From: Octopus vulgaris
Lineage: Eukaryota
Direction of reading: 5' to 3'
Assembly (NCBI GenBank): GCA_951406725.2
Contig: OX597831.1
Coordinates: forward strand, 51,150,001-51,214,000
Length of the DNA: 64,000 nt
Position numbers and translations under genes: made by a program. The notes beneath the pieces were generated by a model. That model worked only from the letters and a program-made list of their open reading frames with translations, was not told the origin of the DNA and made no database searches. Each line of letters starts with the position of its first letter. Position 1 is the first letter of the stretch. Of the stretch, positions 1 through 64,000 are shown one piece after another.

Positions 1-16
1 TTCTAATTTGAACTAG

Positions 17-699
17 TGGCTATAATTAAGAAGCTTGTTTCCCAACCATGTGGCTTTGGGTGCAATCCTTCTGCATGGCAGCTTGGACATGCATCTTCTA
101 CTATAGCCCCAGGATGACCAAAGTTTTGTGAGTGAATTTGGCAAACAGAAACTGAAAGAAGCTCATCATATATGTGTATGTGTACATGTGTTTTTGTGTC
201 TGCTCCTGCCCTACAGCTGCCCGGTATTGGTTTGTTTGCATCCCAATAATCTATGAGTTCAGCAAAAGAAATCAATAGAATAAGTAAGGGTAAAGACCTC
301 CTTCGGTCACGAATGATCATAGCATTGCTCCTAGAAAGTTAGCCTCTGAGGCACAAGACCAGGCAATGTTGTTTATGAAAAACCACTAGTCATCCATACA
401 CACTGGACTTCCCTCTCCATGCCACCAATGTTATCCAAGGGAAAGGCAAAGGCTGGTGCAGCTTGGCACCAGTGATGCCACAAGTCATTTCTACAGCTGA
501 GTGAACTTGAGCAACATGAAATAAAGTGTCTGGTCCGAGAATTGAAATCACTACTTCATGACTGTGAGCCCGACTCTCTAACTACTGAGCCATCTAGGTT
601 TAAAAAAAAGAAAAATAAGTACCAGAGTCAATTTTTTTCAAGGTGGCACCCAAGTATGGCCACAGTCCAATGAGTGAAACAAGTAAAAGATAAAAGATA
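17..699 (+). mobile_element. tRNA-derived SINE family A (CORE-like), decayed, interrupted by a nested SINE
   Basis: Matches the repeated family A body and tail (GAAACAAGTAAAAGA). Confidence 0.8.
290..594 (-). mobile_element. tRNA-headed SINE of a different family nested in SINE A
   Basis: Reverse strand begins ATGGCTCAGTAGTTAGAG (A-box like); body shared in part with 27308-27572. Confidence 0.65.
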
Positions 700-1294
700 G
701 AAAGAAATATATAAATGTAAACGGACAGGATTTGAACTCATGGGGCATAAAGAGACATATTACTGAAGACTGCAAGATGTATAGAGTCTGCTACACTCAC
801 ACTTCTACCATCCTAAGAATTTTCCTTTTCTTTGGAAGTGAGGTTGGGAGTAGGGACTTTCTTTTTATTTCTGTTCTTTAACATGGATAATGCATTGAAA
901 TGAAAATATGAGAAAATTTCCCATTTTCAATAGTGACTGTGAAATTTAAAGAAAGAAACAAACAAAACAAATATAATATAATATAACCCCATTTCTGAAA
1001 AACTGCAGTAAAAGCCAATGATAGGTGAAAACATTAGGATACAACTAAGATATTAGCATTTGTATGGCATATATTGGGTGCAACATTGCAGAAAATGTCA
1101 GAAATAACATTTGTTTTGTTTAGTTGGGAGTTTTTTTTTATTCTTTTCATCCTGTTAAACATTAGTTACCAGCTTTTTTTTAATATTTTCTCTCCTTTTC
1201 CCTTTTCATGTTGTTGTGGCTGGTTATTGTCACATTTTCTTTTTCATTTTAAAGAAAATAGTTGGACAGAAAACAGAAAGAATATTTTTGAATA

Positions 1295-1331
<37 letters not shown>

Positions 1332-3599
1332 TAAATAAATAGCAAAGATCAGTGCAAGCTTATGTGCATGCCTGTGTGTGTGTGTGTGTGTGTTTGCTTG
1401 CTTGGTAAAATCCCAGCATTAATATATTTTAAAAAATGAGTTTAGAAGTCTATAAATACATCTACACAAATCAGCATTCGTGCACATACTTGAGATTTAT
1501 AATATTAAAATATTAGAATTACTGTTTAGGGGGAATTTATAAATATCATCTTTGCTGGCATATAAGATGCATACTAACATGCAATACATCCCTATTTTAC
1601 AAGTATAGTTTATGGAAAAAAAAAACAAATGCGGTGTGTTCCATCATCAAACATTTATTGAGAGATATTTTGAAGTGGTTTTGTAGAGGAGAATTATGAT
1701 TCTATACATTTAAATACAATGATGTAACAGTGTACTGTAAAAAGTATGAAACTATAAATTTACCATAAATAAAGAGCAATATGGGAGTAGCATATTTCAA
1801 CATTGTCTTCTGTCAGGCCAACTGCACACTTGTCAATATTTTGATCTAGAGAATTTCCATACAGAATGTAAAACTCAAAGACATAATGTTTCATGCAGTT
1901 TCAATTGATTCCCAGAGTAGTGCTTTGGTTTTGTTGCCATCCACTCACTACAAATAGCTGACAAGTGGATGAAACTTTGACATTCCTTTCATCTTTCTAA
2001 CAGAATTGTTCATTTAGATAATTAAAACAATGTTTGCTTAAAGTAATTAAATAATGTAAGACACATTATTTAATTGGTTAGGTATGCTAGAGACAGAAGT
2101 ATAATGAGATGATGTCACCTTCCCACATAACTACAAAGGACAGCAACCAAGTTTTCATGAGTTTCAGCTAACAGTGTATGATAATTTGGCTGGTTTGCAA
2201 TCTTTTACTATTAGTAATAATCACAGTACCAAGCAGACTTACGCTCATCTGGCTCCCTAGACTATGGTACTTGATCTCCCAGTTAATAATACAGCCACAT
2301 TAGATAGAAAGCAATTTTTGGGTGCATTCAAAAATATTAATAAAAAACACCTCTTATATGCCAGCAAGTATAAGAGATATATATAATATCATCATCATTT
2401 AATGTCCACCTTCCATGCTGGCCTGAGTTGGACATTGGACAGTTTGATGGCTGTCAAACTAGAGGATTGTGCCAAACTCTGTCTGCTTGGGCATAATTTC
2501 TGTGGCTGGATATCCTTCCTAGTGTCAACCACTTTACAGAGTGTACATGGTGGCTTTTCACATGACACCAGCATGTGTGTGTGGGGAGGGTACTTATATA
2601 TGCACACACACACACACACACTATATATATATACATATGAGTCTAGAGAAAGATGGACTGCAAGAAAGATGGAGTTGCTGCTATTAGTTTTAACTATTGC
2701 AGGTCAACACCTGCAGGAAAGACATGAGCATGGAGAAGATTCCAGAAGGCCAATGTTCTGGCAAAAAGGATTGACATGCCATAAAAGTATTGGCAACAGG
2801 AAAGGCATCTAAGGTACCAACTTTGCAGCAGCAGTATGCATCTCTCACATAACCACACTGCTATTCTACACTCTGTACAACATGACCACACTACCAATCT
2901 CCACCCCACACTTCACTGCTAGATTACATTCTAAGATACAATGCCTCTTTGTCAAACTGCATTCTACAAAACAAAGCTTAGCTTTTATACTGTCATATTG
3001 TCAATCTCACTGCAACTCTGCACACCATACACATTGTAAATATTACAGATTAATGTTTGATATAATCTTGGATAGAGGTAAGCCAAAAGAAAAGATATTA
3101 AATGGGATTTGGTAACAAGAGTTAGAGATTTTATTGACAAAAACAAAGACTATTTTATTTTTTCAATTTTTTTAAAAAACTTTATTATTTTATATGCTTT
3201 TTTTCTCTCTGCAAGCATGGATGGGAAGTTTTTGATTAAATATTGATGCATTTTTGAAGCAATCATTTTTACAGCTAGAGTACAAAAGTTTTGAAGACTT
3301 GATACAATGTTTTGTTAAACAAATACACACAGTTTGTTAACTTGACCCACTGTTCATTTAATCTGAAATATTCTTTTGGTAACTAGATATATAATTTAGT
3401 ACACAAAACCTGCAATTTTCATCAATCACCTACACTGTTTTGTTAACCAAACAGTTTTGTCAACTTGCATAATATACTGTTCTGTGAATACACAGTTATG
3501 CTAACTAAATATTCTGCTTTCTTAACCAGATAAACTGTTTTCCTAATTAGATACCAATCAATCAATATTTATTATTCAAAATAAATATGGGTATAGTCA

Positions 3600-5077
3600 G
3601 TCATTGACAGACATAGTTTATTAAGGCTTTCTGCTCATCTCCATCTTCAGCCACTAGAAGCATTTCATTGAGCAACATTCTGCAGACTGCACAAATCATA
3701 CAGTGGTAAGTCGTTCTTGGTTGTTTCCTCTCACGCTTTCCACTTTGTAGGGTGTTAAGCAGCAGGCATTGTTGATAGCATTCATTGACTGAGTGTTGCA
3801 GTTGGTGACCAGTCCATCTTAGCCAGCAGACCTTTATGGGCTCATTTACTTTTTGTCAGCCATCTGGTACAGTGTATCATTGGAAACATGGTCATATTAG
3901 GATATCTTATATATTTTCCTCAGATTTCTTGTGTGTAAAGTGTTCACCATGGCCTGCCCTTTGCCAGTTCACATTTGTCACTATGTCTTGCATCCACATG
4001 TAAAAATCTGAAGACATAGAGTTTTATACATCTTTATCCTCATTGTTGGGTTAATATCAGATGTCCAAAGGAGTTGAAGCTGTGACATTGCTCCATATGT
4101 TGCTCTCCTTTTGTCTATGATGTCACAGTTTGAGTTGTGAGAGAAATAAGTTACAGTCAATCCAAGATGAGTTAATTTATCAACCCTGGATAGCTGCTTT
4201 CCATTTGCCCAAACACCTGTTGTTTCGTCTGTGTTTATATTAACAGTGATGCACTCTATCTTCTATTCACTTATTCCTAGCCCCATAGTCTTTGCTTCTC
4301 ACATGACACAATCCAAATAGTCCTTTGCTTCTATGAGGCTGGGAGCAACGAGAACAATATTATCTACAAATGTAGGATAGGCCAACTTATGTGACTCTGA
4401 TATGTGAATTCCATCCTCTGTATGGGTTGATTTATAACCACCAAAAATAGATTAGGTGTTAAGGTATCACCTTGCAGGATTTCACTCTGCGGTGTGAAGT
4501 CAGAAGACTGTTTTCCATTAACAAGGACATATGCTGTTTGATGTTCATAAAGACATCTAACTGCAGATGTTTATCTTCAAGGTATCTCTGTCCTTTCAAG
4601 AATCATAAGCATAGCATTTCTGTTGACACTGTTGAATACTTTTTGAAAATCTATGAACAGTGCAGCTATTGGGAGACACCACTCAAAGCAGGTCTCCAGT
4701 ACCCTCTTCAATGTGTGAATTTGTTCAAAGCAACTACAGTTCTTTCTAAAGCTTTTCTGATAGACACTTATATTTTTGCAATTTAACAGAAGCCTATTAA
4801 AGAGCTTTGCGCCTTGATTCACAAGACTTATTCCTTGATAGTTGGACATTTGTCGCAAATCACCTTTCTTTGGTAGTGATACTATTATTGATGACCTCCA
4901 TTCACTAGGCTGCACATTTATTATGAGAACCTTGTTGCATATGTCATTGAATGCAACTTGAGATGCTTCTCCTCTATATTTGAGTGATTCATTTACTTGA
5001 CTGAGGTTAGTACCAACTGTTTTGCCATTTGATGCTCCCTGAAGTACAACAAGCAATTCAGATATCGCATATTTCAT
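3600..5077 (-). mobile_element. RTE-clade LINE reverse transcriptase remnant plus 3' end
   Basis: Translation has LPKKGDL..NYQGISL, Q.SFRKN.SC.EQI.TL, FIDFQKVFNSV; stops and frameshifts downstream. Confidence 0.85.
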
Positions 5078-5913
5078 TAACCAAATACCCTATTTTGTTA
5101 ACTAAACACATTGTTTCCTTAATTAGTTACACTGTTTTGTTAACTAACCAGATACAATGTTCCATTAACTAGTCACAGTGCTTTGTTAATAAAATACTCT
5201 ATTCTCTTAACTAGATAACTTTTTTGTTAAACAGTTTTATTAAGTAGACAGTTTTATTAGCTAGACTAGATACAGTGCTTCCTAAACTAGACACATCATA
5301 TCATTAATTAAATATACAGTTTTGTTGTTAACAAGATGTTTCATTTATGAGACATTGATTTGTTGACTACATACAATGTTTCAATAACTTTTTAGAGTTT
5401 CTTTACTTAGCTATAGTGGTTTGTTCACTAGACAAATTTTGTTACACAGATACAATATTCTGTTCAATTCAAAAACTAGACTGTATTGTGAACTAGATAT
5501 AGTATTAACAAGACACAATGTTGTGACAACTATATCTTGTTTTGTTGTTTATTTTGTTAAACTAACAACAAACACAATTCTGTGAACTAGATACATTGTT
5601 ATATTAACAAGGTACACTGTTTTTGTTGAACAGATACACAGTTTTCTGAACTGGATACACAGTTTTGTTACATCAATACACTGTTTCATTAATTAGATAT
5701 ATTGTTGTCTGCATTTTTAAATAAACACACTGTTTTAGTGAATAACCACACTGCTTGGTTACATAGATACACTGTTTTGTTAACAATGTTAATAAAAGTG
5801 ATATAAAAGTGTTTCTTCAAACAGATACAATGCTTTACTATCTCTACACTCTATTTTGTTAATTAGATAAATAATTCTAAAACATTGTTTTAGTAAATAA
5901 GTACACTGTTTTA

Positions 5914-6346
5914 GGCACAGGTGTGGCTGTGTGGTAAGAAGCTTACTTCCCAGCCATATGGTTCTGGATTCAGTGCCACTGTGTGGAACCTTGGGCAAAT
6001 GTGTTCTATTATAGCTTTGAGCTGACCAAAGCCTTGTTAGTGAATTTGGTAGTTGGAAACTGAAAGAAGCCCATCATATAAATAGATATATGTGTGTATA
6101 TATATCTATGTGTGTGTCTTTGTGTTGGTGTTTGTCCCTCCCATCACCGCTTGACACCCAGTGTTGGTGTGTTTACATCCCTGTAACTTAGCAGTTCAGC
6201 ATAAGAGACCAGCAGAATAAGTACTAGGCTTAAGAAAAGAAATAGTTCTGGGGTCAATTTGTTTGACTAAAACCCTTCAATGCAGTGCCCCAGCATGACT
6301 GCAGTGGAAATGATTGAAACAAGTAAAAGATAAAAAAGATAAAAGA
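5914..6346 (+). mobile_element. SINE family A, full length
   Basis: tRNA-like head GGCACAGGTGTGGCTGTGTGGTAAG, CORE-like ACCTTGGGCAA, central TA/TG microsatellite, AAAAGAT tail. Confidence 0.9.
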
Positions 6347-6580
6347 CACACAATTATGTTAACTAAATACATTAGTTTGTAAGTGCAGACATAAGCTGCT
6401 CTGTCATGGGAATAAACAGTTTTACTAACTCAATACACTGCTTTGTTAAGCAGATACACAATCTTCTTAAACAGACATGGTTTTGTTAAAACTAGACAGA
6501 CAGTTCTGTTAGGCACTATTTGGTTAACTAGATGTACAGTCTTATTAATCTGATATGCTGTTTTGCATCTAGTTGGCAGA

Positions 6581-7695
6581 CAATTCTGTTAACTAGACAC
6601 AAGGTTTAGTTAACTACATACATAGTTCTGTTAACTAGACACAAGGTTTAGTTAACTACATGCACAGTTATGCTAACTAGACACAAGGTTTAGATAACTG
6701 CATACTCAGTTTTGTAAACTAGACACAAAGTTTAGTTAACTACATACACAGTTTTGTTAACTAGACACAAGGTTTAGTTAACTACATACACAGTTCTGTT
6801 AACTGGACACAAGGTTTAGTTAACTACATACACAGTTTTGTTAACTAGACACAAGGTTTAGTTAACTACATACACAGTTTTGTTAACTAGACACAAGGTT
6901 TAGTTAACTACATACACAGTTCTAAACTATATACACAGTTCTGTTAACTAGACACAAAGTTTAGTTAACTACATACACAGTTATGTTAACTGGACACAAG
7001 GTTTAGTTAACTACATACACATTTATGTTAACTAGACACAAGGTTTAGTCAACTACATACACAATTATGTTAACTAGACACAAGGTTTAGTCAACTACAT
7101 ACACAGTTCTGTTAACTAGACACAAAGTTTAGTTAAACTATATATACAGTTCTGTTAACTAGACACTAAGTTTAGTTAACTACATACACAGTTATGTTAA
7201 CTGGACACAAGGTCTAGTTAAACTATATACACAGTTCTGTTAACTAGACACTAAGTTTAGTTAACTACATACACAGTTCTGTTAACTGGACACTAAGTTT
7301 AGTTAACTACATACACAGTTCTGTTAACTAGACACAAAGTTTAGTTAACTACATACACAGTTTTGTTAACTGGACACAAGGTTTAGTTAACTACATACAC
7401 ATTTATGTTAACTAGACACAAGGTTTAGTCAACTACATACACAATTATGTTAACTAGACACAAGGTTTAGTCAACTACATACACAGTTCTGTTAACTAGA
7501 CACAAAGTTTAGTTAAACTATATATACAGTTCTGTTAACTAGACACTAAGTTTAGTTAACTACATACACAGTTATGTTAACTGGACACAAGGTCTAGTTA
7601 AACTATATACACAGTTCTGTTAACTTGACACAAAGTTTAGTTAACTACGTAAACAGTTCTGTAAACCAGGCACGAGATTTAGTTAACTACATACA
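6581..7695. repeat. Minisatellite, 42-bp unit (CAGTTCTGTTAACTAGACACA AGGTTTAGTTAACTACATACA) built of two 21-bp subunits
   Basis: About 26 near-identical tandem copies visible directly. Confidence 0.97.
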
Positions 7696-8019
7696 TCGTT
7701 CATTCCAACGTATGTTGTATCTGAAAATTTTGACAGGACGAATGTGGCTGCAAGCATAGTTATTTATGCTCAATGACAGCTCATGTGAAGCCAAATACAA
7801 ACAGCAACAATGCACTGGATTTTATTTAAAGGTTCAGAGCTTGTAAACATGTTCTTAGTATTTCAATACTTTAGTCAATATGTCATGTGTTACAAGCAGG
7901 GAAGATTAACAGAAAAAAATTCAAAGCTGCTTCAACACAAAAACTATAAATATCAAAACTAACGGATGACAACAACAACAACAGCAACAACAACTGGGAT
8001 CGTTATACATGAGGACAAT

Positions 8020-8720
8020 GATGATGATAATGATGATCATGGTGATTACTATTATTTATTATTTATAAAAATATTACAATATTTTCTTCTGTTCTAAAAT
8101 TCTTTATGATCGCTGTCAGTTTACATCATCACCATCATCACCTTCATCACCAACATTAACACCATCATCATCCTCATCATCACAATCATCTTTATCACCA
8201 TCATCACTAGCAGCAGCATCTCCATCATCATTACTATCATCAACATTACTGTTCTCATCATCACAATCATCTTCATCAACATGGTTATCATCACCATAAT
8301 CATCATCACCTTTGGTACCACTTCAGTCACCAATACCATTAATATTAGCACAATGATCACTGCTACCATTAAAATCACCATTATATTACCAATAATAATA
8401 ATAATAATAATAATTATTATTATTATTATTATTATTATTAACAATAATAATAATGGTGATGATGATGATGATGGTGATGATGAAGATAATAATAATCACT
8501 GCCATTATCATCATCAGCTTCACCATCACCAACATATTTATCATTATCACCACCTTCATCACCATTATAATCACTAGCAGCAGCGGCACTATTACCATCA
8601 GTACCGTCATCAGCATCACAATCTCTGTTATCATCACCTTCACCACCACCACCACCACCACCACCAGATGTACCTCCCACCCTATCATCTCCATCAGCAT
8701 AGTCACCATCATTGCCACGA
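8020..8720. repeat. Degenerate (CAT/CAC/AAT)n low-complexity tract
   Basis: Trinucleotide composition; source of the poly-I/M/H ORFs. Confidence 0.9.
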
Positions 8721-9065
8721 TCTCAATACCACACAGCCTACATAAGAAATATACTAAGTTCTTCTGACACTTCTAATATTATTCAAATATAAAAGGAATA
8801 TAATAAAAAAAAAGACAATAAGTTACGAGATATAGAGCAAAAAAAAATATTTTAAAAATCTCAGCTGTCTGTCAAAGACCTAACAATAAATAATAAAATG
8901 AATAAAAAAATAATATAAATAAATATTGAAATGATTGCAGCTCCATAACAAATCAACTTGAAAACAATACAAAACTCTAATCCTACAGTGAAACAATGCA
9001 TTACAATGCATGATAGATTTTTGTTTTGTTTTGTTTTTGTCGTAATCAATAATCAATATATTGTG

Positions 9066-9454
9066 GAGGCGCAATGGCCCAGTGGTTAAGGCAGCGGACT
9101 CGCGGTCGTAGGATCGCGATTTCGATTCCCAGACCAGGCGTTGTGAGTGTTTATTGAGCGAAAACACCTAAAGCTCCACGAGGCTCTGGCAGGGGATGGT
9201 GGTGATCCCTGCTGTACTCTTTCACCACAACTTTCTCTCACTCTTACTTCCTGTTTCTGTTGTACCTGTATTTCAAAGGGCCGGCCTTGTCACTCTCTGT
9301 TTCATGCTGAATATCCCTGAGAACTACGTTAAGAGTACACGTGTCTGTGGAGTGCTCAGCTACTTACACGTTAATTTCACGAGCAGGCTGTTCCGTTGAT
9401 TGGATCAACCGGAACCCTCATTGTCGTAACCGACGGAGTGCTTCCAAAATCCAA
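9066..9454 (+). mobile_element. tRNA-derived SINE family B with 15-bp TSD
   Basis: A box TGGCCCAGTGG, B box TTTCGATTCC; TSD AATCAATATATTGTG at 9051-9065 and 9455-9469. Confidence 0.88.
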
Positions 9455-9585
9455 AATCAATATATTGTGTGTGTGTGTGTGAATATAGGTGCAGGCATGG
9501 CTGTGTGTGCGGAGCTTGCTTCCCAGCCACATGGTTCCGGACTCAGTTCCACTGCGTGGCACCCCGGGCAAGGGTCATATAAGTA

Positions 9586-10338
9586 CAGTCATCACTAAAG
9601 TGACAGAGGCTACTAGTGAGCACCAGCATTACTAGAAATGAGAATCTAAAAACAACTCTTAGCCACTAAGAGCACTTTTCTAATGACTGACAAGGAAGAC
9701 AAGCCCCCCCACACACACCTATGACGACGGAGTAGTGGGTCACTGATGAAGATTAATCAAATCTGAAATCAATGGAAGAATTGACTTCATCTTGCTTGCC
9801 ATAGGTGGGGAACTTGTGTCCCTTGTCAATCATTAGAAAAGTGCTCTCAGTGGCAAAGAGTTGTTTTGACAAGGCGACAAGCTGGTAGAAATGTTAGCTT
9901 GCCAGATGAAATGCTTAGTGGTATTTCATCTGCTGCGAAGTTCTGAGTTCAAATTCCGCCAAGGTCGACTTTGCTTTTCCTCTTTTCAGGGTCGATTAAA
10001 ATAAGCACCAGTTATGCGCTGGGGTCAATATAATCGACTTAATCTGTTTGTCTGTCCTTGTTTGTCCTCTCTGTGTTTAGCCCCTTATGGGTAGTAAAGA
10101 AATAGGTATTTCATCTGTCTTTACATTCTGAGTTCAAATTCCACCGAGGTCAACTTTGCCTTTCATCCTTTCGGAGTTGATAAATTAAGTACCAATTGCA
10201 TACTGGGATCAATCTAATCAACTGGCCCCTCCCCAAAAATTTTTGGCCTTATGCTTAGAGTAGAAAAGAGTTGTTTTGACTCTTATTTCTAGCAATGCTG
10301 TTGCTCACTAGCACCCTCCATCACTTCAGTGACAACTA
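9586..10338. mobile_element. Palindromic MITE-like element, ~135-bp inverted arms around an ~80-bp spacer; right arm split by a SINE
   Basis: 9586-9722 is the reverse complement of 9801-9870 plus 10281-10338; left end TA|CAGT (Tc1/mariner-like). Confidence 0.8.
9871..10264 (+). mobile_element. SINE family C, dimeric, with 16-bp TSD
   Basis: TSD AAAGAGTTGTTTTGAC at 9855-9870 and 10265-10280; two copies of the GTTCAAATTCC..CCTTTCATCCTTTCGG core. Confidence 0.9.
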
Positions 10339-10448
10339 TACTTGTTGCCTTTCAGTTGTAAATTGTGAATAGCCTCTTTAATAATTTGCACACACACATA
10401 AATATACAATGGGTGTTGCTCAGTTTCTGTCAAGACACTTGCTCAAGG

Positions 10449-10645
10449 TGTAATGGCCCAGTGATTAGGGCAGCAGACTCGTGGTCGGAGGATCGCGGTT
10501 TCAATTCCTCAACCGGGCGTTGTGTGTGTTTACTGAGCAAAAACACCTAAAAGCTCCACGAGGCTCCGGCATGGGGTGGTGGCGACCCCTGTTGTACTCT
10601 TTCAACCCAACTTTCTCTCACTCTCTCTTCCTGTTTCTTGAGTAA
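10449..10645 (+). mobile_element. SINE family B, 3'-truncated
   Basis: Same head as 9066. Confidence 0.85.
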
Positions 10646-11230
10646 GTGTCTTGACAGAAACTGAGCAACACTCATTGTATATATGTGTGTGTGTGGAAAT
10701 TCAGCCCTGCATGCAGTAGGGCTGAACTGAGAACCATGTGGTTAAAAAGCAAGCTTCTTACCATACAGTTACCTATATACCATACATCCTAAAGTTCAGC
10801 ATCTTGTGAGAACAAGTGGAATAAAAATAATAAAATCCCTTACTTGAAAAACAAGCAAGCATAAACAGCAGCAAGAACATTCAGTCATAAAATACCATGT
10901 CAATAAGTCTCCATCCAAACTTAATGTCTGCATGGAAAAGTATTTGTATAAATAAAACAGAATTAGCTGAAACATGTGAATGAGTGCATGGAGGCATACA
11001 TGTGGAAAACCAGAACCAAGTTTCCCTCAAATAACACCTTAGTATCTTACTGGAAAAAAAAAACACAAAATGAATACAATATATGAGATAATGTTGCTTT
11101 ACATACCCATAAAAAGGACTGGAATGTTACTGGAACATCTCTGATCATAAATCTGGTCAGTCAATAAGAGTTTAAGAGAAACAACAACAACACAGCCAAA
11201 AATATAAGTAAAAGAACAACAAAATATTAC

Positions 11231-11299
11231 CTGCTGCTTCCCTGGATAATTAACCATATTCTGACCAATAACGTCAAGGATTTCTTTCTGACCTCCTTT
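11231..11299 (-). CDS. Host gene internal exon D (69 nt, phase 0/0): KGGQKEILDVIGQNMVNYPGKQQ
   Basis: Long pyrimidine tract ending ttttatttag|AAA, donor CAG|gtaata; continues the PTB-like pattern (G..GG...I...I). Confidence 0.85.
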
Positions 11300-11352
11300 C
11301 TAAATAAAAGAAAGAAGAAAAAAAGAAAAAGATAAAGAAAGAAAGATATATC

Positions 11353-11733
11353 AGGCATGGCTGTGTGGTAAGAAGCTTGCTTCTCGACCACATGGTTCCG
11401 GGTTCCTTGGACAAGTGTCTTCTGCTATAGCCTCAGGTCAACCAAAGTCTTGTAAGTGGATTTGGTAAACAGAAACTGAAAGAAGCCCGTTGTTGTGTGT
11501 GTGTGTGTGTGTGTATGTCTCAGCATCTGTGTCTGTCCTGCACCACCACTTAAACAACCAGTGTTGGTGTGTTTACTTTCCCATAGCTTAGCAGTTCGGC
11601 AAAAGTGAATGATAGAATAAGTACTAAGCTTAAGAAAAAAGGTCCTGGGGTCGACTTGTTTAATTAAAACCCTTCAAGGTGGTGCCCCAGCATGGCCGCA
11701 GCCAAATGATTGAAACAAGTAAAAGATAAAAGA
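11353..11733 (+). mobile_element. SINE family A
   Basis: Head, body and tail match the family. Confidence 0.88.
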
Positions 11734-12049
11734 ATATGAATTTCTTTATTGAGAAATGGCTGTGTAGTTAAGAAGTTTACATCTCAACCAAAATAAATGT
11801 CGGAGGCAGATGAAGAATCATAGCTAAGCCAGTTGGAAAAGAGGGGAAATAGTGACAAAGTTGTATCAGGGCATACAAGTTACATGATGTTGAATATAAG
11901 AGAAATGGTAGGCTTTGTTCCTACTTAAGAGATCATGTGGGGAAAAAAATGGCATCAATGCTCTGTAGCATTTTCACAAATGAGCAACTATTTTCAGAAG
12001 TGAAATACATGAAAAGTAAGTTAAGAACATGAATTACTGATGGCCATTT

Positions 12050-12340
12050 GGGAGGCACAATGGCCCAGTGGTTAGGGCAGCGGACTCACAGTCGGAGGAT
12101 CACGGTTTCAAATCCCAGACCAGGCGTTGTGTGTGTTTATTGAGCGAAAACCCCTAAAGCGACCCCTGTTGTACTCTTTCGCCCCAACTTTCTCTCACTC
12201 TCTCTTCCTGTTTCTTGAGTAATGCTGCGATGGACTGGCGTCCCGTCCAGCTGGTGGGGAACACATACACCACAAAAACCAGGAAAACCAGGCCCATGAG
12301 CCTGGCTAGGCTTGAAAAGGGCACATAATAAAATAATAAT
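12050..12340 (+). mobile_element. SINE family B with internal deletion
   Basis: GGAGGCACAATGGCCCAGTGGTTAGGGC head; AAT-rich tail. Confidence 0.85.
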
Positions 12341-12825
12341 AAATTTGGGAAAATAGCCAATTGTGCTTCTAACTTCATATAATCTATCATTTCAAGCCCC
12401 AGACAGCGTCAAGTATCAAGTATCATAATATTCCCACAACAGAAGAGTGTTAATGCTGCTCTCCCTGATAAAGAGGATTGTCTGCCTGAGCCCTCTGTTG
12501 GTGCCAGGTTAAAAGCACTCCTGCCAGTGCCACTTAAGAGCACTCATGTCAGTGCCATGTTAAACGAACCCAGCACACACTATAAAGTGGTTGGTGTTAG
12601 GAAGGGCATCCAGCTGTAGAAACCATGCCAAATCAGACTGGAACCTAGTGCAGCTCACCTGTTCGTTGGCTCTGGTCAAACTGCCAAACCCAAGCCAACA
12701 CAGAAAACAAACGTTAAAGGAGGAGGAGGAGGGGGAGGAGGAGGATGTTCGTTGTGACATAGATGTCAACTTAAACTAAACTTAATTATAATTTTGTTTC
12801 ATAATCATTACCTTCGCTTATTTAG

Positions 12826-13593
12826 CTTTTACTTGTTTCAGCCATTGACTGCAGCCATGTTGGAGTACTAGCTTAGTGGTTTTAGTGAAACAAATTGACC
12901 CCAGTATTTATACACATTTTAGAGTCTGGTACTTATTCTATCAGTCTTTTTTTTGCCAGATTGTTAAGTTAGGGGGACGTAAACAAACCAACATCAGGTG
13001 CAGGTGGGGCTGTATGGTAAGTAGCTTGCTTACCAACCACATGGTTCTGGGCTCAGTCCCACTGCGTGGCACCTTGGGCAGGTGTCTTCTACTATAGCCT
13101 CGGGCTGACCAAAGCCTTGTGAGTGGATTTGGTAGACGGAAAACTGAAAGAAGCCCGTCGTATGTGTGTATGTGTTTGTCCCCACAACATCACTTGACAA
13201 CTGATGCTGGTGTGTTTATGTCCCTGTCACTTAGCGGTTCGGCAAGAGAAACCAATAGAATAAGTACTAGGCTTACAAAGAATAAGTCCTGGGGTCGATT
13301 TCCTCGACTAAAGGTGGTGCCCCAGCATGGCCACAGTCAAATGACTGAAACAAATAAAAGAAATTAAAGAAAAGAAGTTGTCAAATGGTGTGGTGAAGAC
13401 AAAAGCAGACACAAAAACATACACACAGACAGATACAGAGAGAGATATGACCTTCCACACAGCTTCCATCTGCCAAATTCACTCACAGGTCTCTAGTAGA
13501 AGACATTTACCCAAGGCGCTATGCAGTGGGACTGAACCCAAAACAACATGGTTAGAAATTGAGCTTCTTAACCACATAGTCATGTCTGTGCCT
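12826..13593 (-). mobile_element. Old SINE A copy containing a younger opposite-strand SINE A (12997-13376)
   Basis: The two halves of the minus copy flank a complete plus copy. Confidence 0.8.
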
Positions 13594-13623
13594 TTATCAA
13601 TTCTAAAATATAATATGATTCAA

Positions 13624-14047
13624 CAGTGATTATGGCAGCAAGCTGGCAGAAACGTTTGCATGCAGGGTGAAATGTGTAGCTGTATTTCGTCTGCCGTTAC
13701 GTTCTGAGTTCAAATTCCGCCAAGGTCAACTTTGCCTTTCATCCTTTCGGGGTCGATAAATTAAGTACCAATTACACACTGAGGTCGATGTAATTGACTT
13801 AATCCGTTTGTCTGTCCTTGTTTGTCCCCTCTGTGTTTAGTCCTTTGTGGGTAGTAAAGAAATAAGTATTTCGTCTGTCTTTACGTTCTGAGTTCAAATT
13901 CCGCCGAGGTCGACTTTGCCTTTCATCCTTTCAGGGTCGATAAATTAAGTACCAGTTACGCACTGGGGTCGATGTAATCAACTTAATCCATTTGTCTGTC
14001 CTTGTTTGTCCCCTCTGTGTTTAGCCCTTTGTGGGTAGTAAAGAAAT
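13624..14047 (+). mobile_element. SINE family C, tandem dimer with 16-bp TSD
   Basis: TSD ATATAATATGATTCAA at 13608-13623 and 14048-14063; ~180-bp internal duplication. Confidence 0.9.
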
Positions 14048-14639
14048 ATATAATATGATTCAATAGATGAATGTCTACCACTGACACTTCATGGACTTCA
14101 CTTCTGGGCCATGAATGAAATAAAAACAATTCAGGTTCGCAAACCTCTCCTTTACATAAGTGTTTTGAATATTAGAGAATTAGAACTCTACACAAATATT
14201 TTTAAATGTCAGAAAAATAGAGATGTACATGAATATTTTAAATGTCAGGCCTACAGATTGAGAATACATCAATAATGTTTTGTTTATTATAAACTCGTTT
14301 GTTTGTGCAATTTGTTTTTTTAATTACATTGTTTAAATTATAACTATTTTATTGATGTTTGTGCTATTGCTGTGTGGTAAGTTGTTTTAAGACATAAATT
14401 GTGAAAGGTCATGACAATATTTTTTTTAAATTCTATAAATAATTATAAATAATTGTGAATTTCAATTAACTAAAGTATGATAGAATCAAATTATATTGTA
14501 TATATTATAACTATATTGAGTGAAGTGGGCTTTTTTTAAATATTTTCCTATTGTTGTCGAGAATTGTTAAGAATGTAATTTGAATTAGTCATATGTTTTT
14601 TTTTAAATAACAATTTTTTGTTTGAAATTTACTCTAGAG

Positions 14640-14981
14640 CACTGTCTTTAGTCGAGCAAATTGACCCCAGGACTTATTTTTTGTAAGCCTAGTACTTATT
14701 CTATCGGTCTCTTTTTGCCAAACTACTAAGTTACGGGGACGTAAACACACCAGCATCAGTTGTCAAGTGATGTAGGTGGCACAAACACAGACACAAACAC
14801 ACACATATACATATATACGACGGGCTTCTTTCAGTTTCTGTCTACCAAATCCACTCGCAAGGCTTTGGTCAGCCTGAGGCTATAGTCGAAGACACTTGCC
14901 CAAGGTGCCACGCAGTGGGACTGAACCCGGAACCATATGGTTGGTAAGCAAGCTACTTACCACACAGCCACTCTTGCACCT
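14640..14981 (-). mobile_element. SINE family A
   Basis: Reverse complement of the family A body and head. Confidence 0.88.
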
Positions 14982-16231
14982 ATATATGATAAATAAATAT
15001 AAATGTTCTTTCCCACCAGTCTACCAAACTAAAACATGCTAGAATTAATAAGTAAAACAAGGAGAATCCTTCAAAATTAGTAGTGGTCTGCAGCAAAAAA
15101 GAAATTTTAATGATTGTGAATGAGGTGTTTTTGGCTTTTTTTTTCCAACCACAAGAACTTGGATTCAGGCCTACTGCATAGCACCTTGGGTAAATATCTT
15201 CTACTCTAGCCTCAGAGCAATCAAACAAAGCCTTGTGAGTGCACTTGGTAGATAGAAACTGAAAGAAGCCCATCATGCGTACATGTGCATCTAGGACCAC
15301 ATTATCCTATATTTTTTGTTTATTGTTCTTTGTTAGTCTAAGATTAAGCAGGCTTATAATCATGTATTTAGAATCACACTGCCTACTATCCTTTGATCAA
15401 GCAAACCTATAATCAAAAGTGTTTCAACCATGACCATCCAACCATATTGTATACCTAGGACTGCATTGCCTAATTTGTCTCTCCCTGTTTTCTTAAGGCA
15501 ATTGAGAGAAATTCAAGGTAGACTTGACTGCTATTTCTAGGAGGGAAAGCAACTGCATAGAAACCCCATTGTTGGTTCAATGTGCCCTTTGTTTTAAAAG
15601 ATGGAAGGATGTAGTTTCAGAGAGATTTGGCTTCTATTTCTAGCAGAGCCAGGTTGACTCATACAGGCTCTTTATTCATTCATCACAAATAATGCAAATG
15701 GAAAACTCATGCTGGTTGAAAATGTGATTCAGCTGATGATGAAAAGCATTCAAGGGAAATGGATTAGTTTAATTAGACCTGAGGATAGATAAGATAAATT
15801 AGAATACTGGTACAGCATTACAGATGAGATAAGTTAGAATGTCGGCACAGTATGAGTTGCTGTATTGCCAACTCAGGTAACAATTCCATTATTTATGTAA
15901 TGCAAATAAATGCCTCCTCATGCCAAAGGAACTTGCAAGGGAGCTGATGCCTAACTCTAGTTTCATAGTGTTAAACAGACCAGAGATATATCTTTCTTCT
16001 GGATAGGTACATGTTATTGAGAAATAGTGAAGAGGGCAGAGGTTATACAATAGCTGTGTGGGTGTGACCACATCACCTGGTTCTGAGTTCAATCCCATTA
16101 CACAGCATTTTGAGCAATACCTCATAAGTGGAATTTAACAGATGGAAACTGCACAGAAGCCTATTATATATAGAAATATGAGTATGTGCATGTCCATGTC
16201 CATTTTAGTGTTTATACTTTTAAATCCTATC

Positions 16232-16440
16232 TCTTTTACTCTTTTACTTGTTTCAGTCATTTGACTGTGGCCATGCTGGAGCACCGCCTTTTAGTCGAGC
16301 AAATCGACCCCGGGACTTATTCTTTGTAAGCTTAGTACTTATTCTATTGGTCTCTTTTGCCAGACCGCTAAGTTACGGGGACGTAAACACACCAGCATTG
16401 GTTGTCAAGCGATGTTGTGGGGACAAACACAGACACACAA

Positions 16441-16487
<47 letters not shown>

Positions 16488-16643
16488 CGACGGGTATCTT
16501 TCAGTTTCCATCTACCAAATCTACTCACAAGGCTTTGGTCAGCTTGAGGCCATAGTAGAAGACACTTGCCCAAGGTGCCATGCAGTGGGACTGAACCCAT
16601 GGTTGGTAAGCAAGCTACTTACCACACAGCCACTCCTACGCCT
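16232..16643 (-). mobile_element. SINE family A, full length
   Basis: Family match. Confidence 0.9.
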
Positions 16644-18026
16644 ATATCTACTCAGTTTGGCAAATAGTTATTGAGAAATGATAAACAGACTAATAAATAA
16701 GAACTGGATTTGCAGTGATTATGATCAACTAAAACCCTTTAATTCAGTGCTCCCGTATGGCCACAAAAAAATAAGAGAACGTCTACCATCCTTTAACATT
16801 CACTTTTCCATGCTTATAATAGGTTAGACAGTGTTTATTGAGGCAGATTTTTTTCAATAAGCTGGATGCCCTTCCTGTCACCAACCTTCACCTGTCTCCA
16901 AGCAATGTAATATTTCCTCATGGCCAGATATGTTCTTTGCAGAATACTGGAAATGCATGGTATTCACTTACAACAATGACAAGATGTTAAGACAAGGAGA
17001 TACAAACATACAGACTCACACATATGCATATAGGTAAATGCGTATGTGTGTGTGTGTGTGTGTGTGTGCATGCACACATGCATGTGCAACAAGCTTCTTA
17101 CAGTTTTCACCTACAGGACGGCTGGTGTTAGGAAGAGTATCCAACCATAAAAACCATGCCAAAACAGACATAGTAGCCATGTATAGTCTTCTACCTAGCC
17201 GGTTCCTGTCAAACCATCCAACCCATGCCAGCATGGAAGGCAGATGTTAAATGAAGGTGATGATGATGATGAAATCTGCTTTAGTCATCTTGGAACTATT
17301 GTAGATGACATTTGTCCAGTCTCTTTTTGCCAGACCACTGAGTTACAGGGACGTAAACACACCAGCATCAGTTGTCAAGTGATGTTGGGAGGACAAACAC
17401 AGACACAAACACACACAAGGCTTTGGTCAGCCTGAGGCTATAGTAGAAGGCACTTGCCCAAGGTGCCATGCAGTGGGACTGAACCCGGAACCATGTGGTT
17501 GGTAAGCAAGCTACTTACCACACAGTCACTCTTGCGCCTATATATGATAAATAAATATAAATGCTCTTTCCCACCAGTCTACCAAACTAAAACTGAACTC
17601 GTAACTGTTTGGTTGAGAAGCAAACTTCTTAACGGCACAGCCATACCTGCATCCAATCACTTAATCATTTTGTTTCAGCAACACAATTACAAATAAGTGG
17701 ATTAAAATAGAGGTTATACTGATAACACCCGAAGAGAATAGCGGCAATGACAATGATGGTTATCACTGTCAAATAAAAATTAATGATGACAGTCACAGCA
17801 ATGTCGATAACGATAAATATTGCTTAGGTGAAGAAGAGCTGGGATATGAAAATTTGGAAAGCTGAAGAGGTAGTGGTGGGTACGTGGTGTTTGATTTCAA
17901 ATGTTGGTGCAGACTGATGACAGCAACAATGATAACAATTACAACACCTGAACAGAGAGAGATAATTAGGGAAAATGCAGAAAATATAATACGTGAAGCA
18001 ATAAATAAAGTTAAAAGAATACTTAC

Positions 18027-18072
18027 ATTACCAACATAAACTTCTGCAATGAATAACACAGGGTAAAATGCT
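18027..18072 (-). CDS. Host gene internal exon C (46 nt, phase 2/0): (K)AFYPVLFIAEVYVGN, first strand of a PTB/PID-like domain
   Basis: Acceptor ttttcattcttttacag|A, donor AAT|gtaagt; phases match exons B and D exactly. Confidence 0.85.
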
Positions 18073-18179
18073 CTGTAAAAGAATGAAAATGTGGGTTTTT
18101 TTCATTTTTATTTATATATACATACACATACATATATATATACACATATATATATATATATATACATACACATACTTAC

Positions 18180-18215
<36 letters not shown>

Positions 18216-18335
18216 ATACATCCTTGTTGCTTATTTTGATTTTAATCACCTTATTTTGAAATCGTATGGATAATACTGTACTAAATTCTGGTGCCTCAAC
18301 TTAAGTATGTATATATATATATATATGTATGTATG

Positions 18336-18380
<45 letters not shown>

Positions 18381-18424
18381 CAGATTCAGATGAATATGGT
18401 ACTTAAGTTGAGGCACCAGAATTT

Positions 18425-18565
18425 GAGGTCGACTTTGCCTTTCATCCTTTCGGGGTCGATAAATTAAGTCCAGTTATGCACTGGGGTCGATGTAATCGAC
18501 TTAATCCCTTTGTCTGTCCTTGTTTGTCCTCTCTGTGTTTAGCCCCTTGTGGGTAGTAAAGAAAT
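18425..18565 (+). mobile_element. SINE family C, 5'-truncated
   Basis: Core and tail nearly identical to the 13624 copy. Confidence 0.85.
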
Positions 18566-18614
18566 ATATATATACATACATATATAAAAATATGTATGTA
18601 TATATATATATAAA

Positions 18615-20238
18615 CATCATCATCATTTAACATCTGATGTCCATGTTTCCATGCTGGCATGGGTTGGACGGTTTGACTAGGGCTGGCAAGCTGGAAGGCT
18701 GCACCAGACTCCAGTCTGATTTGGCATGGTTTGCTATAGCTGGATGCCCTTTCAAATGCCAACCACTCTGAGAGTGTAATATGTGCGTTTACGTTCCACT
18801 GGCACAGGTGCCATTTGTGTGATACCAGTATCTGCCATGACTGTGATTTTGCTCACCCTGATGGGTCTTTTTCTCAAGCATGACATAATGCCAAAGGTCT
18901 CGATCATTGCCTCCGTGAGGGCCAACACTCAAAAGGAACCCAGCCACTTTGCCTCCATGAGGCCCAAAGCACAAACAGTGCTCTTTACATGCTACCGGCA
19001 TGGGTGCCAGTTACGTGATACCAACATCAACCATGACTATGATTTCACTTGGCTTGATGGGTCTTCTGAAGCACATATTGCCAAAGGTGTCGGTCATCAG
19101 TCATTGCCTCTGTGAGGTTCAAAGTTCGAAGATCATACTTCATCACTTCGTTTCATGTCTTCCTGGGTCTACCTCTACCACAGGTTCCCTCCGCAGTTAG
19201 AGATTGGCTCTTCTTTCCACAGCTATCTTCGTCCATACACATCACATGATCATACCAGCACAGTCATATATTTTGCACACTACATCTGATGCCTCTTATG
19301 CATAACCTTTCTCAGGTGCTTACACTCTGTCAAACATACACACTGACATTGCATATCCAGTGAAACATACTGGCTTCTTCATTTCTTTCAAGCCTACACA
19401 TGCCTTTAGCTGTCACAGCTCATGTTTCACTGCCATATAGCATGGTTGTTCACACATAGACATCATACAAACTACCTTTCACATTGAGAGAGAAACCCTT
19501 TGTTGCCACCAGAGGTAGGAGCTCTCTGATCTTTGCCCAGCCTAATCTTACTCTCACAGCTATACTCTCAAGGCATCTATCTCCACTACTAATTTGGTCA
19601 CCTAGATAGCAGAAATTATTTACTACCTCTAGCTTGCTCCCCTGGCAGTTGATGGAGTCTATTTTCTGCACATTTTCAGCATTTACTGTACCTGGGCATC
19701 TTCCATATACAAAAGCTAGTTTCCCTGTTAACCTTCCTCTGATATTTCTGCACCTTTTGTGTGTCCAAAGCTTACACTCAGTGCATCTTATGGAGTTTCT
19801 ACCTACACCTTTTTCAAAGATCAAGCAGGGCCATCTATCTGAAGGGATTTGTGATTTGTCTGCTTTCCTACTTGCTAAGACTTTGGTTTTTGCTAGGTTA
19901 ACTGTAAGGCCCTTTGATTCTAAAACTTGCTTCCATACCTGGAACTTCTCTAGTTCTGGTAGTGATTCAGCTATTAGAGCAAGGTCATCAGCATAGAGGA
20001 GCTCCCAGGGGCAGCTTGTCTTAAATTCTTCTGTTATTGCCTAGAGGACTATGCTGAACAAGAGGAGGCTGAACACCAATCCTTGGTGAACCTTAACTTG
20101 TACACTGAATTCTTTGCTATACTCATTATCAACCCTCACCTTACTAGAAGTATCCCATACATAGCTTCTACAGCTCTCACCAACCACTTGTCTATCCCTA
20201 TTTTCTGCACTGACCACCAGATAAGGGATCAGAGGACC
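18615..20238 (-). mobile_element. RTE-like LINE 3' fragment (RT C-terminal half, Cys-rich motif, 3' UTR ending in (GAT)n)
   Basis: VHQG..S.LLF, PWELLYADDLAL, GVGRNSIRCTECKLWTHKRC, F.YLG; disrupted. Confidence 0.85.
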
Positions 20239-20261
20239 ATGTGTGTGTGTGTGTGTGTATG

Positions 20262-20329
<68 letters not shown>

Positions 20330-20458
20330 GATGTTGTAGTGGTGCACAGATTTTATATATAAATAAAAGATATTCAGTATTTGGATAAATATTATTCATC
20401 CCCTCCAGGGATACATCATGAATTAATATCATAACTAATATCCTGACTACCTTCTTTT

Positions 20459-20520
<62 letters not shown>

Positions 20521-21334
20521 TACCCATGCTAGCATGGTAGGCGGACATTAAACAATGATGGTGATAATGATATATATACACATACATATATCGTTGTCAT
20601 CCTCATCGTTTAACATCTAACTTATATGCATGCATGGGTAGGACAGTTGACAGGAGCCAACCAGGTAGAAGACTACTCCAGGCTACTGTGTCTGTTTTGA
20701 CATGGTTTTTACAGCTGGATGCCATTCCTCACACACATATGCATGGATTGGGCAAAATAATGGAAACATCACTTTTTTAACTAATTTTTTTCTATTGGCA
20801 AAATGACAAATTCAAGAGAGAGAAAGAGAGAAGGAGAAAGTGTGTGTGTGTGTATGTGTGTGTGTGTGTGTGTGCACGCTTTTGTTCATACACACAATAT
20901 ATTCTTTGTACTTCATGATATAGCTCTCTGATTTACTAGTTTTGCAGATATTCATATTTAGATTAACTGCATGAAGTATCTCATTTCTAAAGGGAATGAA
21001 TTCTTAGAGTGCAGATAACTGGAGTTTCATTCACTAAATCTGCTGAATTGTTTACTGTTTTGAGAGTTAACGTCTCTGAAATTATGTAAACTTTCCAAAA
21101 CCAAGGTAAAACCAACTCTGACAAGCATAATTCTGGATGGAAAGCAAAGATTACAGAGTTGGACCACAGAATAGTGAAGTGTAATTGAGTCTAAAATAAA
21201 AACATCAAACTACAATAGCAAAAAATGACAGCACAGCTAAACTTGCCAACCAAACCCATTTGTTGTGAGTTCTACAACGTTGGACACCATGAGAGGCCTG
21301 CAACTGCTAAACCTCTCCAGTTGCCATTAACATT

Positions 21335-21660
21335 TGATTTACATAACCTACACTAAGAATCTACCTGATTTTTGTCTGTCTTGACTTTTACTCAATTAGT
21401 CCCCAGGGCTTAATTCTGTGTTGCAACTAACAAACTTTCTGTCTCCCTTTTCAGCCTTCCTTTCTGCAATTACAACCATGTCTCATTATTACTATTTTCT
21501 GCCACTATTTTTAGAAAACTACCCTGTAAAGCCTTCCCTTGCCAGTCAGATAATCTTGTTTCTTTTTCCTGGCTTTTAACTTTGGGAAAAAAAATGGTAT
21601 CTAAAACTATCAGAAGTGAGCAATGGTTCAATAAAACAATATCATCTCTGATCAATCATC
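21335..21660 (-). mobile_element. R4/Dong-type (restriction-like endonuclease) non-LTR fragment nested in Tc1
   Basis: WQGKALQG.FL..ETWL*LQKGRLKRETESLLVA.Q..AL.TN, typical of the region before the CCHC motif. Confidence 0.7.
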
Positions 21661-21849
21661 ATTTTCTTTCTCCATCTCTGGAGTGATGCTATGTCAGGAG
21701 ACAACCCAAAGAAATGTTCAACTCTGACAGTTTGGCTCCTACCACAGAGCACAATGATAGCTTTGTGATGATTTAGGCAATCATACATGGAATTCTCTTG
21801 GCCTCTTAGCTGTTGTACATGGCGGAGTTAACGCAAAGGATAATCTAAG

Positions 21850-22180
21850 TAGTTTCGCTGATCATACCCAGTGGGTGTTTTTTACGTGCCACCGGCATGC
21901 GGGCCAGTTTGGTGGTACTGGCAACGGCCATACCCAAATGGTGCTTTTTACGTGCCACCTGCACAGGAGCATGTCCAGTGGCACTGGCGATGACCTCGCT
22001 CGAATGTTTCACATGCCACCAGTACAAGTGCTAGTAAGGCAATGCGGTAACGATCACGCTCGAATGGTGTGCTTAATGTGCCATCGGCACAGAGGCCAGA
22101 TGGTTGCGCTGGCACGATCTCACTCGTATGGTACTCTTAGTGCACCACTAGCAATGGATGCCAGTCATTGAGTTTGATTT
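21850..22180. repeat. Degenerate GC-rich tandem units (ATGGTGCTTTTTACGTGCCACCGGCA), probably LINE 3' UTR derived
   Basis: 4-5 copies; the same motif occurs at 61630-61740 next to the (CAT)n LINE tail. Confidence 0.65.
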
Positions 22181-22864
22181 CAACATTATTCAAAATTGAT
22201 ATAAAGACCACAAATGTAAAGTAGACCTCTTGGGTTGGCTCCCACAATCATCAGATCTCAATTGAAATTGAACACTTATAGCACATTTTGGATCAGCAAG
22301 TGAGGAGCTACTTCCCTTCACCATCATTGCTAAAAGAGCTAAAGCAAATTTTACTTGAATGGTACAAAATGCTTCTAACAACCATTTCAAACAATTGTAT
22401 GAGTCAATTTCTTGAAAACTTGGAACTGGGATTGATGCCAAAGGTGAACCAACACCATATTCAGATGCAAAATTTCCATTTCACAACGTGCTTCCATTAT
22501 TTTGTGCAATCCCTGCATATATGTGTATGTGTGTGTGTGCACACACACAGACACACACATATATGTATATATATGTATATATGTGTGTGTCTGTGTGAAT
22601 ACACATGTAAATAAATATACATATTTAAATATACATATATATGTAAATATATCATAAAATATATTTGCCCACTAAATGTGGAGGTCCCATAGAGGACGAT
22701 ATTGTTGTTTTTAGCCCCAGGAAGACATCTCCTCCAGCTGACTAACGATACACTGTCTGTGTCCAATTAGTATTTGTTAGGGAAGGTCATCACTCACATC
22801 TCTAGCCTTATGTGATTCACACAGACCTGGGTTTCTGGGTAGTTACCAGTGATAATCACACAGA

Positions 22865-23169
22865 AGAGGTAGGTGGTGGGTATGTGGTGTTTGATTTCAA
22901 ATGTTGGTCCTAGGTATAGAGATAGATTTAACAGTACAAGTCTAAGTAAACTGATTTGGGAATTGAAGGGTAGCAGGAAATCTTACAAAATAAATTTGAA
23001 AATACTTAGTCATGCTAGATCATATAAAATTAATGATGCTAGAGGCAACCGGTGTATAGATAAATTATATCAGATACTAACATCTAAGAAGAAATTGCTT
23101 AATGAAAGACGTGAGAGTGTTCTATCTTGTATACACTATTCTAAATACGTGTTTAGGAAGTTTTATTAA
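22865..23169 (+). mobile_element. Penelope-like element GIY-YIG C-terminal remnant
   Basis: NSTSLSKLIWELK..Y.I..KIL..A.SY....RC......IL...LLNER.E....C.H motif. Confidence 0.8.
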
Positions 23170-23697
23170 GTGTGTATATCTGTACTCGTATGTATACTTT
23201 TATAAGTGTACGTATATGTGTATATCTGAATAAATATATTTGTGTAAATGCATGTAAGCGATTGTGTACATAGACATATGCTATTTTTTTAATATTTATA
23301 TCTGATGCCATCGATATATTGTCATGCATATGTATTTGCTTGAGTGTGTATATAGGAAAGTACATGTATATGTGCATGTATATGTATATGCGGATATGTG
23401 AATATATGTGTATATGTAATTATGTGTGTGTGTACATATATATATATATATATGTATATATGTGTGTGTGTGTGTGTGCATGAGTGTATTTGTATATATA
23501 TTGTATAGGTATAGATATGTATATTTCTATATATATGTGTGTATATATGTATGTCTGCGCATGTGTGTATGTATGTATATATGTGTATGTGTATATATAT
23601 ATGTGTGTGTGGGTATACATGTGCATGTATGTATATGTATATATGTATGTGTGTATGGGTATGTATGTATATGTATGTGTATGTATGTATATGTGTG

Positions 23698-23730
<33 letters not shown>

Positions 23731-23761
23731 ATAGAATCAACAACTTAAAAATAAATGGTTA

Positions 23762-23825
23762 ATTCCCTATTACAATTTCAACGTTAGGAACCTATTAAGG
23801 GTCCCATTCATCCTATCAGGGGAAT
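23762..23825 (-). ncRNA. Minimal type I hammerhead-like motif with variant core CUGAUAG
   Basis: AUUCCC-CUGAUAG-GAUG..UGGGACC/GGUUCCUA..CGUU-GAAA-UUGUAAU-A-GGGAAU. Confidence 0.55.
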
Positions 23826-23947
23826 ATTCCTATAGATAGAAATCAATACAAGACCTTATCTTGGGGCTTACATGTATCCCAACCAGCAAGAATAATGTGT
23901 CAACTTCTATCTACACATTTAAGTTTTGAATTTGAATTCAAATGTCA

Positions 23948-23981
<34 letters not shown>

Positions 23982-25170
23982 TTAATATCAGCAGGTTAAT
24001 ATTAGTAAGCTCCATACTAAGCTTGTATATGCATGAAAATACATAATATGGTAATAATGTCTTCAAAAGATTTATTTTCCACACATAATCCTGTTAATAT
24101 ATGAAAGATATTTTTTATGGCTTCTGATATCATCCATAAGATGTGTGTATCCCTGTTTGTTTCATACATGTAAACTGAGGATTGCCAGCTCATATCTATA
24201 TTGTCAATATTAATAAGTTGCAGGCTTTGATTTTCTACTTGGTTAGCATCTCATCTGGTTGCCTGCTCTGATCCACTTCATCTTGTTGACATATGTCACC
24301 TACAATTATCGTGATGTGATTGATATCTTTCTGCTACCATTGATAACCTCATCTCGTTGACATGGTCTGACTACAGTCAAACTCATTTATTTGACAGCCA
24401 TTAACTACAATCAACATCTGACACCTAAAGTAATACAGGTGACAATTCACCTGTTCACCATCTGTAGGCTAATGTTCCAACTTTTTCATTTGACTGGTGA
24501 AGATCTCAGCAGGTTGATATTAGTAAGCTATGTACTAAACTTGTTTAGTTAACGACCTATGAACACCATACCTAGTCAATATCTATGAACTGAGAACATC
24601 ACACATAGTCAACATCACTAAGCTGTTAAGCCCAATCTAGTTCAACATCTTTTGAACATACTAAATTAATATCTGTAATGTGTAGACACCCAAGCTAAAT
24701 AACAATAGTAATTGTGAATAAACCATCAAATCAACATTTATGAAGTATGAAAATTTTGATAAGTTTGACATGTGTAAACTTTAGTCTAGTTAATAACTAC
24801 TACTTACAGACAGGCAATATAGTTAATATCAGTAGACCTTTATCGCTACATTTTGGAAATTTAATCTAGCAGATATCAATATCCTGTGGATACAATCTTA
24901 TCAACATCTATGGAGTATATTAGCACTCTCTTTAATTACAATTATAAGCTGTACAGCCTCACTAAAAATATGTAGTTTGTGCAAACAGAATCAATGTCTG
25001 AAGGTCATTGGCTTTTATTCTTTCTCATGACATTTTTAGAGTTTCACTTCTCCATGTTGCTAAACACCGATCTTTATATATAAAATACCATTTCTAAATA
25101 ATCTTAGTTACTTTCTTAGCCATAAAACGGAAAATCTACAACTCAATATAAGAAAAAGTCAAAAACTAAC

Positions 25171-25391
25171 TTTTGTTCAGGACCATGTACGGGGATTTCA
25201 TCAGAATAGTCTCCAGGTAGTAAGGCATGAGCTGGTTTCCTGCCTTTTTCTGCAACCGGACGGAAAAAGTCAGTTTCTTCATCAGAACTGGCTGGACTTC
25301 TCTTTGGCTCAATTTTAATTTGGTCACGTTGCAAATTAGCCAGTGTTAGCAATTCTTCAATTGGACCATAAATGTGATTGTCTTTTAGACA
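25171..25391 (-). CDS. Host gene internal exon B (221 nt, phase 0/2): CLKDNHIYGPIEELL...IPVHGPEQ(K)
   Basis: Acceptor ctattttgcag|TGT, donor AA|gttagt; non-repetitive open frame inside ORF 25143-25397. Confidence 0.88.
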
Positions 25392-25627
25392 CTGCAAAAT
25401 AGAATATTGAAGATGATTTGGAGATATTGTTAATTAGTCAGTTGTAGAATTAGTTGGATTTCTTTATTTTTCCTTTGCTTGTTTCTTGGTTTAGTGTTTT
25501 CACATCTGCACACAGACTGAAAGATTCTGAAAACTGAGATATTTTCACAAATTAAGGCCATGCATTTTGAGTAAACTGGTGCTTTCACTGACAATATTCA
25601 TTTGACTGTTTAGTATGATTGGCACCC

Positions 25628-25951
25628 ACTATTATTATTATTATTATTATTATTATTGTTATTATTATTATTGTTGTTGTTGTTGTTGTTATTATTATTA
25701 TTATTATTATTGTTATCATTATTATCATTATTATTATTATTATTGTTATCATTATTATCATTATTATTATTATTGTTATTATTATTGTTATTATTATTAT
25801 TATTATCATTATTGTTATATTATTATTGTTATTATTGTTATTATTATTGTTGTTGTTATTATTATTATTATTATTATCATTATTGCTATTATTTTTATTG
25901 TTATTATTATTATTGTTATTATTATTATTATCATTATTGTTATTATTATTA

Positions 25952-25983
<32 letters not shown>

Positions 25984-26089
25984 GTTATTATCATTATTGT
26001 TATTATTTTTATTGTTATTATTATTGTTATTATTATTATTATTGTTATTGTTATTATTGTTATTATTATTATTATTATCATCATTATTA

Positions 26090-26121
<32 letters not shown>

Positions 26122-26129
26122 TTTATTTA

Positions 26130-26167
<38 letters not shown>

Positions 26168-26175
26168 CATTATTA
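25628..26175. repeat. (ATT/GTT)n microsatellite, ~550 bp
   Basis: Direct. Confidence 0.98.
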
Positions 26176-26624
26176 AGGCAGTGAGCTGGCAGAACCATTA
26201 GCACACCAGACAAAGTGCTTAGCAGCATTTATTCTGACTTTTTCTTCTGAGTTCAAATGCTGTCAGAGTCAATTTTGTCTTTCATTCTTTCAGGGTCAAT
26301 AAGATTTTACAGTGTGTATTGGGTGCTCATATGCAGCACTGGCATGGGTGCTCTTATATGGCATTGGCACGAGTGCTTTTTATGTAGCACAGGTTTGTAT
26401 GTGTGTGTGCATGCATGTGTGCGTGTTGGTTTATTTACCATTCTGTAACTTAGCAATTCAACAAAAGGATTCAATACAATAAGTACTAGCGTGAATATGT
26501 CCAACTGAATCCTGCAAGGCATGAGCACAGTCCTATAACTGGAACAAGAATATAAAAAAAAATTCAACATAAAAAAATCAAATAGTATAAAATAAAAACA
26601 AATGTTAGAAAATATGATGGCGTA

Positions 26625-27142
26625 TTCTTTTATTCTTTTATTTGTTTCAGTCATTTGACTGCAGCCATGCTGGGGCACCACCTTTAGTCGAACAAATCAA
26701 CCTCAGGACTTATTCTTTGTAAGCCTAGTACTTATTCTATTGGTTTCTTTTACCAAACCATAAAGTTATGGGGACGTAAACACACCAACATCGGTCGTCA
26801 AGTGATGGTGGAGGAACAAACACAGACACACAAACATATACATATATAAAAACATATATATATAGTTGAAATTTACAGATGGAAGGTACCGCATGAGTGA
26901 AAATATATAGGGAAGAGGATTTGAAAATGCAGAGGTCTCTTAAAGATGTTTATTGACTTAACCAGTTTCACTTTTTTATATATGAAAGGCTTCTTTCAGT
27001 TTCCGCCAACCAAATCCATTCACAAGGCTTTGGTCGGTCCGAGGCTACAGTAAAAGACACTTACCCAATGTATTACACAGTAGGACTGAACCCGAAACCA
27101 TGTGGTTGGTGAGCAAGCTACTTACCACACAGCCACTCCCGC
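26625..27142 (-). mobile_element. SINE family A with an ~120-bp foreign insert (26863-26980) in its central TA tract
   Basis: Family match on both sides; insert reads GAAACTGGTTAAGTCAATAAA on the minus strand (PLE pLTR-like). Confidence 0.8.
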
Positions 27143-27191
27143 ACTTTGGTTATAATATGCAGAGTTATTTGCCCATGTCCTATATAGGTAA

Positions 27192-27690
27192 CCCTTGAAC
27201 ATTCAGATTTCTTTGTCAAATGTAATTCTTATTTATTCCCATTGTTTTGAATTAATCAGACATTATCTTGTAACTTCAAGATTTCAATGATGTATGTGTA
27301 TATTTTTGTGGAGGCGCGTGGCTTAGTGGTTAGGGTGTCAGCATCATGATCGTAAGATTATGGATTCGATTCCTGGACTGGGCGACACATTGTGTTCTTG
27401 AGCAAAACACTTCATTTCACGTTGCTCCAGTCCACTCAGCTGGCAAAAATGAGTAACACTGTGATGGACTGGCGTCCCGTCCAGCTGGGGAACACATGCG
27501 CCATTGAAACCAGGAAACAGGGCCTATGAGCCTGGCTAGGCTTTAAAAGGGCGCATTTATTTATTTTATTTTATGTGTATATTTTTAGATTGACATTGTA
27601 GGGTAGGTGTGAGGGGTTGGATTGTGTCAGTTTTAACATAAAACAGGTATAATATTTCAGCTGGATCTGGCCAGATTAAATGCCAAAGGG
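27192..27690. mobile_element. piggyBac-type non-autonomous element with nested tRNA SINE (27308-27572)
   Basis: GTAA|CCCTT...AAAGGG|TTAA termini; same family inverted at 47989-48452. Confidence 0.75.
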
Positions 27691-28662
27691 TTAAATAGCA
27701 GTTTGAAACTTTGAATTAAAGTATCGAAGTGTAATACATTCGTAAAATACATAGTCCTATCAGTGGAGTTAACCCACCAGATAGGGTTCTAAAGGAACAT
27801 TGAGTCTCAGCTTGGTCACATAGCAATGATAATGATGATGATGATGATGGTGTTGATAATGAGCAGGAGGAGGAAAATTTCACTAAAGATAATGTTGACA
27901 ATGATGACAGTGATCATGATTATGATAACGGGAAGTGGTAGGGGGTGATAATGATGATGATGAGGCTGGTAATATTGATGACCATGGTGGTTATGATGGA
28001 AATGATCATGATGATGATATAATGACGATATAATGCAAGTTCAGAATTTATATGTATGATGCAGCTACGCATTCTGATAGAATGCCAGCTGGAAACCGGC
28101 TGCAGTAAATTGGTGCAACATGAAACAATCATTATTTTAATATATTCCATTTAGCATTAAAGAGAGATGAGAATTTAATCCACTCTAGGTCAACAGGTTT
28201 TATGCCACAGGCAACAGAGTTCTTTAACCTTTCCTACCATTTTCTAATAATCTAATAACATGCTCTCTCTCTCTCTGACACCTATGTAATAAAATATGCT
28301 GCACTCAATATATGCTACTGATCGGGGAAGGAAACTTGGTGAGTTTTCTCTGAGGATTAGTCAACAAACTGCGAAACAGTCTTTCAGGAGACTACTTCCC
28401 TCCTTCTCTTTGTTTTATTTTCAGTACATCAATAGTAAAGAAAGAATGTGTTTACATTCTTATTGAAGCCACAGTTAAGCTTTGTAATATTTAAATGATA
28501 TATATTTGTTCCAGCCTTTTACATTCTGAATTCAAATCCCATTGAGGTTCATTCAGCCTTTCAACCTTTCAGGGTCTATAGAATAAGATACCAGTTGAAC
28601 AAAATGATTAACCCCAACATTTCTGGCATTGTGCTTATGCTAAAAACAAGTAGTTGCAGTAA

Positions 28663-28758
<96 letters not shown>

Positions 28759-28783
28759 TAGTAGCAGCAGCAGCAGCAGCAGT
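28663..28783. repeat. (TAG)n/(CAG)n compound microsatellite
   Basis: Direct. Confidence 0.97.
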
Positions 28784-28916
28784 AAGAGCATTGAATTGGA
28801 TGAAGACAATGGATTGACACACACATGCACACACAGACACTCAGATGCACACACACACACACACACATACATACTCATGTATATATAACTTACCAGTTCA
28901 AGAAGTCATATAAAAG

Positions 28917-30191
28917 GAGGGGTTGGACAAAATAATGGAAACACCTAGCATCATAGCATCATAATTTTGAACTATCTATAAAACTGTCAAAAGCTTGTTT
29001 ATTTTTATATTTTTTTATTTATTATTAGTGTTGCTTAATATGTTTTGATAAAATTGCTGTTTCTTTTCAGATATCATCAGAAAAAGGTAATTAAAATTCA
29101 TTGAAATGACACATCTATTGGACTTTCAAAGAGGTCAAATTGTTGGTGCTCACATGGCAGGCGCTAGCATAACAAAAACAGATTAAATGTTTGGTGTATC
29201 AAGAAGTACTGTCACAAAAGTAATGACAGCCTTTGAGAAAGAGAGAAAAACATCCTCGTCGAAACAAAACTCCAGAAGAAAACCAAAACTTTCAGATAGA
29301 GACCATCGGACTCTTACACGAATTGTTAGAAAGGATTACAAAAGTACAGCTCTCAAAATTATTGCAGAGCTTAATGACCACCTCGAGAACCCAGTTTCCA
29401 CAAAAACTGTTTACTGGGAGCTTGCATGAAGCCATATTTCACAGGAGGGCTGCAAGCCACTACTTTCAAAAACAAATGTTGCAAAGCATTTAGGATGGAG
29501 TAAAAACCTACAGAATTGGTCCCTAGAGCAGTGGAAGAATGTTATTTTCTCGAACAAATCATCCTTCACCTTATTTTCGACCACCAGCCGAGTATACATG
29601 TGGAGACAGCCAAAAGAAGCATTTGACCCAAACTGCCTTCTTTCAACTGTTAAACATGGAGGAGGATCTGTGATGATCGGGGGGGGGGGGGGGGCTATAT
29701 CTTGGAAATCTGCAGGCCTAATGGTTTCCCTTCATGGCAGAATTAATAGTCAAGACTATTTAAGCATTTTATCTGATCAAATTCATCCTATGATTGTGGA
29801 ACTGTTTCCAGAGGGAAACACAATCTTTCAGGATGATAATGCACAATTCACACAGCTAAATTTGTTACTGAATAGCAGGAGGAACATTCTAGTGAAGTTG
29901 AACATCTTATATGGCCACCACAGTCCCCAGATCTCAATATTATTGAACATTTCTGGTGCATTTTAGAAAAGCAAGTAAGGAGTCGATATCCTCCACCATC
30001 ATCACTACAAGAACTGGAGAATGTTTTAGCTGAAGAATGGATAAAAATTCCTTTAGAAACAATTCAAACTTTGTATGAATCCATAACTTGTGGAATTCAA
30101 GCTATAATTACTGCCTAAGGCGGTCCTACACCATATTAAAATAAATTTGTTTGAAATTTTAATGTGTCTCCATTATTTTATCCAAATCCTG
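28917..30191 (+). mobile_element. Tc1-like DNA transposon, near full length; transposase pseudogene 29106-30139
   Basis: TIRs AGGGGTTGGACAAAATAATGGAAACAC / GTGTCTCCATTATTTTATCCAAATCCTG|TA; TVKHGGGSVMI, FQDDNA, WPPQSPDLNIIE, GPTPY*; stops and frameshifts. Confidence 0.95.
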
Positions 30192-30462
30192 TATATATAT
30201 ATATCCAAGTATGTGTGTGTGTGTATACAAAATATATACATGTGAATTCTATGTATACAGCAACTGAAAGGCACAAGGTCTGAAAATTAGTATACATGCC
30301 TTGTGGGATCTAGTTGCAGATTTTTACATATCGAGTTCACTTTACCATCCATCTTTCTGGGGTTTAATAAAATAAAAAACACCAGTCAAGTTCTTGGGGA
30401 ATTGATTAAATAAACTAAGCCTCTCCCTCAAATTTGAAGCCTTGCAGTTTATCAGAAAAACA

Positions 30463-30508
<46 letters not shown>

Positions 30509-30710
30509 AAATATTAACAAGCTGGCAGAATTATTATTATTTTATCCATCTCTATGTTCCAAGTTTCAAATTCTGCTGAGACTGACTTTGCCTTTCATTC
30601 TTTCATGATTAATAAATCAAGAACCAGTTGAACACTGGGGTTGATGTAATCAACTGGCTCAATCCCCCAAAATTTCAGAAGATTGTTATTATTATTATTA
30701 TTATTAATAA

Positions 30711-31100
30711 GGTGCAGGAGTGGCTGTGTGGTAAGTAGCTTGCTTACCAACCACATGGTTCCGGGTTCAGTCCCACTGCGTGGCACCTTGGGCAAGTGTC
30801 TTCTACTATAGCCTCGGGCTGACCAAAACCTTGTGAGTGGAAACTGAAAGAAGCCCGTCGTATATATGTATATGTATATATATGTGCATGTATGTGTTTG
30901 TGTGTCTGTGTTTGTCCCCCCAACATCGCTTGACAACTGATGCTGATGTGTTTACATCCTCATAACTTAGCGGTTCGGCAAAAGAGGCTGATAGAATAAG
31001 TACTAGGCTTTCAAAGAATAAGTCCTGGGGTTGATTTGCTCGATTAAAAGTCGTGCTCCGGCATGGCCGCAGTCAAATGACTGAAACAAGTAAAAGAGTA
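30711..31100 (+). mobile_element. SINE family A, young
   Basis: Family match; CpGs largely retained. Confidence 0.9.
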
Positions 31101-31624
31101 AGTGTGGAAGCCAGCAGGAAATCTTTGGTGATGCAAATAATTTTGGTAAATCCATATGGGAAGGGGAACATTTAGTTGCTGTATACATGATGTAACATAT
31201 CACAGAGATTAACATAAAGTTCAATATAGAGTGTAAGATGAGAGAGAAAACTGTGAAAAACAACACTGCATGTAATTTAAACATAATCATTTAGAATGAA
31301 ATAATGACAGAAGGGAGAAAAGGAGGGGGGTGGAGGGTCAATGGAAGACTGATTAGAGCTGCTGCAATCACTAACAGAAAGCAGTTTAAACAGAGTTGTG
31401 CAATGTATACATGTGTGCATGTATACATGTGTTTCATTGAGTGTACAGGCATATGTTTGTGTGTGTATGTGTGTATGGAAGTAAATATACAGATAAGTAA
31501 ACAGACAGGAATGTAAAGAGCCCTGAGAGCGATAGAGAGATAATTGGAGAAAAGACTTATAATGACAAACACACAGGCAGGTGGGTACATAAGTGTGTAT
31601 GTGTGTGTGTGTGTGTGTGTGTGC

Positions 31625-31681
<57 letters not shown>

Positions 31682-33494
31682 ATTATGTAAGTTGAGGACT
31701 GGCAGAATCAGTAGAACAGTGGACAATATTGTTTGTGGTATTTGGTTTTCCGAGTTCAAACCTTGCTAAGGTCCATTTTACCCTTCATCCTTCTGCAGTT
31801 AAAAAAATACACACCATTGGATAAGTACTGGTTTCGATGTTACTGACTATATTTCAGAAGGTTGTGCTCCAGTATGGCCAAGCACCCAGTACAATACGTA
31901 AAGTGGTTGACGTTAGGATGAACATCCAACCATTAGAAACTAACCATGCCAAAACAGACAATTGGAGACTGGTGCAGCTCAACTTCCCAACACCTAACAA
32001 ACCATCCAACCCATGCCAGCATGGAAAACACACGTAAAATGATGATGATGATGATGAGGAGGAGGAGGAGGAGGATGGGAACAGAAGCAACTCCAACAAA
32101 CTTGAAGCAATGAGAGCAACATTCAGACAGATGACCTCTTGAACTGGAAAGGTATATATATGTGTATACATGTGTGCGTGTGCATCTGTCTGTGTGTGCA
32201 TGTGTGTGTGTATATATATATATATATAACTAATTTAGAGACGAACCACCACTCCACAACTCAGTCAATGAAGAACCCGTCCAAAACCGTGCTGTGAGAC
32301 ATATACCATACAAAATACTAATCTAAAATTTTAATAATATATATTATTGAACAGTAAGATTATTACAATCATATAATATATAAGAGCAAATACTTTTAAA
32401 ATCACAGCGAATACCATACAAAGAAACATTCATCATAAAAATATTAATCTAAAATCCAATAAAGTATAAATTGAACAATAAAAATTAATAGAATAATATA
32501 ATGTATAAAAGTAAGTACTTGTACATCAACTACGCACATTTCATGGCTGAATTAAGAATGACTGCTTTGGGGAGTAAAATCATTTCTAATGAACTTGGAT
32601 ATGGTTTTCTTATATGATTTTATATAGTCCTAATGTCAAAGACATGAAGAGGGGAATTACATGGTTAAACAGCCTGTTGAAAGGTATTGGCCAGTCTGGG
32701 GCTATTAGTCAAAGACACTAGCCAGAGGTGTTGCACAGTGGAGCGTAACCTGAAACCATGTGGTTGGAAATCAAACATCTTAGCACACAGCCACACCTGT
32801 GATAATTAGTTACAAACAAACATGAGAAAGATAGGCAATGAATACACAAAAGTGGGGAAGTGGATTCTAATAAAGGTGAAATTAAATTTTAACAGCAAAG
32901 TATTTGTTGCATTACCAGGGAATGTTGCAAGAGCATATGTGTTTAATATAACTAATTTAAAAATGAATAAGTGAAGAAAGATCAATTTTCTGCATATCAG
33001 GTTTTGAAAGAAGTCACTGTTCTCGAAAAAATATATATTTAATGTTAGTTGGTATTTAATTATCAACAGATATTCTGCAATCTTATATAGCACCTGAATA
33101 TTGTATGAACAAATGAAATATTGCAATTTACTTGAAAAGTTCCTGTAGAAGTAATGAGGAATTTTATTATGTAAAACTTGAACAATATATACAAATGTAA
33201 ATTGTCATACAGGATCACTAATGTCTCGAATATCAAGCTCAGGTTATGAATTATTAAATTAAACAAAAACAACAAGAGAGAAATAAAACATATTCTTGAT
33301 TCAGCTATTGGAAGATTGTCAAAGAAGTGATGACATAAATGAGGAAGAGACGATTCAGGATATTCTCATATATTCATCCCTTTCATTACTGTATTCCTGT
33401 TAAAATTACTTTCATTTACTTTCAATTACTTTTGAAAATAATGAAGAATATAATAAAAATATTTTGTCATTATTAAGTTGGTTTTGAAGCATAA

Positions 33495-33844
33495 GTTAAC
33501 TGCATGGTTCTGGGTTCAGTCTTACTGTGTGGTACCTTGGGCAAATGTCTTCTACTAAATCCCTGGGCCAACCAAAGCCTTGTGAGCAGATTTGGTAGAC
33601 AGAAACTGAAAGAAGCCTCTGTGTGTGTGTGTGTGTTTGCGCCTTTGTATTTGTTCCTAACCACCAACTGACAACCAGTGTTAGTTTGTTTGTGTCTCTG
33701 TAATTTAGCTGCTCAACAAAATTGACTAATAGCACCAGACTTAGCAAAAATAAGTACTGAAGTTGGTTTGTTCAACTAAACCCTTCAAGGTGATGCCCCA
33801 ACATGGCCACAGTCCAGTGACTGAGACAAGTAAAAAATAAGAGA
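33495..33844 (+). mobile_element. SINE family A, decayed
   Basis: Family match. Confidence 0.8.
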
Positions 33845-34073
33845 TGAAATTTTGACGGAAGGTTATAATTTAGATTATTTTAAAACAAGAATTTTGTATC
33901 ACAGAGCTAGAGGCAATCTCAGGCAGATTTGTGTGAAAAGAGTTTTAACTTTTTCGATTCCATGTTTCAATTAATTTCTAAAATAACAAAGAATTTAGTA
34001 AACACTTTTCCGTTTTCATGAGAAATTTAATTTTATATTAAGGTTTAATTTTATGTTAATTTATTTAATTTTA

Positions 34074-35523
34074 TGCTAAAGTGATAAATATTAATCTTTC
34101 GAAAATTAGTCTGCATTTCATAATTTTGTATCAACACAAGGAAATATGAGAAAAGTTAAATTATAATTAATGCATGTATATCATAATTTCTGATATTACT
34201 CATCAATGGAAAATATATACTGTCAAAGTTACTTGTCATATGATAGTTAACATTCTAGTTTGTATATAATCCTCACAGCTAGTTATCTACTATGAAATCA
34301 TGGAAAAAAATATTATGAAAGGATTTTTTTCTTTTTTTTTTAAGTATTATGATGTGGGAAAAAAAAACTTATATTTATAATAATTGCTGTCTATAAAATA
34401 CACTGTAAAAGTTCACAGCTTCAAAACAATAAACAAATTCAAAAGTGATCTTTGAACTTTACTGGTGTATCTGTTGTAAAAGTGTATCTACTGCAAAAAG
34501 TTAACCAGTCCTAAGAGATAAAGATACAATGCAGAATGTAAACACTTCCCTTTAAATGCTTCCATAACCAAATTCATTCGTTCACTAAAAAAATATATAG
34601 TGATAGTTCATTATAATAATTATAGAATTTAAATAATAGAAGTATTTATTTTTTAAAGTTTATATTCATATTTTGATAATGACACTCTCTATGAACTAAT
34701 CTTAATGATTATACATTAATTTAATCTTCACATTGAATAATTCAAATAGTAATTCAATACTGAAAATATTATATCTTGGCCTTTCATTCTAAAAGTTGAT
34801 GGCAGTAATTATGTGAGATACATGCATGAATATTTAATATATCATCAATATCATTTTAAAAAATGTAATATTATTTATTATTATGATCTTAATTCTTTGT
34901 TATACATAGGTGAAGGAGTGGCTGAGTGGTAAGAAGTGTGCTTCCCAACTACATTGTTTCAGGTTCAGTCCCACTGTGTGGCATCTTTGGTAAGCATCTT
35001 CTGTCTAGCCTTGTGAGTGAATGAGCTAGACAGAAACTGAAAGATGCTTGTCATGTGTGTGTGTGTGTGTGTCATGTATCTGTGTATGTATATATGTGTG
35101 TGTTTGTGTGTGTGCATGTGTATGTGTGTGTGTGTGTGTGTGTGTGGAGGCACATGACCTAGTGGTTAAAGCAGCGAACTCGTGGTCGAGGGATCATGGG
35201 TTTGAATCTCAGACTGGACGATGTGTGTGTTTATGAGCGAAACACCTAAGCTCCATGCAGCTCCGGCAGAAGGTAATGGCGAACTTCTGCTGACTCTTTC
35301 GCCACAACTTTCTCTCACTCTTTCCTCCTGCATCTTGCAGCTCACCTGCAACAGACCAGCGTCCTGTCCAGGTGGGGAACCTACATGCCAAGGAAACCAG
35401 GAAACCGGCCCTTATGAGCCACGCATGGCTCGATAAGAAACAAACATATATATTTCCTAGTGTTGATACAAAATTATGAAATGAAGACTAATTTTCAAAA
35501 GATTAATATTTATTACTTTAGCA
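34074..35523. mobile_element. Non-autonomous TIR element (~75-bp TIRs, TA flanks) containing nested SINE A and SINE B pieces
   Basis: 34074-34148 is the reverse complement of 35449-35523; TA|TGCTAAAG...CTTTAGCA|TA. Confidence 0.65.
35146..35440 (+). mobile_element. SINE family B variant
   Basis: tRNA-like head as at 9066. Confidence 0.8.
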
Positions 35524-37926
35524 TATATACACACAGACAGATAGATATAGACATATATACGCATACACACAGCATAGAAAAGTGGATATTAAAACATTGA
35601 TGGTGGTGTCCGTTACCTTGGACAATAGCTTACATCCATCATGCCACCCTGAATGTGGTGACATGCTTGACTAGGAAAAAACTTATTAGCATTTAATTAC
35701 CTTGTATAATGAGCACCCCTAAAATACAGGTTTAAAAATGTGGTTAAAATGTGTGTTATACATAAATAAATCAAGAGTTAACTCTTATTTTTAGATATGA
35801 AATATATGAAGTAGTTACATCAGGAAAAATAACCACATATGTTGGTTGGTTATTAATTGATTGCTTGGCAGAATTGGTATAAATCAGATAAAATACTTTG
35901 TGATATTTGATTACAACCCTATACATTCTAAGTTCAAGTCCCGCTAAGGTATATTTTGTCTTACATCCCTTCAATAACCAATAAGTGTTGTTGTTGGAGT
36001 TAATGTAATTGACTACAGCATACATGTTTCCTACAAGAGTGGCAAAGAATTCAGCTCAAACCTGTAATAAAGCCTAATTCTCAGATATAAATGTGTGCAT
36101 TCAACCGTGCTTAAGATATCTGGAACAACAATATCAGTATGAGTCTATGGATGCCTAATATGGACAGATCAGATGAAAGAGTCAGCAATGAATGTTCAAA
36201 TGAATGATCAAAACACATTCAGGTGCCTCAGCATAGTTGTAGTCAAATGTCTGAAACTAGTAAAAAAAAAAAAAATATTAAAAATATAACCTTGTGTTCA
36301 CATACAGAAGGAAGAAGGTTATATTTTTCGTATTTCTTGTGTTGTGAAAAGAAATTTCTAAGCTAAACAGCTTGTTTATTAAACTCTTGACATATATGAT
36401 TTTTGCCGGAGAGTAAGATAGTAAATAAGCATTTTTATTTTGGTTGTTGTTGCTGTTGTTATTTTATTTGCTACTGAAATTTTTTAAACAAGTTTAAGTT
36501 GATGGAATTCTAACTAAAGGTCAGTACACTAATACCTACCCCAAGACAAGGTACATTTGGACTTTATACTGCTTATTACAGTTTAACTCAGTGGTTCCCG
36601 AGGCTATAGCAGAAGACATTTGCCCAAGATACCATGCAGTGGGACTGAACCCAAAACCATGTGGTTGAGAAACTTCTTACCACATAGCCACACTATTTGC
36701 TAAATATTTGTTTTATTTTCAGATATAGTGTACCTAAGACTACATTATCCAATATGTCCTATCATTTTTTTAAGACAGTAGAGTTAGATGTGATTTTGAG
36801 GGACCCTTGACACCTACCTCTGGTTTTGCTCATTAGCTGAAGAATAGTGGGTAATGCTGTGTAATAAAGCACCAATGGAAGCTAAATGTAATTGCCAAGG
36901 GTCAAGCCAAAATTATTCCAGTAAATGGATATGAAGTCTCAACTGCTTCAAATGATAATTAACTTACTCTGCAGAAAATGAAAATTATCATCGCTGTGGA
37001 CACAGGCAAATAGATTTATATTACCAATTATTTGCACTTCTATTTCATTTGGATTAATTGCTGCCAACGTAAAACCATAGCAAATTCTGAACTTTAGCAT
37101 TTCAAATGCTGGCCTGATATCTCCATACCACCTACATTCTCTTTCAGTGAATTAATTGGCTCCACCTCCTCAGGGTTACAAAAAAAAAAAAAAACGGTTA
37201 AAAAGAAATTCTTTTGACGTCACTTAAAACAAATATATTTAGTGATTTTAGTGTCTGTTTGTTATTTTGTTTTGTTTCTTGCTTTCTTGTATATTTCAGT
37301 CAATAATTTGAACAATATTCAAAAATTATAAAATGAAGAAAATATCATTTCATAACTAATATAGTTTGTTTCAGCCACTTCATTGAGATTATTGACATCT
37401 GTAATTCTCGTCTTCTTTGTATTCCAAATGAGGGAAAAGACAAAAGATAAATAAATTGGACTTTGTTATTTTGATGAAGTGGTTTGTTTCGTTCTGTTAT
37501 TGCTTTTTGTTTAACCTAATCATTTAACAAAGCCCTTGTTATAGCCTAAAGCAATTCAAATAATATGTTCCAAACTGAAAAAAAAATCTTGAGGGGATAA
37601 GGAATTTACCAGAAATATGGCACAAGTGCAGGGTTTCTGTCAGTTAACATTGACAATGCATTTTCAAATGTATGTACAGATTTATGGTCAACATTGAGCA
37701 AGATTTGTTCTTTTTTTTCTTTGAGAAAAACCAGCAGCTTCCTATGCTTGTAAGTCTTCCGTTTCCACATTATGTTTGATTCAAGGGGAAAGGCAGCCAA
37801 CTTAGTAACAGTGTTGTCATAGGTGTTATTGTCAGAAAGCAAAAAGCTGGAACAGACCCTCTAACAGTTTTGTCAACCCACTGCCCTGGATTGGCACAAG
37901 TGAATCCTGACCCCTCGTTCTTTTAT

Positions 37927-38340
37927 CTTTATCTTCTTTTCTCTTTTACTTGTTTCAGTCATTTGACTGTGGACATGCTGGAGCACCACCTTTAATCGAG
38001 CATCTCGACCCCGGGACTTATTCTTTGTAAGCCTAGTACTTATTCTACCGGTCTCTTTTGCCGAACTGCTAAGTGACGGGGACATAAACACACCAGCATC
38101 GGTTGTCAAGCAATGCTAGGGGGACAAACACAGACACACAAACATACACACACACATATATATATATACGTATATGCGACGGGCTTCTTTCAGTTTCCGT
38201 CTACCATATCCACTCACATGGCTTTGGTCGGCCCGAGGCTATAGTAGAAGACACTTGCCCAAGGTGCCACGCAGTGGGACTGAACCCGGAACCATGTGGT
38301 TGGTAAGCAAGCTACTTACCACACAGCCACTCCTGCGCCT
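37927..38340 (-). mobile_element. SINE family A, young
   Basis: Family match. Confidence 0.9.
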
Positions 38341-38789
38341 TTGCTTTTTTTTTTTTTTGCAGAAGAGTCAGGTATGATTTGGGGAGCTCTGTGGTGGCCA
38401 CTATTTCTAGCACATCTAACAACAATGTAGGAATTTGTTCAGTCATTTAGTCCATTGGCAAATTCCTGATGCCACTGCCATTATTATTTAGCTTCATAGG
38501 TCAGCCCTGGTTGAGTAGACCTATGACCAAAGTCTTTTCACCCATAACTATCTAGCCTCCTTTTACTTAGACCAATATATTTACCATTACACTATCTAAT
38601 GTGTCTATTTCTTTATTATTATTTTTTTTTCCAATAGTACAACAATGTTACAAAGGAGATTTGGCTACTATATTTTGCAGGTCAAATAACTATGCTGAAA
38701 ACCCCACTTTGTTACCTCTAGATATTAGCAAACTAAAGTGGGACAACTTTCAACATTTTCCATCTAAGAGGTGAGGTTTTTAATCCAGT

Positions 38790-39041
38790 ACTCTTTACTC
38801 TTTTACTTGTTTCAGTCATTTGACTGCAGCCATGCTGGAGCACCGCCTTTAATCGAGCAACTCAACCCCGGGACTTATTCTTTTGTAAGCCCAGTACTTA
38901 TTCTATCGGTCTCTTTTGCCAAACCGCTAAGTAACGAGGACATAAACACACCAGCATCGGTTGTCAAGCAATGCTAGGGGGACAAACACAGACACAAAAA
39001 CACACACGCATATATATATATACATATATACGACGGGCTTC
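38790..39041 (-). mobile_element. SINE family A, 3' half
   Basis: Family match. Confidence 0.85.
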
Positions 39042-39601
39042 ATGTATCCTACATGTTACTATTTATAGCTTTATCTATTTGAGTTCCACCATCAAAAATA
39101 TTTTATATCATATCTTTTGAAATTTCAAAATTCTTATAATATTAGCAAATTAATATAAATGCTGGAATACAAGAGTAAATAAAAGTCTTGTAGTAGTCGC
39201 ATTTAGTTAAAATTTCTCTACATTTTCAGCTAAAATATTGTCAGGCTCGAAATTTGCATCCAATTGACCATATAGATTCAATCATTATAAGTACCAGTAA
39301 TATGCTGGATCTAATTCAATTGACAATGCAGCTCCCACTTTAAATACCTACACTTGCATGGAGGTCAGAAACCCATGTTGTTGCCACTGTCATTATGAAC
39401 TATGCAAAAAATGAAAACAACATCTCACAAACTGGTTTATAAGGAAATGCAGTATTCATTGTTGCTGCTGCTGCTGCTGTGGTTGCTGTTCAATCCTAAG
39501 TCAGATCTAATTGAGACACTCCAGCCATGACCATACCATCTCTTTTTTTTTTTTACCTGAAACAGTATATCTACAATAACTTTATCCAATGTAATTCCTC
39601 C

Positions 39602-39801
39602 CTTTACTCTTTTACTTGTTTCAGTCATTTGACTGTGGCCATGCTGGAGCACCGCCTTTAGCCGAGCAAATCGACCCCAGGATTTATTCTTTGTAAGCCT
39701 AGTACTTATTCTATCAGTCTCTTTTGCCGAACTGCTAAGTTATGGAGATGTAAACACGTGCGCATCGGTTGTCAAGCAATGTTGGGGGGACAAACACAGA
39801 T

Positions 39802-39834
<33 letters not shown>

Positions 39835-40006
39835 CATATATACGACGGGCTTCTTTCAGTTTCTGTCTACCAAATCCACTCACAAGGCTTTGGTCAGCCC
39901 GAGGCTATAGTAGAACATGCTTGCCCAAGGTGCCACGCAGTAGGACTGAACCCAGAACCATGTGATTGGTAAGCAAGCTACTTACCACACAGCCACTCCT
40001 GCACCT
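39602..40006 (-). mobile_element. SINE family A
   Basis: Family match. Confidence 0.9.
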
Positions 40007-40430
40007 TATTATTAAAAAAAAAAGACCAAGTGTGTGATTTAAGGAAGATTTGGCTGCTTCTTCTAGCCAAGCTGAGTGACCATATAGAGAGTCAATGCTG
40101 TTGGCTTATGAGAATACAAAGACAGATGCAACTGAAAAAGTCTGCAGTGTTTATTAGTTTAACAGTCTGCACAAACAAATTTCACCATGAACATTTCCTT
40201 TAACTTTGTGATATTTTCAATTTTTTTTTTTTTTTTTTCACCCTAACATCTAATTTGCAAACTGTTTACTTCAAATATGGTATAATTCCTAATCTGATTT
40301 AGTGTACTGCTTTTGGGAAAAGGGATTTGTTGATATCTTGGATTTTTGTTTCTATGTGTTTTTATTTAAAACTGTTTTGACTGTTGCTTCTATTCTACGC
40401 TTTATCATCTCCATACCTATGGCGAGATAA

Positions 40431-40550
40431 GCTTACAGTTATGTAATATTGAAAAACATCAGTTCTAATCTTATTGATGAGAATAAGCAAAGGCAAGCTG
40501 TGCCCATGGTTATATGATAGTTATCATTCAACTGTCCAGTGCACAAAGCT
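40431..40550 (+). pseudogene. Highly decayed 5S rRNA-like sequence
   Basis: GCTTACAGTTATGTAATATTGAAAAACATCAGTTCT...TAAGCAA resembles the 5' half of 5S and the 43176 copy. Confidence 0.45.
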
Positions 40551-40734
40551 ATACAAAGGGAAGATTGACTATGGGGGAGGAAAACTATCCAGAGACACCT
40601 GCTGCATGAAAAATTAACAGTAAAGTGATGATGCTAATATACAATCAGAATTTAAGATTCATTCATTCGATTTTTCTCTCTTGTACTTTTGTGTGTGTTA
40701 AAATGAAAGAATAATTGTGTGTCTGTGGCTTTTG

Positions 40735-41140
40735 TCTTTTATCTTTCTCTTGCTTCAGTCATTGGACTGCAGCCATGCTGGGGCACTGCTTTGAAGAATA
40801 TTTTAATCAAATGAATCAACCCCAGAACTTTTATTTTTAAGCCTGGTACTTATTCTATCGATTTTTTTTGCTGAACCATTAAATTATAGGGATGTAAACA
40901 CACCAACACCAGTTGTCAAGCAGTGGTGGGGGACAAATACAGAAACACACACACACACACACACATATACATATACACGATGGGCTTCTTTCAGTTTCTG
41001 TCTACAAAATCCACTCCAAGGTTTTGGTCAGCCTGAAGCTATCATAGAAGACATTTGCCCAAGGTGCCATGCAGTGAGACTGGACCCGAAGCCATGTGGT
41101 TGGGAAGCAATTTTTTTACAACACAGCCATGTCCATGCCT
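40735..41140 (-). mobile_element. SINE family A, older
   Basis: Family match. Confidence 0.85.
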
Positions 41141-42126
41141 GTGTGTATATCGGTAATCCTAAAGATTTATTCTGACTTTGTATTTCTTGAACTTTTAAAT
41201 GTTTGAGTTGTATGAAAGTCAAATGGATGAATCTCGAGAGCTCCCTGCACTTAAAAAGGGAACCGAGAAATTGGCAAGCCAATAGAATCATTAACACATT
41301 GGACAAAATGCTTAGAACCATTTCTTTTTCAAGTCTTTATATTCTGAGTTCAAATACCACCGCAATCAACTTTGCATTTCATCCTTTCAGAGTTGATAAA
41401 ATAATGTACCAGTCAAGTACTGTGGTCACTCATATCAACTACTCCTTTCCTCCTCTCAAAACTGCTGGCCTCGTACCAAAATATGAAACAAATTTCAGTT
41501 AACTAAAATAACAAAGGGATTTTGAGTTAATATATATTTCATGTGTTGTGCAGTGCAACCAGGTGTCACTAGCAAGCAAGTCTGGCTAAGTAACATATAT
41601 AATGCTTTCACTAATTGTTCTAAGTACCTATACACTCATGAGCAGACACGGAAACACTATTGACCACTTCATCCTTGGCCAAATGGAATATACTGGATGT
41701 GACAGCCGGAGGGTGAGAGAATTGCACAACAATCTACAGCAAGATGCCTTTCTTGTTACCAACCTGCACGTGCTTCCAAATAAGGTAACTTTTTTTACTC
41801 ATGGCTACACTACACATGTTTTCACAGAATATTGGAAATGAAATGATATCCATTTACAACACGTACACAATGTCAAGACAAGGAGAGACAAACACACATA
41901 CTTACACATACAAGCATATATATATATAATTATACATACACACACACACAAACACACAATGGGTTTCTTTCAGTTTCTGTCTACGACATCCACTCACAAG
42001 GCCTTGAATGATCTGGGTCTATAGAAGAAGATAGTTGCCCAATGTGCCACACAGTGGTTGTGATGCAAATTGCATGCTTGTGCCTATTATCCAGTCATAG
42101 AAGGTGGGCCTTAAAATCTTGTAGCA

Positions 42127-42296
42127 TCAGAATCTTAGGGTTAGTAGCCCATGCTCTTAACCATTTCGCCATATGCCCACGGGCAGGTTCAAAATTTCCC
42201 CAAGACACCTGATGAAGGCTGTAGGGTATATCAGCCGAAACGTTGTGTTAACAACAAACAAGATGAAGACAAATATCAGTCAAATATAAATAATGT
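42127..42296 (+). mobile_element. Truncated copy of the tRNA-head/hammerhead element (part of the antisense tRNA head plus one HHR arm)
   Basis: Aligns by eye with 42648-42817. Confidence 0.85.
42204..42249 (+). ncRNA. Minimal type I hammerhead ribozyme (PLE/retrozyme type)
   Basis: GACAC-CUGAUGA-A-GGCUG(10 nt)CAGCC-GAAAC-GUU-GUGUU; palindromic AACGUU stem III. Confidence 0.75.
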
Positions 42297-42503
42297 TGTT
42301 TGTATGGGTGATGGCTAAAAGTAGACTAACCTTCACATTGTTAACTATCAGATTTCCCAGCATCAAGGATGCTCTGGTCTTGAATATACACCCCAATTTT
42401 AACTTTAATTGAAAAGAAGATAAAACATAAAAACAGCAACATCTAGATCCTTATTTACATTATTTACATTCGACGGATATTTGTCCTCATCTTGTTTGTT
42501 GTT

Positions 42504-42546
42504 AACACATTTCGGCTGGTATACCCTCCAGCCTTCATCAGGTGAC
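42504..42546 (-). ncRNA. Hammerhead motif in the left arm (3 nt deleted at the cleavage triplet)
   Basis: GUCAC-CUGAUGA-A-GGCUGG(8 nt)CCAGCC-GAAAU-GUGUU. Confidence 0.65.
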
Positions 42547-42626
42547 TTGGGGAAATTTCAAGCCTGGGTTGTCATTCCTAAGGTATTTGTCGATATTATT
42601 ATTATTATTATTATTATAATTATTCA

Positions 42627-42698
42627 AGTCACAGCCTGGAATCAGACTCAGAATCTTAGGGTTAATAGCCCGCGCTCTTAACCACTACGCCATATGCC
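42627..42698 (-). promoter_or_regulatory. tRNA-derived internal Pol III promoter/head
   Basis: GGCATATGGCGTAGTGGTTAAGAGCG (A box, D arm), GGG-CTATTAA-CCC anticodon arm, decayed B box GTCTGATTCC. Confidence 0.75.
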
Positions 42699-42724
42699 TA
42701 CAAGCAGGTTCAAAATTTCCCCAA

Positions 42725-42770
42725 GTCACCTGATGAAGGCTAGAGGGTATATCATCTGAAATGTTGTGTT
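42725..42770 (+). ncRNA. Hammerhead motif in the right arm (stem II decayed)
   Basis: GUCAC-CUGAUGA-A-GGCUAG..UCAUCU-GAAAU-GUU-GUGUU. Confidence 0.6.
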
Positions 42771-43175
42771 AACAACAAACAAGCTGAAGTGAAATACCCA
42801 TCGAATGTAAGTAATGTACATAATTCCTCATCTCTTAAATATAGAACTGTATTATCTAGATCCTTGTTGATCACTTATCATCTGTATTCTTTTCTTTTAC
42901 TATTACACTACAGAGACATGGCAAGTTTAATAAAGATAACCTTCTGCTGGGGTCAAAATTAGTTTATGAAAAATGTAACTTTTGTCTTCTAGGATGCGTA
43001 GTATATTTTAGATATATTTTAGAAAATATATGGCATAATCAACACCCAGGAACATGAAAGTAACACGTATTATACAATGACATATATGTTGACTTTTTAC
43101 TTGGCATATAACCCCTAAAGCTCTCCCTATATGTGTTAAACAAAGGTGGACTGTATACTTAACATCTGTCAACCA

Positions 43176-43293
43176 TATCATAGCCATATAATATTGAAAA
43201 CACCAGTACTTGCCCTATCACTGAACTTAAGCAATGTTGAGCCCAGTTAGTACTTAGTTGGGTGACCGCTTAGGAAACTTAGATGCATTAAAC
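43176..43293 (+). pseudogene. 5S rRNA pseudogene
   Basis: GCCATA..TTGAAAACACCAGT..ATCACTGAACTTAAGCAA..GAGCCCAGTTAGTACTT..TGGGTGACCGC follows invertebrate 5S with CpG decay. Confidence 0.85.
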
Positions 43294-43656
43294 AAGACCT
43301 TAAGTTTTTCTCCAAAAAAATTTTAGTGTACCCTTAGCACTGTATACAGTTAGCTTGTTATTATTATTATTATTAACTTACTAAAGTATCTCTTAAAAGT
43401 GTTTCTTTTTTTAATTTTTGCTTAGTAATTTGGGGTATATAAAAAAATATATAAAAAAATTTTAATATCAGCAGAGAAACTTAAGCAATTATATGAACAA
43501 ACAAGAATACCATTTTTTACTAAAATTAACATCTAAATATCTTGTGGCTGAATATGTAATAGTTTTGCTGTCATTGGTTAGTCATTTGTTTGTAATTGTG
43601 TAACAATACTATGATCAGAGTACTTCCAACTATAACTACACCATATTTTTATGTAT

Positions 43657-43868
43657 ACTCTTTACTTACTTGTTTCAGTCATTTGACTGTGGCCATGCTG
43701 GAGCACCACCTTTAGTCGAGCAAACCGACCCCAGGACTTATTCTTTGTAAGCCTAGTACTTATCCTATCGGTCTCTTTTGCCGAACCACAAAGTTACGGG
43801 GATGCAAACACACCAGCATAAGTTGTCAAGCGACAACATATATATATGTATATGTGGTCACACACACA

Positions 43869-43902
<34 letters not shown>

Positions 43903-44071
43903 CATATATACGATGGGCTTCTTTCAGTTTCCGTCTACAAAATCCACTCACAAGGCTTTCGTCGGCCTGAGGCTATAGTAGAACACACTTGCCCAAGGTG
44001 CCACACGGTGGGACTGAACCCAGAACCATGTGGTTGGTAAGCAAGCTACTTACCACACAGCCACTCCTGCG
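43657..44071 (-). mobile_element. SINE family A
   Basis: Family match. Confidence 0.9.
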
Positions 44072-45207
44072 TATCTAGGATTACATCGTTCAATGTGCCC
44101 TTTTTTTTAAGACACTATGGTGAGCTTTGCAAGAATTTCGCTGGTATTTCTAGCAGAGTGAGCAACTGCATACAGGCTAACTATATATATATATATATAT
44201 ATATTAGATGGTAGGAGGTGTGGCAAAGATGGTAGTTACTGTACAAATTACGTTACTGAGGTCAATAAAAGTACAAGCCAAAGTACAGGAGGTCAGTATT
44301 GATTAACCTTCTCCTGTCAAATTTCTAGTTTGATGCTATGATAAAGATTTCCTAGGGCTAGACGTCCTTCTTGTTGCAAACCTCCACAGGTTTTCGAACC
44401 CAGAGCTAGAGAACAAGACACATGCTCAAGGTGACATGCAATGGAACCGAACCCAAAACCATGTGGTTGGGAAGCAAACTTCTGAACCACAAGCCATGCC
44501 TGTGCTTACATTATACACACAGACATGCACATATTCCTTACTTGCGATCTCTGAAGAGCATGTGATATTACCTAACCATGCTGTTATATAATATCCAGCT
44601 AACTAATTCCCAGTGCAAAACTAATTAAGATTAGCTGAAATGAATAAATGAATAAACGAATGAATGAATGAATGAATGAATGGATGGATGGATGGATGGA
44701 TAACAAACTAGCAGAAAACTGGTCTTAAGTAAACTATGTCCAAAGAAAATAGATAGTCATGGTTGGAATATATTTGAGCAAAGTTCTGCTGGATAAAATT
44801 GACTGTAGCTAAATAATAACTGATATAGATCTTTAGATCTGCTTGTAAGAACTTGAAATAATCAAATAGTCCGGTTAGAAACAATTTTAAATTTAGTTGC
44901 TTTAAAAAAAATGTCAAGGACATTATATAACTGATGATGCATTCTTAGATATGCCTGAAACAAAACGAAAAATTCTTTTAAAAGCACAAAGATCATGAAT
45001 ATAACGCCTTTGATCCTAAAGCCTGTTACATCTGTTCTTACACGGGGGTGGTCGGAGGAGGTGGGGTTATAAACAACAACGAGAACAGATTTTTGTTTTT
45101 GTTTTGGTTGTATTTGTGTTTTCTTTTTCTTTGTGTGTGTGTTACAGCAGAAAGTAATTGATGATGTGATATGTCAGCACTTCTTAACCAAGTAACTGTA
45201 AATGAAA

Positions 45208-45556
45208 ACAAGAGCACTCAGAGAGCGCAAACCTCCACCAACAGCCTCTCAACGATTAGCCAGAGATTATTTTTAGAATGAGAATATCTGAAATAAACTC
45301 AACTGCTCTCACAAATGAGAATACTAAGAATGAACCCGACCGCTCTCAGAAATTAATTAAAAAAAAGAAACAGAAAAATAATCCAGAATCCTTGCCCAAT
45401 GCCGGATCGATCCCAAAATCTAATCAGTTCGTGCCGGTCACGAAGTCAAACATCCTTGAAAGCTTCATCTGAATCCATCCAGCGGTTCTTGAGATATCTT
45501 GTTCACAGACAAACAAATGCGACTGAAAACAATACCTCTACCTTCGCTAAGGTTAA
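45208..45556. mobile_element. Possible Helentron-associated (HINE-like) non-autonomous repeat
   Basis: AACAAGAG start and AAAACAATACCTC..hairpin end resemble molluscan HINE-like repeats as I recall them; CpG-rich relative to flanks. Confidence 0.4.
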
Positions 45557-46119
45557 GGAAATAGAATCCAACATATTTACTTTATGATACAGAGAATGCA
45601 TCAATGAACATTTGAAGAGATATTGTGCTGCTTCAAATGGAGGTGAAGCCAAATGAAGAATGCCAAGGTTCCTCCTCATGAAAGAAGAGTAATCAAAGAA
45701 ATGTAATATCAGAGAGGGGAGGTAAAGAGGAAGGAGGGAGGGAGAGTGAGAAAATGAGAGAGTATGTGTGTGTGTGTATGTGTGTGTGTGTGCGTGTGCA
45801 TGTGAAGTAGAGAGTGTGTGAATGAATAAGAGGGTGGGAGGAGTGGAGAGCAAAGTTGCTTCTTTAATTCAGTTATAACACTGATGAATGTAATAATAAT
45901 AATGGGTTCAAATTTTGGCATGAGGCCAGTAATTTTAGGGAGATGGGGTTTGAAAACTTCATCGACCACAGTAAGCAACTGGTATTTTAGTTTATCAACC
46001 CTGGAAGGATGAAAGATAAAGTCGATCTTAGCAAGATCTGAAACACAACACAAAGAGCTTGAAGAAATGCCAGTAAGCATTTTGTCCAGCATGCTAACAA
46101 TTCTGCCAGCCCACTGCAG

Positions 46120-46515
46120 GGACGAAGAGGAGGGGGGGAAAGAGGAGGAAGAAGGGGGAGGAAGAAGAGGAGGGGAGGAAGAGGAGGGGAGGAAGAGGAG
46201 GGTAGGGGGAGGGATAAGAAGGGGAGGAAGGAGGGAAGAAGGGGGAGGAAGAAGAGGAAGAAGGGGGAGGAAGAAGAGGAAGAAGGGGAGGAGGAGGAAA
46301 TGGAGGTGGAGGAAGAAGAAGGGGAGGAGGAGGATATGTAGGAGGAGGAGGAAGAAGAAGAAGAGGAAGGGGAGGAGGAGGAGGAAATGGAGGTGGAGGA
46401 AGAAGAAGGGGAGGAGGAAATGTAGGAGGAGGAGGAAGAAGAAGAAGAGGAAGGGGAGGAGGAGGAAATGGAGGGGGAGGGGTAAGAAATAGAGGAGGAG
46501 GAGGGGAGGAGGAAG
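46120..46515. repeat. Polypurine (GGA/GAA)n tract
   Basis: Direct. Confidence 0.95.
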
Positions 46516-46529
46516 TTTGAGAAAATCAG

Positions 46530-46735
46530 GATCCGGCTGAAGAGACTGCGAAAGACCAAGGCAACAAACAATTATTTTATAGTAATAGGTGTACTTAGCA
46601 CAACACCCAAAATGCTACCTAAAAGACTGAAAGACATTGGAATTGAAACTTGAATTGAAGACCTGCAGAAAATTACAATCCTATATTTTGCAAAGAGCCT
46701 ACATAAGATTCTTGAGATGTGAGGAGACTTGTTGT
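46530..46735 (+). mobile_element. R4/Dong-type non-LTR element C-terminus
   Basis: IVIGVLSTTPKMLPKRLKDIGI...IEDLQK..IL..A..L.KILEM*GDLL. Confidence 0.7.
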
Positions 46736-47195
46736 GGTGGTGATGAAGATTTCATTCTTATCTCCACAGAAGCAATTGATATGAGAACATTACATGAATA
46801 GATTACAATAGTAGTGTTTGCATTGAAATTGAATGAATATACATCATCATCATTATTTCATGTCCACTTTCATGCTGGCATGGGTTGGACAGTTTGACAT
46901 GGAGCTGGGTAGCAGGGAGCTATTCAGATTCCAGCTGTCTGTTGAGGCATAGTTTCTACGACTGGATGCCCTTCCCAATGCCAACCACTTAACAGAGTGT
47001 GCTGGGTGTGCTTTTTATGAGCCAGCGGTACGGGTGCATTTACACAACACAGGCACAAGTGCATTGTGTACACCACACCCACCAAAGCCCTGCCCACCCA
47101 CCAAAACTTGTCCTTCCATATGAAAATGTTAACTCCCGGGAATCCCTTACCATACTACTGCACATGCTTTCTTGTAGTTATTGGCTTGCAATATA

Positions 47196-47657
47196 GGTAC
47201 AGGTGTGGATGTGTGGTGAGAACTTTTTTCCCCAACCACATGGTTCCAGGTTCAATCCTACTACTTGGTGCCTTGGGCAAGTGTCTTCTACTATAGCCTC
47301 AGGCTGACCAAAGCTTTGTGAGTGGATCTGGTGGACAGAAACTGAAAGAAGCTCGTCATATGTGTGTATGTGTGTGTGGTGTGTGTATGTGTGTGTGGTG
47401 TGTGTATGTGTGTGTGTCTTCATGTCTGTGTTTGTCTCCTCTTAACCCTCCCCCACATACACACACTGCTTGACAACCAGTGTTGGTGTATTTACTTCCC
47501 CGTAACTTAGCAGTTCAACAAAGGAGACTGATAGAATAAGTACCACGCCTTGAAAATAAGTACTGAGGTCGATTCATTTGACTAAAAATTCTTCAAGGCA
47601 GTGCCCCAGCATGGCCATAGTCTAATGACTGAAACAAGTAAAAGTTAAATGATAAAA
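47196..47657 (+). mobile_element. SINE family A
   Basis: Family match. Confidence 0.88.
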
Positions 47658-47988
47658 ATACTTCAAACAGAATCTTGTGAGCTCAAAGGATGTGCAAAGG
47701 CTATGGGCATGGCCCTTCCATTCAGAATAAGCTGGTAAAAGAAAAAAAGGAAAATTGCCTTTCATCCTCTGGAGTCAATGAAATAAAGTCCTCATCATAT
47801 ACTGGGGCTGATTCAATCAACTGATATTGTGATCTTCCAGACTTCTTCAAGTGAAAGGTGATGGCTAAGGATCCAAAATGAATCTTTTAGGTTATGCTTA
47901 AGCATCCCTAAAGACAGATGATGGGCATAAACATCACAGTTGCAGTATTCCTTTTAGAGTCAATGACCCCAGGTATTTTTAGCATTAA

Positions 47989-48452
47989 CCCTTTAGCATT
48001 TAAACCGGCCGTATCCGGCCCAAATATTCTACCTGTCTTATGTTCACACCAGCCAGATCTTATTTCTTTATTGCCCACAAGGGGCTAAAGATAGAGGGGA
48101 CAAACAAGGACAGACAAAGGGATTAAGTCGATTACATCGACCCCAGTGTGTAACTGGTACTTAATTTATCAACCCCGAAAGGATGAAAGGCAAAGTCGAC
48201 CTCGGCGGAATTTGAACTTAGAACGTAACGGCAGACAAAATACAGCTAAGCATTTCGTCCAGCGTGCTAACGTTTCTGCCAGCTCGCCACCTTACAAACC
48301 AGCCAGATCTGGCCTCTCACACCTGCCTAACAGTTCTAAAAATAGTTCTAAAAATAAACAATCACATAGCTACAAGATAATGCATGATTAATTTCAAAAT
48401 AATGTGAATAAATAAGTATTACATTTGACAGTGTAATCTGAATGCTAACAGG
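47989..48452. mobile_element. piggyBac-type MITE with nested SINE C (48061-48293, minus strand, TSD ACCAGCCAGATCT)
   Basis: TTAA|CCCTTTAGCATT...AATGCTAACAGG|TTAA. Confidence 0.8.
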
Positions 48453-50220
48453 TTAACAGGTAATGACAATGATGATGATAACAACAATGTATATTTGATG
48501 AGCTTCCTGATAGTTTCCATCTGTTAATTTCACTCACAAAGCATTGTTCAGACTGAGGCTAAAGGGTTACAGTAGAAGAGATTTGCCCAAGACACCTCAC
48601 AGTCGAACCAAACCTGATTTCACACAGATGTGAAGCAAACGTCCGAACCATACAGACATGACTCTGTTTATATATTCATATATATTTAAATAGTTAATTA
48701 ATTAATTAACTCTTCTGTTTTATGGTAAAATCATCTAAAAGTGAGACTTCTGTGCCATACTACAAAGATAACTTTGACAGTGCAAGATGTCAGTGACCAC
48801 AAGCTAGCAAAGTTAGAGATAAACAAGTGACAAATCAAAAAAAAAAAAACCGTGGGATGAAAGAAAATTCTAGGTTGTAGATTGAGACAATATTGATCAG
48901 CAAAACAAAGATCAATGCAAGTTCATTGATATATTTATATAAATATATATCATATTAATTTTATATTAGAAATACAAAAATATTACAATAAATAATTTCA
49001 AAATGAATAATAATTTTTATCTTTGGCACAATGCCAAGTCACAATACCGTTGATGAAATTGATCTCAAGCATTTAATGAGAGAGAACCCTTAAGTAGTCG
49101 CTTTATTTGCTAGAAATATCAACCAAATCTTTCTCAAGTCTCACTCTATCATCCTAAAAAAAGAAGCACACATTGGATAATTTATCCCTGAATGCATTTA
49201 CCTGTCACTGAAAAGCTAATATGGCCAGGAAGCTCTGTACTATGCTTATGCTAATTCTTTTTAAGAGCTTGCGTAGCTGTTGTGAGCAGACCTCGAGACC
49301 TTCTCAGTCCTCCCACACTTGACCCAGTGGAACATCAAGGATGTGAGAGCTGGTGGGAGAAAACACTACACCAGCACTAGGCTAATACAACAGCATTCTA
49401 CAGAGAGCTGATGGGGTATGTACCATAAAAATTCTTGAAACATCTTCAATAAAAGCCATCTGAAAAGTTGTAGGAGTCGTCAAGAGTTCATGGAGGTCAT
49501 AGGAAGTTGATGAGATAATTGAGGAGTTTGTATTTATTGGAGTATTGTGTTTAGTGGAGTATTTTGAAGTATGTCATGTGAAGACAGTTGCGTTTATGTT
49601 CGCTTCTTGAAATCTGTATATCCAACGTATAGAAGGATATTAAAAAAAGGTTGCACTATGAAGACATATGACTATCAACTAGCAGATGAAACTAACTATC
49701 ACTGAGTAAAACTATTATATGGGGGATAAGGGTGATGCAGATCTGACTTCAAAATCATCATCATCATCAGACTGAGCAAATTTGACACAATGATGATGAT
49801 AGTGACAGCCAATAGACAAACAAATTCAAAATATATTTTAAATTTAATATATATATATATTTTTATATTTTCTAAGACCTTTCCTTTTTCAATTTCTATT
49901 ACTAAAAATTTCTGGTAATTGGCTTACTATATTTATTCTGTGATGTCATAATTAAGAAGAAAAAAAATTAAATACACACACTCACACACATACAAATTAA
50001 ATTAAAATATATGTATTTCTAAAACAAAATTTGAAAATCAAAACAAAGCAAAACAAAACAAAAAAAAACAAATAGATTAATTTACTTGCTTAAGTAAACA
50101 GTAAGGAAAAATGATTTAATTAAAAAATGAACTTAAAACATTTAACAACAAAATTCCATACTTTATTTTGTTATAAACTATCTATAGCAGAAGGTAATTA
50201 CAATAACAACAACAACAATG

Positions 50221-50262
<42 letters not shown>

Positions 50263-50319
50263 GTGATGGTGGTGGTGACGGTGGTCGTAATAGAAATTGA
50301 GGTTACTGGTGATTGTTGC

Positions 50320-50800
50320 TGATCAATTACAATTGAAGAAACTTATCAAAACTCTTCCAGATACCAGTCCATCTTTAAAAAATATAACAGTTTGGAGAGC
50401 AGACTGGAGGAATCTAACTTTCAAACCAAAGCCTCATCTAAGAAGTGAGTGCAAGTACATCTGTGGGTAAATCTGCTAAAGATCTCATGAAATGGCTCTC
50501 TATTTGTTGGGGGTAAAAAAAGAGAACCAAAGCTCTTAAAAACAATGGCAGAAGCAGTTCAAAAGAGTTCCAACTGGATTTGGTCAAAGACAAATGGAAG
50601 TGAATTCCAGAAGGCATAATTTATCTTACAGTCACCTGGTGTCTTAGACTGAACTGGATAAACACCTTGATCATCCAGTAAGGTTACAATGGAAACAGTA
50701 GCAGAGAATGTAGCACCAGAGAAATATCCAGGAGTCACGACTTGGATGTGGCCTTACCCCTTAGAGTGAAAGGGGTTAAGGGCTGAAACACTTGAGGGGT
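50320..50800 (+). mobile_element. HERO-like RLE non-LTR 3' remnant
   Basis: KALKTMAEAVQKSSNWIWSK resembles the HERO C-terminus; heavily decayed. Confidence 0.5.
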
Positions 50801-51970
50801 GCTTCTTCTCCAAAGACCTTCTGCTATTCAGCTCTCCCTGAAGTTTCTCTACTTATCATTTTTATATGTCTAGGATTACATTGCTAAATAAGTCCTTCCT
50901 TCATTAAAATTAGTAAGGCATTATTTGAGGGAATTTTGGTGCTGTTTCTAGTATGTCAAGCAACCAGATAGAGACTCCCTTGTAGTTGTTGCAGTTGTTG
51001 CTTAGCCCCAGGTTAACCAAGATCCAGTAGACCTATAATTATAGGCATGCCCACTTTGACAAACCCAGTCTTCTTAAAAGTATCTTGGACTGAATTGTTC
51101 AAAGTATGGTGCCGCAACTTAAAGAAATTGAACCACTATTTCTAGTATTTTGAGCAACCACACAGAGATATTTTTGTTGGTTCATGATGGTGATGGTTGT
51201 AGTGGTAGTGATGGTTGTAGGTGGAGGTGATGAAGGCAGTGACAGTGACGGTGGTGTAGTGGGGGATGGTAGCGGTGGTGACAGTGGAGATGGTGACGTT
51301 GGTGGTGCTGGTGATGATGGTGGGGTGGGGTTTGCCTTCATTGTAGTTCAGCCTGTGGCTGTAATAGTGGTGATAGCATTAAAATAATAGAAAAAACGGT
51401 AGAAGCAATAGTAACGAGTACAAAGCTAGATAACTCCCACCACCACCACCACTGCAAATGACATGAAGGAAGAAAGATCAGGGTGGAGATGAGATAGAGG
51501 TAGCCTCACAAAACAAGTATAGACGAAAGCATTATAAAAATAAATAAATAAGACGTTAAACCAAACAAAACCAACCAATCAAGCATTGATGATATTAAGC
51601 AAATTAGATATACTTGAAACAGACTATGAGGCTACAATCAGTGAGATACATGACAACAAATAGAGTCTAGAAAGTTCAATTTATCAGCTAGTTTACTCTT
51701 TCAACACAAACAATAAAACACTTGTAATGTATATGTGTGTGCGTGTATGTATGTATGTGTGCAATGTCTCTCTGTGTGTGTGTATGTATATATGTGTGTA
51801 TATATGTGGGTGTCTATGTGTATGTATATATGTGTGTGTGTGTGTGTACATATATGTGTGTATATATGTATATATGGGTATGTGTGTATGTGTATACATA
51901 TGTATGTGTGTATATGTATATATAAATATATATGTATATATGCATGTGTGTGTATATATATAGAAATATG

Positions 51971-52018
<48 letters not shown>

Positions 52019-52575
52019 ATCATTTTTTATTTACATCCACTTTTCTGTGCCCTCATGAGTCAGGTGCAATTTTGTTGAGGTGGGTTTTCTACAAACACTC
52101 TAATTTTTGTGTACCCCTATTAATTCATACTTAGCTTATATAAGACAATACCAGTATCTCCATAACATAAAATAATTCAATTTAATTAAATAAGTATATA
52201 GCTAACATGTTCTTTAGCTTCAGTGCTCCTTTATTAAATACCAGTAGAATCCAATTGACCAATCTCCAGAGATACCATCTAATAAGTTTATATTTAGATA
52301 AATAATAAGTATAAATATTGAACTATTTCTATGTAATTTTCTTTTCCTCCATCTATTGAGGTCATTAGGAGTAGGGACTTTATTATGTCTGTGGCTACCC
52401 TGCATATGTTACTTATTTTCTTACTTTTGTGTATCTTGGGAATACTGCAGAATCAACTGGTTTTACTTTTGGATTGGTCATATAGTCATATTCTTAGTCA
52501 GTGAGCCCTTCTCTGTATAGGTTTAACATGGATTTTAGGTCTCATTATTTTCTACTGACTGTAGTGTTGGGACTT

Positions 52576-53150
52576 TCATAATATGTTGTGTCTTCTAATA
52601 TGAGATTTGAGGCCAGCAAAAGACAGGCATGGTCTGTCACAGACTGTGCACACAAAAAGGTCATTGTTATTCACCTTCTCAATTATTACATCCTTCCTTA
52701 GATCTCTTTTGAGTCTTACTTGTGTTATCCTGGCCTCTTCAAATGCTTTTACTCCACTCCACACCTTTGCTCACCATCTACCTCCATCTACAACAAGGGT
52801 TTCTATATCTTCTGGAGCCATTCCAAGTGACTTCATAGTAGTCTTTATGCTGCCCTTAAACCTTTTTTTTAGGTTTACACCAATAGCATTTCCACTCTGC
52901 AAGCTCACCATAAAACAGCTGTTTTGGCATGCACTCATCTGCTATTTGAACAATATGGTCGCACCATCTCAATTGGTTCCTCAAAATCATAGCTTTAATT
53001 GAGGTGATGCCTGCAGATGCAAGGACATCTGTTTTTGGAGTAAAAGAACTCCATTTAATTTTTTAAATGCAATGAAGGCATTTTTGGTGGAATTGTTCAA
53101 ACATTTTGAAATGCCTTTCAAAACAAGTCCAAGTTTCACAGGAATACAAC
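52576..53150 (-). mobile_element. RTE-clade LINE C-terminal remnant with C2H2 finger
   Basis: LYSCETWT..FHQKCL..I, QLRWCDHIV, MPKQLFYGEL, CTVCDRPCLSFAGLKSHIRRH. Confidence 0.88.
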
Positions 53151-53268
53151 ATATATATACATATATACATATTTACATATATATATATATATGTGTACAT
53201 ATATATACATATATATATATATACAAATATATACACACACGCACACACACACACACACACACATATAT

Positions 53269-53659
53269 ACTTTTTTACTTGTTTCAGTCATTTGACTGCG
53301 GCCATGCTGGAGCACCGCCTTTAATCGAGCAACTCGACCCCAGGACTTATTCTTTTTGTAAGCCCAGTACTTATTCTATCGGTCTTTTTTGACGAACCAC
53401 TAAGTAATGTGGACATAAACACACCAGCATCGGTTGTCATGCAATGCTAGGGGGACAAACACAGACACACATACATATATATATATATATATACATATAT
53501 ACGACAGGCTTCTTTCAGTTTCCATCTACCAAATCCACTCACAAGGCATTGGTCAGCCCGGAGCTATAGAAGAAGACACTTGCCCAAGATGCCATGCAGT
53601 GGGACTGAACCCGGAACCATGTGGTCGGTTAGCAAGCTACTTACCACACAGCCACTCCT
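53269..53659 (-). mobile_element. SINE family A
   Basis: Family match. Confidence 0.9.
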
Positions 53660-53669
53660 TTTATATACA

Positions 53670-54210
53670 TATAAAAGTTAAATAATGAGGGTAGAAACTA
53701 ATATTAATTAAATTAATATTAATTTAAACCAGTGGTCTAATATATTTTAAACAATTCGAAGATTAAGAAAATTATATAATATATATATAAAGAGGAATGA
53801 CCACCAGGTAGTTTCCTAATATACAAGAAGGAGACCCCAAATGGTCTAACCATGAAGGAAATTGTTCTCAAGAAAATTTCAGCAAACGCCAGAGCCAAGA
53901 GACAAAAGAAAAGATACAAAATTGGTGATAAACCACATACCATGGTTTCATTGTTATCATTTACATTACGTAAATGCCTGCAACTCTTCAGTGTGACTGT
54001 CAGGAAAATATAATTCACATAACTAAATACAAGACGTCCTCTCAAGAGGGGACATGTATAAAGTTCTATCAATTATATTTGAGGGTATATTTCATATGTC
54101 TTTGTTTTGGCACACCAAAGCTGGAAAGGGTTCTGCAGTTAATAATTTTCTGCAGCGAATTTACCGGTTAGAGAACATAGTTATTTAAAATTAAAACTCA
54201 CTTGTGAGTT
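53670..54210 (-). mobile_element. Penelope-like remnant/pLTR
   Basis: Contains an HHR and a TCPL.G-like motif; ends in TA microsatellite. Confidence 0.5.
53932..53997 (-). ncRNA. Minimal type I hammerhead ribozyme with canonical core
   Basis: GUCACA-CUGAAGA-GUUG..CAUUUAC/GUAAAUG..CAAU-GAAAC-CAUG-GUA-UGUGGU. Confidence 0.8.
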
Positions 54211-54216
54211 TCTCAC

Positions 54217-54532
54217 CAAAAACAAAATGATATCGCTTCCATACCTACTCTCCAGATTTAGCCCCTGCAGGCTTCCATCTCTTTCCCAAGATGAAAATGC
54301 AGCTCAAAGGTCATTGTATTAACACTGCTGTCAAGAGCAAATCACAGAAGGTCCTCAACTCACTTACAGAAAATGACTTCCAGACCAGATTCCAAAAGTA
54401 GCAGGAATGCTGAGGCAGGTGGATTGCTGTGCAAGATGACTATTTCGAAGGAGATGATGTTAAAACTTAGGTAAATAAGTTTTCTTTCTTATCAAAAAAT
54501 AACTAGTTGAGGAACCTTTTGATACTACCTCG
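54217..54532 (+). mobile_element. mariner 3' fragment with right TIR
   Basis: YSPDLAP..F.LFPKMK.QLKG, DYFEGD; TIR ...TTTTGATACTACCTCG|TA. Confidence 0.8.
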
Positions 54533-54626
54533 TATGTGTACAAAGTTATTTTCATACTTGACTGAACTCTTTCAAACTAACAAAATCTTCCAATAACTTT
54601 CTACCAATCTACACCCTAAAAGCATA

Positions 54627-55191
54627 TTGGGTTGTCTGGAAAGTTCGTGCCGATTTATAGTAGCTTACCTTTCGACTTATTTTAGAACATGGTTGAGTCC
54701 ATAATATAGGATTTGACTACACCTCCATTTAGAGCACAGTTTAAGCTATCTTTTCGTGGAAAATATTTATGTTCCTATAACTTGTGTTAATTCTGTAACC
54801 CTTTAACATGAGAGATAAGAAAGTTCCTTTTCGGCACTTGATGCTTTGGGAACCAGACAAAAATTGCTGCAGCTCGGCTGGGGCATGTGACCCCACCCTC
54901 CATATTCACCAGATATTGCTCCTTCGGATTTCCACTTATTCAGGTCTCTGCAGAATAGTCTTAATGGTAAAAATATCAATTCCTTGGATGACGTAAAAAG
55001 ATACCTTGATGAATTCTTTGCCATGAAACCACCCCAATTCTGGGAAGAGGGTATTTTCAAGTTAAAGGAAAGATGGAGACGCATTGTGCAACAAAATGGT
55101 TCATATTTGGTTGATTAAAAATGTAATGGCAAGTATTTATTGACCTTTTTCTTTCCTTTAAAAGTCAGCACGAACTTTCCGGACAACCCAA
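54627..55191 (+). mobile_element. Internally deleted mariner element with intact TIRs and TA TSD
   Basis: TA|TTGGGTTGTCTGGAAAGTTCGTGC...GCACGAACTTTCCGGACAACCCAA|TA; HPPYSPDIAPSDFHLFRSLQN..LKERW..IVQQNGSY. Confidence 0.93.
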
Positions 55192-56117
55192 TACTTTCTT
55201 CCTATCCTCTTCTATCCTTCTTCTCATACATCTACTTCCCAGACCAACAAACACAAAGCCTAATTATCATTTCACATAGCTCCACCTACTCCAGAAAATA
55301 ACCCAAGTGTTGCATTATTAGATCAAAAGCAAGGCAGGCCAAAACTTTTAAATCACAATTATTCCCCTACTTTAAAAAAAAGTTTAATAAACATGTACTC
55401 TAATAAAAAGTACTAATAATTCTTCAGTTTAATGTTAAATTACTTTTGTATGTAACTTGACATAAAAACAAACATTCATATGCATACAAACTTACATTTG
55501 TTTTTCAGAAGCATTGAATATGTATCATATGATACAGACAAGAAGGTGACAATCCAAACACAGCATTATCTCTACAAATTTTCTATAGAAATTATAGCCA
55601 ACACTAATTATATTACAAAGTTTCTTATCTGAGACACCTAGTGTAAGCAACAATGAGATCAAAAATGGAAAATGGGTAATGGACATATATGCCATATTTC
55701 AGGAATTTCTGCTTCTTCATCAGCACCCATCCAAACCATTAACCCTCCGTGAACTTATTGCTTAAATAGCCACTAAATATAGAGGTGTAACATTATTGGA
55801 TATATCAATTTTGCAGATTTTCTATAGAAATTATAGCCAGCACTGATTTTGTTACATTTCATATCTAAGAGACCTAATGTAAACAACAATGGCTGTAGGA
55901 AATCTGACGAGATAACTTTAACAAGTGATGTAGTAGCACTGCTAACACAGTAGTGACTTATAAAAGCATTTAATATACTTTGTAGAATATGGTGGTTGCA
56001 TAACCAAATACTGTGTCCCTACAGATTATAAACATTAATACACACACACACACACATTTCCAATCCATGCCAGCATGGAAAGCAGATGTTAAATGATGAT
56101 AATGATGATGATGAAGA

Positions 56118-56139
56118 TATATATATATGTGTGTATATA

Positions 56140-56213
<74 letters not shown>

Positions 56214-56553
56214 TATATACACAAATATATATATACACATATACATATATACACATATATATATATACATATATATATACATATATATACACACACATAT
56301 ATATATATACATATATATATATACATACATATATATATACACATATATATATATACACATATATATACACATATATATATATATACACATATATATACAC
56401 ATATATATATACACATATATATATACACATATATATATATATACACATATATATATACATATATATATACACATATATATATACATATATATATATAAAT
56501 ATATATATACACATATATATACATATATATATAAGCACACACACACATACATA
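56118..56553. repeat. (TA)n/(CA)n compound microsatellite; similar tracts at 23400-23730 and 51728-52015
   Basis: Direct. Confidence 0.97.
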
Positions 56554-57001
56554 TTAACCCTAAGAATTGTCTTCATACAAACACCTTAACAAAAACACAC
56601 ATACAAACACACATAAATTTACATACACTCACAAATGAATACCTATATACACGGACATACACTATCTTGCCGTCACACAAGCAACACAAACACACCAGTA
56701 CATGTACAAACAAAATCACATTGAGAACACACAAACAACATGCAGAATTAACACGCTTGTCTGCAATTTGGTTCCTGTAATTAATTAAGGTTACACTAGC
56801 ACTTTAATCTCATTAGTAATGAAAGGAAACAGACAAGAACACGATAAACAGTCATTCATGACGCAAGGAAGGGATAAGAGAAGATATCTAATTTCCTTAG
56901 CATCATTAAAATATACCAAAGATCACCACCAACAGCTAAACAATTTCAATGTGAAGTTAATCTAATTAGGAAAGAAATAATGAATGGAAACAATTTCATA
57001 A

Positions 57002-57515
57002 TCTATATATATAAAACTGTAGTTGTGTGAGTGTCTGTCCCCTTCGATTTAGATTCCTAACTACTCCCACATTTTGCGGTGCAGTTTAACCAAATTCAGG
57101 TATCTTATAGTCATGATTCATATCGAGCCCGTCTGAGTATTAGCGCGCGTCTACGATGAGTCTACGATTTTTAAAATAATTTAACATCATTTTTTATTCC
57201 ATTTTAATGCATAATTTTTCGTGTGTCGATGGCGGCGGAGTTGGCGTCCATGGTCACACCTGCACCTGTGTTGCTTCTCCCCCTTCTTCCCTCCCTCGTG
57301 AAGCTGTGGGGAAGAGAGTGTAAGGAAATCAACGTCGTAAAGCGTTGTCAAGGAGACCAGCGTTCTTTCAGAACAACAACTTCATGGCTTGAAGACACCA
57401 AAACAGAAATGGCTAAGAAAGCCCGAATTGGCATCTATAAGGGAAGTAACTCTCTAAAAATGCTTATATAGTTATTTCCCTTACAAACCCGAACAACGCC
57501 GGGCGATACTGCTAG
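57002..57515 (+). mobile_element. Non-autonomous Helitron
   Basis: A|TC start, subterminal hairpin CCCG..CGGG, CTAG|T end, no TSD. Confidence 0.88.
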
Positions 57516-57671
57516 TAAAATATAAATTTGAAAATTATAACATAACACTTAAAGTCACTGAATTAGTATGTTACATAATGTTAAGTCTCAAACTGAAGTG
57601 TATGTTTATCCATGTGCATGTGTGTGTGTATGTGTGTGTGCGTGTGTGTGTGCATGTGTACATTTTTTTTT

Positions 57672-58076
57672 TTTTTACTTGTTTAAGTCATTTGACTGCG
57701 GCCATGCTGGAGCACCGCCTTTAGTCGAGCAAATCGACCCCGGGACTTATTCTTTGTAAGCCCAGTACTTATTCTATCGGTCTCTTTTTGCCGAACCGCT
57801 AAGTGACGGGGACATAAACACACCAGCATCGGTCGTCAAGCAATGCTAGGGGGACAAACACAGACACACAAACATATACACACATATACATATATATATA
57901 TATACATATATACGACAGGCTTCTTTCAGTTTCCGTCTACCAAATCCACTCACAAGGCATTGGTCGGCCCGGGGCTATAGCAGAAGACACTTGCCCAAGG
58001 TGCCACGCAGTGGGACTGAACCCGGAACCATGTGGTTGGTTAGCAAGCTACTTACCACACAGCCACTCCTGCGCCT
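57672..58076 (-). mobile_element. SINE family A, young
   Basis: Family match. Confidence 0.92.
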
Positions 58077-58339
58077 GTATATATACATTTCGGATCTTTG
58101 TGTTTTTCATCACTGTTTACAATTTTGTTCCAATTGTTTCCAAATTTGGTATATGGATTAAGTTTTGTATACTAATAATGAAAATGAAATACGTTTTTTC
58201 CTATAAATCCATAATTAAAATGTTGTTAGCCTTTAAAATTTGCAAAATTTGGGTATTTTAGCCAATCAGAAGCAAGTATTTTAGACATTACCGTGGTGTA
58301 GAAGTCTGTCTCTATAGTAACCAAAACAAAGATGCTTAG

Positions 58340-58570
58340 AGTAGCAGAAGGGCTTGTGAGAGCTGGGCAAGCCTTTTACAAAGAGTGAAGTGAGCAAAGT
58401 CAGAATAAGTGATAAGTATAGTGATGAATTCAGCACTATGTAAGGGATTCACCAAGGCTCAGTCCTCAGTGCCCTCTTGTTCCTTACATTCCTCCAAGAT
58501 ATAACAGAGAAGTTCAAGTCCAGCTACCCATAGTAGTTTTCTTATGCTGATGACCTAACTCTAACAGTGG
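58340..58570 (+). mobile_element. RTE-like RT fragment
   Basis: GIHQGSVLS.LLF....ITE.FK....YADDL; related to the 18615-20238 element. Confidence 0.8.
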
Positions 58571-58792
58571 GGCCAACTCCAGAACCTCATGACTCCAAAA
58601 CGAATTTATTAATTACGTCACCATGCTCGCATTTATTGGAAGATAATTATGATATGAAGACTAAAAATATTCAAACAGGGTACAATAGTAATCCTGGCAC
58701 TGAAGCAGAAATTGATATATTTCTTTAGAAATTATTAAATGTTAAGCAAAATTTCTGTAGAAGATTAAATTTTAAAATAAATTTTATCATAC

Positions 58793-58849
58793 CTTGTTGA
58801 CAGAGAGTCTGATAGGCCAACCCCTGTTCTGTCGAAGTATTTGTTGTAC
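58793..58849 (-). CDS. Host gene internal exon A (57 nt, phase 0/0): VQQILRQNRGWPIRLSVNK, PDZ C-terminal helix/strand-like
   Basis: Minus-strand acceptor tttatctttccag|GTA and donor AAG|gtatga; open frame; joins exon B in frame. Confidence 0.8.
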
Positions 58850-59229
58850 CTGGAAAGATAAACAGCAGGAGTTAAAATTATACATATGTACAGACATAAA
58901 TATTTACATACAAACATGCATATAAATGCATATTAAATCATGCTAGCATGGAGAACGGACGTTAAACGATGATGATGATGATGATGATGATATATATATA
59001 CGTGTGTGTTTATGTGTGTATATATATACATACATACATACACACACACACATATTTAGAAAGTTAAAAGTTATGGCCAATCGTAAAGTAACCATTGCTT
59101 TTACAACTATAAAGCACTTAGCAGTATAAGTGACCCAAATGGTTGAAAAGCACATAACCTCTCTACAACAGGAGGAAGAAATATGTAATAGCCAATTGGT
59201 TTTGTAAACAAAAATATAATTTTCCATGC

Positions 59230-59975
59230 TGTAGGCAGGACAGCGTTATCTCCCTTACACTTGTTCCAGCCATGGAGATAATCAAGGAGCTGTGGTGGGA
59301 CTATTCAATGAATGGGAGAATTCCAAGTCTGGAGTAGATTTTAGATGAGAGTATTGACTGAATACTTCTTTCCTGGAGTTTAAAAAGGTTCCAGGTCAAG
59401 CTAGTATTTTTTTAGAATTCTTACTATCTCTGCCAAGCAAAGCTTACATCATTTGCTCCTGATTATATAAACTGCTCAAGGAGCTTCCATTTAGTTATGT
59501 ATGAGATTCCTTCCTCTTTTAAGACAACAATACCAACAGTTACAATGGCAAAAATAGCTGCTATGCCAGCAGCAATGGAATCACCAGAATCACGTCCCAG
59601 AATATCAGCACTGGCAGTGACTCCAGCAACAATAACATCAACATCAGCAGTGGTAGCACATTCAATACACAAACATAAAAATATGTCAGTTCAACCGCAC
59701 CCATATTGAAGCAATATCTGAACAACCACAAGTCCTCTTTTAGAATACCAGAAAGACACATTACATCCCTGGCCAGCCATGTATGGCACTTATTAATTTA
59801 AAAATGATGACAATTTTTTCTAGCTTGGTGATATAATAATGAAGAAAATCACACAAGTCAGCTCTCCTGTTGATATGAATATCTCTTTGAAAATCAAAGA
59901 GAGGATAACTATGGACAACTACTTTGAAACTTCCAGCTTCTATAACCAAATGAAAAATTTCACCTTTATACCATA
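59230..59975 (-). mobile_element. Penelope-like remnant (GIY-YIG region plus decayed HHR at 59250-59289) with internal inversion
   Basis: Minus: LKEEGISY.TKWKLL, CKLCLAE..RIL, NSRKEVFS..H; plus 59715-59795: NNHKSSFR...TSLASHVWHL. Confidence 0.72.
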
Positions 59976-59976
59976 A

Positions 59977-60340
59977 CTAGCAGTATGACCCGGCGTTGCC
60001 AGGTCATAGTGCTAGTACATGCATATATAGCTGCGTGCGTGCACACATGCACACGAGTACAGTCCAAATCTCCGACCAATCACATACAGCTAGCTGGCAT
60101 TCAATTGGCGTATCAAGTTTCGGGCATTTTGATTGGGATTTGGATAGAAAATTCACAGAAAAGTCACTTCTATTGATTTTTTAATGGCTTTACGGGGTGA
60201 CTGGGGAAATGTAAAGATGTGCACGACCACCCTTGGATGGTTTTGAATGACCATAGAAAGTGAGAGCCCTCTAACTGAAAAATTGTGGATTTGTATAAAG
60301 GACACGCATGCAGACATTTTGCCATTTATATATAGAGAGA
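59977..60340 (-). mobile_element. Non-autonomous Helitron
   Basis: Minus strand A|TC start; 3' hairpin TATGACCTGGC/GCCGGGTCATA; CTAG|T end. Confidence 0.88.
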
Positions 60341-60826
60341 TGATTGGTACACTTGGTTTTGTGAGTAAATGCCAAACTTATAGTCTTGATAAGCATGGTT
60401 TTCAGAAAAAGAAATCAACCAACTAACACACATTACAAATACATTCTATACGTGGAACAGTAAAAATATGTAAGACATTTCTCAAGTTTAAAATATGACA
60501 TTGTTTTCATTATCTACATTTCAATGATGGAGTTTTGTATCTTTGTTAGAAATCAGCTCTTTCGTTACAAGAAGGCTTCAAATAATTAAAATCGGAGGAG
60601 ATTACACATAGCTTCTTTTTCAAGGGAAGAATCTAAATAATTAAAAAACAGAAGATCATACATACATACATACATACATTACATATATACATACATACAT
60701 ACAATTAAGCATAAAGAAATTTGTAACAAAATGACATGTGTCTATCAACAAAGGCAAACACATGAATACATGCATATGTACCAGACATAGTAGACTCAGA
60801 AGCATTTGTATCAAAGATACAGACAT

Positions 60827-60860
<34 letters not shown>

Positions 60861-61205
60861 TTATAGCAATGGAAGCCATAAACAGATTTATGGAAGGAAG
60901 TGAGTGTTTGTGCTTGTTTACAAAGAGAAATGCTAAAAGTTATTTTAAGTTCTTACATAATTTCATGATTTATGAATAAAATTCAATTTAGCTGAATTTT
61001 CTCTCATGCATATAGACACACACACACACACACATTGCTAGAGACAGACAGACAGACAGACAGACAGCGAGAGAGAGAGGATAAGACACAGATGGATGGA
61101 TGCAGTTGCTTCACAATTAGGAGGCTCTGGGTTCAATCTCACTGCATGCTATCCTGGGTAGATATGCATATGTGTATAGATATATATATACATATATATA
61201 CACTA

Positions 61206-61411
61206 GGAGGTGCTGAAAAGTTCCTGGCTTTAGGTAAAATAAAATTCTAGAGGATCAGTTAATTATGATTTTATTCAACATATTCCCCTCTCAGATTCAC
61301 ACACTTATTTCAGCAGTCCTTCAGGTTTTCTAAGCCCTGTAAAAGAACCTGGAAGGTTGGACCACCAGGCTTTTCCCAATACTCTTGTAGCCAGGAACTT
61401 TCCAGCACCCC
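61206..61411. mobile_element. mariner-derived MITE
   Basis: TIRs GGTGCTGAAAAGTTCCTGGCT / AGCCAGGAACTTTCCAGCACC. Confidence 0.8.
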
Positions 61412-62029
61412 ATCACATGTGTGTATGTATTCATATATATATACACACACACACACATAAATATATCACCATCATCATCATCATAGTTTACCGTCCGCTT
61501 TCCATGCTAGCATGCATTGGACGGTTCAACTGGGGTCTGGGAAGCCAGAGGGCTGCACCAGGCCCAGTCTGATCTGGCAGTGTTTCTACAGCTGGATGCC
61601 CTTCCTAACGCCAACCACTACATGAGTGTAGTGGGTGCTTTTACGTGCCACTGGCACAGGTGCCAGACGAGGCTGGCAATGGCCACAATCAGATGGTGCT
61701 TTTTACATGCCACCGGCATGGAGGCCAGTTGGGGCAGCGCTAATCATTTATTACAGCCCTAGACATGTGTGAGTGTGTGAGCATATGTATGTATATTTAC
61801 TTGTCATTTCTCGAAAAACCAGTCACTCTTAAGTGGTGATATTGTTATCATTCTCCTTGTCAACAAACTTGTCTGCTCACTTTGCACCTTCAATGATGTG
61901 TGAAATAACAAATCCCCCAGTAAGGGTTAGTGACTGGAAGGGCATCTGGCAGTAAAACAATGCTTCAATAGTATACTCATCTAACCCATGTCAGCATGGG
62001 AAAAAAACAGACATAGAAATGAATGAATA

Positions 62030-63185
62030 TATTCTTTTATTCTTTTACTTGTTTCAGTCATTTGACTGTGGCCATGGTGGAGCACCACTTTGAAGGGCTC
62101 TAGTCAAACAAGTCGACCCTAGGACTTAATTTTTTTTTTAGCCTACTAGTTCTAGTACTTATTCTAGTGGTCTCTTTCACCAAACTGCTAAGTTACAGGG
62201 ATGTAAACACACCAACACCAGTTGTCAAGCAATGATGGGGGACAAAGACAAAGACAGACACACATAGATGTATATATATATGCAAAAATTTTATAATTAT
62301 ATACATAATTATAATAAGGGCTTGGCTTGTACCTCACCACACACTGAAAAATAAATGTCAAAAGACACTATTACCACCATAAATTCTTCGAGAATATTAC
62401 CTATTGCCGTCATCGGTGCCAGTATTCCATAGCACTAATTCATGAGTGTCCATGAATATGTGAATGAGTCGCGACTTTGCTCAACCAATATTCATCCATA
62501 CTCACAGAAATATACTGCAGAGTAGAATTCACATCTTTCTTTTATACCCACGTGTAGTTTGTCAAAATCAAGTCTGCAGTTAATACAGTTTTGATCAAGG
62601 AGTAAATTTTTCAAATATTAATTATAATAACAAAGGGTAAAAATCATTAATGATTTTTGTAAAATTTACCTATGAGGTTTTTATAATTGAAATTTTATAA
62701 TTACATACACAATAATAATTATTATATACATAATTATAATAAGCACCTCACCATACACTGATAAATAGATAGCAAAAGACACTATTACCACCAAAAATTC
62801 TTCAAGAATAACACACCACATAAGAAAATTGAAAGAAAATGAATTAAAACTTTTCGTTAACAGTGTACAAGATCCTGTTTCCATCTAGGTAATATTTTTT
62901 TTACTTTAAGCTGGAAACAGGATCTTGTACACGGTTAACCAAAAGTTTTAATTCATTTTCTTTCTTTTGCTAGCCTATTATGTGGTGTGTTATTCTTGGA
63001 GAATTTATGGTAGTAATAGTGTCTTTTGACGTCTATTTTTCAGTGCATAGTGAGGTACAAGCCAAGCCCTTATTATAATTATGTCTATAATTATAAAATC
63101 TTTATAAAATTTACCTATGAGGTTTTCATTTCTGCACTGACCACCTGGTAAAAATCATTAATGATTTTTACCCTTTATTAATATT

Positions 63186-63241
<56 letters not shown>

Positions 63242-63422
63242 CACGCACACACATACACACACACAATGGGCTTCTTTCAGTTTCTGTCAACCAAATCCAC
63301 TCACAAGGCTTTGGTTGGCCAAAGGCTATAGTAGAAGACACTTGCCCAAGGTGCCAAGTGGTGAGACTGAACCCTAAACCATGTAGTTGGGAAGCAATCT
63401 TCCTACCACACAGCCATGCTTG
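62030..63422 (-). mobile_element. SINE A split into halves (62030-62280, 63265-63422) by a foldback insertion
   Basis: The 3' and 5' halves of the family consensus flank the insert at the central TA tract. Confidence 0.75.
62281..63190. repeat. Complex foldback/palindromic insertion
   Basis: Arms ~62690-62886 and 62909-63100; outer arms 62622-62658 and 63150-63188; extra direct arm copy 62288-62396. Confidence 0.85.
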
Positions 63423-63956
63423 TGGCTATAGCTTTTAATCTTTTACTTGCTTCAGCAATGCACTGTGGCCATGCTGGTCTGCCTTGAAGAAGATTTAGTC
63501 AAACAAATCAACCCCAGTACTTATTTACAAGGCTAGTACACATATATAATTATTGTCAACTACACACACACACACATATGTATTTATATATATATATTTA
63601 TATATATATACATATATACATAAACTAACTTCCACACATGCTTTAATGACTATTGAACTAATGACACAGAACAAATCTGATTACTTTGGCTAAACATTTC
63701 AAACAATATTCTCAGTCAAAGTAATTCTCAGAGGAGCATTGAAGATTATTAAACCGAGGTTCATAACCATTGGAGACATAGACATCAACAGTTTTAAATG
63801 GTAGAAGAAGACAGCTTATTGTAGTTTCAGTACTTTAAACAAATGCATACAACTTATGAAAGGCCAGCATAGCTGTGATTAAGAGGCTTACTTTGAAACC
63901 ACACGGTTTTAGGTTCAATTCAACCACATGGAAGAAATACCTTTATTTGTGTGCAT

Positions 63957-63991
<35 letters not shown>

Positions 63992-64000
63992 TATACCTAT

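Follow-up and report, generated by a model that had tools for sequence, protein, structure and literature searches.

The closest described relatives of the element analysed here are the EN+ Penelope-like elements (PLEs) of the Penelope/Poseidon type. They encode an RT along with a GIY-YIG domain at the C-terminus in a single ORF, possess pLTRs and form partial tandems, and their insertions typically carry an inverted, 5'-truncated copy (PMC8557442). A tail of 30-40 bp is found on one end only, and the pLTR contains a minimal hammerhead (PMC8557442; PMC4209133). In Schistosoma, for instance, pairs of minimal hammerheads on opposite strands lie 100-700 bp apart, and a short palindromic helix III is described as the dimer-dependent form of this ribozyme (PMC4209133).

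Other systems share individual features with these elements. The SINE-like elements Sm-alpha and Sj-alpha of Schistosoma, described as non-autonomous tandem repeats, have a promoter of the Pol III type with a hammerhead after it (PMC6765202). Likewise, animal non-LTR retrozymes are short, ORF-less, pLTR-related and hammerhead-bearing, and by definition consist of tandemly repeated units that each contain a hammerhead (bioRxiv 10.64898/2026.07.22.740005; PMC7229834); the main text of the 2026 retrozyme preprint contains neither the word 'tRNA' nor the word 'promoter' (bioRxiv 10.64898/2026.07.22.740005). The TRIMp3 elements (Cassandra, Helenus and Ajax) have a small-RNA-derived Pol III promoter inside their terminal repeat, proposed to come from insertion of a SINE into that repeat, but they are non-autonomous LTR elements with direct LTRs, PBS/PPT and 4-5 bp target-site duplications (TSDs), and their autonomous partners are expected to use Pol II (PMC10886601). 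Lastly, tRNA-derived SINEs join a tRNA-derived head to a 3' part that comes from the mobilising element. Ohshima and Okada reportedly described such SINEs (OK, OR1 and OR2) from octopus in 1994.

In the following, we describe an element from a 64,000-nucleotide stretch of the Octopus vulgaris genome (assembly GCA_951406725.2, contig OX597831.1, positions 51,150,001 to 51,214,000, forward strand), which we call the window. The initial annotation had read it as a SINE/retrozyme hybrid that borrows the machinery of Penelope elements. This link stands as far as the PLE machinery, the minimal hammerhead family and the PLE-sized TSDs are concerned, but the unit is not a stand-alone SINE or retrozyme: its head, (AAT)n stretch, arm and tail are almost certainly the pLTR of an autonomous PLE with RT and GIY-YIG domains in the same genome. 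What sets it apart from the EN+ PLEs is that this pLTR opens with a tRNA-derived head, absent after the ORF in 20 related PLEs, that about three quarters of the head copies stop there, and that the coding strand is free of T4 runs. In contrast to Sm-alpha and Sj-alpha, the unit belongs to a PLE that codes for a protein, its ribozyme is of the minimal PLE type and its copies are mostly inverted rather than tandem; unlike animal retrozymes, they are mostly inverted or single, and one tandem array was seen. The differences from TRIMp3 are the inverted ends, the 11-15 bp TSDs and the position of the head in the repeat of the autonomous element itself, whereas the differences from tRNA-derived SINEs are the partner, a PLE and not a LINE, and the lack of a separate master lineage. 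In sum, the tRNA-headed pLTR would work like a SINE, but it forms no lineage of its own and, as a rule, no tandem repeats of the retrozyme kind.

The copy in the window

The copy in the window is a truncated, doubled-back end, about 400 bases long, of a Penelope-type element (Table 1). Its outline agrees with the initial annotation: the 12-bp TSD, the inverted arms (83-86% complementary), the (AAT)n spacer and the 30-bp tail are all present, and the minus strand has no T4 run before the flank, the first run of at least four T lying at 42433, inside it. The two outward-facing hammerheads were recognized correctly insofar as CUGAUGA occurs on both strands, but neither arm is intact. The left one lacks 3 nt just after GAAA, by which the palindromic helix III is lost, and the right one has three changes in stem II and an altered base directly after GAAA. 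Both hammerhead cores and the B box have decayed. The view that the arms are non-coding has to be given up, since the N-terminus of a PLE protein, interrupted by a single stop, can be read from the right arm plus the tail.

Table 1. Features of the copy at 42441..42865 and of its neighbour, in window coordinates
Feature	Position	Strand	Remarks
Left TSD, 12 bp	42441..42452	+	Same letters as 42854-42865; family TSDs 11-15 bp
pLTR arm without tail; hammerhead CUGAUGA 42541-42535, GAAA 42513-42510	42451..42566	-	3-nt loss after GAAA; likely inactive
pLTR segment 'M'	42567..42592	-	Family majority has an ATG in frame with the PLE ORF; putative start codon
(AAT)n microsatellite of the pLTR	42595..42624	-	Length differs among copies
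tRNA-derived head	42625..42699	-	A box 42692-42682; B box ~42649-42638, mutated here; tRNA +1 at 42699
Decayed fold-back centre, 5-bp stem, 2-nt loop	42695..42706	.	At head 5' end; microhomology joint to second arm
Inverted, 5'-truncated second pLTR arm; hammerhead 42730-42736, GAAA 42758-42761	42705..42823	+	Stem II damaged; likely inactive
30-bp PLE 'tail'	42824..42853	+	In full-length copies continues directly into ORF body
Right TSD	42854..42865	+	Same letters as 42441-42452
Partial copy nearby, with the head in reverse, the same junction and an arm	42127..42296	+	Hammerhead of the minimal type, intact; CUGAUGA 42209-42215, cleavage predicted after 42244

The intact hammerhead motif of the window (42184-42296) belongs to the neighbouring copy, 150 bp to the left. 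The two copies have a common junction, which occurs four times in the genome, twice inside this window, and the neighbour is likely an old local duplicate or a piece of one complex insertion.

Relationship to an autonomous Penelope-like element

One of the copies selected by their head (L053) has the end of a reading frame just upstream of the head. A search with this ORF end yielded 30 loci, 28 of which run on into the head according to BLAST, while the remaining two have kept the spacer and the arm/M part with the head deleted. From the ORF stop onwards, the unit leads through a 30-nt spacer, the head, (AAT)n, M, the hammerhead arm and the tail to the ORF body; likewise, in loci selected by the ORF start, head, M, arm and tail lead into the ORF. 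The pLTR therefore follows the ORF stop and also precedes the ORF start, partial tandems are present (L240, L245, L251 and L260), and both insertion ends are 3' ends of the pLTR unit. A full-length copy (L121) shows the same inverted layout with a 12-bp TSD and a 2.3-kb ORF inside. Given that the pLTR is linked to the ORF and that arm and tail read as the N-terminus of its product, the unit is the pLTR of the autonomous PLE, whose coding frame begins with a stretch that includes the hammerhead.

The column majority of the ORF copies is a single open frame of 782 aa. RVT_1 matches were obtained in the family ORF with E-values of 5.8e-8 and 1.2e-9, and 138 relatives, mostly of 510-870 aa, have RVT_1 together with PF26215. 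The C-terminus aligns to the Pfam GIY-YIG stretch of the relative P0118 (E 2e-9) and scored 0.97 against ESM Atlas clusters that hold 18-27% GIY-YIG members; the family's own copies gave no direct Pfam GIY-YIG match, and a PDB sequence search with the family protein returned nothing useful. On every feature tested, the family belongs to the EN+ PLEs. No Zn-finger-like linker was seen in the ORF translation, which points to a probable placement with Penelope/Poseidon over Neptune/Nematis.

The arm of the neighbouring copy, when translated, is identical in 12 of 22 positions to the N-terminus of P0008, a relative of 847 aa. Residues 18-39 of this distant PLE protein correspond to the hammerhead region, read in frame. 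The overlap of ribozyme and coding sequence thus exists in more than one lineage.

While tblastn of the collected loci detected no second PLE family, a search of the genome with a distant PLE relative found one. This PLE-like family (L330, L331 and L333-L348) is young and headless, with open frames of 750-1,200 aa without stops and a linker with a cysteine motif. An apparent cluster of 3' ends at ORF position ~394 turned out to be a deletion private to the reference copy and was set aside.

Hammerhead ribozyme

To compare the ribozyme with those of related PLEs, we searched the sequence downstream of the ORF in 80 loci from metagenome contigs for the motif, and found the same hammerhead core in ten. 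Nine related loci (L350, L359, L383, L384, L401, L357, L352, L409 and L428) were aligned with three window copies; L374, whose motif is identical to that of L359, and the atypical L353 were left out. Helices I and II covary in this alignment, with 86% of cells paired and two-sided changes in nine of ten pairs, and the covariation score was reached by none of 500 shuffles and by no slide. Helix III is a 4-nt palindrome. Covariation across related PLEs thereby supports a predicted minimal type I hammerhead in the pLTR. Among 319 arm fragments, the density of breaks is roughly three times as high immediately 3' of the predicted cut (22 breaks within 15 nt, versus 20 in the preceding 45 nt), in a window picked after viewing the data and with internal deletions included in the counts.

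Rfam reported neither the hammerhead nor the tRNA head, the single-strand folding z-scores of the arms are unremarkable (-0.2 to -1.2), and minimum-energy folds of monomer and dimer did not give the hammerhead topology.

The tRNA-derived head and the fixed 5' end

The tRNA-like head that the initial annotation had placed on the minus strand is supported by its A and B boxes and by its alignment to host tRNA-Arg/Ala, which scores above all 200 shuffles (z 7.4-7.6; 30 host tRNA loci), but its cloverleaf is poor, the B box of the window copy is mutated, and neither ARAGORN nor Rfam recognizes the head, which has diverged too far for them. Against the same tRNAs, all three own-family controls were clearly above shuffles, as opposed to the 20 related PLE loci with a long stretch of downstream sequence, none of which was. 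A relaxed ARAGORN search of related PLE loci gave only noise. The pattern of A and B box was absent from all 80 relatives, many of which have little downstream sequence; this is a weak negative, because the pattern recovers just 15 of 30 own-family controls, and the alignment of the 20 loci is the stronger one. A pLTR beginning with a putative tRNA-derived A/B-box head, absent from 20 related PLEs, is new.

The 5' ends were studied in the first 100 exact head matches on one contig (C1) among 1,745, a sample in which two pairs are duplicates of one insertion. Only 23 of these copies are linked to an ORF, a fraction that rests on this 100-copy sample, whereas 77 stop between -7 and +2 of the tRNA +1; none of the 100 ends between -8 and -17. 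Judging from the rate of truncation inside the ORF, where 19 events were counted over 8,901 nt, 2% would be expected to stop at the head. The tRNA-like head is a likely explanation for the shortness of most copies. The fixed 5' end marks a start or stop site, whichever polymerase is responsible. It lies 13 nt before the A box, at the position where Pol III would be expected to initiate.

T4 runs and RNA reads

The coding strand of the column majority contains no T4 run, as opposed to 2.6-4.0 expected (P 0.014-0.044 by shuffling), and no G4 run either. In the family copies, the ratio of observed to expected T4 is 0.20, compared to 1.44 in the 80 related PLEs, in which depletion of G4 is common, but that of T4 is not. 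The headless second PLE family has 5-7 T4 runs in its shorter open frames (750-1,050 aa). One of 55 testable relatives, on a metagenome contig (L350:3001-5270), is T4-free over 1.9 kb of coding strand; as it has no tRNA-like head, it is a counter-example to the T4 argument. On its own, the absence of T4 from the family is modest evidence.

Three raw RNA runs and one contig set, from a related sample chosen by species label, were compared to one copy (L296). Read depth is equal on both strands, 68-71% of the reads continue into unlike flanks, and no start peak is seen at the head or at the cut site. This is a pattern of passive read-through, mostly of host transcripts.

Proposed transcription and insertion

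The excess of 5' ends at the head, together with the T4-free coding strand, makes it likely that the pLTR contains a promoter of the Pol III type. Judging from these sequence features, such a promoter probably yields short, SINE-like RNAs that would be mobilised by the enzymes of the element itself. In this process, Pol III would start some 6-7 nt before the tRNA +1 and, meeting no T4, would transcribe through arm and tail into the flank. The RT/GIY-YIG protein would then nick the two target strands 11-15 bp apart, and two cDNAs would be primed, one at the arm end and one at the tail end. A cDNA that reaches the 5' end of its RNA could fold back on the 5-bp hairpin, and microhomology would connect it to the other cDNA, truncated to a variable extent; the result would be the outward-facing arrangement of arm, head and arm. 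In L319, a copy reaching deep into the ORF is joined to a partner that begins at the first base of the head, as would be expected if a single insertion drew on two different templates. In accordance with what has been proposed for other PLEs, dimers of the hammerhead would be active on transcripts that are full-length or tandem, and its presence on both strands of short copies would be a by-product of inversion.

A more far-reaching version, which we put forward tentatively, is that a tRNA-derived promoter was captured into the pLTR and drives the whole Penelope unit of ~2.7 kb, from whose coding strand the T4 terminators would have been purged. The element would then serve both as its own LINE-like engine and as the origin of its short, SINE-like copies.

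The most serious alternative, which we nevertheless consider unlikely, shares the PLE origin, but takes the head for the passive remnant of a captured SINE, the fixed 5' end being set either by Pol II initiating within the pLTR or by an RT that stalls and folds back at the 5-bp hairpin on long transcripts. It is in line with the internal, TATA-less, LINE-like promoter described for Drosophila Penelope (PMC2377424), with Kojima's argument that the processivity of Pol III limits such elements (PMC10886601), with the RNA reads, which contain no Pol III-type RNA, and with the exact fold-back centres seen at the head in 217 places. Copies lacking the fold-back, however, likewise begin at -6, the palindromes of the arms are passed, and none of eight mini-hairpins in the ORF that resemble that of the head is a comparable hot spot, the 84 ORF-linked 5' ends being spread out. 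The depletion of T4 relative to related PLEs and the coincidence of the 5' end with the expected Pol III start also speak against a passive head.

It is improbable that RNase P produces the short templates by cutting the tRNA-like fold of long PLE transcripts at +1. The sequence upstream of the head in the PLE is matched no further than +1/+2 by 33 of the 100 copies, as such a cut would predict; yet many copies have templated bases up to -6, the loop included, the junctions at +1 are often microhomologous to the partner arm, and the cloverleaf is poor.

Variable layout of the copies

The initial annotation had assumed a fixed layout. This assumption fails, as junctions, tail side and presence of an arm all vary. 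An arm is found on both sides of the head in 43 of the 100 head-selected copies, and the tail of these inverted copies is on one side in 34, on both in two and on neither in seven. The sequence beyond the 5' end of the head is not constant among copies (238 contexts). Of 75 tested copies, 25 have a TSD of 11-15 bp, compared to one of 225 mismatched control pairs, and 24 of these 25 copies are inverted. No inverted arm was detected in 21 copies; for the majority of these, the search for a TSD was negative, so that their boundaries are uncertain. Inverted arm, one-sided tail and a TSD of 11-15 bp are textbook products of PLE insertion.

We also compared the short pLTRs to those linked to an ORF. 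They are similarly divergent, and no diagnostic sites distinguish them, the majority base being the same at every site outside the selection motif; there is thus no sign of a separate non-autonomous master lineage. An independent, non-coding SINE/retrozyme family with a fixed double-ribozyme master of arm, tRNA and arm, as favoured originally, is therefore very hard to reconcile with the data, even though arm, head and arm recur in the 43 inverted copies and 21 near-full-length elements are among the 40 candidates scored: besides the absence of subfamily-diagnostic sites, junctions vary widely, with that of the window copy being as rare as noted above, the side of the tail changes, and the same sequence serves as pLTR and ORF start of an autonomous element. 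A MITE or another DNA transposon with long terminal inverted repeats, suggested by inverted ends within a TSD, can be dismissed, as the TSDs vary between 11 and 15 bp instead of having a constant short length, the inverted ends are unequal and not fixed, and the copies are 5'-truncated and linked to an RT/GIY-YIG ORF.

A variation of a different kind is seen in L022:499-1845 (C30:17290928-17294190), where six headless tandem units of ~190 bp, each comprising (AAT)n, M, arm and tail, lie beside a head-bearing copy. This array is retrozyme-like and derived from the tRNA-headed pLTR. In eight further loci (L037, L070, L087, L151, L169, L173, L206 and L225), other repeats are nested inside the (AAT)n stretch of the pLTR and separate head from arm; they comprise a putative RT-encoding, LINE-like family and a short repeat.

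Copy number and age

The 2.8-Gb genome (227 contigs) contains 1,992 exact intact hammerhead motifs and 1,745 exact 24-nt head motifs, numbers well beyond chance, with none for the reversed-pattern control of either. When the element itself served as the query, 5,948 first-look candidates came up, 40 of which were scored. Since the exact head motif is retained in just 5 of 44 ORF-end loci and an intact hammerhead in 5 of 100 main arms, the family probably has of the order of 10^4 copies in total, as a rough estimate. The divergence from the column majority, 6.0% for ORF copies and 6-13% for pLTR copies, indicates an old burst.

Implications and neighbouring features

By way of a tRNA-headed pLTR, SINEs and Penelope elements are connected, and a direct path to a SINE or to a retrozyme like Sm-alpha suggests itself, because a captured Pol III head would turn every downstream pLTR into a short transcription unit. 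Owing to the fixed 5' end, the insertion mechanism of PLEs, with its inverted repeats and one-sided tail, may become legible in the genomic junctions, of which there are thousands. Transcription of the full ORF by Pol III, if it takes place, would contradict the published view that autonomous retroelements depend on Pol II, and would raise the question of how an uncapped RNA is translated. In the literature searched, we found neither a tRNA-headed pLTR nor a pairing of SINE and Penelope; Repbase, Dfam, supplements and subscription papers, which lie beyond that scope, may hold the family, and repeat libraries may split it into a 'SINE' and a 'Penelope'. The word 'hammerhead' does not appear in the text of the octopus repeat paper, a statement that excludes its supplements and library (PMC13282606).

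Two further kinds of repeats occur in the window. Long microsatellite arrays of the (AAT)n type are located at 1288-1337, 8380-8440, 25630-26175, 30465-30506 and 50214-50262. On the plus strand, positions 43176-43293 hold a diverged 5S rRNA-like copy (Rfam RF00001, 55.6 bits), which is probably a pseudogene or a 5S-derived SINE head.
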